From Phycisphaerae bacterium (GTDB lineage: Bacteria > Planctomycetota > Phycisphaerae > UBA1845 > Fen-1342): 64,000 bases of DNA. The notes below the pieces were generated by a model. That model was not told where the DNA came from. It saw nothing but the letters and a program-made list of their open reading frames with translations, and made no database searches. Both the position numbers and the translations under genes were made by a program. How positions within the stretch are numbered: the first letter of the stretch is position 1; each line of letters starts with the position of its first letter. The stretch is taken from positions 31,291 to 95,290 of the forward strand of contig JASFQK010000023.1 of NCBI GenBank assembly GCA_050115495.1, in the 5' to 3' direction. Below are positions 1 through 64,000 of the stretch, piece after piece.

Positions 1-12
1 CAGGATGTTCAT
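1..12 (-). CDS. Start of a gene running off the left edge (MNIL...), possibly a glycosyltransferase of the EPS operon
   Basis: ATG AAC ATC CTG with GGAG just upstream, 12 nt after the FemAB stop; only 4 codons visible. Confidence 0.35.
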
Positions 13-24
13 CAGCTCCAGTCC

Positions 25-1128
25 CTATCCGGGGATCGAACGCGACAGCCAGCCGCCCAGGCAACGGGCCACGGGCAGCGGCAAATGGGGCCACAGGCGG
101 CGGGCCAGGCCGAAACTCCGATTCGACGGCGTCAGGTCGGGGGCGACCTGGCCGGGCCGGACGTAACGTTGATAGCCGAGGGTCCGGGGCTCGAAGCCCT
201 GGTTCTTCTTGAAGCCGGCGGAGCCGGGGTTGTCCTTGCGGGTGCGGCCGTAGTCGAAGCGGCGCAGGCCGCTGCGAATCGCGCGCTCCATGACGGCGTG
301 GAAGAGGGCGTTGGCCGCGCCGCGGCAGGTGGCGTGCTCGTCCAGACCGAGGAGGTAGGGCGTGATCGTGTCGCCGTACGCGAGGCTGAGGGCGCCGGCC
401 ACGGGGCGGTCCTCGTGCCAGGCGACGGTCACCCAGGCGCGTTCGCCGAGGCGCTCGGCGAGCTCGACGAGAAAGCGGTACGGATAGCTGATGGAGCCGA
501 GGCGGCGCATGCTGCGGGAGTAGAGATCCCAGACGGTCCGCAGCAGGCGGTGATCGTGCTGAACGGTGACGCCGTCGCGCTCGCGAGCCTGGCGGGCCGC
601 GGCCCGGGCTCGTTTGGGCAGGAACGCGTCGAGCTCGTTGGGATGCAGGGGCAGGTCGCGCACGAAAGCGTCATAGCGCTCGACGACTTCCCAGCCGGGA
701 ATGACGGCGTCGGCGCTGCGGATGTCGAGCACGCGGGCCCCGCGATGATGGACCAGGTGCACGGCTTCGGCGGCCAGGGCGTCGCGGGCGTTCTCGTCGT
801 CGGCCAGTAGACCCCCATACGTACCGTAGGGCACGCTGATCAGCATGCGTCCGCCGAGCAGGCTGCGCACCTCGACGAGCGGCAGCACGCCGACGATCCG
901 GCCGTCGCGCCAGGCTACGCGGTGCACGCCGTGGTGGCCGAAGGTGCGCTCGACGGCCTCGCTCCAGAGCGGGTCGTGAAAGACGGTGGCACCGGGCGCG
1001 CTGTGGAGGTAGCGCTGCCAGGCAGCCTTCGTTCCTTCGTCGGCGACCGCCGCTATCGCGACCCCATCCGGCCGCGGCAGACGGTCCTGCCTAGGCGTCG
1101 CGGTAGTAGTATCCGTAGTAACGGTCAT
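25..1128 (-). CDS. FemAB-like GNAT protein (type associated with XrtA/PEP-CTERM EPS loci)
   Basis: Motifs ATVFHDPLW, GVLPLVEVRSLLGGRMLISVPYGTYGG, FDYGRT, FKKNQGFEPRTLGYQ, LWPHLPL. Confidence 0.85.
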   Translation of the reverse strand: MTVTTDTTTATPRQDRLPRPDGVAIAAVADEGTKAAWQRYLHSAPGATVFHDPLWSEAVERTFGHHGVHRVAWRDGRIVGVLPLVEVRSLLGGRMLISVPYGTYGGLLADDENARDALAAEAVHLVHHRGARVLDIRSADAVIPGWEVVERYDAFVRDLPLHPNELDAFLPKRARAAARQARERDGVTVQHDHRLLRTVWDLYSRSMRRLGSISYPYRFLVELAERLGERAWVTVAWHEDRPVAGALSLAYGDTITPYLLGLDEHATCRGAANALFHAVMERAIRSGLRRFDYGRTRKDNPGSAGFKKNQGFEPRTLGYQRYVRPGQVAPDLTPSNRSFGLARRLWPHLPLPVARCLGGWLSRSIPG

Positions 1129-2641
1129 AGTAATGCGTTCGCCGGTCTTCGTGCCGCGTTAGAATGCAGCCCAGGATCCGGGCGTTGTTCGCCTGGAGTG
1201 TGCGTACGGCCTGCTGGGCGGTGGGCTCCGGCGTGCGGTGCATCTCGACGACTAGGATCACGCCGTCGCATTGCGGGGCGAGCATGCTCACGTCGGATAC
1301 GGTGTTGACCGGCGGCAGGTCGAGCAGCACGTAGTCGAATGAGGCCCGCAGGTGGGCCATCACGTCGCGCGTGTTCGGCGAGCCGAGCAGCTCGGAGGCA
1401 CTCTGCGGAGCCATCTTGCCGGGGGGCAACACGTACAGGTTGGGCATCGGCGTCGAGCAGAGCAGCTCATCCGCCGGATACTCGCCGCGAATCAGCTCAG
1501 CGAGGCCGGGCCGGGCCGCCAGGCCGAGCATGCGGCCGATGGAGGAGCGGCGGAAGTCGGCGTCGGCCACGAGGATGCGGTGCTCGCCGCCCTCGGCCAT
1601 GACGAAGCCCAGGTTGACGGCGGAGACGCTCTTTCCTTCCTGGGGGACACTGCTGGTGATGGCGATGATGCGGTGCGTTGCGGAGCCATTCATGCTCAGC
1701 AGGCGGGCCCGCACCGAGCGGAACTGCTCGGTCACGGACGAATAGCGCTCGTGGAAGGCAACGACGGCGGGGTCGATCTGCTTCGGGTCCCAGTTGCCGT
1801 TCGCCGCTCCGCCCGGCACTTCGCGCCGCTCTTCGGACGGTTGCACGGGCTCGAAACGCGACCGGCCGGCCGGCGACTGTGCAGGCTGGGGGGCCGGAAC
1901 CGCGGTGGGCTCGGTGGCTGGCGACACGTCGTCGAGGTCGGTTGTTTTGGCGGTCGGCTGCGCGGCGATGGGCGGTTCGGGGGCCGGCTCGGTTCCGAGG
2001 TCGACCCACTCTTCCTCCTCTTCCTGCGCCTGCGGTGCCTCGACGGCCGGCGTAACGTCGGCAATCTCGGTTTCGGCCGGCGGTGCAGCGTCGGCAATCT
2101 CGGGCTCGGTAGGCGGTGCAGCGTCGGTGATTTCGGTCTCGGCCGGCGGCGCCGTGTCAGTGATTTCGGTTTCGGCGGCCGGCGCGGTGTCGGTGATCTC
2201 GGTCTCGGCGGCGGGCGCGGTGTCAGTGATCTCGGTCTCGGTGGCCGGCGCGACGTCGGTCAACTCGACCTCGTCGTCGGTCGCCGATTCGTCGATCTGC
2301 TTGATCTCATCGATCGCCGACAGATCGGCCGGTTCGGGCGCGGCGAGATCCGGCTCAGCCTCCGCTGACGCGGTGGCCTCCTGGACCTCGGCCTCGAGGT
2401 TCGTCTCGTCGGTCAACTCGGTTTGGGCGCCGATCAACTCTTCCGCTAGGGAGTCCAGGGCCTCAGCCACCGGCGTCTCGTCGGTCAGCTCATCCTGAGC
2501 GGCGGTCGGTCCGCCATCCTGAGAGATGGGCGTCTCGTCGATCGGCGTGATTTCGGCCTGCTCAGCAAGCGGCTCCTGGACGGGAGCCTGGACGCTCTCG
2601 TCTTCCCGCAGCTTCTGCATGACCTCGGACATCGAACCCAT
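1091..2641 (-). CDS. CpsD/CapB-family tyrosine kinase (BY-kinase) with long acidic N-terminal region
   Basis: Walker A SSVPQEGKS, A' ILVADAD, B VLLDLPP; C-terminal Tyr cluster HYYDRYYGYYY. Confidence 0.9.
   Translation of the reverse strand: MGSMSEVMQKLREDESVQAPVQEPLAEQAEITPIDETPISQDGGPTAAQDELTDETPVAEALDSLAEELIGAQTELTDETNLEAEVQEATASAEAEPDLAAPEPADLSAIDEIKQIDESATDDEVELTDVAPATETEITDTAPAAETEITDTAPAAETEITDTAPPAETEITDAAPPTEPEIADAAPPAETEIADVTPAVEAPQAQEEEEEWVDLGTEPAPEPPIAAQPTAKTTDLDDVSPATEPTAVPAPQPAQSPAGRSRFEPVQPSEERREVPGGAANGNWDPKQIDPAVVAFHERYSSVTEQFRSVRARLLSMNGSATHRIIAITSSVPQEGKSVSAVNLGFVMAEGGEHRILVADADFRRSSIGRMLGLAARPGLAELIRGEYPADELLCSTPMPNLYVLPPGKMAPQSASELLGSPNTRDVMAHLRASFDYVLLDLPPVNTVSDVSMLAPQCDGVILVVEMHRTPEPTAQQAVRTLQANNARILGCILTRHEDRRTHYYDRYYGYYYRDA
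2042..2272 (-). repeat. 7 x 33-nt in-frame tandem repeat (ETEITDTAPAA-like) in the BY-kinase
   Basis: EVELTDVAPAT, ETEITDTAPAA x2, ETEITDTAPPA, ETEITDAAPPT, EPEIADAAPPA, ETEIADVTPAV. Confidence 0.9.
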
Positions 2642-2650
2642 CACACCGCC

Positions 2651-4429
2651 TCACTTCTCGGGAGGATTCAGCAGCCCCGTGCCCGGTATGCCGATCCCCT
2701 GCAACGCGTCATCCAGCCGGACAATCGCTTGCTGGTACAGCGCGGGCTGTTCCAGACTCGTGTAGGCTAGGCCGCCGGCGATCAGGAGCACGCCCAGCAG
2801 CAGGGCGAGTGCCGGTCCCCAGATGATCCGCTCCCGCAGACGCCGTCGGCGAACCTGCGGCGTGGCGATCACGCCCACGCTCTCGAGCACCGGGATACCC
2901 AGCACGCGGGTCACCTGCCCGGCCGTGCGGAACGAGCGGTCCATCAGCTCGGCCAGGGCCACCAGCAGAGCGGCGACGGCCAGGCCGGCACCGGTGCAGA
3001 CGGCGAAGACCGAGGCGGTACGCGGCGAGATGGCCCGGCTGCCGTCACGCGGCTCCTCGATCAGCGGGAACTGCGTGCCGCGCTCGACGTTCTCCGCCGA
3101 GAGGATGCGGTCCAACTGGCCCATGTGCTGGCGCCACATGGCGATGGTCGTGGCGTCCTGGCCGAGCTGCTCCTGGATCTTGCGGAGCTCGGCGCTCTGG
3201 CCAAGCAGCTCGTCGTACAGGTCGCCGAGCTTCTCCGTCCGCTGCTGGGCCACGGCGTAGTCGCTACGGACGATGTCGTACTGGCGGCGGAGGGCCTCGA
3301 TCTCGAGCTCGACGCGGAGGCGCTCGCCCTCGAAACGCAGACGCGGGCGCTTTGCGGTTACTGCGGTCTGGGCCTGGACCGTTTCGGTTTCTTCGGGCGC
3401 GGCCGCGTTCTGGGCACGGAGGGCCTCACGGGCCGCTTCCAGACCCTCGATCCGCCGCCGTAGCCTCTGCACCGTGGGGTGCTCGGCGGTCATTCGCGAA
3501 ACGAGCATGGCGTCGGCGATTTCCTGCTCGACGTCACGGATGGCCTTGGCGATCACCTGCTCGGACTGGGGCAGGGCCGGCGGCGCGCTCGGGGTGTTCG
3601 CCGTGTTCGGGCTGGCGTCGACCGCGTCCTCCTCGATCGCCAGGGTGGAGACCAGGAATTCCTCGCGGGCGGCGATCTGCGCTTCGAGCTCGGCCTGGTG
3701 GCGGCCGAGGGTGGCCTCCGCCTCGCGAAGCTCTTCCAGGCGGGAGCCGACGCTGGCGGCGTCCATGGGATCGATGCCCGGGTAGTCGCGGAACCGCTCG
3801 CGCAGCGAGCTGTTGGCGTCGGCCGTGTCGCGCTGGAGGCGATCCAGTTCGTTCTGGAAGAACTGCCGGGTGCTGACCAGCATGTCGCCAATGCGCTCGC
3901 GCATCTGCGTGATGTAGCGGTTGCGCAGGGTGACGACGAAGTCGCGGGCTACCGCCGGATCGTTGGCCTCGCAGCGCAGGCGGATCGTATCCAGACCGCT
4001 GGCGGCCTGAACGACCTGCACCGAGGGTGACAGCCGATATTGAGCGAGCATGGCGTCGAGGGCAGCGGCAGCTTCGTTACTGAGGGCGCCCTCGGGCGGG
4101 ATGATCGCCCGGTCCAGCAGGCCCAGGTCGGCGGCGGCTTCGGCCAGGGCGCGGGCCCCGGTCATATCGCGGACGAGCGTGGACTTGAGGTTGTCAAAGC
4201 TGTACGGGGAGTTGCTCTGCACGAGGTTGCGCAGGACCACGTCGTCGCGCCGCTCGAAGACGGTGTTGGCGGCATAGCGGCGGGGCAGGTACTGGCTGTA
4301 CCAGAACGCTGCCGTGCTGACCAGGCTGAGCGCGATCAGCCCGAGCCGCCAGCGCTGCCGGGCGATGCGCCCGTACTCGCTGAGCGTGCTGCGCAGGTCT
4401 TCGAAGGTTCTCTCGTGGTTCGTCGTCAT
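2651..4429 (-). CDS. Polysaccharide chain-length determinant / co-polymerase (Wzc/GumC-like membrane part)
   Basis: N-terminal TM then PRRYAA; coiled coil with MTAEHPTV; second TM followed by ELMDRSFRTAGQVTRVLGIPVL. Confidence 0.8.
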   Translation of the reverse strand: MTTNHERTFEDLRSTLSEYGRIARQRWRLGLIALSLVSTAAFWYSQYLPRRYAANTVFERRDDVVLRNLVQSNSPYSFDNLKSTLVRDMTGARALAEAAADLGLLDRAIIPPEGALSNEAAAALDAMLAQYRLSPSVQVVQAASGLDTIRLRCEANDPAVARDFVVTLRNRYITQMRERIGDMLVSTRQFFQNELDRLQRDTADANSSLRERFRDYPGIDPMDAASVGSRLEELREAEATLGRHQAELEAQIAAREEFLVSTLAIEEDAVDASPNTANTPSAPPALPQSEQVIAKAIRDVEQEIADAMLVSRMTAEHPTVQRLRRRIEGLEAAREALRAQNAAAPEETETVQAQTAVTAKRPRLRFEGERLRVELEIEALRRQYDIVRSDYAVAQQRTEKLGDLYDELLGQSAELRKIQEQLGQDATTIAMWRQHMGQLDRILSAENVERGTQFPLIEEPRDGSRAISPRTASVFAVCTGAGLAVAALLVALAELMDRSFRTAGQVTRVLGIPVLESVGVIATPQVRRRRLRERIIWGPALALLLGVLLIAGGLAYTSLEQPALYQQAIVRLDDALQGIGIPGTGLLNPPEK

Positions 4430-4464
4430 GGAGCGAACTCATCCGCGGTGGCGATAACGGCGCG

Positions 4465-5283
4465 TTACTCGCTGTCGTCGCCGCCGAATTCATCCTCATA
4501 CGTACGCGTGGCGTCGATCGGTCGTATCGGCGCGGCGTACGCGTTCACAACCGGACCGACCGGGTACAGCAACTCGCGGACGCGCAAACCGGTCCAGGCG
4601 AGCGGCGTAGGCGGCACCTCGATGATGTCACCCGGCTGCAGCAGGAAGTTCTGGTCCACTTCGCCGCTGCGCACCATGCGGTCCAGGTCGACAATGATGG
4701 TTTTGCGTTCCTCCTCGTTGGCCGAGGGCCGCACCACACGAATGTGGGAGCGCCAGGCCAGGTTGTTCAGTCCGGCGTCGGCGAGCGCGCCGAGCAGCGT
4801 CACGCGGCCGGTGAACGGCCGGCGGCCGGCGGCGCCGACGCCTTCGCCGAACACGTAGTAGAACTGGCTCTTGTAAGAGGAGACGTTGACGACCACCTCG
4901 GGATCGACGTAGTAGCGGGCCAACTGCTGCCGCAGCTTCTCGGCCACCTGCTCGGTGGTCAGGCCGGCCACGTCCACCTCGCCGAGCAGCCGCAGGACAA
5001 TCTTGCCGTCGGGCCGCAGGCGAGCGGTGACGCCGTCGACCTCGGGGGCCGTGGGCGAATGCACGGTGATGGTATCGGGGGGCATAACGGTGTATTGGCC
5101 GGTGCCAACCGCGTCCTCGTGGGCTCGCAGGAAGGAGACCAGGTCGGCGTGGGAGCTGGCAGCACAGCCGGTGAGCAGCGCGGCGGAGACGACCATCGCC
5201 ACGAAGGCGATCGGTCGGGCGGCGTCCACCGCTCGGTACCGCAACGAGGTCGGATACGGCCGGTGATGGCCCATCGTGCTCAC
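4465..5283 (-). CDS. wza: Polysaccharide export lipoprotein (Wza/OPX family)
   Basis: Lipobox LLTGC; Poly_export motif RPDGKIVLRLLGEVDVAGLT; SLBB motif LQPGDIIEVP; start may be 5274. Confidence 0.85.
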   Translation of the reverse strand: MSTMGHHRPYPTSLRYRAVDAARPIAFVAMVVSAALLTGCAASSHADLVSFLRAHEDAVGTGQYTVMPPDTITVHSPTAPEVDGVTARLRPDGKIVLRLLGEVDVAGLTTEQVAEKLRQQLARYYVDPEVVVNVSSYKSQFYYVFGEGVGAAGRRPFTGRVTLLGALADAGLNNLAWRSHIRVVRPSANEEERKTIIVDLDRMVRSGEVDQNFLLQPGDIIEVPPTPLAWTGLRVRELLYPVGPVVNAYAAPIRPIDATRTYEDEFGGDDSE

Positions 5284-5351
5284 AAAGCCCTATAATTCAT
5301 GAACGCCCTCCTTGGCGGCGTTCACGGATGCTCCCGCACCCACGTCGTGAG

Positions 5352-5378
5352 CTATCGTCCAAACTGCACAATCAATGA
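5352..5378 (-). promoter_or_regulatory. Candidate sigma28-like promoter for the wza operon
   Basis: TCAT-N15-GACGATAG. Confidence 0.4.
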
Positions 5379-5427
5379 AATACATACCGGCAACTCGTCG
5401 TTTTCCGGTCGCCCGTTGTTTAGGACT

Positions 5428-5454
5428 TCAGCCGGTCCCCCTTAGCACCGATGT
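5428..5454 (+). promoter_or_regulatory. Candidate sigma28-like promoter for the ATPase gene
   Basis: TCAG-N15-ACCGATGT. Confidence 0.4.
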
Positions 5455-5485
5455 TCTGCTGGTGCGATAAACGCGGAGACTACCC

Positions 5486-6679
5486 ATGAAGCCCTACCGG
5501 CATTTCGGCCTGGTGCGGCCCCCCTTCGAGCCGAGCCCCGACCCGCGCATGTTCTACAGCTCGCCGCAGCACGGCGAGGCGCTGGCCACGCTCGAATACA
5601 CGGTGCACGCCAACAAGACATGTACTGTGGTCGTCGGGGAGTCGGGCTCCGGCAAGACGATGCTGGCCCGGCTGATCGCGGCCGAAATAAGCCGCGAAAC
5701 GAGCGTGCTGTGGGTGCATGGGCTTGGACAGCCTGAAAAAGTGACCGAATTGAACGTGTATTCGCCAGGGGCGCTGGCCGACGCGCAGCCGAAGCCGCCG
5801 ACGTCGCTGACGACGCTGGCGGATTGGACGCGGCAGCCGCACGTGACGGGTACGCCGCCGCTGATGGTTATTGATGATGCGGACGACATGCCGCCGCACG
5901 CGTGGCACGACGTGGTTTCGCTGCTGTCGCGCGAGGTGCAATTCCCGCAGCCGACGAATCTGGCTTTGTTCGGCGCCCCGCCGCTGATCGCCCGGCTCGG
6001 TCAACCGGAGCTGATGCGTCTGCGACGGCGTGTTTTTCGGACGTGCGCCATTGGTCCGTTCGACGCCGAACAAGTAGCGGAATATGTCCGTTGTCGGCTG
6101 GCGGCGTCCGGTAACAAGGACAACGGCCTGTTCGATGATGACTCCCTGGCGCTGCTGCACCGGCTGACGAAGGGCAACGCCGGCCTGATCAACCAAGTGG
6201 CCGATAACGCGCTGCTGGAGGCATTCAGCGCGAACGAGCGGCGGATCACGGTCAGGCACATCATGGCCGCCGGCCGAGCGATCGTGGGTGCACTGCACGT
6301 GTTGCCACGACGGCCCAGCGTCGGGCTGGCGCTCGGAGACGGCGGGCGCCGGGCCCTGCCGGGAGCTGCACCGGCACCCGCGGAAGCGGCGTCGGCGTGG
6401 ACGGCAGGCGAGCCGGAGTCGGCGGTGGCCGAGCGTCCGGTAATCACCACGCCGAAGCCGGTCGCGCCTGACATCCGCAGCGTCGAGCAGCGGCTCTTCA
6501 GTCTCCAGGGGCGGCTGGCCAATGCGTTGGGGGCGGTTCGTCCGTCGAGGGCGAGCGTGCGACCCCGCTACACGGCGCCGGTGGCCAAGCCGGTCGTGGG
6601 CGAGATTGTCGACGTCAGCCCGTCAGAAGTGATGGACGACGACGAGGCCGTGGAAGAAGCGGCCGTCGCGAGCAGCTAG
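5486..6679 (+). CDS. ExeA/GspA-like AAA ATPase (EPS-locus associated)
   Basis: N-terminus YRHFGLVRPPFEPSPDPRMFY; Walker A GESGSGKT; Walker B MVIDDAD; LTKGNAGLINQVADNALL. Confidence 0.85.
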   Translation: MKPYRHFGLVRPPFEPSPDPRMFYSSPQHGEALATLEYTVHANKTCTVVVGESGSGKTMLARLIAAEISRETSVLWVHGLGQPEKVTELNVYSPGALADAQPKPPTSLTTLADWTRQPHVTGTPPLMVIDDADDMPPHAWHDVVSLLSREVQFPQPTNLALFGAPPLIARLGQPELMRLRRRVFRTCAIGPFDAEQVAEYVRCRLAASGNKDNGLFDDDSLALLHRLTKGNAGLINQVADNALLEAFSANERRITVRHIMAAGRAIVGALHVLPRRPSVGLALGDGGRRALPGAAPAPAEAASAWTAGEPESAVAERPVITTPKPVAPDIRSVEQRLFSLQGRLANALGAVRPSRASVRPRYTAPVAKPVVGEIVDVSPSEVMDDDEAVEEAAVASS

Positions 6680-6753
6680 GCGACGCCGAGCGGACTTCGG
6701 CCCTCATTCCCTAACGATCGATGGAGGCTTCCGGGGTGGACCGGGGGGGCTTT

Positions 6754-7674
6754 TCATACACCGACAGGTTCGGCTGGCGCCGGCGTCTGGGCGGCGACAG
6801 CCGCTTCGGGTCGCCGGAGTTGCAGCAGGTAGTCGCTGTACTCGTTCTGGCCGAGGGAGTGGGCGAGGCGTTCGAGATCGTGACCGTCGATAAAGCCCAT
6901 GTGATAGGCGACCTCTTCGGGGCAGCCGATCATCAGGCCCTGGCGTTGCTCGACGGCGCGAACGAATTCGGAGGCTTCGAGGAGGGATTCATGCGTGCCG
7001 GCATCGAGCCAGGCCTTGCCGCGGCTGAGCAGCTCGACGCGCAGCAGGCCGCGCTCCATGTAGATGCGGTTGACGTCGGTGATTTCGAGCTCGCCGCGGG
7101 CACTCGGGCGGAGGTTGGCGGCGATGTCGACAACCTGCTCGTCGTAGAAGTACATGCCGGGGACGGCCCAGTTGCTGCGCGGGCGGCGGGGTTTCTCCTC
7201 GATGGTCAGGGCGCGGTAGTTCTCGTCGAAGGTGACGACGCCGTAGCGCTCCGGGTCGCGGACGCGGTAGGCGAAGATGAGGGCGCCGTGACGGACGTGC
7301 TGGGCGGCGCGGGCGAGCTGCAAGGGCAGGCCCTCGCCGTAGAAGATGTTGTCGCCGAGCGTCAGGCAGCTCGGTTCGCCCTGCACGAAGTCGCGGCCGA
7401 TGCGGAAGGCGTCGGCCAGCCCGCGGGGTTCGTCCTGGCGGGCGTAGCGCAGCGACATGCCCCACTGCGCGCCGTCGCCGAGCAGGCGCTGGAAGAGCGG
7501 CAGGTCCTCGGGGGTGCTGATGATGAGCACGTCGCGGATGCCGGCGAACATGAGCATCGTCAGCGGGTAGTAGATCATCGGCTTGTTGTAGACGGGGAGC
7601 AGTTGCTTGCTGACCGCGAGGGTCAGGGGGTAGAGGCGCGTGCCCTTTCCGCCGGCGAGGATGATGCCTTTCAT
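6754..7674 (-). CDS. rfbA: Glucose-1-phosphate thymidylyltransferase
   Basis: [44 protein letters not shown]; start placed at ATG 7674. Confidence 0.97.
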
Positions 7675-8771
7675 ATACAGATCTCCGCCGGCTGGAGGGC
7701 CTGGCGTCTGGCGTAATTCTTCTTCATCCACCGCTGATAGCCGCCCTGCTCGCGGATGGCCTGCACCCACTCGGCGTGATCGAGGTACCAGTGGACGGTC
7801 TGCCGCAGCCCGGCTTCGAGCGTCCAGCGCGGCCGCCAGCCCAGGTCGCTCTCGATACGGGCGGTGGCCATGGCGTAGCGGCGGTCGTGGCCGGGGCGGT
7901 CGGCGACGTAGGCCAGAAGCTGTTCGTGCGGGCAATAGGGCGAGTCGGGGCACATCTCATCGAGCAGCGTGCAGATCTGCTGGACGATGGAGAGGTTAGT
8001 CGGCTGGTTGCCGCCGCCGATGTTGTATGTTCGTCCCGGCTCGCCGGCTTCGAGGATGCGCCAGATGGCGGCGCAGTGGTCGTCCACGTGGAGCCAATCG
8101 CGAATCTGCCGGCCGTCGCCGTAGATGGGCAGGGGGCGGCCGGCCAGGGCGTTGAGGATCAGCACGGGGATGAACTTCTCGGGGAACTGGCGCGGGCCGT
8201 AGTTGTTGCTGCAACTGGAGATGCTCACCGGCAGGCCGTAGGTGTGGGCGTAGGCCCGCACCAGGTGGTCGCTGGCGGCCTTGCTGGCGGCGTAGGGCGA
8301 ATTCGGGGCGTAAGGCGTCGTTTCGGTGAACGCCGGATCGTCGGGCCCGAGCGTGCCGTAGACCTCGTCGGTGGACACGTGGTGGAAACGGGCGCCGTCG
8401 GCACCGTCCGCGTCGGCGAGCCACACGTGGCGGGCCGCTTCGAGCAGCGTGAACGTGCCCATGATGTTCGTATCGAGGAACTGCCTCGGGCCGTCGATGG
8501 AACGGTCCACGTGCGACTCGGCGGCGAAGTGCACGATGTGGCGGATGTGGCGCTCGCTGAGCAGCCGCTGGACGAGCGGCTGGTCGGCGATGTCGCCGAC
8601 GATGAGCGTGTGCCGCTCCGGCGCGGGCAGGTCGGTGAGGTTGGCCCGGCTGCCGGCGTAGGTGAGCAGGTCGAGATTAACGACGGCCACGTCGGGCGCA
8701 TGGGCCAGCACGTGACGGACGAAGTTGCTACCGATGAACCCGGCTCCGCCGGTGACGAGGATCGTCTGCAT
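7671..8771 (-). CDS. rfbB: dTDP-glucose 4,6-dehydratase
   Basis: [48 protein letters not shown]. Confidence 0.97.
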
Positions 8772-9030
8772 GGTGGCGGCCCACCTCCACGAGCCCCAAC
8801 CGCACGCCTCCGAACGTGCGTGTGGCGGATCTCGGCGATCCGTCCCAATGGGGTGTCGTCGCTGAGGACGCTGTTTACCTGGTTATGGGATCGGTTGGTT
8901 TGCAGCAGGAAATGTAGGGTGCGGTTGGCGACGCCGGCGATCGAGATGGGGGTGTTTCGGATCTGCGTTGCCGTATAGGCAGTTATGGCAGACCGCGTCG
9001 GATCTTGTGCCGCGCAGATATTGCCTCCGG

Positions 9031-10179
9031 CTACGGCGCGACGGCGCATGGGTCCGCCGAGAACTGAGGCGTTTCGCGGCAGCGGTCGTCGGGGGCTTCG
9101 TCTTCGGCGAGCAGAACGCGCTTGAGCCGGCCGAAGCAGTGCTCCAGCGTGAAGCCCTCTCGCACGGTTCGCAGGCCCTCGGCGACGAAGTACTGGCGCA
9201 GGGTTGCGTCGCGGATCAGCAGTTCGAGCCGATCCTCCCACTCGGCGGACGTCGCCGCCAGCAGGCCGTTCTGGCCGTCACGAATCAGCTCACAGGTCTG
9301 CCCGATCGGCGAGGCGATGACCGCCGTTTCGCCGCTCATGTAGACGGTGGCCTTCAGTACGCCACGGTAGTGGCTGCGCTCGACATCCTGGAGCGGGAAC
9401 AGGCCGATGTCCATGTCGAGGACTTCGGCGATCATGTCCTGCTGCGTGTAGAACGGGCGGCGCGTGTAGGGGATGCGGTCAAACAGCGGCAGGTGTTCGC
9501 TCGCGCCGACCAGACGCAGACGCAGCTCCGGGTGGCGGGCGAAGACGCGTTCGAGCGCTTCCCAGATGACGAAGAGGTTGTAGGTCGTGCTCATCGTGCC
9601 GAGCCAGCCGATGGTCAGCACGCTGGGCGGACGCTCCGGACGCCGGCCGCGCTGCTCGTCGAAGAGTTCGAGCTGCGGCGAATCGGGGATGATCGTGACG
9701 TTCGTGTTGAAGCGGCGGATGTAGTCGGCAGTGGCGCGGTTGATGGTCGTCACGGCGTCCACCGTACGCAGGACTTCGTGAAAAGGCTCCGGGTCCGGCG
9801 TGTACAGCCACACGGCGTCGCCGAAGTCCAGCACGAGTCGGGCCTTCGTCTGCTGCCGCAGGGCCTGCACGAGCGGCAGCGAGAGGACCTTGGACAAATA
9901 CACGATGTCGCAGTCGGCGGCCTGCTCGACGATACGCTGCTCATTGAGCGGCGTGGCGCGTTCGAACATCCGGCGAGCGACGCGGGCACCGTTGTGGCCG
10001 TGCAGCCGGCGCCACCAGGGCGGCGGCTCCTCCACCATGCGCAGCCAGTGCGGCGAGAGGCGGGCCGTGAACGTCGTCTGGAAACCGTGGACCCGCAGGA
10101 GGTCGGCGTAGATGAGGCCGCGAACCATCCCGCTGGGATAGCGGTCCCCCGCTTCGAGCACGGCCAGCATGCGCGGCAT
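9031..10179 (-). CDS. Glycosyltransferase (GT-B, family 4-like)
   Basis: TIGWLGT, MDIGLFPL, KATVYM...VIASPIG...IRDGQNGLLA; TGATG coupling to upstream gene. Confidence 0.8.
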   Translation of the reverse strand: MPRMLAVLEAGDRYPSGMVRGLIYADLLRVHGFQTTFTARLSPHWLRMVEEPPPWWRRLHGHNGARVARRMFERATPLNEQRIVEQAADCDIVYLSKVLSLPLVQALRQQTKARLVLDFGDAVWLYTPDPEPFHEVLRTVDAVTTINRATADYIRRFNTNVTIIPDSPQLELFDEQRGRRPERPPSVLTIGWLGTMSTTYNLFVIWEALERVFARHPELRLRLVGASEHLPLFDRIPYTRRPFYTQQDMIAEVLDMDIGLFPLQDVERSHYRGVLKATVYMSGETAVIASPIGQTCELIRDGQNGLLAATSAEWEDRLELLIRDATLRQYFVAEGLRTVREGFTLEHCFGRLKRVLLAEDEAPDDRCRETPQFSADPCAVAP

Positions 10180-11063
10180 CAGCGTACCTCCGCCGTGCCA
10201 GCCACGGGCCGCGGTCGCTCCGGTGCCGGGGTGGCGGCTGGAGCCGGGGCTTCCTCGATGATCAGCTTCACGCGGTACTTGCGGCCCTCGTGCATGAAGA
10301 AGGCCGAATCGCCGCGGAGGAAGGTACGGGCGCGGATGATGTCGAGCAGATCGCCGGCGCGGTAGGTGCGTTCGAGGTCGATGGCGGAATGCGGCTCGAT
10401 CTCGCGGGCCCAGTGGAACGTGCCGCCGTCGGGCGGTTGCGGCCGGGGCGTGAAGTCGAGCGTCGTCAGCCGCGCGTACGAGTCCTTGAAGAGCTGCACG
10501 ACCTCGCGGACGCCGCGTTCGTAGAGCGTGTCGCCGGTGTCGTGGATGTACACGGGCAGCTCGCGCTGGAAGAGGATGGGGCCGGTGTCGATGCCCTCGT
10601 CGAGCAGGTGGACGCTGACGCCGAAGGGGGTGTGCTCGACGACCGACCAGTAGTAGCCGTGCTTGCCGCGGCCGTAGGGCAGCAGCGTCGGATGGAGGTT
10701 CGCCCAGCCGATGCCGGGCGCGGCCAGTGCTTCTTTCTTCACGATCGACGGCCACCACGCCAGGATGACCAGATCGATACGCCGCTCGCGGAGCCGGGTG
10801 ATGAACGCCGGCTCGTTGACGTTTACGCGCCGGTGGCACTCGACGCCGCGCTCGTCGCACAGGGCCGCGATGCGGGCCTCGTACGGCGAATCGTCGCGGT
10901 CGCAGGTAGCCACGAACTCGATCGGATAAGGCTGCGCCAGCACGAAGCCGGCCACCTCGCAGCCCGGATGAAAGGCCGCACAGACGGCGATACGCGGACG
11001 CTTCCGGTTAGCGGCGGCGTCCGCGGGTTGGTTTGCCGCGTGGGCTCGCTCGCTCGCGCTCAT
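10179..11063 (-). CDS. Nucleotide-sugar N-formyltransferase
   Basis: NLHPTLLPYGRG (HxSLLP-like) and HLLDEGIDTGPIL; short C-terminal domain IDLERTY...IRARTF...YRVKLIIEE. Confidence 0.85.
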   Translation of the reverse strand: MSASERAHAANQPADAAANRKRPRIAVCAAFHPGCEVAGFVLAQPYPIEFVATCDRDDSPYEARIAALCDERGVECHRRVNVNEPAFITRLRERRIDLVILAWWPSIVKKEALAAPGIGWANLHPTLLPYGRGKHGYYWSVVEHTPFGVSVHLLDEGIDTGPILFQRELPVYIHDTGDTLYERGVREVVQLFKDSYARLTTLDFTPRPQPPDGGTFHWAREIEPHSAIDLERTYRAGDLLDIIRARTFLRGDSAFFMHEGRKYRVKLIIEEAPAPAATPAPERPRPVAGTAEVR

Positions 11064-11518
11064 TTGATCGGCGGTCCCTTCTGCCAGTCGTAGCCGATGA
11101 CCGGGTCGTCGTGCGGGATACGGCCCTCGTCCTGCGGGTCGTAGATGCGCGACGTGACATACAGCAGGTGCGCGGGCCCGAGCAGGCAGCGGCAGCCGTG
11201 GGCCACGCCGGGCGGAATCCGCACCACGCGGGCCGGCTGATGATCGCCCATCATCAGCTCCATCGTCTCGCCCTTGGTGGGCGAGTCCGGCCGCGTGTCG
11301 TAGAGGGCCACTTTCAGCGTGCCCGCCGCCACGTACCACCAGTCGACCTGGTGGGCGTGGACGTGCCAGGCCTTGGCCACGCCGGTGTGCATCAGCGAGT
11401 GGCTCCACTGGCCGAAGCCCTCGCCGAAGAACTCGTCGGTCACGCGGATGATCTCGCGGAAGAAGCCGCGCTCGTCCGTGTGCGTTACCAGTTCCTGGAC
11501 CACGACGCCGTCAATCAT
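11060..11518 (-). CDS. RmlC-like cupin (dTDP-sugar epimerase/isomerase family)
   Basis: DERGFFRE, KAWHVH, IPPGVAHG, DPVIGYDW. Confidence 0.85.
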   Translation of the reverse strand: MIDGVVVQELVTHTDERGFFREIIRVTDEFFGEGFGQWSHSLMHTGVAKAWHVHAHQVDWWYVAAGTLKVALYDTRPDSPTKGETMELMMGDHQPARVVRIPPGVAHGCRCLLGPAHLLYVTSRIYDPQDEGRIPHDDPVIGYDWQKGPPIK

Positions 11519-11598
11519 GGGCGACAGACTCCCATCTGGTCATTGTGCCTGCGTAGCCCAACCGGCCAGCATCGCCCGGTGAGCCGGGCGGCGGCCTC

Positions 11599-12288
11599 CT
11601 ACGCAGTCTGATCTTGGGGACGCGAGGCCTGGTTCACGAAATCGACGCAGATCGCGTAGGCCTGCTCCCAGAAGTGGTGGGTGCGAATGTCGGCTACGGG
11701 CCGACCGGCGGCGGTGCGGATGAAGGCCAGCAGCCGGGGCAGCGAGTAGAAGTTGTTATAGAAGCGCTGGTGGTCCCATCGCTCCGACGGCTCAGAGAAC
11801 TGGATCTGGTCCTCGGCCTTGTCGGTGAACCAGCTCACCAGCACCAGCTTGTCGCGAGTGATGCGGAGCAGTTCGCCCACGGCGTCGGCGTAATTCGGCA
11901 GGTGCTGGATCACGTGCACGTTGAGCACCTGCGGGATGGCGCGGTCGGGGATGGCCAGGCGGAAGATGTCCAGTTCGTTGAAGGTCACGTTGGGCAGACG
12001 GTTCCGGGCGATCTCGAGCATCTTGCGGCTGATGTCGCCGCCGGTGTAGCGGTCGGGACGAGTCAGACCCCGTTGGAGCAGCGTCTGGCAGATGAGGCCC
12101 GAGCCGCAGCCGACCTCGAGAATGTTCTCGTTGGGCGAGATCTCGGTGGCCAGGTAGTTACCTAGCTGGTCGCGCCAGCCCTGCTCGTTCTTGACCCAGT
12201 ACTCGTCGATGCAGGCCGTGGCCTGACCGTTGTCCCAGTTCTGCCAGGGGCGTTCGCCGAACACGTCCACGTTCTCTTCCATCGACAT
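11599..12288 (-). CDS. Class I SAM-dependent methyltransferase
   Basis: ILEVGCGSG, GGDISRKMLEIAR, HVIQHLP. Confidence 0.85.
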   Translation of the reverse strand: MSMEENVDVFGERPWQNWDNGQATACIDEYWVKNEQGWRDQLGNYLATEISPNENILEVGCGSGLICQTLLQRGLTRPDRYTGGDISRKMLEIARNRLPNVTFNELDIFRLAIPDRAIPQVLNVHVIQHLPNYADAVGELLRITRDKLVLVSWFTDKAEDQIQFSEPSERWDHQRFYNNFYSLPRLLAFIRTAAGRPVADIRTHHFWEQAYAICVDFVNQASRPQDQTA

Positions 12289-12380
12289 CAGCAACCTCGC
12301 TTTCAGGCCCGGTCCAGGCCGGGCGAAGGACTGCAAACACTCCCAGGGGCCGCCCGGCGCGCTGCGCGCGGGCGGACGAT

Positions 12381-13604
12381 CTACGTTTCCTGAATTCCGG
12401 TCAGCGCCGGCTCCCGAACCGGCGTTGGCGCCGCCGCCGGACGCGACTCGGTCTGGCGGCTGAGTATCGAGCGTAAGCTCGTGGCCACGCGCTGGACGTC
12501 GGTGTGCCGCAGGCGCAGGTGCATGGGCAGCGACATCAGCCGGGCGCTGGCCCGGGCGGCGCGGCGGCACGTACCGGCGGCATGCGCGTACATGCGGTAG
12601 GTCGTATTGTCGTGATAGTGCACGCCGGGGTGGATGCCGGCCTCGTTAAGGGCCAGCAAAACTTCATCGCGACGGTCGACCTGCACCTGGTACAGGTGGC
12701 GGGCGGGTTCGCACTCGGGCGACATGGGCACGATTTCGAGGCCGGGTGTGCCGGCGAGCAACTCGTCGTACCACGCCGCGATCTGCCGCCGGTAGGCGTT
12801 GTCGACGTCGAGGTATTGCAGGGCGACCAGGCCGATGGCGGCCATGATCGAGTTGCCGTGATACTTGAAGCCGACGTGCTCGACGTCGTAGCGCCAGCGG
12901 TAGGCGCCACTCGTCGCCGTGCGCGAATACGTATCCTTGTTGATGCCCAGCCAGGAGTACTTGCGAGCTTCGGCGTCGAGGGCGGCGTCGGCGAGGCAGA
13001 GCATGCCCGCGTCCGCCGTCGGCAGGTTCTTGACGGCCTGGAAGCTGAATACGGCGGCGTCGGCCTCGGCTCCGACGTGCGCGCCGCCCCGCCAGCGGGT
13101 CCCGCTCATGTGGGCGGCGTCGAGCACGAAGCGGAGGTTGTGCTCTTCGCAGATCTGCTGCACGTCGCGCAGCCCGCCGGCGTTGCCGCCCATGCCGACG
13201 AAGATGACCGCCCGGGTGCGGTCGGTGATGCGCTCGCGGATCGAAGTCGGGTCGAGGCAGAGTGTTTCGTCGACGTCGGCGAAGACCGGGCGCAGGTTCT
13301 CGTACAGGATGGCGTGATTCGTCGAGACGAAGGTCAACGGCGTGGTGATGACCTCATCGCTATCGCGCCAGCCGTCCGCTTCCTTGAACAGGCGCAGGGC
13401 CAGGTGCAGGCCGGCGGTGTTCGAGTTGAGCATGTGTGCATGCGGCAGGGCGGTGTAACGGCACCAGGCCTCCTCGAACGTCACCGTCTTGAAGCCCAGG
13501 CCGGTCCAGCCGCATTCGAGGCAGGCACGGATCTCGGCCAGCGTTTCGTCGATGCGATACGTCGGCACGAATAGCTGAATGGGCTCTAGTGCGTCGGACA
13601 ACAC
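12381..13604 (-). CDS. DegT/DnrJ/EryC1/StrS-family sugar aminotransferase
   Basis: SNTAGLHLAL, TTPLTFVST, VLDAAH, FSFQAVKNL (PLP lysine); start GTG 13604 or TTG 13601. Confidence 0.92.
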   Translation of the reverse strand: MLSDALEPIQLFVPTYRIDETLAEIRACLECGWTGLGFKTVTFEEAWCRYTALPHAHMLNSNTAGLHLALRLFKEADGWRDSDEVITTPLTFVSTNHAILYENLRPVFADVDETLCLDPTSIRERITDRTRAVIFVGMGGNAGGLRDVQQICEEHNLRFVLDAAHMSGTRWRGGAHVGAEADAAVFSFQAVKNLPTADAGMLCLADAALDAEARKYSWLGINKDTYSRTATSGAYRWRYDVEHVGFKYHGNSIMAAIGLVALQYLDVDNAYRRQIAAWYDELLAGTPGLEIVPMSPECEPARHLYQVQVDRRDEVLLALNEAGIHPGVHYHDNTTYRMYAHAAGTCRRAARASARLMSLPMHLRLRHTDVQRVATSLRSILSRQTESRPAAAPTPVREPALTGIQET

Positions 13605-14638
13605 ACTTCTCCTTCCACCATCACGGGCGGCGGCGGGGCGGATTCTTCCGTCGGCGGCCGGAGCCGGTCCTCGATCAACTCCGCCATCTGCCGGGCCCGG
13701 GCGTAGCAGTTGTGCCGGGACTGGACGAGCCGGTGGCCGGCGTCGGCGATGGTCTGCCGCTCGTCCTCGTGAGCCAGGTAGTAGGCGACCTGGTCGAGCA
13801 GGTCGTCCTCGGTGACGGGCACGTAGTGCGTGCCGGCGATCAGGCCGCTCCGGGCGGCGCCGATCGGCGTCGGCATCAGCAGCATGGTGCGCGAGGCGAG
13901 GGCCTCGTAGACCTTGGCGTGCAGGTTGCCCCAGCGGCCGCCCGTCGTGACGAACATGCGACACGAGTTGATCGCCCGCGAGAAGTTGCGGCCGACCAGC
14001 GCCGTACCGTGGCGGTGATAGCCGAAGCCAGGATGTTTCGCGCTGAGGTAGCGGAGGCCGCGGGCGCTCAGCAGCTTCTCGTGCATGACGCGCCGCTCGG
14101 GATAGAAGTGGGTCGGCTCGGTCGTGCCGGCGGCCAGGAAGCCCACGTCGTAGACCTTCGGCTCCTGCCAGTCGTTGAAGAGACGCGGGTCGATGCAGGG
14201 CGGCAGGTAGAGGAAGCGGTCGGCGATCGTCGTATGGCCCCAGATCTGCTGCGGCTGCGGGAAGTAGGTCAGGATGTAGGTGATGCGGGCTTGCTCGACG
14301 ATCTCCACGAACTCGTCGAGGTAGTGGTCGGAGACGTCCCAGTAGTCGCCCAGCACGAACGCCGTCGGACAGCCCACGTCGGCGATGCCGGGGTGGGGGA
14401 AGCTGCGGTGATCGCGGCGGTAGTCGAAGCTGGCGATGAGCAGGTCCGGCTTCTGGTCGCCCCAGGCGTGGCGGACAATCTCCGGGTACGAGCGGCGGAG
14501 CGGTCCCCAGGGCAGGTAGCCGGGATAGCCCCGGCCGAAGCAGCGCGTATCGAACATGGCCCGCAGCCCGGTGCGGAACGCTTCGTGGCACTTCGCCAGG
14601 TAGCGCGACAGGTTATGCCCCTGCACAAGAATGCGCAT
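13586..14638 (-). CDS. Glycosyltransferase (CgeB/Glyco_trans_1_2-like)
   Basis: YDVGFL, KVYEALAS, YYLAHEDERQTIADAG...HNCYARA; GGAGGT RBS 8 nt before ATG 14638. Confidence 0.8.
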   Translation of the reverse strand: MRILVQGHNLSRYLAKCHEAFRTGLRAMFDTRCFGRGYPGYLPWGPLRRSYPEIVRHAWGDQKPDLLIASFDYRRDHRSFPHPGIADVGCPTAFVLGDYWDVSDHYLDEFVEIVEQARITYILTYFPQPQQIWGHTTIADRFLYLPPCIDPRLFNDWQEPKVYDVGFLAAGTTEPTHFYPERRVMHEKLLSARGLRYLSAKHPGFGYHRHGTALVGRNFSRAINSCRMFVTTGGRWGNLHAKVYEALASRTMLLMPTPIGAARSGLIAGTHYVPVTEDDLLDQVAYYLAHEDERQTIADAGHRLVQSRHNCYARARQMAELIEDRLRPPTEESAPPPPVMVEGEVCCPTH

Positions 14639-15971
14639 GCGCATCCACCTCCGTCGTCCAGGGAATGTGCGGGGCCAGTCGGACGCCGATGCGGCCGCTC
14701 TGGGCGTAGGCGTTGCGGACGCGTCCGGTGTCCGCGGCGCTGATGGGGATGCGTACGGCCTGTCCGTCGAAGCAGTGGCGGACATTCTCGACGGCGGCGC
14801 CGATCGCGAGGCGATAGGGGATCGGGGCCAGCAGGTCGCCGGGGATGGTCGCCCGCGAGACGTAACGGCCCGGGGCGAGATAGGGCAATTCGCTGCCGTC
14901 GGAGTGCGAGAAGCTGCGGAACAGGCCGACGTCCTCGGTGTCCGTGAGCAGCAGGCTCAGCCGCAGCCCGTGTGTGCCGGCGAGCACGTCGTACTCGACG
15001 ATGACCTCGATCGGGCGGTCGGTGGCGAAGTGCGTGCGGGCGGAGCCGTCCTGGTACAGCGACACGTTGCGCAGGCGGATGGCCGGGTCGGCGGGCAGAG
15101 CGGCAATCAGGGCGTCCACGTCGAGGGCGTCGCCCGTGTCGGCGGCCAGTTGGAGATAGTCGTCGACCACGCCCGGTGTCGGCCCGGACGAGACGATCTT
15201 GCCATCTCGCAGCAGAATCGCCCGCGGGCACAGGTGCCGCACCGCCGGCATGTGGTGGCTGACGAACACGACCGTCCGGCCCTGGGCTCGCGCGTCACGC
15301 ATCCGGCCCAGTGATTTCTTCTGGAAAGCCACGTCGCCGACGGCCAGCACCTCGTCGACGATGAGAATGTCCGGTTCGAGATGCGCCGCGACGGCGAAGG
15401 CCAGCCGCGTGTGCATGCCGCTGGAGTAGCGTTTCACCGGTGTGTCGAGGAACTTGTCGACCTCGGCGAAAGCCACGATCTCGTCGAAGCGGGAGCGGAT
15501 CTCGGCCTTAGTCATGCCCAGAATCGCACCGGCGAGATAGACGTTCTCGCGGCCGGTGAGCTCGGGGTGGAAGCCGGTGCCGACCTCGAGCAGCGACGCG
15601 ACCCGCCCGCGGATGGTGATGCGGCCGAGCGTCGGCTCGGTGATGCGGCTGAGGATCTTCAGCAGCGTGCTCTTGCCCGCCCCGTTGCAGCCGATGACGC
15701 CCAGCGCCTCGCCCTCGGTGACCTCGAAGGAGATGTCGTCCAGCGCCCAGAACTCATCGCGGCCGTCGTCCGACCCGGCGCAGCGGGACCACGGTCGGGC
15801 GAGCAGCCGGCCGAAACGTTGTGCGGCGTGCGTCAGGGCTTCGCGCAATTGCCCCGTGGAGCGGCGACCGATGCGGTACCGCTTGCTGAGGTGCTCAACC
15901 CTGATGGCCGCGCCGGACAAACCCGTCTCCTGTGACGCCCGCCGACTTCCTGTAGCGTCCGGGCTCTGCAC
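14613..15971 (-). CDS. wzt: Polysaccharide ABC transporter ATP-binding protein with C-terminal Wzt_C-like domain
   Basis: GCNGAGKST, GTGFHPELTGREN, YSSGM, IVDEVLAVGD; C-terminal extension. Confidence 0.92.
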   Translation of the reverse strand: MQSPDATGSRRASQETGLSGAAIRVEHLSKRYRIGRRSTGQLREALTHAAQRFGRLLARPWSRCAGSDDGRDEFWALDDISFEVTEGEALGVIGCNGAGKSTLLKILSRITEPTLGRITIRGRVASLLEVGTGFHPELTGRENVYLAGAILGMTKAEIRSRFDEIVAFAEVDKFLDTPVKRYSSGMHTRLAFAVAAHLEPDILIVDEVLAVGDVAFQKKSLGRMRDARAQGRTVVFVSHHMPAVRHLCPRAILLRDGKIVSSGPTPGVVDDYLQLAADTGDALDVDALIAALPADPAIRLRNVSLYQDGSARTHFATDRPIEVIVEYDVLAGTHGLRLSLLLTDTEDVGLFRSFSHSDGSELPYLAPGRYVSRATIPGDLLAPIPYRLAIGAAVENVRHCFDGQAVRIPISAADTGRVRNAYAQSGRIGVRLAPHIPWTTEVDAHAHSCAGA

Positions 15972-15989
15972 CGGACGTCTTCCCGCGTT

Positions 15990-16814
15990 CTAAATCACGT
16001 CGGCGAACGAACGTTCCGTCCGCCGGAAGTGCCGCACACCGGCCCAGAGCATCGCGCCGATGGTGACCGTGGAGATCACCTGCGCCGGCCAATACAGCGG
16101 CTGGTTGCCCGGCAGCAGGCAGTACCGAAAGCCGTCGATCACGCCGACCATGGGGTTCAGTGAGAACAGCAGCCGCCATTGATCGGGCACGACGCCGCTG
16201 GCGTAACCCACCGGCGAGATGTAGAGCCCGAATTGGGCGATGAACGGCACGATGTGGCCGAAGTCGCGGTACTTGACGTTGAGCGCTCCGAACCAGAGTC
16301 CCACGCCCAGTGCCGCCGCCAGGGCCAGCAGCGTGAACCACGGTAACAGCACGATCCGCCAGCCCGGCCACACGCCGAACCAGCCCATCAGCACCACCAG
16401 CAGGACGCCGGCGATCCCGAAATCCACGAGGTTGCCGATCAGCCGGCTGAGCGGAATCACCAGCCGGGGGAAGTACACCTTGGAGATCAGCCCCGCGCTG
16501 CCGACCAAGCTGCCCGACGTATTGCTCAGGGCGGCGGAGAAGAGCTGCCACGGAACCAGTCCCGCCAGCACCAGCACGCCGTAGGGGATGCCGGCGGAGC
16601 TCAGCTTGGCGATGCGGCTGAAGACGAAGGTGAGGACGATCATGGTCAGCAGTGGCCGGAGGATCGACCAGAGCACGCCGACGGTGGTCTGCCTGTAGCG
16701 CAGCAGGATGTCGCGCCAGGCGAGAAACAGCAGAAGCTCGCGTGAACGCCACAGATCGTGCCAATAGCGCAGGTCCGGGCGTCCCGCTTCAATGGTGATC
16801 GTCGCGGGCTGCAT
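15990..16814 (-). CDS. wzm: Polysaccharide ABC transporter permease
   Basis: RDILLRYRQT, LISKVYFPR, NVKYRD, LNPM, ERSFADVI. Confidence 0.93.
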   Translation of the reverse strand: MQPATITIEAGRPDLRYWHDLWRSRELLLFLAWRDILLRYRQTTVGVLWSILRPLLTMIVLTFVFSRIAKLSSAGIPYGVLVLAGLVPWQLFSAALSNTSGSLVGSAGLISKVYFPRLVIPLSRLIGNLVDFGIAGVLLVVLMGWFGVWPGWRIVLLPWFTLLALAAALGVGLWFGALNVKYRDFGHIVPFIAQFGLYISPVGYASGVVPDQWRLLFSLNPMVGVIDGFRYCLLPGNQPLYWPAQVISTVTIGAMLWAGVRHFRRTERSFADVI

Positions 16815-16999
16815 GCCGAGCTATATCGGACGACTTAGTACACAGATAGAGTCAAACCGCGTCCCCGGGACGAGCGACGCGCCGCGGCATCCGCGGTCGC
16901 CTCTGCTGCGTCTGTCGGCCGGTTGTGACGATGCACCGCCAGGGCTGGCGCAGATGTTGCGCGATTGACGGCATTTCGGCCCCGCATTGTTGGGGGTGT

Positions 17000-17027
17000 T
17001 CACCCAACGCGGGGGCATGTCCGATAG
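17000..17027 (+). promoter_or_regulatory. Candidate sigma28-like promoter
   Basis: TCAC-N16-TCCGATAG upstream of the GT4 gene. Confidence 0.4.
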
Positions 17028-17084
17028 GCAAGGGTGTTGCCGGCCGGCGCCGAGCCGCGCCGGGCTTGCGCAGCGACACCAGCG

Positions 17085-18398
17085 ATGACCATATCGGCTC
17101 CTCCTCGGCGTGTTTGTTCTGTCAGCGCCACGGCGCTGCCGCGGGAGGTGAGCGCGCCGCCGCCGGCCCGCTCGCTGCGGATCGCGTTCATCACGCCGGA
17201 GTTCGTCACCGAGTCTTCACGCGACGGCGGTCTGGCCAACTTCGTGAACCGCCTCACGCAGGCGCTCCTCGCCTGCGGGCACCAGCCGGACGTCTTCACC
17301 CTCAGCAAGCAGCAGCCGACGGAGATCGATTTCGGCGGCGTGCGCGTGTATCGCACGTGGCCGCGACGCCATCCGCCGTTGCGGCGGCTCTCGCAGTGGC
17401 TGTCGCGGTTGCACTGGCGGTTGCGTTTTCCGCTGCCGCTGCCGCGGACGCACCACTATGTGTACGGGGCGCTTGCACTCGGCGAGCTCTTCAACCGCTG
17501 GGACCGCGTGCACCGCTATGACCTGGTGCACACGTCGGATTACGGCATGGCGGGGTTGTTCGTGCCGCACAGCGATGACCGCGTGCACGTGGCGCGGAGC
17601 AGCTCGACGAGCGACCTGTTCCCGCGTGTGCTGGGCCGGCCGCGTTCGATCGATTTGCGGGTCATCGCGGCGCTCGAGCGGCGGTGTTTGCGCCGGGCGG
17701 ACGTCGCCTATGCCCCAAGCGAGACGACGGCTCGGCACTACGCCGACCGCCACCGGTTACGGCTGAACGTTGTTCGTCCACCATTTTTGCTGGAGGCGCG
17801 GCCGGCGGCGGAAGTGCCGGCCGATGTGCCGCCGCGGTACATGCTGCACTTCGGCACGTTGGGCCCGATAAAAGGTACGGATTGGCTGGCGGCGACGTTG
17901 CCGCACGTGTGGGCGCAGGAGCCGGAGTTTGCGCTTGTGCTCGCTGGCAAGGAGGCGGATCCGGGTTTGGTGGCGAGTTGGCGGAAGCAGTGGGGCACGC
18001 ACGCGGGCCGCGTTTTCTGGCTCGGCAGTCTGCGAAAGCCGGACCTGTACGCCGTCTTGCGGGGGGCGGTGGCGACGATACTGCCGTCACGTTGTGATAA
18101 TTTTCCCAACACGGCCCTGGAGAGCCTGGCGCTCGGCGTGCCCGTGATTGGCACCAACGGGGCCAGCCTGGACGAACTCGTCGAGCCCGGCGGCAGCGGC
18201 GAGCTGGTGCCGGTCGATGACGTCCCGGCGCTGGCGGATGTGCTGTTGCGGGCGTGGCGTGGCGAGGTGCCATGGGTGGGGGCGGGCTTCCGGCCGCCGC
18301 GAATTCTGGAAGAGACGCGTCCGGAGTTGGCGGTGGCTCGATTGCTGGAGCTGGCGCGGGTGGGGCAGCGCTCGGGCGCGGTTACGGCGGGTATCTGA
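17085..18398 (+). CDS. Glycosyltransferase family 4
   Basis: RIAFITPEF...GGLA; FGTLGPIKG; DNFPNTALESLALGVPVIGT; start uncertain. Confidence 0.88.
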   Translation: MTISAPPRRVCSVSATALPREVSAPPPARSLRIAFITPEFVTESSRDGGLANFVNRLTQALLACGHQPDVFTLSKQQPTEIDFGGVRVYRTWPRRHPPLRRLSQWLSRLHWRLRFPLPLPRTHHYVYGALALGELFNRWDRVHRYDLVHTSDYGMAGLFVPHSDDRVHVARSSSTSDLFPRVLGRPRSIDLRVIAALERRCLRRADVAYAPSETTARHYADRHRLRLNVVRPPFLLEARPAAEVPADVPPRYMLHFGTLGPIKGTDWLAATLPHVWAQEPEFALVLAGKEADPGLVASWRKQWGTHAGRVFWLGSLRKPDLYAVLRGAVATILPSRCDNFPNTALESLALGVPVIGTNGASLDELVEPGGSGELVPVDDVPALADVLLRAWRGEVPWVGAGFRPPRILEETRPELAVARLLELARVGQRSGAVTAGI

Positions 18399-18423
18399 AG
18401 CGCTCCCCAGCGAGACCCGATAG
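18396..18423 (+). promoter_or_regulatory. Candidate sigma28-like promoter
   Basis: TGAA-N16-CCCGATAG upstream of the GT2 triplet. Confidence 0.4.
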
Positions 18424-18503
18424 TAACTCTGGTTCTGACCCGGACGCCGATACCGCGCGCACGCGGCGGCGCGACGGGTTGTGTTCTGCGCAGGTGTCGC
18501 GGC

Positions 18504-19445
18504 ATGGATTGCGCCCCGACGAAACCCAACGGTCGCGTCAGTATCGTGATCCCGACGTACAACCGGGCGCACCTGCTGGCGCAGGCCATCGACAGCGCTC
18601 TGCGCCAGACGGCCGCCGGCCGGTGCGACGTCGTCGTCGTCGACGACGGGAGCACGGACGAGACGGCGAAGGTCGCGGCGCGGTACGGGTCGCGGATCGA
18701 GTACATCTGGCAGGGCAACGGCGGGCTGGCGGCGGCGAGAAACACGGGGATCAGTGCCCTCGGCAACGAGTTTGCCGCCTTTCTCGACGACGACGATGAA
18801 TGGACGCCGGACAAGACCGAGCGGCAGATTGCCGTGATGGAGCGCTGGCCGGAGGTGGTGTTCGTGGCGGGGCGGGCGCTGAGGCGGTTTGCGGACGGCC
18901 GGACGTTGCCGCATCCGGACCCGCCGGTGCCGTTCAACGAGCCGACCGATTTCGCGCCGTTGCTGATGGCCCGGAGCTGCCTGGTGGTGCCGATGCTGCT
19001 CGTGCGGCGGCAGTACCTGGAACAGACGGGGCTGTTCTGCGAGCGGCTGCGGCGGGTTGAGGATTATCACATGTGGACGCGGCTGGCGTGTCGCGGGCCG
19101 TGCGTCTACATGGATGTGCCGGTGACGACGTATGCGGTGGAGACGCCGGGGGCGTTGACGCGCGATGAGGAGGGCATGCGCCAGGGAGAGCTCGCGGCCC
19201 GCCGGTTGTTGCGGCGTGAGCTGCGCTGGCGGCCGGACTGCCGGGATGTGTGGCGGCGGGGGATCGCGGATCACCTGCGGATGATGCGCGATCGGGCGTA
19301 CCGGGATCGGCGGTACCTGGCCTCGGCGCGGTACGGGATCGAGTCGCTGTGGTACTGGCCGCGAGAGCGGGAGCGGTGGGAATGGGGTAAGCCGTTGCGG
19401 GCGTTGTGGCGGGCCGTTGTGCCATCGCCGGCCGTGCCTGATTGA
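18504..19445 (+). CDS. Glycosyltransferase family 2 (paralog 1 of 3)
   Basis: VSIVIPTYNRA, VVDDGSTD, AARNTG, FLDDDD, ED motif. Confidence 0.92.
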   Translation: MDCAPTKPNGRVSIVIPTYNRAHLLAQAIDSALRQTAAGRCDVVVVDDGSTDETAKVAARYGSRIEYIWQGNGGLAAARNTGISALGNEFAAFLDDDDEWTPDKTERQIAVMERWPEVVFVAGRALRRFADGRTLPHPDPPVPFNEPTDFAPLLMARSCLVVPMLLVRRQYLEQTGLFCERLRRVEDYHMWTRLACRGPCVYMDVPVTTYAVETPGALTRDEEGMRQGELAARRLLRRELRWRPDCRDVWRRGIADHLRMMRDRAYRDRRYLASARYGIESLWYWPRERERWEWGKPLRALWRAVVPSPAVPD

Positions 19446-19457
19446 GAGGATGCGTTC

Positions 19458-20390
19458 GTGTCGCACAGCGCCAGTGAGAATAGCGGCCGGGTGAGCGTCG
19501 TAATGCCGACGTACAACCGGGCGAAGCTGCTGGGCCGGGCGATTGACAGTGCGCTGGCGCAGACGGCGGCGGAGCTGTGCGAAATCATCGTTGTCGACGA
19601 CGGCAGCACGGACAACACGGCAGACGTCGTGGCCGCGTACGGCTCGCGCGTGCGCTACCTGCGGCAGGCAAACGCCGGCGCGAGCGCCGCGCGCAACGCG
19701 GGCATCCGGGCATCGACAGGCGAGTTCGTCGCCTTCCTCGACTCGGATGATCTGTGGGAGCCGGACAAGATCGAACGGCAACTGGCGGCGTTTGTGCGCT
19801 GGCCGGAGGCCGTGCTCGTGGGCGGACGCGCGGCGGATCGGTTTGCGGATGGACGGGTGCGGTTGCATCCGTTGCCGCCGATCGCGCTGGACGAGCCGGC
19901 GGACTTCTTCCTGCCGCTGCTGCGAACGAACTTCCTGGCGACGCTGACCGTCATGGTGCGGCGCGAAGCGCTGGCGGGCATCGAGCTGTTTCCCGAGGAC
20001 GTGCAGCGGTTCGAGGATTATCACCTGTGGGTGCGGCTGGCGTGCCGCGGGCCGGGTGTGTACGTGTCGGCGCCGCTGGCGACGTACAACGCGGACACGC
20101 CGGGGAGCCTGTCGCAGGACCGCGAGGCGATGCTCGCCGCGGAGATCCAGGTGCGATACCTGCTGAAGGACGTGCTGCGTGAACGGCCGGACGGGCGCGA
20201 GTACTGGCAGCGGGCGCTGGCTCGTGTGCTGGCGAGTGCCCGCGACCGGGCGTATCGCGGGCGGCGCTTCGGCGAGGCGGCGCGGCTGGCGACGGCGACG
20301 CTCTGGCACCAGCCGTGGTCGCGGCCGTCGTGGGAATGGGGCCGACTGGTCGGGAGCCTGTGGCGGGCGGCGGTGACGCGCCCCGGGTAG
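19458..20390 (+). CDS. Glycosyltransferase family 2 (paralog 2 of 3)
   Basis: VSVVMPTYNRA, VVDDGSTD, FLDSDD, FEDY. Confidence 0.92.
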   Translation: MSHSASENSGRVSVVMPTYNRAKLLGRAIDSALAQTAAELCEIIVVDDGSTDNTADVVAAYGSRVRYLRQANAGASAARNAGIRASTGEFVAFLDSDDLWEPDKIERQLAAFVRWPEAVLVGGRAADRFADGRVRLHPLPPIALDEPADFFLPLLRTNFLATLTVMVRREALAGIELFPEDVQRFEDYHLWVRLACRGPGVYVSAPLATYNADTPGSLSQDREAMLAAEIQVRYLLKDVLRERPDGREYWQRALARVLASARDRAYRGRRFGEAARLATATLWHQPWSRPSWEWGRLVGSLWRAAVTRPG

Positions 20391-20397
20391 ACGCGGC

Positions 20398-21366
20398 ATG
20401 AGCGGAGGAACCGTGGTGAGTGCGGGCGCCGAGCTGGCTAGCGGACGCGTGACCGTCGTCATACCGACGCGGAACCGCGCCGCGCTGCTGGCGCAGGCCA
20501 TCGACAGCGCCCTCGGTCAGACGGCTGCGGAGCGGTGTGACGTCGTCGTCGTCGACGACGGTAGCACGGACGATACGCCCGCCGTCGCCCGCCGATATGG
20601 GAGCCGTATTCGCTACATCCGGCAGCGGCAGGGCGGCGTGTCGGCGGCACGCAACACGGCCGTGTACGCCTGCCCGAACGAGTTCACCGCGTTTCTCGAT
20701 GATGACGATCTGTGGGCCGCCGAGAAGATCGAGCGGCAACTGGCGGCGCTGGCGCGCTGGCCGGAGGCCGTGCTGGTGACGAACCTGGCGCGGGCCCGCA
20801 GCGCAGACGGGCGCGAGCGATTGCACGGTGTGCCGGCGATTCGGCTGGACGGGCCGACCGACCTGGCGCCGCCGCTGTTCGAGAACAACTTCGTGCCGAC
20901 GCCGACGGTGATGGTCCGCACGCGAGCATTGCATGCGGTCGGGCTGTTCGATACGCGGCTGCGCTGCGCGGAGGATGGGTACACGTGGGCACGGTTGGCA
21001 TGTCGCGGGCCGGGCGTGTTCCTGGCTGAGCCGCTCACGACGTTCCGGGCGGCGACGGATGGCTTGTCCGGCGATCTGGAGCGGCTGCTGCGATATCAAC
21101 TGCGCATTCGGTATCGGCTGGCGAGTGAATTACGCCGGCGGCCCGATTGCCGGCCGCACTGGCACCGCGGGTTGGCCCGGGCGCTGACGGATCTACGCGA
21201 CCTGGCCTATCGCCGCGGCGATTTTGCGACGGCGGCGCGCTATGGTCTGCATTCGCTGCTGCATCGGCCGTGGGGACGTTCGCGGTGGGAGTGGTATCGG
21301 CTGATCGAGTCGGCATGCCGGGCGGCGTTCGGCGGCGGTCAGACGGGGGTTGATTCGACGAGTTGA
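20398..21366 (+). CDS. Glycosyltransferase family 2 (paralog 3 of 3)
   Basis: VTVVIPTRNRA, VVDDGSTD, FLDDDD, AEDG. Confidence 0.92.
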   Translation: MSGGTVVSAGAELASGRVTVVIPTRNRAALLAQAIDSALGQTAAERCDVVVVDDGSTDDTPAVARRYGSRIRYIRQRQGGVSAARNTAVYACPNEFTAFLDDDDLWAAEKIERQLAALARWPEAVLVTNLARARSADGRERLHGVPAIRLDGPTDLAPPLFENNFVPTPTVMVRTRALHAVGLFDTRLRCAEDGYTWARLACRGPGVFLAEPLTTFRAATDGLSGDLERLLRYQLRIRYRLASELRRRPDCRPHWHRGLARALTDLRDLAYRRGDFATAARYGLHSLLHRPWGRSRWEWYRLIESACRAAFGGGQTGVDSTS

Positions 21367-22583
21367 GTGGGGCACGCGTTGTCCGCGGGGGTCGTCGGTT
21401 CGTCCAGGCCGAGGATCTGGTTGAGGCAGTCGGCCCAGGATGAGCGGTGCGAGGCCAGCGTGCGCGCCTGGTCGCCGAGAATCGCCAGCAGGCCGGGTTC
21501 CTGCGACAAACGGCGGATGGCGGCGGCCAATGCGCCTGGTTGCTCGCGGTCGTATACGAGGCCGCCACCTTCGGCGGTGATGACCTCGGCGAAGCCGGCG
21601 CGGACGGCGGGCGGGTTGTGTCGCGGGACGATCGCCGGCCGGCCGCGAGCCATGCCTTCCAGCAGCGTGAGGCCGAAGTTTTCGTAAAGGCTGGTGGAGA
21701 CGATGCAATCCGCGGCGGCGTAGAAGGGGCCAATGTGCGGATGACCGCCGACGAAGTGGACGCGCTCGCTGAGGCCGGCGGCCTCGGCTTGGGCGGCGAG
21801 GGCGGCGAACTCCGGACCGTCGCCGACGATCACGACGTGTTCGCGGCCGTCGAGGTGGGTCCATTCGCGCAGGAGCCAGTCGAAGCTCTTGTTGTGATCG
21901 CAGACGCCGACCGCCAACGCCAATAGACCGTCATCGGGCACAGCCAGCGCGTGACGCTGCCGGCGACGCTCGGCCGGATCGGCGTCGGCTGACGGGCAGG
22001 TGAAGTGGCACAGCGCCAGGCGCTGCGTCGCGGTGGGATGGAAAGCCTGCGCTTCGCGCCAACTGGCGCGGCTGGGCAGCAAGACCAGGTCGGCGGCGGC
22101 GAGGGCGAGGTGCTCGGCGTGGCGAATGCCGGCGAGGTCCGCCCGCTGCCACAACGAGGGCGCGCGGTGTGGCGACCACGTGCACGGCAGGCAATGGCTT
22201 AGCAGACACGGGTAGACGTAAATGATCCGGGCGTTGGGCCAGGCTCGCCGGGCGGCGACCACCCAATGCATACTCTGGGCGACGAAGGCATGACGCGGCG
22301 GGGGCAGGTGCCGCAGGTGACGGGCGAGCTGTCCGGCCAGGTGCCAACTGGGGACGCGCCAGAGGATCGGCCGCCGACGGAGCGGGACATCGTATTGTGC
22401 GGGATCATCGGCATCGCCGGCGGGGCGCTGCCAAGTGGTGCCGAGCAGGAGCGTGGTCAGATCACGACGGCGGCACTCGGCGATGAGGCCGCGGGCCACG
22501 GACAATGCACCACCCCAGCCGGCGACCGTACCGGAGCAGGCGAAGATGACGTCGCGGGAGGATGTTGGCGGCTGTGGGGACAA
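21339..22583 (-). CDS. Glycosyltransferase family 4
   Basis: IVGDGPE, ENFGLTLLEGMARGRPAI; start placed approximately, downstream of the REP pair. Confidence 0.82.
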   Translation of the reverse strand: MSPQPPTSSRDVIFACSGTVAGWGGALSVARGLIAECRRRDLTTLLLGTTWQRPAGDADDPAQYDVPLRRRPILWRVPSWHLAGQLARHLRHLPPPRHAFVAQSMHWVVAARRAWPNARIIYVYPCLLSHCLPCTWSPHRAPSLWQRADLAGIRHAEHLALAAADLVLLPSRASWREAQAFHPTATQRLALCHFTCPSADADPAERRRQRHALAVPDDGLLALAVGVCDHNKSFDWLLREWTHLDGREHVVIVGDGPEFAALAAQAEAAGLSERVHFVGGHPHIGPFYAAADCIVSTSLYENFGLTLLEGMARGRPAIVPRHNPPAVRAGFAEVITAEGGGLVYDREQPGALAAAIRRLSQEPGLLAILGDQARTLASHRSSWADCLNQILGLDEPTTPADNACPTQLVESTPV

Positions 22584-22613
22584 CAGCGTATCCGGTCGTA
22601 AGCTCTGCAACAC

Positions 22614-22678
22614 GGGTGGGGCGGGCGTCTCGCCCGCCGGGTGCCCAGCGAGTGGCAGGCGAGACGCCTGCCCCACCC
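22614..22678. repeat. Inverted REP-like pair (REPIN-like)
   Basis: GGGTGGGGCGGGCGTCTCGCCCGCC and its near-perfect reverse complement GGCAGGCGAGACGCCTGCCCCACCC, each with an internal palindrome. Confidence 0.7.
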
Positions 22679-22778
22679 AAGTTGGGATGCGAACAGCAGT
22701 CAGAGACAGCACCAGTGGTTTCTATCGGTTGGGTTGGCGGGTGACGGAAGGACCGATAACGGCGGCGGCCCGTGGGGA

Positions 22779-24311
22779 TCAGCGGGCGCCGAGGAGGAAC
22801 GTGCCGATCGTGCGGATGATGATGCCGAAGTCCATGTCGATCGAGCGGTGCTTGAGGTAGTACAGGTCGAAGCACAGCTTGCGGTACGTGTCCTCGACGG
22901 TGGCGCCGTAGGGGAAGTGGATCTGGGCCCAGCCGGTCAGACCCGGCTTGAGCAGGTGGCGCTGGCGGTAGTGCGGGATGGCCTTGCTGAGATGGTCGAC
23001 GAACTCGGGCCGTTCCGGGCGCGGGCCGACGATCGACATCTCGCCGCACAGGATGTTCCAAAGCTGGGGCAATTCGTCCATGCGCGAGAGGCGCAGGAAG
23101 CGCCCGATGCGCGTGACGCGCGGGTCGTTCTTGTCCGCCCAGCGGGCACCGTCCTTCTCGGCGTCGACCCGCATGGTGCGGAACTTGTAGATCGTGAAGA
23201 TGCGGCCGTGGCGGCCAACGCGGCGCTGGCGGAAGAAGACCGGGCCGGCGCTGTCCAGGCGGATCGCGATGGCGATAAGGACCCAGAGCGGCAGCGACAG
23301 GACGAGGCCGATCGTGGCGGCGACAACGTCCAGCAGGCGCTTGATCATCTCGTAACCGCTGTCGCTCTGGACGTCGGCGACGAGGAACCACTGGGCGTCG
23401 ATATCCTCGATGGGCACCTGGCTGAGCAGCTTTTCGACGAAGGTGGGCTGGTCGGTTACGCGGCAGCGGCGATCGAGGCAGGTCAGCACGGTGCGGCCGA
23501 CCGCCGGATCGGCGCTCAGTTCGGCGCCGACGACCACTTCGTCGATGTCGTGTTCCTTGAGGACCGGTTCGAGGTCGTCGAGGGTGCCGAGGCAGGGGCA
23601 GGATCGGCGGAACTCGCGTTCGCTGTCGGCGATGAAGCGCGTCTGCGTCGAGCAGGAGACGACAGGTTGGTCATCGAGGCGCAGGTGGCCGGCGATCTCG
23701 ATGTGCGGGCGCGGCGTACGTCCGAGAAGGGCGACGGCGTCGCGGACCGAGTCGCCACAACCAACGCAGAGGACCCGCCGGCGGACGTCGGTGACGGCTT
23801 CGTGGGCGAACAGGCGCGCTCCGATGGTCACGGCGCAGCAGGGCAGCGCGACGAGCAGGCTGAGCCAGCGTGACGTTGCGCTGTAGAAGAGCAGGAAGAT
23901 GCAGGCGTGGGCCAGGATGAGGCCGAAGCCCAGCGTCATGATGGTGCGCACCATGATGCGGCTGCGGGCCGCCAGCGTCTTGTTCTCATAAAGACCGAAG
24001 ACCAGGCCGGCCAGGATGAAACTGCCGCCGAAGGTCATGCCGCTGAGGAGGGGGCCGGCGACCCAGGTGAAGCCGCCGTGGCCGAAGACGAGCAGCGAGT
24101 GCGCGCCGTAGGTGGCCAGCGCCACGAAGATGAAGTCGAAGTAGGCCCAGAGGGTGGGACCGGCGTGGCCGAGCGTGCGCCACAGACCGGGGACCGGCCG
24201 CTTGCGGGATTGCGGCCGCCGGCGGGCGACGGTCGGTGACCCCGGGCGCGACGGCGCGACGGCCTGAGCGGTAGGCGTTCCCGTTACTGAAGAATCTGCC
24301 GCAATACTCAT
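22779..24311 (-). CDS. Priming polyprenyl-phosphate sugar phosphotransferase (WcaJ/GumD-like)
   Basis: Several N-terminal TMs; IKRLLD, YKFRTM, DPRVTRIGRFLR, DELPQLWNIL, VGPRPE, KPGLTGWAQ. Confidence 0.93.
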   Translation of the reverse strand: MSIAADSSVTGTPTAQAVAPSRPGSPTVARRRPQSRKRPVPGLWRTLGHAGPTLWAYFDFIFVALATYGAHSLLVFGHGGFTWVAGPLLSGMTFGGSFILAGLVFGLYENKTLAARSRIMVRTIMTLGFGLILAHACIFLLFYSATSRWLSLLVALPCCAVTIGARLFAHEAVTDVRRRVLCVGCGDSVRDAVALLGRTPRPHIEIAGHLRLDDQPVVSCSTQTRFIADSEREFRRSCPCLGTLDDLEPVLKEHDIDEVVVGAELSADPAVGRTVLTCLDRRCRVTDQPTFVEKLLSQVPIEDIDAQWFLVADVQSDSGYEMIKRLLDVVAATIGLVLSLPLWVLIAIAIRLDSAGPVFFRQRRVGRHGRIFTIYKFRTMRVDAEKDGARWADKNDPRVTRIGRFLRLSRMDELPQLWNILCGEMSIVGPRPERPEFVDHLSKAIPHYRQRHLLKPGLTGWAQIHFPYGATVEDTYRKLCFDLYYLKHRSIDMDFGIIIRTIGTFLLGAR

Positions 24312-24356
24312 GCGCGTACCATGCTTCCCTGTGCCTCGGGATTCACTTCCTCGAAG

Positions 24357-24384
24357 TCATCGGTTGCCCCTGGGTGGACCGTGA
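24357..24384 (-). promoter_or_regulatory. Candidate sigma28-like promoter
   Basis: TCAC-N16-ACCGATGA upstream of the priming transferase. Confidence 0.4.
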
Positions 24385-24548
24385 GTTACGGCAGTGCGGT
24401 TCGGGGGCGCACGTTCCGCGCCGCCGTTACCGGTCCTGAGGCGGCCGGGCGGCGCGGCAACGGGGTGGTCCGAGAACCGCGGTTTCCCCTTCGTCGCTGC
24501 GAAAAACGAGTGGATCGGGGCCCTGGTCCACTTTGGTGGTCTTCTAAA

Positions 24549-24576
24549 TCATGTCCCCACCACTCCGTTTCGATAA
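24549..24576 (+). promoter_or_regulatory. Candidate sigma28-like promoter
   Basis: TCAT-N16-TTCGATAA upstream of the lipoprotein. Confidence 0.35.
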
Positions 24577-24608
24577 CAACACCAAGACGCGATCGACGGA
24601 GTACCAGG

Positions 24609-25499
24609 ATGCTTCGCGCTGTTAGCGCTTGTCTGATCACGGGCGTGCTGTCCGTCCTGCTGGCCGGCTGTCAGACCGGTCATCGGGTGGCATACGAGGC
24701 GCGCCTGGAAATGACGAGCCTGCACGCGGGGCTGCCCATGCCGGACAACTCCTTCACGCAACTGACCGGGGGTCAGACGCAGAACCGTTTCCCTTGTCCG
24801 CTGGCCATTGCCCGGCTCGTTCCGGGGAAGGATGCGGAAGAGGGTGCGCTGGTCACGGCGAAGATGACGCCCGCGGAACAGTCGGCCTGGGCCGAGGCGT
24901 TTCGCGGGTTCAGTGCGATCCGGCACCTGGTGTTCCTCGCGCCGCGCAGCCTGCTGCCCGACGGGCGTGACGACATGCAGGCGCTGCTGGCCGCGGCCGG
25001 TCGCATCAACGCCCCGCTGCTTCTCGTGCACGTCGTGAACCGTTACGGGCCGAACTCGGCCCAGGTGTTCGGCGTGCTGTACGACGTGGCGAGTGGTTCG
25101 CCGCTGGCGACGGTGGGTGCGTCGCAACGCATCCTCGACGAAGACGGCGACGAAGTGGCCCTGGACAACGAGCACGAGGATTTGCGGGAGATGGATGCCC
25201 GCTACCAGGCCACGCGCAGTTTTGAGACGTATACGGTGGCCTGCCTTCGCGAGCAGGTAGGCCTAGATGTGCCGCCGGAGCATCCGCTGGAGCATGACTG
25301 GTTCCCGATCTACCCGCGGTACCAGATGATGCCGCCGCCGCCGGCCAAGGGTGCGGCACCGGCCGGCGGGTCGCCGGCGGGTGCGGCGCCGGCCGCGCCG
25401 ACGACGCAGCCGGTGGGGTCGAACCCGGAGGGGCTGCCGCCGCCGGCGCCCAACCGGCCCATGCGGGTGGCCACGCCGCGGCGTCCTGCCAATCCCTGA
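24609..25499 (+). CDS. Hypothetical lipoprotein with Pro/Ala-rich tail
   Basis: Signal peptide with lipobox LLAGC; AGGA before ATG 24609. Confidence 0.75.
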   Translation: MLRAVSACLITGVLSVLLAGCQTGHRVAYEARLEMTSLHAGLPMPDNSFTQLTGGQTQNRFPCPLAIARLVPGKDAEEGALVTAKMTPAEQSAWAEAFRGFSAIRHLVFLAPRSLLPDGRDDMQALLAAAGRINAPLLLVHVVNRYGPNSAQVFGVLYDVASGSPLATVGASQRILDEDGDEVALDNEHEDLREMDARYQATRSFETYTVACLREQVGLDVPPEHPLEHDWFPIYPRYQMMPPPPAKGAAPAGGSPAGAAPAAPTTQPVGSNPEGLPPPAPNRPMRVATPRRPANP

Positions 25500-25570
25500 C
25501 CGGTCGCGACCGGGGGTCGGGAAGGTCCGATCACTGTGCCGCACCGGGGTGGGGGGCTAGAATCCTGACC

Positions 25571-26380
25571 ATGAGCGCGGATCCCCTGAACGCCACGCTG
25601 ATCGAGCGCCATGATCTCAATGAGATGTTGAGCATCGTGCGGGTGCGCCCGGACAGCGGGCGGGTACCGGACTTCACGCCGGGACAGTTCATCACACTGG
25701 GGCTGCCGAAGGAGATACCGGCGGAGGTGGCCGCGATTCGGCCGCGGCGGCCGGGTCGGACGCCGATGACACGGCGGGCGTATTCGATCGCCTCGCCGCC
25801 GGGCGAGACCGAGGCGTACGAGCTGTTCGTCGTGCTGGTGACGGAGGGAAAGCTGACGCCGAAGATGTGGACGCTGAGCGAGGGGGACCGGTTGTGGATG
25901 GACGAGGTGGCAAAGGGGGAATTCACGCTGGAGCGGGTGCCGGCGGGGCAGGATCTCGTGTTGATCTCGACCGGGACGGGGATTGCTCCGTTCATGTCGA
26001 TGCTGCGCCACTACCGGGGGACGGGGCGGTGGCGGCGCGTGGTGCTGATTAACGGCGTGCGGCGGGTGAGCGACCTCGGCTACCGGGCGGAGTTGGAGGC
26101 GATCTGCCGCGAAGACGCCAGCGTGCGGCACGTGCCGGTCGTGTCGCGGGAAGGGAAGGCGGACGGCTGGGACGGCTTGCACGGGCGGGTGCCGGCGGTC
26201 CTCGAACCGGAGACGTATGAACGGCTGGTGGGCAGCCCGCTGGATCCGGCGAGCTGCCAGGTGTGTCTTTGCGGGAACCCGGGGATGATCGACGACGTCG
26301 AGGCCCTGCTGCATGAACGCGGCTTCCGAACGCAGACGGACGATCAGCCGGGCAACATCCACGTGGAACGCTACTGGTGA
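25571..26380 (+). CDS. fpr: Ferredoxin--NADP+ reductase
   Basis: FTPGQF, RRAYSIAS, STGTGIAPF, LCGNPGMI, C-terminal ERYW. Confidence 0.93.
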   Translation: MSADPLNATLIERHDLNEMLSIVRVRPDSGRVPDFTPGQFITLGLPKEIPAEVAAIRPRRPGRTPMTRRAYSIASPPGETEAYELFVVLVTEGKLTPKMWTLSEGDRLWMDEVAKGEFTLERVPAGQDLVLISTGTGIAPFMSMLRHYRGTGRWRRVVLINGVRRVSDLGYRAELEAICREDASVRHVPVVSREGKADGWDGLHGRVPAVLEPETYERLVGSPLDPASCQVCLCGNPGMIDDVEALLHERGFRTQTDDQPGNIHVERYW

Positions 26381-26431
26381 CCAGGGCGGCGGCCTGCGGG
26401 CCGGTGCCGCGAGTGCCGAGGGAGCCTGCCG

Positions 26432-29011
<2,580 letters not shown>

Positions 29012-29059
29012 GCCGGCCGGGGGGCCGAGTCACGGAGCACGGTGATCGGTCGCGATCGC

Positions 29060-29173
29060 CTACTTGGCGCAGCGTGAGCGGCAGCCAGTCCTGGCGGTCT
29101 TCTTCTTGGCGACCTTCTTCTTGGCCACCTTCTTCTTAGCCACCTTCTTCTTGGCGACTTTCTTCTTGGCCAT
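29060..29173 (-). CDS. 37-aa lysine-rich histone-like peptide MAKKK(VAKKK)4TARTGCRSRCAK, not in ORF track
   Basis: ATG at 29173, TAG at 29060; GGAGGA 7 nt upstream; 5 x 15-nt repeat with differences at synonymous positions. Confidence 0.85.
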   Translation of the reverse strand: MAKKKVAKKKVAKKKVAKKKVAKKKTARTGCRSRCAK

Positions 29174-29412
29174 GGCGCATTCCTCCAAGAGACTTTGCCC
29201 ACAAACGCTTGTGAGTCGCCGCAGTATCTAGCAAATGGCCACCGGCAAGTCAACGACCTTTCTGGCGCTGTTGCGTCACGAAATTGGGGTCGGGGTCGCG
29301 GGGTTGGTCGGGCGGCCGTTGGCCTACCCGGGGCGCGCGGGTCGGGGTAAGCTGTCGGGCGCACGAGTGCCTGCGGGCCGGGGACGCGCACTCGGGAAAG
29401 GAACGTGCGGGA

Positions 29413-30930
29413 ATGCCTACGAAAATCGCGATCTTCTGGCCTGGTGACTATCGCCCCAAACCCAACGAGCAGGCCCTGCCCAACGTGCAGCAGGCTACCG
29501 CCCAGCTCGAGGGCGCGCTGAAGAAGCTCGGTCGACCCAGCTACCGCATCGAGGGATTTCTCACTCGCCCGCACGAGGCCATCGAGAAGCTCGGGCCCGT
29601 TGAGGACCCGCTCATCGGCGTTTGCGTCCACTGGTTCTACGGACCGCACACTACCGACGGCGTCGTGGGCAAGGACAACCCGCTGCTGCTGGCCAGCAAC
29701 TTCTCCGGCACGTGGCCCGGGCTGGTGGGTTTGCTGAACACCGGGGCTTGCCTGGAAAGCGTCGGGCGCAGCTTCTCCCGAGCCTGGACGAGCGCCGACG
29801 ACTGGACCAGTGACGCGGCCTTCATGGCTCACCTTGATGAGTGGTGCACCACCGGACGCATCCGCTACCCCGAGGACGAATTGCACTACACCGCGGCGAT
29901 CACGCCCGAGGCCCGGCAAGTCGCGGAGCAGGTGGCCGGCGACATCCGCCGGCGGCGGGCGCTGGCCCTCATGCTCGGCGATACCTCGATGGGCATGATC
30001 AACGGCTACTTCGGCCACCGGCTGCTCAACCCGATCGGCTTCACCGAGCACAAGGTCGATCAGGCCTGGATCATCGACCGCGGCCGGCGGATCGAGGACA
30101 AGCGGCTCGACGCGGCCCTGGCCTTCGTCAAGGAGAAGGGCGTCACGTTCCACTGGGGCGAGGGCGACGCCGCCGACTTCGACGAGAAGGCGACCCGCGA
30201 GCAGTTGCGCGACTACCTGGTGGTGCTGGACCTGGTGCGCGAATTCCGGGCCGACTGCGTCGGCTGGCAGTACCAGTTGGGCCTGCTGCCGCTGCGGCCG
30301 CCGTCGGACTTCGCCGAGGGGCTGCTCAACAGCGCGTGTCGCCCGGAAGGGGACGGTGACACGATTGCCACGGCGACCGAGGGCGACCAGGGCAACCTGG
30401 TGCCGATGGAGCTGATGAAACGCGTGCTGAAGGCGCGGAAGCTGCACCAGGGCGTGATGTTCCACGACGTCCGCTGGTGCGGCGAGCACGACGGCCGCGA
30501 CGTGTGGGTGCTGCTCAACAGCGGCTCGTGCAGCGCGTACGCCTTCAACCACGACCCCGCTTCGCTGGCCGGCGTGCATTCCTATCGCCAGCCGGCGGGG
30601 TATTTCCCGGTACCGGGCGGGACGTTCACCGGCGAGAGCCTGCCCGGGCGGATCACCTGGTCGCGGGCGTACCTCAAGGGCGGCGAGTTGTGGATGGACG
30701 TCGGCCGCGGCGAAGTGGTCAAGCTGCCGCCGGCCAAGCGCGACGCCTGGTGGTCGGGCACGACGCGGGAGTGGCCGCTGATGACCGCTGACCTGGGCGT
30801 GCGGCTCGATACGATCATGGCCCACTACCTGAGCAACCACGTGGCCGTGGCCTACGGCGACATCTTCGGCGAGATGGTGGCCCTGAGTCAGGCGCTGGGC
30901 TTCAAGGTGCGCGTGCTCGGCACCGAGTAA
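29413..30930 (+). CDS. L-fucose-isomerase-like protein
   Basis: LLASNFSGTWPGLVGLLN, GDTSMGMING, GWQYQLGL, EGDQG, NHVAVAYG. Confidence 0.7.
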   Translation: MPTKIAIFWPGDYRPKPNEQALPNVQQATAQLEGALKKLGRPSYRIEGFLTRPHEAIEKLGPVEDPLIGVCVHWFYGPHTTDGVVGKDNPLLLASNFSGTWPGLVGLLNTGACLESVGRSFSRAWTSADDWTSDAAFMAHLDEWCTTGRIRYPEDELHYTAAITPEARQVAEQVAGDIRRRRALALMLGDTSMGMINGYFGHRLLNPIGFTEHKVDQAWIIDRGRRIEDKRLDAALAFVKEKGVTFHWGEGDAADFDEKATREQLRDYLVVLDLVREFRADCVGWQYQLGLLPLRPPSDFAEGLLNSACRPEGDGDTIATATEGDQGNLVPMELMKRVLKARKLHQGVMFHDVRWCGEHDGRDVWVLLNSGSCSAYAFNHDPASLAGVHSYRQPAGYFPVPGGTFTGESLPGRITWSRAYLKGGELWMDVGRGEVVKLPPAKRDAWWSGTTREWPLMTADLGVRLDTIMAHYLSNHVAVAYGDIFGEMVALSQALGFKVRVLGTE

Positions 30931-31165
30931 GCGGGCCGGCCGACAGAGCCGAAGCATTGGTGTTTGCTGCGTCCGCGGCCGCATGGTTCGCGGACGTAGC
31001 CGTCTGCTTGACCAGCCTCGGTTTGGGGGGAAGAATCCGTCGAAGCACGTTTGATGGCGGCCGGGGAAGGAAGCATCCCGCACGCCCCAGAAAAACTACC
31101 GCGCGCGACGGCCAGGCAGGGATGTGCCCCAGGCCGGACGTGCGCCAGCGCTGCAGGGCCGAGCC

Positions 31166-32053
31166 ATGCTGACCGACAACATCCTGGACCTGATCGGAAA
31201 TTCGCCTTTGTTGAAGCTCAATGGCGAGCGGATCTACGCGAAGGCGGAGTTTCTGAACCCCGGGGGCAGCGTCAAGGACCGCGTGGCCCGGGCCCTGATC
31301 GAGGGGGCCGAGCGGCGCGGGGAGCTCAAGCCGGACTCGGTCATCGTCGAGCCGACTTCGGGCAACACGGGCATCGGCCTGGCGCTGGTCGGGCGGCAGA
31401 AGGGCTACCGCGTGCGGATCGTCATGCCCGAGGGGATGAGCGTCGAACGGAAGAAGCTCATCCTTGCGCTCGGGGCCGAGCTGGTGCAGACGCCCGATCG
31501 CGAGTCGATCCCCGGCGCCGTGGCTCGCGCCCGGCAGATCGCCGCCGACGATCCCCGTGTCTACATGCCCGACCAGTTCGGGAATCCGGACAACCCGCGG
31601 GCCCACTACGAAGAGACGGCACCGGAGCTGTGGCGGCAGATGACGGGCAACATCGATTGCTTCGTGGCCGGTGTGGGCAGCGGTGGGACGTTGCAGGGCG
31701 TGGGTCGCTTCCTCAAGGAGCGGCGGCCTGGCGTGAAGATCATCGCCGTCGAACCAAAGAACGTGGCGGCTCTGCTCGGCCACGAGCCCGGCCTGCACCA
31801 GATCCAGGGTATCGGCGACGGGTTCATCCCGGCGGTGCTGGACGTCTCGCTCGTCGATGACGTCGTGGAGGTGACCGACGAGGACGCGATCGAGACGACG
31901 CGGCAGCTCGGCGCCAACAACGGTTTGCTGGTCGGGATCTCGTCGGGGGCGAACGTCTGGGCGGCGCGACAACTCAAGGACAGGTTCCGCGGCAACATCG
32001 CCACCGTGCTGCCGGACCGTGCCGAGCGGTATTTCAGCACGGCGCTGCTGTAG
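31166..32053 (+). CDS. cysK: Cysteine synthase (CysK/CysM family, PLP)
   Basis: KAEFLNPGGSVKDR, EPTSGNTG, GVGSGGT, IQGIG, LPDRAERY. Confidence 0.9.
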   Translation: MLTDNILDLIGNSPLLKLNGERIYAKAEFLNPGGSVKDRVARALIEGAERRGELKPDSVIVEPTSGNTGIGLALVGRQKGYRVRIVMPEGMSVERKKLILALGAELVQTPDRESIPGAVARARQIAADDPRVYMPDQFGNPDNPRAHYEETAPELWRQMTGNIDCFVAGVGSGGTLQGVGRFLKERRPGVKIIAVEPKNVAALLGHEPGLHQIQGIGDGFIPAVLDVSLVDDVVEVTDEDAIETTRQLGANNGLLVGISSGANVWAARQLKDRFRGNIATVLPDRAERYFSTALL

Positions 32054-32196
32054 CGCGGCTCCCGCCGCCGATCATGTGTTGAATCCCGCGGGCGGCATCC
32101 ACTAAGATTGAGACTGGCGTATCAGGCGAGCCGCCGGCGGCCATGGGGCCGGCCGGCCGTATCTGGGTTCGTCTGTCGACACCGGAGGAGAAGAGG

Positions 32197-34296
32197 ATGA
32201 CGGCGAAGGGGTTGTGTATTGCGCTGCTGGCGGTGTGGGGGACGGGGTTGGCCGGCGCGCAGATCATCCGGGTGGACGACGATGCGCCGGCGGGTGGCGA
32301 CGGAAGCAGTTGGACGACGGCGTTTCGGTGCCTCCAGGATGCAATCGCCGTCGCCGGCACGGGGACGGAGATTCGCGTGGCCGGGGGGCGGTACTTCCCG
32401 GATCGCGACGAGGTCGGGGAGATCACGCCGGGTGATCGGTCGGCGTCGTTCATGCTGAGGGCGCACGTGGCGGTGCGGGGTGGCTATGCGGGTCTGGCCG
32501 ATCCGGAGCATCCGGACGTGCGGAACCTGTCGCTATACGAGTCGATCCTCAGCGGCGATCTCGCTGAGGATGACGAGCCCGGCTTTGTGAACGATGCGGA
32601 GAACAGCCGGCACGTGGTCTATGGCCCGGGCGTGTCGTCGACGGCGGTGCTGGACGGGGTGACCATCACGGGGGGCAACGCCGACGGCGAGGGGGATGCG
32701 TCCGAGGGCGGCGGAATGCGTCTGGACGGCGCGCAGCCCACGCTCGTGGATTGCCTGTTCACGGCCAATCGCTGCGCCCGCAATGGTGGCGGATTGGCCG
32801 CCGAGTCGAGCAGTCCGGCGATGACCCGCTGCCGTTTTGTGGGCAACGAGTCCGGCGAGGATGGCGGCGGGGCCTGGCTCTATTACTACAGCAGCCCGAC
32901 GATCACGGATTGCACGTTTGAGGACAACCGGGCGAATGACTACACCGGCGGCGGGCTGGTCTGCCACAACAATTGCCACCCGCGGATTGAGGGCTGCACG
33001 TTTCGGCGGAACTGGACGTGGGGGCACGGCAGCGCCATCTACTGTTACTGGAGCTACCCCACCATCATCGAGTGCACTATCGTCGGCAACTCGGGCGCAT
33101 CGGCCATCTCCTGCTGGAATCACAGTGATCCGACGATCACGCGGTGTGTTCTGGCTGGCAACGACAACGACGCCTACGGCGGGGCCCTGCTGTGCTCCAA
33201 CGGCCAGCCCACGCTGAGCGATTGCCTGATCACCGGCAACCGGTCCGCCGGCTATGGCGGCGGCGTGTACTGCTCCAGTTCGAGCGACGTGAACATCACG
33301 AGTTGCCGGATCGTCGGTAACCGATCGATCGATTTCCAGGCCGACGGGGCGGGGCTGGCCTCTGACCGCAGCTCGCTTACGGTGCACAACTCGGTGCTCT
33401 CCGGCAACGTCGCCGAGGAGTACGGTGGCGCGTTGTGGGCGCGGAGCGAAGCGACCCTGACCCTGAGCCTTTGCACACTGGCGGACAACAGCGCCGCCGC
33501 CGGGAGGACCCTGGGCTGCGACTCGTACGAGCAGAGTGAGCCGAGCACGATCCACTTCACGAGCTGCATCATCTGGAACGGCGGCGATGAGGCCTGGAAC
33601 AACGACGCTTCGACGATCAACGTGAACTACAGCGCCGTGACCGGCGGCTGGTCGGGCACGGGCAACACCGGCGACGATCCGCTCCTGGTCGACGGCGGCA
33701 GCGGCACGTGGACCGCGGTGGCCTTCGATGAAGCGACGTGCCAGATCACCTTCACCGACGCGGGTGCGGCCTGGACGCCCGGGGCGCTCGTCAACCAGCG
33801 GGTCAACCCGGATCTGTCGCAGGGGCTGCACTTCGTGGCCATTGCCAACACGGCGACTACGATCACGACGTGGGCCGATGCGGCCACGATCATCGGCGGC
33901 TGGCCGTCGGTGACGGTCGGCGACGCGTACGCGTTGTACGAGGATCGCCTTAGCGGCGGCTCGCCCTGCGTGGATGCGGGCGATCCGGCGTACGTCGCGG
34001 CCTCGGGTGAACTCGACCTCGACGGTGAGCTGCGTGTCTGGGACGGCGATGGCGACGACACCGCCCGCGTGGACATGGGCGCCGACGAGTACGGCTCGTT
34101 CCGGCTGGGCGATATGGCGTGCGACGGGCTGGTTAACAACTTCGACATCCGCCCGTTCGTGCTGGCGATCACTGATCCGGAGGCGTACGCGGAGGCGTAT
34201 CCGGACTGCGACTACATGTTGGGCGACCTCACCGGCGATGGCCTGGTGAACAACTTCGATATCAGTCCGTTCATCCGGCGGATCACGCAGCCGTAG
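32197..34296 (+). CDS. Secreted right-handed parallel beta-helix protein with C-terminal dockerin-like module
   Basis: Signal peptide; GDGSSWTTAF; repeated FxxN...GGG turns; SPCVDAG, DMGADEY; duplicated GDxxxDGxVNNFDI. Confidence 0.88.
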   Translation: MTAKGLCIALLAVWGTGLAGAQIIRVDDDAPAGGDGSSWTTAFRCLQDAIAVAGTGTEIRVAGGRYFPDRDEVGEITPGDRSASFMLRAHVAVRGGYAGLADPEHPDVRNLSLYESILSGDLAEDDEPGFVNDAENSRHVVYGPGVSSTAVLDGVTITGGNADGEGDASEGGGMRLDGAQPTLVDCLFTANRCARNGGGLAAESSSPAMTRCRFVGNESGEDGGGAWLYYYSSPTITDCTFEDNRANDYTGGGLVCHNNCHPRIEGCTFRRNWTWGHGSAIYCYWSYPTIIECTIVGNSGASAISCWNHSDPTITRCVLAGNDNDAYGGALLCSNGQPTLSDCLITGNRSAGYGGGVYCSSSSDVNITSCRIVGNRSIDFQADGAGLASDRSSLTVHNSVLSGNVAEEYGGALWARSEATLTLSLCTLADNSAAAGRTLGCDSYEQSEPSTIHFTSCIIWNGGDEAWNNDASTINVNYSAVTGGWSGTGNTGDDPLLVDGGSGTWTAVAFDEATCQITFTDAGAAWTPGALVNQRVNPDLSQGLHFVAIANTATTITTWADAATIIGGWPSVTVGDAYALYEDRLSGGSPCVDAGDPAYVAASGELDLDGELRVWDGDGDDTARVDMGADEYGSFRLGDMACDGLVNNFDIRPFVLAITDPEAYAEAYPDCDYMLGDLTGDGLVNNFDISPFIRRITQP

Positions 34297-34380
34297 ACGC
34301 TGCGCCGGCCCGGAGGCCGGTCATCCGTACCGGGCGGGCGCGGTGTGCCGCGGGATGGCGGGCGACCCTGAGGTGCTGCG

Positions 34381-35715
34381 ATGCACACGCAGAACCGGCT
34401 GCTTTGCGGCGTGGCTGCCCTGGTGTTGCTGGCGGCCGCCCCCGGTACGAACGCTACGTGGTCCATCGTCATCGCCGACACGGCGACGGAAGAGGTTGCC
34501 GTCGGCACCGTGACGTGCCTGAACGACTTCGACCTGCTGGCCCTGGTGCCTGTGGTGGTCGTCGGAAAGGGCGCCGCGGCGTGCCAGGCGTCGGGTGATT
34601 TTGACGGCGTGCGCCGGCCGATCCTCTTTGCCCATCTGGCCGCCGGCACGCCGCCGGCGGAGATCCTCGAACTGCTCGCCCAGGTGACCGGTCACCAGTC
34701 GCGGCAATACGGGATCGCCGACACGCAGGGTCGCACGGTGACCTTCACCGGCAGCGGTGCCTCGCAGTGGAAAGGCGGCCTGACCGGGCAGAGCGGCACG
34801 ATGGTCTACGCCGTGCAGGGCAACGTGCTGACCGGCGCTTGCGTTGTGGAGGACATAGAGGAAGCCCTGCTGACCACGCCGGGCGACCTGCCGGACAAGC
34901 TGATGGCGGCGATGCAGGCGGCCCGCGCCGCCGGCGGGGATGGGCGCTGCTCCTGCTCAGTCAGCCAGCCGACGCGGTGCGGTTGTCCGCCATCGTCGTT
35001 CACGAAGTCGGGGCACATCGGCGGGATGATCGTGGCCCGCCTGGGCGACATGGACGATCCGGTTTGCGACATCAACGGCTGCACCGATGGCGACTACTTC
35101 ATGCGGCTCAACGTCGCCCACCAGCCGGGCTACCGGCCCGACCCCGTGTTGCGCCTCCAGGAGAAGTTCGACGACTGGCGGGCTGACCAGGTCGGCCGGC
35201 CCGACGCGGTGCATTCGCAGGCGGCGATCGGCCCGCTGCCCATCCTCCCCGACGGCGCCTCGGTCACCACGCTGACCATCACGCTGCTGGACTGGCAGGA
35301 TCTGCCGATCACGGCCGACCCCATCAGCCTCACCGTTACGCACGCCGCCGACAGCGCCGGCTTGTCGACGATCGGCGATGTGACCGACCTGGGCGGCGGC
35401 ACGTACACCGTGACGCTGACCGCGGGAACGCACGCCGGCATCGACCGGTTCCTCGTGACGGCGGATGACGGCGTGCGGCCGGTGATTCTGCTGCCGCAGT
35501 CGGTGCTGCAGTACTTCGCCTTCGGTGACGTGAACTGCGACGGGCGGGTGAACAACTTCGATATCCGTTCATTCGTCCAGGCGATGACCGATCCGGAGGC
35601 ATACGCCGTGGATCACCCGGACTGCAACGTCATGCTTGGCGACTGCAATGGTGACGGCGCGGTCAACCAGTTGGATATCCACGGGTTCGTGCACCTTCTG
35701 CTGGCGGGATCGTAG
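34381..35715 (+). CDS. Secreted DUF1028-like (Ntn-hydrolase-like) protein with Ig-like and dockerin-like domains
   Basis: Signal peptide then TWSIVIAD; RQYGIAD, VQGNVLTG, GGDGRC; GGGTYTVTLTAG; GDVNCDGRVNNFDI. Confidence 0.85.
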   Translation: MHTQNRLLCGVAALVLLAAAPGTNATWSIVIADTATEEVAVGTVTCLNDFDLLALVPVVVVGKGAAACQASGDFDGVRRPILFAHLAAGTPPAEILELLAQVTGHQSRQYGIADTQGRTVTFTGSGASQWKGGLTGQSGTMVYAVQGNVLTGACVVEDIEEALLTTPGDLPDKLMAAMQAARAAGGDGRCSCSVSQPTRCGCPPSSFTKSGHIGGMIVARLGDMDDPVCDINGCTDGDYFMRLNVAHQPGYRPDPVLRLQEKFDDWRADQVGRPDAVHSQAAIGPLPILPDGASVTTLTITLLDWQDLPITADPISLTVTHAADSAGLSTIGDVTDLGGGTYTVTLTAGTHAGIDRFLVTADDGVRPVILLPQSVLQYFAFGDVNCDGRVNNFDIRSFVQAMTDPEAYAVDHPDCNVMLGDCNGDGAVNQLDIHGFVHLLLAGS

Positions 35716-35718
35716 GCG

Positions 35719-36516
35719 CTAGGCGTAGGTGTCGAGGAACTGCGGCGTGGCGGGGGTGGTCGCGTAGGCGGCGCTGAGGCGCGGGGCGTCCAGCCGGCTC
35801 GAGCCGGTGTCGGCCGCATCCATGGACTTGCTCGTGGTGTCCGCCGAGGTGTCGGCGGGAGCGGCGCCGGTCTGTTCGGCGCGCTGGCTGTTGAGTTCGG
35901 CCCGGGCTTCCTGGATCAGGCGGGCTGCCTTGGCCGCGACGGCGCGATCCTGGGCCGAGGGCGTGGCCGGGGCAAGCGCGGCCGCCCGCACCGTTTCCAT
36001 CTTCTGAATCGTGGCCTCGGGATCGTCGGGTACCGACGACGTGTCGATGTGCACCTCGCCGGCCGTGGCGTATTTCTGCCCGTCGGGTCCGGTCGTGTAT
36101 TCGAAGCGGGCTCCGCCGATGGCGAAGGAGCCGGCGGCGGAGAGGTGCGCCTGCTCGTGCTGGCGGATCTCGGCGTCGGTTTGCTCGAGCTCGTCGACCT
36201 CCGCCTGCTCCTCTTCGGTGAGCGGCTGCTCACCGGCGGATTCCGGCGAACCCGTGCGGGACGAGCGGGCAGCGGCCTGATCTTCGGCGGCGAGCATCCG
36301 CCGGGCCGACGGGCTCAGCTCGACCGTGTCTTCCACCTCATCCCAGGGTGCCCGGGCCGACTCGGGCTGCGCCTCGTCCGGGCGCGTCCGCTGGTCTGAA
36401 CGGCGCTGGACGGCGTCGCTCGGGCGGATGGGCTCAAGCTCCGCGGCGGCGCGGGCCAGCAGGTAGCCCGCCCCCAGCGGGTTGGCAACACCTGACATGA
36501 GGCCGGCGATAGTCAT
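35719..36516 (-). CDS. SprA-related family protein
   Basis: HEQAH, GPDGQKYATAGEVHID, AALAPATPSAQD; GAGGAG RBS. Confidence 0.85.
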   Translation of the reverse strand: MTIAGLMSGVANPLGAGYLLARAAAELEPIRPSDAVQRRSDQRTRPDEAQPESARAPWDEVEDTVELSPSARRMLAAEDQAAARSSRTGSPESAGEQPLTEEEQAEVDELEQTDAEIRQHEQAHLSAAGSFAIGGARFEYTTGPDGQKYATAGEVHIDTSSVPDDPEATIQKMETVRAAALAPATPSAQDRAVAAKAARLIQEARAELNSQRAEQTGAAPADTSADTTSKSMDAADTGSSRLDAPRLSAAYATTPATPQFLDTYA

Positions 36517-36559
36517 ATACTCCTCAATCGAACGTCGCCCGCGACGGCGCGTCTCGGCA

Positions 36560-36587
36560 GCATCGGCTGGAGGAAAAAAGCAGTTCA
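36560..36587 (-). promoter_or_regulatory. Candidate sigma28-like promoter for the SprA-related gene
   Basis: TGAA-N16-GCCGATGC. Confidence 0.45.
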
Positions 36588-36715
36588 ATAAGAAAGCGTG
36601 GCCCGAGGACTTTGGTGTGGACTTTTGTTCGGCGGGAGGTCGCCAGGATGGGCCTTTGGCCCTATAATCCCGCCCGAGCGAGGAACGCCGGGGCCACGTA
36701 CACGGAGGTACGGTA

Positions 36716-37438
36716 ATGCCTTCCCAGGGATCATTCTGGCGGCGGATGGGCGCGTTGTTTCGCGGAGGCGGCGCGAGCCAAATGTCCGATAACGGACACG
36801 GGGGCACCAACGGACATAGCGACGGTTCGGCGGAGAGCGGAGCGCTGAGCCGCTGGCGGCGGCGCGAGCCGAGCGTCGCCCAGATGCGCGAAGGCTATCA
36901 CCGCGTCGTCGAACTGATGGACGCGCTCGAAGAGCATTTCCGCAAACAGGACGAGCGCAGCGCACGCCTCAGCGACTCGATGGAGCGCGTGGCGGGCACG
37001 CTGGGCCAGCTCGAGCAGGTGCAGCGCGTCGAGCAGGGTCACGTGCAGACCATCGCCGACCAGGTCGCGAACGTGGGCGAGCATGCGGCGTCGATCTCGG
37101 CGTCGTTGGCGCAGATGCCGAAGTCGATGCAGGTTCAGGCCGAGGCCGTGCGCACGATGCTCCAGCGGCTGGAGATCTCGCAGGAATCCGATACGCAGCT
37201 CATGCATTCGTTGCAGCAGCTCGGCCGCGCGGTGGACACGCTGGGCACGTCGGCCACGGTGCAGGTGCAGACGCTCGAACGGCTCAACAGCGCCGAACGC
37301 GAGCAGCACGCGGCGCTGACGACGTTCGTCCAGGAGCAGAGCCGGCGGTTCCTGCTGGTCATCATCGTGGCGACGGTTCTTGTCGTGGGGGCGCTGGGGG
37401 CACTGACCGTCGCGATCCTCATGCAGCTCGGCCGGTAG
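36716..37438 (+). CDS. Hypothetical coiled-coil protein with C-terminal membrane anchor
   Basis: GGAGG RBS, TATAAT at 36663; Q/E-rich helix then hydrophobic C-terminus. Confidence 0.75.
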   Translation: MPSQGSFWRRMGALFRGGGASQMSDNGHGGTNGHSDGSAESGALSRWRRREPSVAQMREGYHRVVELMDALEEHFRKQDERSARLSDSMERVAGTLGQLEQVQRVEQGHVQTIADQVANVGEHAASISASLAQMPKSMQVQAEAVRTMLQRLEISQESDTQLMHSLQQLGRAVDTLGTSATVQVQTLERLNSAEREQHAALTTFVQEQSRRFLLVIIVATVLVVGALGALTVAILMQLGR

Positions 37439-37447
37439 GTGATCGAC

Positions 37448-37663
37448 ATGGCGCAAGTCAGAGCCGAGCCGATGCGGCGGGGCGGGCGCAGTCGTCGCCG
37501 CTCCGCGACGTCCAAACGCTGGATGCCACTGTTGGCGATCGTGCTGGGGCTGCTGCTGACGGCGGCCCTGGGGCGGCTGGCAGCGGCGACGTGGTCGTTG
37601 CTCCAGGACGGTGCCCGCCGGGTGAGCCTCGCCTGTGTAGAGAACACGAACGAAGCAAGCTGA
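37448..37663 (+). CDS. Small hypothetical membrane protein
   Basis: AGGTG RBS; basic N-terminus plus one hydrophobic helix. Confidence 0.45.
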   Translation: MAQVRAEPMRRGGRSRRRSATSKRWMPLLAIVLGLLLTAALGRLAAATWSLLQDGARRVSLACVENTNEAS

Positions 37664-37682
37664 GAAGCGGGCGCGGGCGGTG

Positions 37683-39278
37683 CTACTGCTTCGCCGCCGG
37701 CGACCGGATTGTCTGCACCGCCAGGCCCTCGGCTTCGGCCCGGGCGAGGTACACGCGGACCACGAGCTCCTGTCCGGCGAAAGCCTTCGGCCAGGGCAGT
37801 GTTTTCTCGAACGTGCGCTCGTCGAGTTTCAGGGGGACCGTGTCCAGAACGAACTGATTGGCTTTCTCGTGGTTGGCGCGCAGGCGGGCCACCTGCTGCT
37901 CGACGGACAGGTCGGGCGTGGACGGCTGGAGGTCAGGCGGCTCGCTGGTGAGCGGGCGTTCGAGCGTGAGCTGACCGGCAGCGCCGGCGAGGGCTTCGGG
38001 CACTGAGCCCGTCACCGTCAGGCCGGCGTCGGTGGCCTTCACCGTCAGCGTAATCTCGTGCGTCATCGCCGGCAGACGCAACGCCGGATCGCCGAGGAGG
38101 ATAATCATTTCCTGGTGTTCGCGGCGTTGGATAGGCTCGGGGGTCGAGGGGTCGCCGTCGACGGCGTCGAGCGTGCGGTAGATGAACGGGTTGACGGGCG
38201 TTTCGGCCAGGGCGCGGCGCATGGCCAGCCAGAGCTCGCCGAGGCGCGGGGCGGCGGTGGCGTTGGGCAGGTTGGTCAGCAGGCCCTCGGTGGAGAGCAT
38301 GGCCATGTTCGCCCAGCAGATGTCCTGGTAGCCGATGACGGCAGCCGGGCCTCGCGGGTTGCGTATGGCGGTCAGGCCGTAGCTGGGGGCTCGCTTGCCA
38401 GTGAGCTGCGTGCCGTTGCAGCCGAACGTGAACAGCAGGCTGCCGTGCGGGCCGAAGTCGGTCTGCGCCCATTCGTTGCGATCGAAGGCGAGCCACAAGG
38501 TGCACGGCCAGAAGCCGTAGGCGTTGGAGTGGCCGATGTAGAGGATGAGGGCCGGACCGCGGCGGATGTACTCGATGGCCCGCGGCAGCAGCTCGTCGTC
38601 GGCCAGTGTGAAGCGGGATTGCGGATTCTGGTAGATGGCTTGGCCGGCCCATAGCGGATCGAGCTGGCCCAGGCGCGACATGGCCAGGTTCTCGACGACG
38701 CGGTCGACGATCGGGTTGTACGAGGGTGCTCCGGCCAGTAGCACGAACTCGCGCTTCCACGTACCGGGCCGCGACGTCGTCTCCCAGGCGACGGTCTTGC
38801 GCACCATCGCCGCGGCTTCGGCGACGTTGGCCGCCGGGAAGCGGCCGACCGGGACGCGGGCCAGGACCTCGCCGTCGTCGCAGCCGTAGCCGTTGTCGGT
38901 GTGCAGGCTGACCATGCGGGCGACCGTGCCGGGCAGGGCGGGCACGCAGCAGGGCGGCGGGGCCTCGGCGTCGGGTTCCTGCGGCACGCCGACGAGCAGG
39001 ACATAGCTGGCCTCGGGCCGCTGCTGCCAGATGGCGCGGACGCGGTCGCGCAGGGCGGTGGCCGTGTCGGCGTCGATCGTCGGCGGCGCTTCGAGCAGTG
39101 TCACCGCGAAACCCTGCTGCTCACGCAGGGCAACGAGCGGTTGCAGCGTCGCTCGCAGTTCCGGTGCGGTGACCACGATCCACTGTGGCGGATCCGGATC
39201 GCCGGCGACAGCGGGCGACAGAACGAGCGCCGCGAGCACAACCAGCAACAGAGGCAGCCAAACCAGCGTATTCTTCAC
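37683..39278 (-). CDS. Secreted peptidase C25 (gingipain-like) family protein
   Basis: Signal peptide; YVLLVG, TDNGY, VPVGRFPA, YIGHS (His), FGC (Cys), ILLGDPAL. Confidence 0.85.
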   Translation of the reverse strand: MKNTLVWLPLLLVVLAALVLSPAVAGDPDPPQWIVVTAPELRATLQPLVALREQQGFAVTLLEAPPTIDADTATALRDRVRAIWQQRPEASYVLLVGVPQEPDAEAPPPCCVPALPGTVARMVSLHTDNGYGCDDGEVLARVPVGRFPAANVAEAAAMVRKTVAWETTSRPGTWKREFVLLAGAPSYNPIVDRVVENLAMSRLGQLDPLWAGQAIYQNPQSRFTLADDELLPRAIEYIRRGPALILYIGHSNAYGFWPCTLWLAFDRNEWAQTDFGPHGSLLFTFGCNGTQLTGKRAPSYGLTAIRNPRGPAAVIGYQDICWANMAMLSTEGLLTNLPNATAAPRLGELWLAMRRALAETPVNPFIYRTLDAVDGDPSTPEPIQRREHQEMIILLGDPALRLPAMTHEITLTVKATDAGLTVTGSVPEALAGAAGQLTLERPLTSEPPDLQPSTPDLSVEQQVARLRANHEKANQFVLDTVPLKLDERTFEKTLPWPKAFAGQELVVRVYLARAEAEGLAVQTIRSPAAKQ

Positions 39279-39454
39279 GTCGGGTCCCCTTCTCTTTCGC
39301 CGGCGAAGGCAGCGGGAGCCCTCATCGCCGTTGATCGGCACAGCGTACCGTCGGTGACGCTGGATGAGAAGCAGGCGGTTCGGGTGGCGGCGGCTACAAT
39401 CCCGAGGTTGGGCGCGGTGCCCGGGCCGGCGAGCACAACACGGAGTATTCGCTC

Positions 39455-39763
39455 ATGGCGACCAAGACGGTTTCCTGCGCCAAGCTGGGCAAGACACTGC
39501 CCGGCCTCGACGAATCAACGCCCGCCGGCAGTCAGGCGCTGCGCATGTGCCTGCTCTTCGGCGGCAAGGAGCTGGCCGAGCGCGTGAAGGAGCATGTCTC
39601 GGCCGAGGCGTGGGGCATGTGGGCCGATCATATGCGCATGGTCATCAACGAGTTCCGGCTCGACCCGACGTCGGACGAGTCGAACGCGGTGTTGCGGCAG
39701 CATATGGAGGCGTTCTTCTTCGGGGAGCAGCAGAACCTGCCGGGTTACGTTCCGCAGGAATAA
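39455..39763 (+). CDS. yggX: Fe(II)-trafficking / oxidative damage protection protein
   Basis: TVSCAKL...GLD, SAEAWGMW, MVINEFRLD, MEAFFFG...GYVP. Confidence 0.85.
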   Translation: MATKTVSCAKLGKTLPGLDESTPAGSQALRMCLLFGGKELAERVKEHVSAEAWGMWADHMRMVINEFRLDPTSDESNAVLRQHMEAFFFGEQQNLPGYVPQE

Positions 39764-39775
39764 GCGCAGCGCCGG

Positions 39776-39804
39776 GTGCCACTGGTGGCTTGTCCACCAG
39801 TGCC
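39776..39804. repeat. REP-like palindrome, copy 1
   Basis: GTGCCACTGGTGGCTTGTCCACCAGTGCC; inverted copy at 53462-53490 differs by 3 loop nt. Confidence 0.75.
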
Positions 39805-39826
39805 GGATGTCTTCTCCGACCGACGA

Positions 39827-39933
39827 CCGACGCGGAGGTCGGCTGCTACGTTGCGGGTCGCGCGTTCCTCGACGATCGACGTTGGCCACGGGGGGCCAAC
39901 GCTACGACGGCCGACGCGGAGGTCGGCCGCTAC
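39827..39933 (-). repeat. Three tandem GTAG-type REP-like hairpins
   Basis: Minus strand: GTAGCAGCCGACCTCCGCGTCGG, GTAGCGTTGGCCCCCCGTGGCCAACG, GTAGCGGCCGACCTCCGCGTCGGCCG. Confidence 0.7.
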
Positions 39934-39953
39934 GGCGTGCGGTCACGCGCCGA

Positions 39954-42029
39954 TCAGTCGGGCCGGGGCCAGAAGACGTGGTCGTTGGTGTCGAAGCGCT
40001 TGTCGTGAACACCGCCCTCGTCGGTGCCGTTGGCGCCCACGGTGTACAGCACGAAGTCGTCGCCATCGAGCCGATAGCGGAACGGCTGCCCGGAGAACGG
40101 ATCGACCGCCGTCGTGCCGGCGCCGAGTGCTTCGAGTGAAGCGGGCAGCACGCCGTGCAACTGCCGATAGGCCATGAGCTCCGTTACCAGTGTCGCCGCC
40201 CGGCGGCAACTTTCGCCACGGGCCTGCACGGTGTGCACGCGAGAGAAGCTCGGGACGAGCGTTTTCATGACCGGGTTGACCGTGGGGTCGGCGGCGAGCT
40301 GGGCCTCGAGCAGGGCCATCTGCGCCTGGGCTTCCTGGTAGGGCAGCGTGACCGCCACACTGACGGCGTCGTAGAGGGCGTTGACGTCCTGGACCGTCCT
40401 GGCGTAGTCGTCGCGGCCGAGCGTGGGTTGAAGTTCTCCGACGGCGCTGCCTTCGCCGGTCAGGTTGGACAGCACCGAAGCCCACTCGCGATCGAGCGTG
40501 TACGTGCCGGTGGCCGGGTCGAGGTGGTAAGAGCGTTGCAGGCTGTCGAGGAACATGGCCCGTTCGACTTGCAGCGTTTCCTCCAGGGGGCGCGGCGGCG
40601 GGCCGGCAGTGGCGAGCCGTTCGGCCAACGCCGAGTAGTCGAGCTCCTCGCTGGCCGGCGACGCCGGCAGGTCCAACAGGGCCTGTGAGGCCAGGGCCTG
40701 AACGGCGACGCCCACCAGGTTCTCGATGAGCGTCGTGCCCCGCGCCATGCAGGCACCGGCGGCGAGGGTGTCGGCGTAGCTGGCCGCCGCCCCGTCGGCG
40801 AATCCCTCGCTGGCCAGCCGTTTGCCGTCCATCACGGTGAGCTTGGCCAGTTGCCGCATGGGTGACAGATTCGGCAGCAGAGCGGTGAGCATGCTGCCGT
40901 CCTCGCTGTGCAACTCCCAGCCGTTGAAGTCCAACTGGCCAGCGTTGCGGAAGAGCGTGATGGCCTGGTAGTTGGCGTCGAGATACTGCTGGGTCAGCGG
41001 GTCGGCGAGCGCCGCGGCGTCACCACGCTCGGCGGCCAGGTACAACTCGCTGTCGCCCGCCCATTGGACGATGCTGTCGATGGCGGCTTCGAACTCGGGG
41101 CCGGCGTTGGGGCCATCGGTGAAGGTCATCTCGTTGGCCCAGGCCAGGTAGTCCGCCGGGTGTGCCGGATCGGGCCAGGGCACGGCCATGCCGCTGGGGG
41201 TGACGATTGCCTCGGGCGGGGTGTATTCCTCAAGAGCCTCCGCTTTCTCCATCACCGCTTCCGGTTCCTGAGCGGCAGCGAGCTCAGTCTCGGCGTCGGC
41301 ATCCACCGGAGCTTCCGCCTCTTCCTCCACCAACGCTACCTCGGGCTTGGTGACCTCTTCGCCTGGTTCCGCTGGCGGCTGCTCGGTCAGCTCGGCGCTC
41401 GCGTCCTCCGGGCCAGGCTCGCCGAAGAGGAGAGCCAGGATCTCGGGCGGGATTTCCGTGGACGGCGCCGCCGCGGCGTCACCGTCCCGCACGACGCGGA
41501 GCGTCTTCAGATCGATGCGGATTTCCCGCTCGCGCTCGAACGTGATGACGAACTGCGGCGGCGAATCGACGAAGGCGTACTTGGCCCCGCGCAGCCAATC
41601 GATCGAGCGTTTCTGCACCTTGACGTATCGCCAGTCGCCCGGGCCCAGCAGGTCCGGCAGCAGAAAGTGTCGCAGCAGCGAGCCGGAATCGCCGTAGATC
41701 GCCAGGGCGTGGCGTGCTCCGCCCACGCGATATTCATCTAATGTGACGACGTAGCGGCCGTCGTCGCTGATGAGGGCGACCTCGGGGCAGACATCGTTGA
41801 CGAGGAACCGCTCCCAACACTTGCGGGTACGGTGTTCCCGTTCGCCTTGCTCCAGAAGGGTGGCCCTGCAGCCGCGGAGAGCATCCGTCCCCGGTCGTCC
41901 CGGCCGCAGGCGGAGTTGAAACCGCTTGTTCGCGGAGGCCGCCTCGCGGAGCGGGCCCTCCGCCGACGCGACACAGCAGGTGAGCAAGGCAGCCAGCAGC
42001 AGGCTGAGCGTGGGTAGTCGGCGTGCCAT
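39954..42029 (-). CDS. Secreted hypothetical protein with C-terminal GspG-like motif
   Basis: Signal peptide; acidic linker; LPASLEAL...DPFSGQPFRY...LYTVGANGTDEGG. Confidence 0.8.
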   Translation of the reverse strand: MARRLPTLSLLLAALLTCCVASAEGPLREAASANKRFQLRLRPGRPGTDALRGCRATLLEQGEREHRTRKCWERFLVNDVCPEVALISDDGRYVVTLDEYRVGGARHALAIYGDSGSLLRHFLLPDLLGPGDWRYVKVQKRSIDWLRGAKYAFVDSPPQFVITFEREREIRIDLKTLRVVRDGDAAAAPSTEIPPEILALLFGEPGPEDASAELTEQPPAEPGEEVTKPEVALVEEEAEAPVDADAETELAAAQEPEAVMEKAEALEEYTPPEAIVTPSGMAVPWPDPAHPADYLAWANEMTFTDGPNAGPEFEAAIDSIVQWAGDSELYLAAERGDAAALADPLTQQYLDANYQAITLFRNAGQLDFNGWELHSEDGSMLTALLPNLSPMRQLAKLTVMDGKRLASEGFADGAAASYADTLAAGACMARGTTLIENLVGVAVQALASQALLDLPASPASEELDYSALAERLATAGPPPRPLEETLQVERAMFLDSLQRSYHLDPATGTYTLDREWASVLSNLTGEGSAVGELQPTLGRDDYARTVQDVNALYDAVSVAVTLPYQEAQAQMALLEAQLAADPTVNPVMKTLVPSFSRVHTVQARGESCRRAATLVTELMAYRQLHGVLPASLEALGAGTTAVDPFSGQPFRYRLDGDDFVLYTVGANGTDEGGVHDKRFDTNDHVFWPRPD

Positions 42030-42302
42030 GATGGTGATCCCTCGCTGACAGATATAGGACCATGTGCGGCGCCGCCCGTGCCGAGCGGCACCGTCCCCCA
42101 CCGCATGTTACAGCGCCAGTCCAGAGGCGCAGCGGGGCGCGACGGCTCGGCGCCGGGCGGAGGATGTCGCATGGCTCTGAGAACTCTCCTGGACGATTTA
42201 CTCCATGCGGGAGTACGGGGATCTGAAACGTCGATGTTTGGTTGGTGTTCGTGAGCGGTTTCGTCGCTGTATAACTGGAGAGCAACGGTCGTAACCGATT
42301 AA

Positions 42303-42382
42303 TTGACAGCCTGTTACGGTGTTTCATATTCGGAGTACTAGGTCCGAAGTAAATTGACCAAGTCCAAAAGCTGAGCTATACT
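42303..42382 (+). promoter_or_regulatory. Tandem sigma70-type promoters of dnaG-rpoD
   Basis: TTGACA-N16-CATATT (42303-42330) and TTGACC-N17-TATACT (42354-42382) in an AT-rich tract. Confidence 0.7.
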
Positions 42383-42479
42383 ACACACTGTTTCGAGTGA
42401 GGTGAGTGCGGGATCCCGGCAATGGGCGGCGAGGGAGGTTGGCCGGCCTGCCCGGGGCCAAGCGGGCCGGCGGACTTTA

Positions 42480-44312
42480 ATGCCTAACTCTATTACTGAA
42501 AAGGTTTTGCAGTCCACGGACCTCGTGGAGCTGATTCAGGAGTACATACCCCTTACCCGCCAGGGTAAGGAGTTTGTCGGCCTTTGCCCGTTTCATCCCG
42601 ACCACAAGCCCTCTCTTCAGGTGAGTCCGAAAAAACAGATCTTCAAGTGCTTCGCCTGCGGTGCGGGCGGCGACGCACTGAAGTTCATACAGATGCGTGA
42701 ACGCCTGCCCTTCCGGGAAGCCCTCACCCGCCTCGCCGCCCGGGCCGGCATCAGCCTGTCCGTCACAGATGAGGATCGGCGGAGTGAGCAGCTCCGGGAG
42801 CAGATGCGGCGGACGATGGAGTGGGCGCGAACCTATTTCCAGCGGTGCCTGCAAGACACGGCTGGCGGTCGGGCGGCGATGGAGTACGCCCGCCGGCGCG
42901 GCCTGACGCCGGAGACGATCACTCGGCACGGTCTCGGTTATGCCCCGGATTCGTGGGACGGTCTGCTGACGGCCGCCGGTCGGTCGGGTGTACCGGGTCC
43001 GGCCCTGGAACAGACCGGGCTGGTCGTGGTGAGCGACAAGGGCAAGCGTTACGACCGGTTCCGCCACCGGCTGATGTTCCCCATTCATGATGCCTTGGGG
43101 CGGTGCGTGGCGTTCGGCGGTCGGGCGCTGGGGGATGACCCTGCGAAGTACCTGAACTCGCCGGAGACGGCGCTGTTTAGTAAGTCGCGGGTCCTTTATG
43201 GGTTTGATCTGGCCCGGGACGCCCTGGGGCAGCGGCAGGAAGCGATCGTCGTCGAAGGGTACATGGATGCGGTTCTGCTGCACCAGTTCGGGTTCACGCA
43301 CACGCTGGCGGCCCTGGGCACGGCGATGACGGACGCCCACGTGAAGCTGCTGCGGCAGCGGGTCGAGCGGCTGGTCCTGTGCTTCGACGGCGATGAGGCC
43401 GGCATGCGGGCGGCGGACCGGGCGGTGGAGGTGTCGCTGCTGGGCGGGGTCGAGGTCCGCGTCGTCGCGCTGGAACCGGGGCTGGATCCGGCGGACTGCG
43501 TGCTGCGCGACGGAGCCGCGGGGTTCGAGGCGGCATTGCAGGCGGCCAAGGATGCGCTAGAATTCAAGTGGTCGTTGACCCAGGATAAGTTCGCCGGCGG
43601 AGGGTCACGCGCGCGGCGAGCGGCGATCGAATCGCTGCTTGAGTTTGTGGCGGGCGTGGTAGCGGCCGGCGGCATGAACCCGCTCGAACAAGGGCTGTTG
43701 GTTCGGCGGCTGAGCGGCCTATTGGGCCTGCCGGCGGAGGCGGTTTATCCGCTGCTCGCGTCGCCTCGACGGCGGCCGCGCGGGCCGGCAGCCGTGGAGA
43801 CGGACGGGCCGCTCGAGTCGGACTACGAGCAGTCGATCGACGGGATGCCTCCCGGGTTGGTGGCCGCGGCGGAAGGGTTGCTGGGTCTGCTGATCACGGA
43901 CAGCCGGTTCGCCGCCCGGGTGGATGACCGGTTCGTGGAAGTCGTGGAAACGAACGGCGTATGGCGGCGTCTGTACGCGTTGGTACGGGATTTGATTGAG
44001 GAACTGGGACATTACGAACGGCCGGACGTGATCCGGCGTTGTGAGGATGGCGTGGTCTGCGACCTGGTTGGCCGGGCTTGTGCCCAGGTGGCCGGCGTGG
44101 CACTCACGTCCGAGGCGTGGGACGAGATGGCGGAACGGCTGGCCGGAGAGCTGGGCGTTCAGCGAATGGAGGAGTTGGAGCGTGGTCTGCGGCAGTCGCC
44201 GGCGGCGGACGTCGACGGTGGCGAAGCCTTCGGGCGGCTGTTGGAGACGGCGCGCGGCCAGGATTTCGCCTTGCCCGCACGGAGCCGAGCGGGCGGAGCA
44301 TGCGGACCGTAG
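42480..44312 (+). CDS. dnaG: DNA primase
   Basis: Zn finger CPFH...CFAC, AKYLNSPET, TOPRIM VEGYMD and FDGDEAG. Confidence 0.97.
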   Translation: MPNSITEKVLQSTDLVELIQEYIPLTRQGKEFVGLCPFHPDHKPSLQVSPKKQIFKCFACGAGGDALKFIQMRERLPFREALTRLAARAGISLSVTDEDRRSEQLREQMRRTMEWARTYFQRCLQDTAGGRAAMEYARRRGLTPETITRHGLGYAPDSWDGLLTAAGRSGVPGPALEQTGLVVVSDKGKRYDRFRHRLMFPIHDALGRCVAFGGRALGDDPAKYLNSPETALFSKSRVLYGFDLARDALGQRQEAIVVEGYMDAVLLHQFGFTHTLAALGTAMTDAHVKLLRQRVERLVLCFDGDEAGMRAADRAVEVSLLGGVEVRVVALEPGLDPADCVLRDGAAGFEAALQAAKDALEFKWSLTQDKFAGGGSRARRAAIESLLEFVAGVVAAGGMNPLEQGLLVRRLSGLLGLPAEAVYPLLASPRRRPRGPAAVETDGPLESDYEQSIDGMPPGLVAAAEGLLGLLITDSRFAARVDDRFVEVVETNGVWRRLYALVRDLIEELGHYERPDVIRRCEDGVVCDLVGRACAQVAGVALTSEAWDEMAERLAGELGVQRMEELERGLRQSPAADVDGGEAFGRLLETARGQDFALPARSRAGGACGP

Positions 44313-44342
44313 TGGGTGTGGTCCGGCAGCCGGGGAGTGGCT

Positions 44343-46145
<1,803 letters not shown>

Positions 46146-46298
46146 GGCGCGACGCCGGGCAACGACCCGGGGCGGTTCATTTCATCCGGACGGTGGGTTC
46201 GGGGCAGGCTTTGGCTGCGCCGAGGCTCCCGATTTGGTGACGCCCGTCCGATATGCTAGGATAGGTTGAATCCCACTGGCAGTTGAAGGAGGCACGTC

Positions 46299-47150
46299 GT
46301 GAGCGCTCCCAGAGCATGTTTCGGCGGGCTGACGGTAGCCCTGTTCGCGGTCGGGGCGGCGCTCGCCGCCGTTCCCGAGGTGGGCTATCTGATGCCGAGT
46401 CAGTTCACCGTGGCCTCGGGTGGTGAGGTGCAGGCCCGGTTCGAGGTGGGCAGTGCCACAACGACGAAGGTGTCCTCGTGGCCGGCCGAGCGGCTGGGGT
46501 ACTTCTTCATCCGCAGCGGCGGCACGCAGGAGAACCGTGATACCCTCCCCGCCACCCAGGATGCCCCGACGCGGAGCGAGCCGATCCGGCTGACGCACGC
46601 GGGCGTGGCCGTGCTCGGGCTGGATATGCAGCCCGAGGTCGTCCTGACGCCGGTCGCCGACCTGCAAAGGTTCGTCGAGCAGAACGTCGCCGAGGGGGCG
46701 CGGAGCGCCGTGCTCGGGCAGGCCAGCCGACAGCAGGCGGTGCGCGTGCGGCGGGTGGAGTCAGCCCTGACGATGGTGCGGGTGCCCAGTGCGGACGGGA
46801 AGCGGCGTCCGTCGAGCATCGCGATGAGCAAGACGGGTCAGCCGGCGGAGATCCGCTGCCTGTTCGACCCGACCATGCTGAAGGTCGGCAGCGACTTCCC
46901 GGTGCGGATTTACGCCGGCGGGTCGGCCCGGGCCGGCGTGCAGGTGAAAGCGACCAGCGTGGCCACCGGCCAGAGCGAGACGAAGCTGACCGACGCGTCG
47001 ACGACGACACATTTCCGCATCACCAGCACGGGGACCTGGCGGATCGAGTTTCATTACGTGGAGGCCCTCACCGAGGATCCGGACGCCGACTACGTGATCT
47101 ATAGCGGCACGCTAACGTTCGAGGTGCCGGCGGAAGGAGCGGGAGAATGA
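46299..47150 (+). CDS. Secreted DUF4198-like protein
   Basis: AAGGAGG RBS; signal peptide; GQPAEI...DP, TD...GTWRI, C-terminal TLTFEV. Confidence 0.6.
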   Translation: MSAPRACFGGLTVALFAVGAALAAVPEVGYLMPSQFTVASGGEVQARFEVGSATTTKVSSWPAERLGYFFIRSGGTQENRDTLPATQDAPTRSEPIRLTHAGVAVLGLDMQPEVVLTPVADLQRFVEQNVAEGARSAVLGQASRQQAVRVRRVESALTMVRVPSADGKRRPSSIAMSKTGQPAEIRCLFDPTMLKVGSDFPVRIYAGGSARAGVQVKATSVATGQSETKLTDASTTTHFRITSTGTWRIEFHYVEALTEDPDADYVIYSGTLTFEVPAEGAGE

Positions 47151-49447
47151 AGTCGACAAGCAAGCGACGCGTGGCCCGCCGGCTGGCTGTGCTGGTGATC
47201 GCTGTGACGGCGAGCGCGGCCTGGGCGGTCGACTGGGTCGAGCTGGGCCCGGCGCCGTTGCTCGAAGATTCCTATGCGCACACCGGTCGCGTGGCGGCCA
47301 TCGCGTGCAGCCGGGTCGATCCCGGGTTGTGGTACGTGGGCGGCGCCGACGGCGGCGTGTGGAAGACGACAGACGCCGGCCAGACCTGGACGCCGCTGAC
47401 CGACGACATGCCCACGACGGCCATCGGGGCGGTGGCCATTGACCCGCTGAACGAGGACATCATCTACGCCGGCAGCGGCGAGGCGAACTACGCCAACCAC
47501 AGCCGCTACGGTCTGGGCCTGTACAAGTCGACGGATGCCGGGCAGAGCTGGACGGTGCTGGCGGCGGACGTGTTTTCCGGCCGGTGCTTCTCGAAGATCC
47601 AGATCGACCATCAGAATCCCCAACGGGTCTTCGCCTCGATCACGCGGGCCGGGGGCTTCCCGGAGATGGCCGCGGCCAAGGGCCATCCGGGGCGGCTCGG
47701 ACCGGTGGGCGTGTTCCGCTCGCTGGACGGCGGCGAGACCTGGACGCAACTGACGAACGGCCTGCCCAACTTGTCGGCGACCGACCTGGTTATGGATCCG
47801 ACTGACTCGAACATCCTGTACGCCGGCATCGGGCACATCTTCGGTTCGGCCGACAACGGCGTGTACAAGACGACGGACGGCGGCAACACGTGGACACGGC
47901 TGACGGGCGGGCTGCCACTACAGGAAGTGGGCCGCATCAGCATCGCCCTGCCGCCGAGCCGGCCGTACTGGGTGTTCGCGATGATCAGCCACGAGGCGAA
48001 CGCCAGCGGCGGGGCGGCCGGCATGCTGGGTCTGTACCGCAGCATCAGCTCGGGCGAGAACTGGTCGAAGCAGACCAGCACGCCCAGCATGCAGGCGACG
48101 TACGGCTGGTACCTGTCGGTGCTGGCCGTGCACCCGATGTATCCGACGAACCTGTACGCCGGCGGCGTCACGATGCATCGTTCGACGAACGCGGGCGGGG
48201 CCTGGAGCACGATCACGCCGCCACACGTGGACATCCACGCGATCACGTTTAACGCCGAGAACAACCTCGTCGTCGGCGACGACGGCGGCGTGCACTTCTC
48301 GTCCGGGCAGGGCAGCCTGTGGGAGTCGTGCAACCAGGGGCTCGGCCTGGCTCAGTGCTACGCCGGCCTGGCGACGCATCCGACCGGTGACGAGCTCATG
48401 GTCGTCGGGCTCCAGGACAACGGCACGGTGCAGCGCGACGTCGACGGCGTGTGGATGAACCGCATCGGCGGCGATGGCGGCTGGATCCAGATCGATCAGG
48501 CCGATCCCAACTACGTGTTCGGCGAATACCAGGGTACGGGCAACCTGTTCCGTTCCGCCGACGGCGGCACCACGTTCCAGGCCATCGGCGGGGGCATCGC
48601 CAGCGGTGACCGCAACTGCTTCCTGCCACCCTACCTGATCGACCCCACCACTCCGGGCCGCATGCTCTACGCGACGCAGCGACTCTGGCTGAGCACGGAT
48701 CGGGGCAGCAACTGGACGGCGCTCAGCGAGGACCTGACCGCTGACGAGGACGCTTCGATCCGGGCCGTGGTCATGGCCCCTTCGCAGCCGACGACCGTGT
48801 ACGCGGCCACCAACGACGGGCGCGTGCTCGTCTCGACGGACGGCGGGGCGAACTTCACGCTCATTCTCGAGGACGCCGCGGGCTGGCCGCGCGTGACGCG
48901 CGAGCTGTACGTGCATCCGTACGATCCGGACACGCTCTACCTGGCCGGGGCCGTCTACGGCCTGCCGCACGTGCGGCGCACCTGCGACCGCGGCCAGACG
49001 TGGGAGACGCTCGACGGCGATCTGCCCGATCTGCCGGTCAACGTCGTGGCCGTCGACGTGCGCGGCAACCTGCCCATCATCTTCGCCGGCACCGATTCCG
49101 GCGTGTATCGCACGGTCAACGGCGGCCGCTCGTGGCACCGCTTCGGCGTCCACCTGCCGAACGCCTGTACGATCGACTTCCGCTTCCAGCCCGAGCGTGG
49201 CCGGCTCATCGCCTGCACGCAGGGCCGCGGTATCTGGCATATTCCCGTCGGTCTGCCGGGCGATCTGAACGGCGACGGGCTGGTGAACAACTTCGACATC
49301 CGTCCGTTCCTGCTGGCCCTGGATGATCCGGAGGCTTTCGCCGAGCAGTACCCCAACGTCGACCGCGTGCTCAACGGGGACCTGGACGGCAACGGTACAC
49401 TTGATACGTCGGACATCAGGCGGTTCGTGGAGATCCTGCTCGGGTAG
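47147..49447 (+). CDS. Secreted BNR/Asp-box beta-propeller (VPS10/GH74-like) protein with dockerin-like C-terminus
   Basis: Many S/TxDGGxTW boxes; GSGEAN, HVDIH, GLQDNG, GGDG, TQGRG; GDLNGDGLVNNFDI. Confidence 0.88.
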   Translation: MKSTSKRRVARRLAVLVIAVTASAAWAVDWVELGPAPLLEDSYAHTGRVAAIACSRVDPGLWYVGGADGGVWKTTDAGQTWTPLTDDMPTTAIGAVAIDPLNEDIIYAGSGEANYANHSRYGLGLYKSTDAGQSWTVLAADVFSGRCFSKIQIDHQNPQRVFASITRAGGFPEMAAAKGHPGRLGPVGVFRSLDGGETWTQLTNGLPNLSATDLVMDPTDSNILYAGIGHIFGSADNGVYKTTDGGNTWTRLTGGLPLQEVGRISIALPPSRPYWVFAMISHEANASGGAAGMLGLYRSISSGENWSKQTSTPSMQATYGWYLSVLAVHPMYPTNLYAGGVTMHRSTNAGGAWSTITPPHVDIHAITFNAENNLVVGDDGGVHFSSGQGSLWESCNQGLGLAQCYAGLATHPTGDELMVVGLQDNGTVQRDVDGVWMNRIGGDGGWIQIDQADPNYVFGEYQGTGNLFRSADGGTTFQAIGGGIASGDRNCFLPPYLIDPTTPGRMLYATQRLWLSTDRGSNWTALSEDLTADEDASIRAVVMAPSQPTTVYAATNDGRVLVSTDGGANFTLILEDAAGWPRVTRELYVHPYDPDTLYLAGAVYGLPHVRRTCDRGQTWETLDGDLPDLPVNVVAVDVRGNLPIIFAGTDSGVYRTVNGGRSWHRFGVHLPNACTIDFRFQPERGRLIACTQGRGIWHIPVGLPGDLNGDGLVNNFDIRPFLLALDDPEAFAEQYPNVDRVLNGDLDGNGTLDTSDIRRFVEILLG

Positions 49448-49579
49448 GTCGCCGGAGCTGCGGGCCGACGACAGTGCGGAGGGCGTGCCCTGGGCGACGA
49501 GGTCGAAGCAACCACCGAGGTTTCGGCAGAAGGAAGCAGCGCTGCATCACCTGCCCGCAGTACCTGGAGGAGGGTGCTG

Positions 49580-50431
49580 ATGCGTTGGCGCTGGGCGATT
49601 CGCCTGGGCGTTCTTGCCCTGTTGATCGGATACTTGAAATTCGTGGGACTGGACAGCAAGTTCTACTATCCCGATCGCAAGGTCCATCAGCGACCGGAGG
49701 ACCTCCGGCTCGTTTACGAGGACGTGCACTTCCCCACGACCGACGGGTTGACGCTGCACGGCTGGTTCCTGCCAGCCGAGGGGACGGCGCGCGGCACGGT
49801 CATTCAGTTCCACGGCAACGCGGCCAACATCACGGCGCACGTCGGGCTGGTGTGGTGGCTGCCCGCCGCCGGCTATAACGTGCTCCTGTTCGACTATCGC
49901 GGCTACGGCGAGTCGGAGGGGCGCGTGACGCGGGTGGGCACGATCGCCGACGGCAATGCGGCGATCGACTACGCACTGCGGCGGCCGGACGTGGCGGGCA
50001 AACCGCTGTATCTGTACGGGCAATCGCTGGGCGCGGCGGTGGGGATCGTGGTAGCGGCGGACCGGCCGGAAGTGGCGGCGGTCGTGGCCGAGTCACCATT
50101 CAGCGGCTATCGGCGGGTGGCCGCCCGGCATGCTCAGGGGCTGGTGTACGCTTCGTGGGCGGCCCGCGCGCTGGCGTGGCTGGCGATATCGGATGGCTAC
50201 GACCCGCTCGACTACGTCGGCCGGATCGCGCCACGGCCGCTGCTGGTGATCGTCGCCGAGAAGGATACGATCTGCTTCCCGGAGCAGGGGCGGGAGCTGT
50301 ACGAAGCGGCGGGGGCGCCGAAGGACTTTTGGTCGGCGCCGGGCTCGGCACACCTGGAGATCTGCTTCGATCACGACGGTGAGCTGCGCGAACGGATCCT
50401 GGGCTTTCTGGACCACCCCCCATCACCTTGA
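49580..50431 (+). CDS. Alpha/beta hydrolase
   Basis: FHGNAAN, FDYRGYGES, GQSLG nucleophile elbow. Confidence 0.9.
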   Translation: MRWRWAIRLGVLALLIGYLKFVGLDSKFYYPDRKVHQRPEDLRLVYEDVHFPTTDGLTLHGWFLPAEGTARGTVIQFHGNAANITAHVGLVWWLPAAGYNVLLFDYRGYGESEGRVTRVGTIADGNAAIDYALRRPDVAGKPLYLYGQSLGAAVGIVVAADRPEVAAVVAESPFSGYRRVAARHAQGLVYASWAARALAWLAISDGYDPLDYVGRIAPRPLLVIVAEKDTICFPEQGRELYEAAGAPKDFWSAPGSAHLEICFDHDGELRERILGFLDHPPSP

Positions 50432-50447
50432 GCGAATCGTCGCGCGA

Positions 50448-51596
50448 TCAGTCGGCGGCTTTCAGCACCGTGCGGGCGATGACGTAGCGCTGAATCTCGC
50501 TGGTGCCTTCGTAGATGCGCGTGACGCGGGCGTCGCGGTAGAGCTGTTCGACGCGGAAGTCGTTGCAGAAACCGGAACCGCCGTGAACCTGCACGGCGCG
50601 GTCGGCGATGCGGCCGGCGGCCTCGCTGGCGTAGAGCTTGGCCATGCTGGCTTCCTGGGTGAAGGGTTGCGTACCCTCCTCCTTGAGCATGGCAGCCCGA
50701 TCGGCGAGCAACTGGGCGGCGTCGATCTCCACGGCGCTGTCGGCGATCATCCACTGGATCGCCTGGAAATTGCAGATGGGCTGCTTGAACTGCACGCGTT
50801 CCTTGGCGTAGCTGACCATCTCGTCGAGGCAGGCCTGGCCGATGCCGATGGCCTGGGCGGCGATGCCGATGCGACCGCCATCAAGCGCCGACAGGGCGAC
50901 CTTCATGCCGCAGCCCTCGCCGCCGAGGAGGTTCTCCTCGGGGACGAAGACGCCGTCGAGGCCCATCTCCGCCGTCTCCGAGCCGCGGATGCCCATTTTG
51001 CCGTGGATCGCGGTGCGTTCGACGCCGTCCTGCTGCGTATCCATGAGCAGCATGGAGAGGTCTTTATGCGTGCCGGTACGGCCGGTGCGGGCCAGCACGA
51101 CGAACCAGCGGCCGGTGATGCCGTTGGTGACCCACATTTTCGGACCGGTGAGGCGGTAGCCGCCCTCGACGCGTTCGGCCCGCGTACGCACGGAGCTCGG
51201 GTCGGAGCCGGCGTCGGGCTCGCTGATGGCGAAGGCGGAGAGGTTGCCCGTCGAGCCCAGTTGGCGGAGCAACTGGTCGCGAACGCCGTCGACCGCGTAC
51301 ATGCGGATGATCTCGCAGACCATCGAGTGCACGCTGATGGTCACGGCCACCGACGGTGAGGCGTAGGCCAGTTCACGCAGGATGTGGGCGTACGGCACCA
51401 TCGGGCAGGCCAGGCCGCCGTCCTGCTCGGGGACGCGCAGGCCCAACAGACCCATCTCGGCGTACTGCTCGATCAGCTCGCAACAGGACGTCTCCGCCCG
51501 GTCCCACTGGCGGTCACGCTCCAGCAACTCGCCGCGGGCATAGTCCCGGACGCCGTCGATCAACATACGGTGGTCTTCGGAGAGGGGGGCGATCAT
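50448..51596 (-). CDS. Acyl-CoA dehydrogenase
   Basis: SEPDAGSD, KMWVTNG, KMGIRGS, RIGIAAQ, RIYEGTSEIQ. Confidence 0.95.
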   Translation of the reverse strand: MIAPLSEDHRMLIDGVRDYARGELLERDRQWDRAETSCCELIEQYAEMGLLGLRVPEQDGGLACPMVPYAHILRELAYASPSVAVTISVHSMVCEIIRMYAVDGVRDQLLRQLGSTGNLSAFAISEPDAGSDPSSVRTRAERVEGGYRLTGPKMWVTNGITGRWFVVLARTGRTGTHKDLSMLLMDTQQDGVERTAIHGKMGIRGSETAEMGLDGVFVPEENLLGGEGCGMKVALSALDGGRIGIAAQAIGIGQACLDEMVSYAKERVQFKQPICNFQAIQWMIADSAVEIDAAQLLADRAAMLKEEGTQPFTQEASMAKLYASEAAGRIADRAVQVHGGSGFCNDFRVEQLYRDARVTRIYEGTSEIQRYVIARTVLKAAD

Positions 51597-51759
51597 GGCT
51601 CGTCGTCGATTGGAACATGGATTGCGCGGCCGATCCGTCCGCAGGAACTGCTTCGCATAACCACACAATGGTATCATTGTACCCGATGGTCCGGGTCTTG
51701 TCGCGGTCATCGTCGCCGGTCGCCGGGCCGCCCGGCCGGGACGTCTGGAGGCACGTGCT

Positions 51760-53040
51760 GTGGTGCAGAGGCTGAGCAGGGTACGGGTCTGGTGGTGGGT
51801 CCTGGTGGCGGCGGTGGCGGTCCTGCCGGCCGCGTCGGCGGGCGAGCCGGCGGTTCCCGCCGGGTTGTGCGGGCGGCTGGGCGACTGCGGCGGCGTTCCC
51901 GTCCTCGAAGTCTGGGGCACGCCCGAGCAGGAGGCCCGGGCCCACGGCTACCTGATGGCCGAGCGGATCCTGGATCTGTTCGACGGCTACGTGCTCGACG
52001 AATCCATGCTGGCCAGCCCGGTCCTGTACGAGTCGATACTCGTGCCGGGCGTGCGGCGGCAGTTCGAATGGCCGGCGGAGCGGGAGAAGGAGCTGCGAGC
52101 GCTGCTGGCTGGTATGCAGGAGCGGCTCGGGGCGGATGCCGTTCGCTCGAAGAAGCTGAACCGAGCGCTGCGCGTCGAGGACCTGATGATCGCCAACGCC
52201 CTGGCTGACTGGTTCGGGTCGCTCTGCTCGACCGTGTCGGTCTGGGGGGCGCTCACGCCGGACGGGCAAACGATCACGGCGCGGAACCTCGATTATCCCT
52301 CCGCCGGCGGGATGGCCGCGGGCCAGGTCATCATGATCTATCGCGGCGACGGGCACTGCCGGCCCTGGGCGGGTGTCGGCTGGCCCGGGCTGGTCGGCGT
52401 GTACACGGGGATGAACGACGGCGGCGTCACCATCGCGATGCACGACGCCACCGGTCGGCCGCCGGCGCAAACCGAGGGCTTCACGCCGCGGTCGCTGATT
52501 TTGCGCGAGGCGCTCGAGGCGGCGTCGCCGGAGTCGTTCGTCGCAGACGTGCGGGCGGTCTTCCGCCGGCGGCACGTGATGGTCGGCAACAACATCCACG
52601 TCAGCGCGCCGCGGCGGGGGCGGGAACCGGCGGCCGTGGTCTTCGAGTACGACGCGAATGCCTTCGAGGACGGCGTGACGGTTCGACGGGCGACCGATAA
52701 CCCGACGCCGCTGGCTGACGCCATTTGGTGCACGAATCACATGCGGCTGCGGAAGGAGCCGGTGAAGTCGCGCCGTTTCGCGCGCGTGCAGAAGCGGCTG
52801 GCGAATCTGGCCGGCGAGAAGGAGACGCTCGACGTGGACGAGGCGATGAAGCTGATCCACTCGATTCGGCAAAAGACGACGGTGCACAGCGTGGTGTTCG
52901 AGCCGGCGACGCGCGTGATGCACGTGCACATACCGGCGGCGCGGGAGCAGGCGGTTACGCTGCGGCTGGCCGAGTGGCTGGCGCGGCCCGTCGGCGGGTC
53001 GGCAGCTCCGCCGGCGGCGCGGGCGGAGGACAAGCCATGA
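51760..53040 (+). CDS. Secreted C45-family autoproteolytic acyltransferase/hydrolase
   Basis: Signal peptide; LCSTVSVWG (Cys nucleophile), ARNLDY, TGMNDGG, CTNH. Confidence 0.85.
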   Translation: MVQRLSRVRVWWWVLVAAVAVLPAASAGEPAVPAGLCGRLGDCGGVPVLEVWGTPEQEARAHGYLMAERILDLFDGYVLDESMLASPVLYESILVPGVRRQFEWPAEREKELRALLAGMQERLGADAVRSKKLNRALRVEDLMIANALADWFGSLCSTVSVWGALTPDGQTITARNLDYPSAGGMAAGQVIMIYRGDGHCRPWAGVGWPGLVGVYTGMNDGGVTIAMHDATGRPPAQTEGFTPRSLILREALEAASPESFVADVRAVFRRRHVMVGNNIHVSAPRRGREPAAVVFEYDANAFEDGVTVRRATDNPTPLADAIWCTNHMRLRKEPVKSRRFARVQKRLANLAGEKETLDVDEAMKLIHSIRQKTTVHSVVFEPATRVMHVHIPAAREQAVTLRLAEWLARPVGGSAAPPAARAEDKP

Positions 53041-53456
53041 CGCACGCGGGGCGGTTCCAGGTGGCGACGCAGGGGAACACGGACGTCGTGGACATCACGG
53101 CGCAGGTCGGGCGCGAACTGGCGGCGAGCAACGTGCGCGACGGTGTGCTGGTGGTGTTTGTGATCGGCTCGACGGCGGCGATCACCACGACCGAGGCCGA
53201 GCCGGGGCTGCTCATGCACGACCTGAAAGCCTACTGCGAGCGCATCGCCCCGGAGAACCAGTTCTACAAGCACGAGCAGACCTGGGGTGATGACAACGGT
53301 CACGCCCACGTGCGGGCGTCGGCGATGGGACCGTCGCTGGCCGTGCCCGTGATCGACGGGCAGATGCCGTTGGGTACATGGCAGCAGATCATCCTGCTCG
53401 ACTTCGACACCCGTCCCCGCCGGCGTGACATCATCGTCCAGATCGTCGGCGAGTAA
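53037..53456 (+). CDS. yjbQ: YjbQ/UPF0047 family protein
   Basis: VVDIT, GSTAAITT.E.EPGL, DNGHAH, LGTWQQI; ATGA overlap. Confidence 0.92.
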   Translation: MTHAGRFQVATQGNTDVVDITAQVGRELAASNVRDGVLVVFVIGSTAAITTTEAEPGLLMHDLKAYCERIAPENQFYKHEQTWGDDNGHAHVRASAMGPSLAVPVIDGQMPLGTWQQIILLDFDTRPRRRDIIVQIVGE

Positions 53457-53461
53457 CGTTC

Positions 53462-53490
53462 GGCACTGGTGGGTGAGCCACCAGTGGCAC
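53462..53490. repeat. REP-like palindrome, copy 2
   Basis: GGCACTGGTGGGTGAGCCACCAGTGGCAC. Confidence 0.75.
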
Positions 53491-53698
53491 GAGGCGAGGA
53501 ACGCCACACCGGGGGCGAAGGCTGAAATCCGAAATATGAGATCGCTAATATCAGATTAAGCGACCTCCTTTGCTGTCACTCGGCGATCGGATAGGCGATG
53601 GCGCAGCGGGACGGGCGGCGGGGGTCGACGGACACTGTTGCGTTCAGACGCCTCTACATATCCATTGCTCAGCCGACGACTGTCCAGCCTTATATTTC

Positions 53699-53727
53699 TT
53701 GACGCCTCCGATCGTCGAGACTATAGT
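53699..53727 (+). promoter_or_regulatory. Sigma70-type promoter
   Basis: TTGACG-N17-TATAGT. Confidence 0.7.
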
Positions 53728-53734
53728 GTATCTG

Positions 53735-53916
53735 GGTGTAGTCGACGGGTTGCTGTTTTCGAGGGGCACTTGTGATCGCGGACACATCATTCTGCAGGTC
53801 CGCTTCGCGTATGCTGTGAGAGAAAGCTCCTAGCTCCGAGATTGGACAACCGCGACGGTTGTCCGACCGGCAGCTTCGTGTCCGCTGGGAGAGGAAGGTT
53901 GCCAACTGTACGACTA
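53735..53916 (+). ncRNA. Candidate structured ncRNA or 5' leader of about 180 nt, family not identified
   Basis: Four nested complementary segment pairs plus an inner 9-bp hairpin, starting just after the promoter. Confidence 0.5.
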
Positions 53917-54151
53917 AGTTACGCTTGGCCCGTGCATGTAACGCACCGCGCGCCGCGCGAGCTGCGGGATACGTGCCTGCTGATTCGGCAGGACGCGCTC
54001 CAGTGCCGGTGTGAGGCGATGTCTCGTCCTGACGACGTGGAGGCGTGTCTTCGGTGCCGATGGCGTGACCGGTAGCACTCTTGTTTGCTGCGACCGCGGG
54101 CCGGACGCTGCCGTCCGCGACGGGCGTGGCCACATCTGCGAGAGGTGTCAG

Positions 54152-54856
54152 ATGGCCTCCGTGTTAGCGCTGGTGAAGCGGCAGTTCGAGAAGCGGGCCG
54201 AATGGCGAAGGTACACACAGGACTTGCGGGGAATGCATACGACGAAGGAATTCCTGCAGTACATTCGGCAGCGAGATCACAAGAGGTTCCCGCTGGACCG
54301 GAAGGAGGACGTCGCGCGCCGGCGCCGGGAGATGGAGATCGTCCTGGACACGCTGGAGATCGACCTGACCGGCAAGGCGGCGCTGGATATCGGCCCGGGC
54401 TATGGAGATTCGCTGGACGTGTTCCACGCGCGCGGGGCGCGCGACGTCGCGTTCATCGACTACGATCCTGTCTACTTTACGTTCAACCAGCTCAAGGGTT
54501 TCGCGACTGGCTACCAGGCGAACCACCTTCGCAAGCTGGGGATGTTCAAGGCCGGCCGATTCGATTTCGTCTGGAGCAAGGCAGCCACGCGGGATGACCT
54601 TTTCCTCGGGCCTCTGGGATGGTTGTTTCCCCTGTCGCGCTGGTTACGGAAGGTGCGGCGGCTGCTCGCGCCGGGCGGTACGGCTCTGATCTGTCCATAC
54701 TGGTCCACGGTTGGCGGCCGTCGGCAGATCGAGGACGTAGCCAGCAGCGTGGTCACGAAGACGATGCTCGAGTGTGGTTTCACCATGCTGCCGTTCCTGG
54801 AAGGCCACAACTACGAGCCAACCGTGCCCGTGTCATACGTTCTTCGTATGGCGTGA
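54152..54856 (+). CDS. Class I SAM-dependent methyltransferase
   Basis: ALDIGPGYG, FDFV, LLAPGG; GAGGT RBS. Confidence 0.85.
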   Translation: MASVLALVKRQFEKRAEWRRYTQDLRGMHTTKEFLQYIRQRDHKRFPLDRKEDVARRRREMEIVLDTLEIDLTGKAALDIGPGYGDSLDVFHARGARDVAFIDYDPVYFTFNQLKGFATGYQANHLRKLGMFKAGRFDFVWSKAATRDDLFLGPLGWLFPLSRWLRKVRRLLAPGGTALICPYWSTVGGRRQIEDVASSVVTKTMLECGFTMLPFLEGHNYEPTVPVSYVLRMA

Positions 54857-54948
54857 TGGTGCTGGTGGCTACGGAGCCCGTCCCGAGCCCTGTCTGCTGT
54901 CCGCCCTCCTCTCGACCACACTGCTCAAGAGCAGTGGCACACCGGGCG

Positions 54949-55602
54949 TTACTCGCTCGTGCGTTCCGGCGGCGGGGCGTGGGGGCGCTCGCAGTTCCAG
55001 CACAGCTCGAAGTGGCCGGGGTTGCTCTCGCCGCAATGGGGACAGGTCCAGTCCTGCGTGTCGCCGGCGGTGCGGGCGGCGGCAGCCTCGTGGCGGGCGC
55101 GTTGCAGTTGCCAGAGGACCTCGCAGTAGAACTCGCTCGGCACGCGCAGGCGCGTGAACGTCAACTGGTGGCCGCCGTAGATCTCGCGCAGCGATTTCTC
55201 TTCGACGACTACGTGCGGGATGCGCTCCTCGAGCAGCAGGATCTGCACCGCCGGAACCAGCAGCGGGGCGCACATGGCCTCGTCGAGGATGAACCACTCG
55301 CGCGGCGGAACCAGGGCGGCGGGGTCGAACGGCCGGCCGCAGTGTGGGCAGGCGTGGCTCGTCGCGCCGGCCAGCTCGGCCCGGCATCCGGCACAGGTCA
55401 GGCCGAAGTCGGGCAGCGGCAGCTCCTGCCCGGTGTAGCGCGGCGGTCGCAGACGCGTCCAGGTAGCGATGAGCGCGGGAATATCGATCTCGCTGCCGCA
55501 CTCGGGGCAGCGATGCGACGGCAGCCCGCGCAGCGGGTAGTTGCACTGCGGGCAGCGCAGGTCCCAATCGGGGATCGGCAGTTGGGTCAGGTCGACGTCC
55601 AC
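54949..55602 (-). CDS. Multi-zinc-ribbon protein (DUF2007-like domain plus C-terminal zinc finger)
   Basis: CPQC..CPEC, CAGC..CPHC, WTCPHCGESNPGHFELCWNC. Confidence 0.8.
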   Translation of the reverse strand: MDVDLTQLPIPDWDLRCPQCNYPLRGLPSHRCPECGSEIDIPALIATWTRLRPPRYTGQELPLPDFGLTCAGCRAELAGATSHACPHCGRPFDPAALVPPREWFILDEAMCAPLLVPAVQILLLEERIPHVVVEEKSLREIYGGHQLTFTRLRVPSEFYCEVLWQLQRARHEAAAARTAGDTQDWTCPHCGESNPGHFELCWNCERPHAPPPERTSE

Positions 55603-55681
55603 GGAGTCCCAGTATAGCGAAAGGCGCCCGCGAGCATCGGCCTCGCGAGCGCCTTTCCGCTTGGGGGGATTGTGGTGTGGA

Positions 55682-56158
55682 CTACTCGCCGCCGTCTTCC
55701 TCGGCCGGCTCGGCGACTTCGATCGTGACCGGCTCGCCATTGGCGGCCGCGCCGGTGGCGGAGAGATCGACGGTCACCATCTTCTGTCCGCCGGTCTCGA
55801 CAATCTCGACGTCCGCCTGGCCATGCTCCTGGAGATCGAGGGTCATGGTGGCCCCGTCGTCGGTCTCCTGGTAGTCGATGACCTCGGCGTCGACGGGCTC
55901 GCCGCCGATCCAGACGCCGACGACCCAGTTGTGGACGAGCGTCAGGCCGCCGGTGGCGGCGAAGGCCGTGCCGCCGACCAGCAGCACGACGGCCGCGGCG
56001 ATGAGCCAGGGGCGTCGGGCGAGGGGGCGAACGGTCTTGGGCGCATCAAATTCGTGCATGAGTACTTCCTCCAGATGGAGTCTGTGTGACGTAGGTTTCC
56101 ATTCACGGCTGCGGAGCGCGTGCAGCACCGGCTCCAGCGGATCGGGGTGTTCAGACAC
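55682..56158 (-). CDS. Putative anti-sigma factor (single TM)
   Basis: Directly downstream of the ECF sigma; RRPWLIAAAVVLLVGGTAFAA TM segment. Confidence 0.65.
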   Translation of the reverse strand: MSEHPDPLEPVLHALRSREWKPTSHRLHLEEVLMHEFDAPKTVRPLARRPWLIAAAVVLLVGGTAFAATGGLTLVHNWVVGVWIGGEPVDAEVIDYQETDDGATMTLDLQEHGQADVEIVETGGQKMVTVDLSATGAAANGEPVTIEVAEPAEEDGGE

Positions 56159-56161
56159 GGC

Positions 56162-56764
56162 TCACCTCCGTTTCTCGAGTCGCGCCCGGAGCAGGCCCCG
56201 AGCGCGAAAGAGCCTCGACTTCACCGTACCGGCGCGGCAGCCCAGGACCGCGGCCACCTCTTCGACGGCCAGTCCTTCCAGGTAGTGCAGGGCCAGGACG
56301 GCCTGGTACCTGGGTGGCAGGCCGAGCAGGATCTGCCGGGCCAGCTCCGGCGCTTCCGCGCGATCGGCGGGCGTGTGGCCGGCGGGGGCCGCCTGCTCTT
56401 CCAGGGGCTGGTGGCGCCGGCGCTGCCGGCGGGCCCAGCGGTTCGCGGCATTCGTCGCCACCCGGTACAGGAAGCTCCGAAAGGGCACGTCCCGGTGCCG
56501 GTAACGCGGCAATGACCGCAGGACGGAAAGGAAGACGTCCGCCGTCAGATCCTCGGTGGCGTGCACGTCGCCCGTGCGCCGGTAGAGGTAGCCGGCAATC
56601 GCCGCGTAATGTCGGCGATAGAGCCTGGCGAAAGCCTGGCGGTCGCGTTTGGCCTGCTCGATGAGCAGCCGCTCCTCGTCCGCGTCGAACCAGTTCGCCG
56701 TGCTCGTGCAAGCTGAACAGCACATGGGCCTCACCGAATCTCCCACGATGGGCGTTTCCTCCAT
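56162..56764 (-). CDS. ECF-type RNA polymerase sigma factor
   Basis: AFARLY, EDLTADVF, FRSFLYRVATN, EEVAAVLG..GTVKSRLFRAR; start may be 56725. Confidence 0.92.
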   Translation of the reverse strand: MEETPIVGDSVRPMCCSACTSTANWFDADEERLLIEQAKRDRQAFARLYRRHYAAIAGYLYRRTGDVHATEDLTADVFLSVLRSLPRYRHRDVPFRSFLYRVATNAANRWARRQRRRHQPLEEQAAPAGHTPADRAEAPELARQILLGLPPRYQAVLALHYLEGLAVEEVAAVLGCRAGTVKSRLFRARGLLRARLEKRR

Positions 56765-56854
56765 GGTATAGAAGTCACCAGGCCGCCGGGTGGTTCCAGA
56801 AAAGGCGGCGGGCGGGCGATTTGTGATTCTGGGACGTTGGCCGGGCGCCGCCGA

Positions 56855-57889
56855 TCAGGTCCCGCAGATGCGGCCGAAGGCGGCGAGGGCCAGGTCGATC
56901 TGGGCCCGGGTGACGTCCAGGTGGGTGACGGCGCGAATCTGCTGCGGGCCGGTGGTCAGCAGCCACACGTCCTGCTCGCGGAGCTGTCGGACGACGTCGG
57001 CCGCCGACCCCAGGGACTCGCCGACGTCGAACAGGACGATGTTGGTCTCGACGTGGGCCGGGTCGAGGCGGATGCCGGGGAGCTGGGCGAGACCCTCCGC
57101 CAGGCGGTGGGCGTTGGCGTGATCCTCCGCCAGCCGGGCGACGTTGTGCTCCACGGCGTACAGCGCTGCGGCGGCGAGCACGCCCGCCTGCCGCATCCCG
57201 CCGCCGAACATCTTGCGGAACCGGTGCGTGCGGTCGATGAAGGCCGCGCGGCCGGCGACGATCGAGCCGACCGGAGCGCCGAGGCCCTTCGAGAAGCACA
57301 GGCTCACGCTGTCGGCGTGCCGGGTGTAATCGGTGGGGTCTACGCCGGCGGCGACGCAGGCGTTCAGCAGGCGGGCCCCATCGATGTGCACGTGCAGGCC
57401 CTGCCGGCGGGCGGCCTCGGCCACGTCGCGAACGGTCGCCACCGGCCAGACCGTCCCGCCGCCGCGATTGTGCGTGTTCTCGATGATGACCAGTCGCGAG
57501 CGCGGAAAGTGATGATCAGCCGGGCGGACGGCAGCAGCGACCTGCGCGGCGGTGAAGATGCCGCGCTCACCCTGGATGACGCGCATCGAGCAGCCGGCCA
57601 GGGCCGCCGGCCCGCCGGCCTCGAAGTTGAAGCTGTGCGTGCCGGCGTCGAGGATGATCTCGTCGCCGGGCTCGGTGGCGGCGCGGATGGCGACCTGGTT
57701 GGCCATCGTGCCGGAGGGCACGAAGAGGGCCGCTTCCTGGCCGAGCAGTCCGGCCATGTGTTCCTGGAGTCGGAGTACGGTGGGATCGTCGCCGAGGACG
57801 TCATCCCCAACCTCGGCGGCGGCGATGGCGGCCCGCATCTCGGCGGAGGGGCGGGTGACCGTATCGCTGCGCAGGTCAACGATAGGCAT
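56855..57889 (-). CDS. ltaE: Low-specificity L-threonine aldolase
   Basis: [47 protein letters not shown]. Confidence 0.95.
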
Positions 57890-58808
57890 TCTCGTCCTTC
57901 CAGGTCTTGGCGGCCTGGCGCACCAGCTCGGTGATGCGGTCGATTTCCTTGGTCTTGAGGTAGTCCTTGGCGTTCTGCCACCACTTCTCGTTCTTGACGC
58001 TCTTGACGCGGCAGATCTTGCCCATGGCCTGGTACAGGTCGAGGCGGATGCGATCGGGCGTGATCCACTGGTCGAGCATCATCTCAGCCGCGGCGGGCGT
58101 GCACTTGCTCAGGGCCGCGGTGGCCTTGGCATCACCCTCCTCGGCGAGACTGATGAGCTTCTCGACGCTGATCTTGGTGGACAGGTCGGACAGCACGTTG
58201 TAGCAGTCGGCAGTGGTTTTCTTGTCCAGATCGGTGCGGTCGAGCAGGGCGGCGACGGTGGCGTCGGCGCCGTTGATCGTGAACTCGCGGATGGTCTTCA
58301 GGGCGGCCCGGAGCTCGGCGGGCTTCGACTCCTTGTTCTCCAGCACCGGGCGCAGCTCGCGGTCGAACATCCGCTGCCGGTGGAAGTCGAAGACGCGGAA
58401 GAGCTTCTCGGTCAGCGTGTCGACGGTGGCCACCCCGCTGCCGCTGATGCTGCCGAGCTGCTCGCCGTCGGGGGCGACGAAAGAGATCTCCAGGCTGGCG
58501 TTCTCACGGAGGCCGAACGGCTGGAGAAACTCCTTGTGGCGGACGCGTGAGATCTTCACGCAGACGAAGCGCCGGGCCTGGTTGACGACCTTCGGGTCGG
58601 CCAGGGCGCGGCGTTGGTCGCGCTCCAGGCGATCGTTGCGGTCCAGTTCGCTGCCCAGCACGTACACCAGTATCGGCCGTTTGGCGTTGCGGGCCAGGGC
58701 GACGGCTCGCTCCGGGCTGTCCTGCCAGATGATGTTCTGGCCGGACTGGGCGTGGGCGAGGGCTGCGGCCCCGAGGAAGACGGCGACGAGGGCGAGCGAA
58801 CGTGGCAT
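57876..58808 (-). CDS. Secreted thioredoxin-like-fold protein lacking CxxC, with helical C-terminus
   Basis: Signal peptide; [24 protein letters not shown]...FVCVKI...FVAPDGE. Confidence 0.65.
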
Positions 58809-59005
58809 GAAGCACCTCCGAATTCGGAATCTCACAGCTATCCCTAATTCTATCATGCCCCAGCGGACGTCGCGAACCGAGCCGGCCACCGGCTTGGCCG
58901 TCTGCGCTGGCCGCGTTAAGCTCTGTTCGGCCGCCGACGGCCCCGCTGCGACGGTGGTGCGGCCCTCGCGGCGGCGGAGAAGCACCCCAACTCCCGCGGA
59001 CGCCC

Positions 59006-60502
59006 ATGACGGCAGACACGCCGAGACCCGGCCGCCGGCTCTGCGAGTGCCTGCGGCTTCTGTGCCTGGTCGCGGGACTGGCGGTTTTGGCCTATCCCTT
59101 CCTGCCCGCGACCTGGTTCGTCGCGGTGAATCCCGCCGACGGCGAGCCGCTCCTCATCCACCAGAGCCATGCGACGCGTGCCCCGCTGCACCTGCTGTGG
59201 GCGCTGGAGGGGTTCCGCCGGGTGCCGCTGGCGGCTCGGGCCGGGCTGGTCGTTCTGTTGGCGGCCCTCGCCTGGTGGCCGGCACGTCCGCGAACGGAGA
59301 ACGCCAGCCGGTTCGAACTTTGGCGCCGGCGACGCTGGCCGGTGGCGGTTGCGGCAGTCGTCGCGGTGGGAGTGTTCTGGCTGGCGCGCGTTTCGCCGGC
59401 GCAGAACGACCTCTTCGCCGATGCGCCGATCCTCCCCGCAGAGACGGACCTCGATCCGCTGGCTTCGGAAGTGCTCACGTACCACGTTTTTCACGCCGTT
59501 CGCGGCGTACTGACGCTGTTCACCGACAGCGCCGACAGCCGACAGGCCATCGTCGTCACGTCCTGCCTGGCCGGCGATGTGTTCCTCGTCAGCCTGCTCA
59601 TCCTGGCCCGGGCGGCGAGCCGCACCGGCGGCGAGTGGTTGATGCTGCTGGGCGGCGGAGCCCTGGCCGGCTACACGGCGATGTTCTTCGGCTACGTCGA
59701 AACGACGCAGGTGGAGCTGGCCGCGATGACGTTGTACCTGGGCGCGGCGGCGGCCGTCCTGCACGGACCACCCGGCCCGCAACGCCGACCGTGGCTGCTG
59801 CTGGCGCTGGCCGCCCTGGCGCTGGCGACAATGGCCCACGCCGCCGGCCTGCTGTTGTTACCGTCGGCGGCGGTGTTGCTGGTCGGAGAGAGTGCCGGCG
59901 AGGAGCGGACCGCCGGGCAGGCCCTCCGCCGAACGCTGTCGGTGCGGAACGTGGCGGCGGTCGGGTTGCTCGTCGTGCTGCCGTACGTGCTGGTGATCGT
60001 GCTGCCGTTCTACGCCCGCGGACTGGTCGGCAACATCACCGGCGGCGGAGACGAGATCATGTTCGTGCCGTGGCACGTAGACCCGGCGGCGCCGCCGTCG
60101 CGCTACGTGTACTACGCGATGCTGTCCTGGTGGCACGCGGCGGACTTATTATCGGCCGTGCTCGTGGCGGCTCCCCTTGCCGTCCCGCTGCTGATCGGCG
60201 CGGGGGTGTGCGTCTGGCGGCGGCGCGAACGGCTGGAACGCCAGGACCGCTGGTGGCTAGGGCTGCTGGCCGTCGCCGCCGGCCCGTGTGCCCTGGTGCC
60301 GCTGCTGTGGAACCACGATTTCGGGATGCGGGGTGACTGGAATCTCGCCGCCTGCTACCTGTTCCCGTTGAATATGCTGGGTTGGTCGCTGTTGGCCGTG
60401 CTATTGCGCGGGTCGCCGGCGGGCTGGGGCCGGCGCGTGGTGACTCCGCTGCTGCTGGTGCAACTCGTGTTGGGGGTGGGGATCCTGTTACAGCTCTGGT
60501 GA
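59006..60502 (+). CDS. Polytopic membrane protein, possibly GT-C-fold glycosyltransferase
   Basis: Many hydrophobic helices; FFGYVE and ATMAHAAGLLLLP segments. Confidence 0.6.
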   Translation: MTADTPRPGRRLCECLRLLCLVAGLAVLAYPFLPATWFVAVNPADGEPLLIHQSHATRAPLHLLWALEGFRRVPLAARAGLVVLLAALAWWPARPRTENASRFELWRRRRWPVAVAAVVAVGVFWLARVSPAQNDLFADAPILPAETDLDPLASEVLTYHVFHAVRGVLTLFTDSADSRQAIVVTSCLAGDVFLVSLLILARAASRTGGEWLMLLGGGALAGYTAMFFGYVETTQVELAAMTLYLGAAAAVLHGPPGPQRRPWLLLALAALALATMAHAAGLLLLPSAAVLLVGESAGEERTAGQALRRTLSVRNVAAVGLLVVLPYVLVIVLPFYARGLVGNITGGGDEIMFVPWHVDPAAPPSRYVYYAMLSWWHAADLLSAVLVAAPLAVPLLIGAGVCVWRRRERLERQDRWWLGLLAVAAGPCALVPLLWNHDFGMRGDWNLAACYLFPLNMLGWSLLAVLLRGSPAGWGRRVVTPLLLVQLVLGVGILLQLW

Positions 60503-60517
60503 CGGTGGCGTCGCCGA

Positions 60518-61432
60518 TCAGAGGGCCTGGATCGCCTCGACGAGGTTCCCGATGTACTGCTCGAAGAGGGTCCAGCCGCCGAAACGGACGCCGAGCGCCT
60601 CGATCTTGTGCGTTTCGATTTCGTTGAGGGGAGCGCGGCGCTCGCCGACGATGTCCGCGTCGCTGCCAGCGATCTCCTTCGCGGTGGCGGCCACGTCGTA
60701 TTCGCAGATGTACCGGTCGTAGCAGTTGTAGGCCTGTCCGGCGATGCCCTCGGCTTCGAGTAGGACCTCGACGGCCTGGGCGACGTCGGTGACGTGCACT
60801 TCCTTACCGCCGCGATCGACCTCGACGCGTTCGCCACGGACGACCCGGCGGACGAGGTCGAACCATTTGCTGCGCATGACGGGCTGAGCCAGGCCGTAGA
60901 TGCCGGTAGGCCGCAGGGCGCAGATGTCGTAGCCCAGGCCGAGGCCGTAGCTAGCGATGAACTTCTCGATGGCGGCCTTGTGGGCGCCGTAGTGCGACGT
61001 GGGGAACAGCGGGTGGTTTTCGTCGAGGACGCGGTCGTCGAGGATTCTCTCGTGGACGGCGCAGGTCGAGATGAAGATGAAGCGGCGTACGCCGGCGGCG
61101 CGGGCCGCCTCGATGAGCTGGATGGTGCCTACGACGTTCCGCTGGACGAACTCGACGACGTCGCCCTCGCCGCCGCGGAAGCCGCCGCCGGGGTGGTACA
61201 GGGCGGCGTGCACGACGGCGGCGCAGTCCTGGACGAGGGCGGTGGTGGTGGCGGGCTCGCCGAGTTCGCCGGGCAGCCAGGCGAGGCGTCCGCCGACGTC
61301 TTCGATGCCCTCGCAGTCGCTGTCCGGGCGGTGCCAGCAGCGGCAGTGGTGTCCGCGTTCGAGCAGCAGGTTGACGATGTAACGGCCCAGGAAGCCGGTG
61401 GCGCCGGTGACGGCGATACGCATGGTCTGCAC
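60518..61432 (-). CDS. NAD-dependent epimerase/dehydratase (extended SDR)
   Basis: VTGATGFLG, FIST, YGAHK, LRPTGIYG. Confidence 0.9.
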   Translation of the reverse strand: MQTMRIAVTGATGFLGRYIVNLLLERGHHCRCWHRPDSDCEGIEDVGGRLAWLPGELGEPATTTALVQDCAAVVHAALYHPGGGFRGGEGDVVEFVQRNVVGTIQLIEAARAAGVRRFIFISTCAVHERILDDRVLDENHPLFPTSHYGAHKAAIEKFIASYGLGLGYDICALRPTGIYGLAQPVMRSKWFDLVRRVVRGERVEVDRGGKEVHVTDVAQAVEVLLEAEGIAGQAYNCYDRYICEYDVAATAKEIAGSDADIVGERRAPLNEIETHKIEALGVRFGGWTLFEQYIGNLVEAIQAL

Positions 61433-61462
61433 TCCCGGAAGGCGGTGGCCGCCAGCCCGTGC

Positions 61463-61690
61463 TCAGGACACGCGGGCTCGCAGGGCTTCGATGACCTCGT
61501 CGTCCTTGGGAAACCGCCCGATGCGGTGCTTACTGAAGACGAGACGGCCGTCCGCGTTGACGTCGAAGATGCCGCCGCTGCCGGCGACGAGCTCGACTTT
61601 ACACCCGAATGTCTTCTTGAGGGTGGCCGCCAGACTGGCGGCTTCGGGGCGGTAGTCTCATTCGGCGCAGTAAGTAATGCTGATTCGCAC
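61463..61690 (-). CDS. Rdx (SelW/SelT/SelH-like) selenoprotein, 75 aa, in-frame UGA at codon 11; not in ORF track
   Basis: MRISITYCAE-U-DYRPEAASLAA...GSGGIFDV...LVFSK...RFP; AGAGGA RBS 7 nt before GTG. Confidence 0.92.
61626..61642 (-). promoter_or_regulatory. Candidate bacterial SECIS hairpin
   Basis: GCCGCC-AGUCU-GGCGGC starting 15 nt 3' of the UGA (61658-61660). Confidence 0.7.
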
Positions 61691-62003
61691 GGTTACGTCC
61701 TCTCTGTGCTGGATGACTGCCGCAAGGTCCGGTGCCCGATACGGAGGATGATAGGGCCGGCCGCTCTGTCGGGCAAACCGCGGTTGGCGCGGGCGGACGT
61801 TGTCGGAAATTGTAACATTCTAGGCAGGCGGGCTTTGCGCCGGCGAGCCCGGCTCGGTTGGCACGCTCGCTGGGCGTGTGTAGACTACGAATACGTGGAA
61901 CTGCCAATCGCCGGGGCTCCCGGCGGGGACGGAGTCTGGCCCGCTCGGCGGGTGAATCGTGGCGGCCGCGGCGGCTGAAGGGGTTTGTGCAAGGAGCGAC
62001 GCG

Positions 62004-63452
62004 ATGCGCATGTGGCAGCGATTGATCCTGGCCGGCGTACTGGCCATGGGGATGGGGTTGTGCTGGGCCCAGGACGTGGGCGAAGAGGCCCCGGATTTCC
62101 GTTGGCGTGACGGTGATCAGGAAGGCGGCCGTGACGGTAACACGTCGGAGTCGATGCTGGAGCGACATGCGAACCGCATCGTCGTCCTCTACTTCTACCG
62201 CAGCATCGATCTTGGCTCGGTGGAGTTCCTGACGAAGATCAAGGAGCTGCACGAGACCTACTACAAGCGCGGCGTCGTCTTCATCACGCTGACGGACGAG
62301 AAGAAGGAGAAGGCCGAGGCCACGCTGAAGGGCAAGGAGCTGGAACTCGGCTGGTTTGCGAATATCAACCCGGAGCGGCCCTATCGCTTCCCCGCGCCGG
62401 GCTACGCGTACATCATCGACCCGCACGGCCGCATCGCCTACGCCCGTTTCAACGCCGAGGATGACCTCGAGGGGAAGATCAAGGAGCTGATCGAGAAGGA
62501 TCCGCCGCCCGGCTCCGACCCGGAGAGCATGCAGAAGCGCTTCGCCCAGTTGGCCCAGTTCCTGGCGTCCAAGGAGTACGGGCGGGCGTGGACGCTGGCC
62601 AAGGAGATGGAGAGCTGGCTGGACAAGGACGACACCTCGGCCAATCAGCAGGTGAAGACCCTGCTGGAGCAGATCGAGGAAGGCGCCAAGGAGCTGTTGC
62701 AGGAGGCCCGCGACGACGCTGAGGCGAAGCGGTACGACGCGGCGTGCAGCAAGCTCGCCGAGATCAGCGTGCGCATGCTCGGCTCGGACGTGAAGGAGGA
62801 CGCCGATCGCGAATTGGGCCGGTTGCAGGGCGACAACTACACGAAGGAGATCGTGCGGAAGGCCCTGGACAACGCCAATGGCGAGAAACGCAATGACGAC
62901 GCCGCCGACCTCGCCGCTTCCGGCCGTTTCCTCGAGGCTCGCCAGATGTACCGCGAGATCACCGAGGAATACGCCGATACCGAGGCCGCCAAGGCGGCCA
63001 ACGAGGCGTTGGACCGGATCAACAACGACCCGACCGTGCAGACGCAGATTCGCCAGATGCAGGCGTCGGAGCAGGCCGCCCGCTGGTACGACCTGGCCGA
63101 GCGCTTCGCCCGCGTGGGGATGTACGACCTGGCCCGCGAGCGCCTCGATGAGATCATCAAGAAACACGCTGGCACCAGCTTCGCGGAGAAGGCCCGCCAG
63201 CGGCTGAGTGAGCTTACCAAGGAAGAGAAGGACGCCGCCAAGGAGGCCAAGCGTCGCGCCGCCGGCGACGAGCAGCGCGCCAAGGACGCCGCCGCTTGGG
63301 CCAAGGAGCGTGCGAAGGAGCGCGAAGAGAACGCCAAGAACCCGCCCAAGCCGGCCGGCAAACCGACCGCCGAGCCGAAGAAGCCGGACAAGCCCGACCA
63401 GCCCAAGGAGCCCTCGGGCGGCGGTGGCGGGCGCCCGCGCGGCGGCGGCTAA
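62004..63452 (+). CDS. Secreted redoxin/TlpA-like-fold protein lacking CxxC, with TPR-like helical repeats and charged tail
   Basis: AAGGAG RBS; signal peptide; VGEEAPDF...IVVLYFY...YIIDPHGRIAY. Confidence 0.75.
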   Translation: MRMWQRLILAGVLAMGMGLCWAQDVGEEAPDFRWRDGDQEGGRDGNTSESMLERHANRIVVLYFYRSIDLGSVEFLTKIKELHETYYKRGVVFITLTDEKKEKAEATLKGKELELGWFANINPERPYRFPAPGYAYIIDPHGRIAYARFNAEDDLEGKIKELIEKDPPPGSDPESMQKRFAQLAQFLASKEYGRAWTLAKEMESWLDKDDTSANQQVKTLLEQIEEGAKELLQEARDDAEAKRYDAACSKLAEISVRMLGSDVKEDADRELGRLQGDNYTKEIVRKALDNANGEKRNDDAADLAASGRFLEARQMYREITEEYADTEAAKAANEALDRINNDPTVQTQIRQMQASEQAARWYDLAERFARVGMYDLARERLDEIIKKHAGTSFAEKARQRLSELTKEEKDAAKEAKRRAAGDEQRAKDAAAWAKERAKEREENAKNPPKPAGKPTAEPKKPDKPDQPKEPSGGGGGRPRGGG

Positions 63453-63647
63453 GCCAGTCGAACTTGTGTGATCCCCTCAACGCCGGGTGAGACAATCCTC
63501 AACACTGGGTGGGGCGGGTGTTCCGCAGCTCTGGGTGGGTAGGGCGTTCCGCCCAACGCGGCCGTGGCTTCAAGGCGGCGGCGGGGGGCCTGTCTGAGAC
63601 CGGGACGCCGCGCCGCCTTTGGATCCGTGTATCAGGATGGACTGGGT

Positions 63648-64000
63648 TCAGTCGGCCAGGGCCGCCGCGACGGCCGCCCAGAACGCGCCTTCCTCGCTGT
63701 CGCCGTAGTACTCGGCGAGTTCCGTCGCCGCTTCTATGACGAAGCTTAGTTCACCCGCGGAGAGGGACCCTTCGAACATCGCGGCGACGGCCGCCGGCGT
63801 GGTGGCTCCACCGCCGGCGCGCTCCTCCGAATCGCCCGGCGGCGCGCAATCAGGATGCTCCCAGTTCGGGTGTGCGGCGTACCAAGCCGCAGGGTCCGAC
63901 ACCTTCTGTATGAATGGGGCGATGTCGAAGTTGTTGACATAGCCATCGCAGTTCATGTCCGCGTGGTAGAGGGCAGAGCCGCGCAGGCCGGGATAGGCAA
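63648..64000 (-). CDS. C-terminal part of a dockerin-like-module protein, truncated by the window edge
   Basis: ...YPGLRGSALYHADMNCDGYVNNFDIAPFIQKVSDPAAW... plus an acidic helical tail. Confidence 0.8.
   Translation of the reverse strand, partial: AYPGLRGSALYHADMNCDGYVNNFDIAPFIQKVSDPAAWYAAHPNWEHPDCAPPGDSEERAGGGATTPAAVAAMFEGSLSAGELSFVIEAATELAEYYGDSEEGAFWAAVAAALAD

Follow-up and report, generated by a model that had tools for sequence, protein, structure and literature searches.

The window, meaning here the whole analysed stretch of 64,000 nucleotides from a Phycisphaerae bacterium, carries a 37-codon open reading frame on its minus strand, which is listed with its signals and neighbours in Table 1. 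Translation of 29060-29173 (minus strand) gave MAKKKVAKKKVAKKKVAKKKVAKKKTARTGCRSRCAK followed by a stop codon, a 37-aa peptide with 16 lysine, 3 arginine and 2 cysteine residues and neither aspartate nor glutamate, for which a pI of 11.4, a charge of about +18.5 at pH 7, a hydrophobic moment of 0.21 at 100 degrees and a GRAVY of -1.14 were computed. An earlier sequence-only reading of this DNA had described the frame as (VAKKK)5 with two C-terminal cysteines, preceded by a GGAGGA ribosome-binding site 7 nt before the ATG and by a weak TTGACT-N17-TAGATA pair. The strand, length and composition of the ORF, the pentamer array, the terminal cysteines and the ribosome-binding site were all found as described, but the array begins with MAKKK and only four VAKKK units follow. 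The promoter-like pair is likewise present (29253-29225), with a -10 box that agrees with the consensus at half of its positions.

Table 1. Features at and around the micro-gene (positions of the window).
Feature	Position	Strand	Remarks
37-codon ORF	29060..29173	-	MAKKK(VAKKK)4 and a 12-residue tail carrying two cysteines
Putative -35 box TTGACT	29248..29253	-	read from sequence; TTGAC-N17-19-TA recurs before closest relatives
Putative -10 box TAGATA	29225..29230	-	3/6 consensus positions; TG two bases upstream
5' leader hairpin, GCGU loop	29198..29215	-	common to the long-leader class of micro-genes
Shine-Dalgarno (SD) GGAGGA	29181..29186	-	7 nt 5' of ATG
Intrinsic-terminator-like hairpin and T tract	28992..29040	-	from folding; overlaps 3' end of convergent phosphorylase gene
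Glycogen/carbohydrate phosphorylase (PF00343), convergent neighbour	26432..29011	+	no functional link to micro-gene
L-fucose-isomerase-like protein, divergent neighbour	29413..30930	+	no functional link to micro-gene

The terminator-like hairpin, which had been overlooked before, spans 29001-29040 and is followed by TCTTTTT; its folding energy is -33.5 kcal/mol, with z = -5.6 against 300 base shuffles. A consensus scanner called neither a promoter nor a terminator at the window locus, and Rfam returned nothing exceeding chance over 28800-29500. The neighbours of the window copy are metabolic genes and are not conserved, the micro-ORF being absent from all 14 loci of neighbour homologues inspected for synteny with glgP or the isomerase gene. 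When one wetland metatranscriptome was compared, the share of words from the query sequence was 0.10; two short contigs matched the isomerase gene without differences within 26400-31000, and the depth over the lysine repeat came from lysine-repeat contigs of other organisms, the unique parts of the gene being unspanned among the pieces listed. By its anatomy, the window locus is a self-contained cassette with a predicted transcript. Further along the window, two secreted-looking proteins on the plus strand, one with a beta-helix (32143-34296) and one with DUF1028/invasin domains (34381-35715), end in a dockerin-like repeat.

We regard the window ORF as almost certainly a real translated gene, based on its codon changes and its relatives. 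Among four AKKKV units of the window, synonymous and non-synonymous codon changes stand at 4:0, which is thin alone, and the fifth unit adds one V-to-T change. Pooling of the window array with three related arrays gave 37 synonymous against 3 non-synonymous changes, these arrays having been chosen beforehand as VAKKK arrays whose units share ancestry. A per-position table of 260 VAKKK units was set aside as circular. Among the fetched loci there are 187 distinct pure micro-ORFs of 13-132 aa (median 31), composed of 55% lysine, 22% alanine and 3.7% arginine with almost no acidic residues, and these form a large and mostly uncalled family of Lys/Ala micro-proteins starting with MAKK. An SD precedes 158 of the 187, some of which came from patterns without an SD requirement, compared with 8.1% of 20,000 random ATGs of the window's genome. 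The closest pairs in the family differ in length by whole codons. The closest relative of the window gene (genome G005) contains VAKKK seven times and ends in a similar two-cysteine tail. A TTGAC-N17-TA promoter, SD and hairpin terminator go with it as well, but its surroundings differ, with a lipoate ligase-like gene on one side and a glycosyltransferase gene on the other. A homologue search with a 52-aa relative returned no candidate, probably owing to low complexity. The claim of protein-level selection made in the sequence-only reading is supported by the conserved cassette architecture and the 187 distinct relatives.

It is very improbable that the lysine frame is untranslated, either as a slipped AAG microsatellite or as the shadow of a hydrophobic mirror ORF on the plus strand (29064-29231) that would encode the real product. 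The mirror frame is indeed open in 183 of the 187 family ORFs, an openness that follows by construction, but a start with an SD was found for it at only 14 of 184 loci, far below the lysine frame. Copies that have diverged still keep their promoter, SD, stop and terminator, and the synonymous bias also speaks against this reading.

In the order to which the window's genome belongs, the pattern MAKK..KK..KK was matched in 83 of 111 genomes, and the reversed control gave zero matches. From the list of matches, 73 loci not linked to smc were chosen and examined, comprising 59 pure peptides (13-78 aa), 4 tailed HU proteins and 10 longer proteins. Of the 59 pure peptides, 56 have a TTGAC-type promoter match upstream, versus 1 of the 10 long ORFs, and many of the stand-alone pure peptides are preceded by TTGACA and a AGGAGGTGA site, near-consensus elements that suggest strong expression. 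Sixteen of the 59 follow mnmE and ten precede a gene for a ParA-like ATPase; six stand-alone loci sit after an MgtC-family gene. The leader of the window gene places it in a long-leader class marked by a hairpin with a GCGU loop, in which 82.5% of the cells are paired; covariation in this hairpin was not above that of shuffles (78 of 500 reached it), and RNAalifold on the leaders proposed a different, weak helix instead. The leaders of family f6 (L190-L212) have a conserved 5' hairpin with a GCGTCAC loop, which might serve in autoregulation by binding a protein, and several f6 genomes have two or three separate micro-genes.

Scanning all six frames of the window's genome revealed a 68-aa (VAKKK)n paralogue (G000:C49:21126-21332) lying 32 nt after the stop codon of smc, a gene identified by the SMC_N and hinge domains of its product. 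Before the SD of this paralogue lie a T-rich tract and a short hairpin that overlaps the final codons of smc, and ScpA and ScpB are encoded elsewhere in the genome, away from smc. For a survey of this arrangement the SMC C-terminus served as the criterion, so that the presence of the peptide had no influence on which loci were chosen. In the window's family, a K-rich micro-ORF was present 30-62 nt 3' of the smc stop in 57 of 59 loci, namely in 23/23 of a first set and in 34/36 further family loci (a set of 38 genomes, 2 of them without an smc match). Both loci without the peptide lie near contig ends, one having 39 nt left; in genome G253, where 100 nt are left after smc, the micro-ORF is absent, and here the exception is probably genuine. 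The 57 smc-linked peptides are 15-109 aa long, and an acidic residue occurs in none. In ten other families of the order, the pair was found in none of the 47 loci examined among 87 matching.

Across 21 loci the genes preceding smc represent 15 clusters, and across 23 loci those following the peptide represent 19, so the smc-peptide pair is kept amid changing surroundings; because the family genomes are kin, the pairing may represent one ancestral event under continued selection. No promoter was seen in the smc-peptide gap, and the peptide is therefore predicted to be co-transcribed with smc. From this distribution, the smc-linked copy is best regarded as the core of the family and the window copy as an accessory, separately regulated extra, since 8 of the 72 family genomes have the window-type promoter pattern, and in just 5 of these does it stand before such a peptide. 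Many smc upstream regions of the family (L347-L366) contain an ACTAYAT-type palindrome, which presumably resembles an NrdR box.

Similar lysine-rich segments are also carried by folded proteins. Forty-six longer proteins with a MAKK start were collected, and 41 were scanned after five pure or cut repeats had been dropped. Twenty-four of the 41 could be identified and 19 of these are DNA-associated, including HU (5), SWIB (5, counted here as chromatin-linked), topoisomerase VI-A (3), a DNA methylase (1), HARE-HTH (1) and histone folds (4, one of them a weak match with E 0.0009). Short MAKK starts occur on ClpX, L11, ExbD, KaiC-like proteins and three phasins as well, and K-rich tails on ribosomal L15, a tRNA endonuclease and many other non-DNA proteins. 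In the less selected set of 54 long phmmer proteins, 17 have a folded Pfam domain (3 DNA, 2 RNA, 12 neither), and VAKKK repeats inside long proteins thus show no DNA bias. Given the mixed partners in these other sets, the fusion evidence favours DNA for long N-terminal tails only.

A MAKKK-tailed bacterial histone of genome G088 (L409:1297-1512, minus strand) is preceded by the promoter and leader layout of the window gene; it has a PDB match and is not recognized by Pfam. MAKK-tailed histones of the face-to-face type were found in 2 of 72 family genomes (L409, L419), and two queries found no face-to-face histone in the window's genome. The three-helix histone fold was not found in the 37-aa peptide, which is too short and repetitive for it, and only fused relatives match 9qt0/8cmp/8fvx. 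Long MAKKK-repeat N-terminal tails on histone folds were seen at L265, L293, L334 and L344, and the tailed histone folds come from Planctomycetota, Anaerohalosphaeraceae, Sedimentisphaerales and Halobacteriovoraceae records.

With a stricter pentamer pattern, at least 120 loci were matched over the GTDB genomes, and 88 of the 120 listed are pure micro-ORFs. The bacterial matches listed include Phycisphaerae, Sedimentisphaerales, Pirellulales, Bdellovibrionales, Udaeobacter, Vicinamibacterales, Patescibacteria, Bacteroidia, Gammaproteobacteria and Leptonemataceae, and the archaeal ones listed with this pattern are Woese-, Pace- and Bathyarchaeota. Likeness across phyla is of the low-complexity kind and gives no proof of common descent. 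A loose phylum-wide pattern was matched in 77 of 121 genomes, yet only 7 of 30 inspected loci were pure, and no prevalence figure was drawn from it. The peptide class is broad and not special to the window; the suggestion of a planctomycete-specific basis for the condensed nucleoid holds only in part, since similar genes are found in many other phyla. Viral contigs yielded seven loci, two of them pure 21-aa MAKKK peptides with an SD (L402, L404); the peptides are not a viral feature.

None of 14 distinct pure peptides (10 + 4, the window peptide included) was found in a collection of 15 billion proteins, which does hold all four window neighbour proteins and both fused forms searched for. The description of the peptide as unannotated therefore stands for this collection, but the ESM Atlas holds it letter for letter, and its neighbours there are clusters of unnamed hypothetical proteins. 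A phmmer search against 1.84 billion representatives gave 54 matches, none below 100 aa, which is no proof that gene callers miss the peptides because this collection may filter low-complexity sequences. Digestion of the window peptide with trypsin would leave no fragment longer than 4 aa. Since such peptides are missing from the 15-billion collection and would be shredded by trypsin, they would escape annotation and routine proteomics alike.

Several known systems resemble the micro-proteins. Protamines and the tail-only H1 proteins of trypanosomatids are short DNA-condensing polycations, and some protamines, which are arginine-based and eukaryotic, use cysteine cross-links; in contrast, the window peptide has 16 lysines against 3 arginines, the family 55% lysine and 3.7% arginine, and cysteine is optional. 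ScvA of Coxiella is a small basic peptide of about 30 aa that is tied to one developmental form, and neither a repeat family nor an smc link is known for it. ScvA was speculated to condense chromatin (PMC13568565).

Likeness is also seen to chlamydial Hc2/HctB, BpH1 of Bordetella and the Hc2-like proteins of Burkholderia (PF07382, NF038052, NF038053), which also consist of lysine-rich pentamers with Ala, Val or Thr; even charge spacing, the absence of acidic residues and a variable repeat number are common to Hc2 and the micro-proteins. When 9 family members were scanned, 8 had HC2 as their best or sole Pfam match. The window peptide scored 13.2 bits against a PF07382 cut-off of 40, below membership, the 68-aa paralogue 22.6, and a 132-aa member 40.2 as the sole one reaching the cut-off; NF038052 and NF038053 did not match the window peptide. 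Hc2 has two basic residues per pentamer, and is 165-237 aa long with 36-aa elements (PMC2848022), whereas the micro-proteins have three lysines per pentamer and span 13-132 aa, the window peptide having 37. An smc linkage is not described in the Hc2 account consulted (PMC2848022), in contrast to the smc-linked micro-protein family. The micro-protein probably works like Hc2, whose pentamers condense DNA, and like Bordetella BpH1, which is dispensable (PMC2848022), yet it lies outside Hc2 membership.

A similar low-complexity basic segment is found in HupB/HupS, Ku, actinobacterial TopA, AlgP, PhaF, DdbA (PMC3643593) and the face-to-face histones, but in all of these it is a tail on a folded domain, and the window gene encodes the tail alone. 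It was reported that the lysine repeats of TopA, Ku and HupB stabilise DNA binding (PMC7398561), that positive tails are often present on bacterial face-to-face histones (PMC11390915), and that most bacterial singlet histones are without long tails (PMC10627809). In the accessible literature, most subscription journals aside, no description of free MAKKK micro-proteins or of an smc-peptide pair was found. New here are the fixed pairing with smc and the continuous range that joins the peptides to the tails of bacterial histones.

Our favoured reading, to which we give a fair though not overwhelming confidence, is that the peptide is a tail-only, histone-H1-like polycation that would neutralise and condense DNA. 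The DNA-condensing role is likely on indirect grounds, namely the smc linkage and the repeat shared with histone and HU tails. Strong translation would be expected from the SD, the T-rich leaders and the near-consensus promoters in relatives, and a cytoplasmic location from the lack of a visible signal peptide and the hydrophobic moment of 0.21. As a cytoplasmic, unstructured-looking Lys/Ala polycation, the peptide would bind the DNA phosphate backbone without sequence preference; its KKK blocks, spaced at five-residue intervals and giving about 0.5 positive charges per residue, would screen charge and bridge duplexes. DNA would then collapse much as it does with polyamines or H1 tails, the peptide acting as an H1 tail minus the folded domain. 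Co-transcription of the smc-linked paralogue with smc would tie the supply of polycation to condensin, and extra copies such as the window gene may top up the polycation under separate control. Weighing against this reading are the restriction of the smc pairing to one family, the mixed domains of the long VAKKK proteins, the short MAKK starts on unrelated proteins, the RNA binding of Hc2, the dispensability of BpH1 and the metabolic, unconserved neighbours of the window copy.

The strongest competitor, clearly less probable and still to be taken seriously, is a general polyanion binder with RNA, ribosomes or polyphosphate granules as its main partner, which would act as a condensate modulator or translation dampener and meet DNA incidentally. 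Charge alone does not select DNA, Hc2 binds RNA (better than Hc1 does) and represses translation (PMC2848022), the H1-like AlgP is found at polyphosphate granules and PhaF at PHA granules (PMC11894788), and K-rich tails occur on phasins and the other non-DNA proteins named above. The near-invariant smc pairing (57/59) and the predominance of chromatin proteins among the N-terminal fusions count against it. The peptide might instead store lysine, serve lysine acetylases or methylases as a decoy substrate, or be a leader peptide that senses lysine. Such a role would suit a composition of 55% lysine and the fact that lysine repeats are acetylation targets (PMC7398561), but is improbable: no SET domain was found in the window's genome (92% complete), a terminator and a convergent gene lie downstream, so that a leader would have nothing to regulate, and a lysine-pathway gene is absent among the identified neighbours.

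The sequence-only reading had further suggested that the CRSRC tail might permit disulfide or metal cross-linking; as a core feature this is not supported, most relatives having no cysteine. Cysteine is present in 21/57 smc-linked peptides (two or more in 9/57) and in 10/59 others, two or more cysteines occur in 19/187 family micro-ORFs, and in all 26 Cys-bearing sequences listed they are among the last residues. The cysteines recur as an optional element outside the family core; the two of the window copy may be an optional add-on that cross-links or binds metal. Their clustering near the C-terminus would also fit a geopeptide-like RiPP precursor, in which a radical SAM enzyme would modify a cysteine core that follows a lysine-rich leader, but there is very little to recommend this for the Cys-tailed copies: none of nine Cys-tailed peptides matched the NCBIfam geopeptide models (TIGR04229/TIGR04280 as the families concerned, E up to 10), no maturase is adjacent and no radical SAM gene occurs among the identified neighbours, the best TIGR04280 score in the genome is 61 bits against a cut-off of 400 and lies on other contigs, and most relatives have no cysteine. 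Least credible is a secreted or membrane-active antimicrobial, for which the peptide is short and strongly cationic enough, but against which speak the absence of a signal peptide and of a nearby transporter, the hydrophobic moment and GRAVY given above, and the housekeeping-like site after smc.

Beyond the favoured tail-only polycation, a wider and doubtful proposal is that free histone-tail peptides, invisible to annotation and to trypsin-based work, are an abundant main chromosome counter-ion in many bacteria and some archaea; in the planctomycete family of the window, together with SMC, they would form a coexpressed condensin-plus-linker-histone unit that replaces true histones and condenses the nucleoid, with cysteine-tailed copies locking DNA under stress. 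These peptides are a concrete candidate for the factor that condenses the planctomycete nucleoid; the tomography of Gemmata led to the view that unknown condensing proteins or cations may cause the condensation and may yet emerge from genomes (PMC3440768). If the smc-peptide pair is fixed, it would connect a condensin with an H1-like polycation in a way not described so far, and the occurrence of free tails alongside tailed bacterial histones is relevant to the origin of histone tails and linker histones.

Lysine-rich ends were also seen on other proteins of the window's genome (G000). A 407-aa protein (G000:C16:26815-28038, minus strand) has a long lysine-rich N-terminus, an acidic linker and a BCP/AhpC-like peroxiredoxin domain, and its relatives at L027, L052 and L175 have the tail and the acidic part without the peroxiredoxin. 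A DksA/TraR zinc-finger protein (G000:C29, L417:1596-2351) has a lysine-rich N-terminus, like Streptomyces DdbA. A PEP-utilising enzyme on G000:C2, probably pyruvate phosphate dikinase, carries a lysine-rich C-terminal tail that recurs in its relatives.
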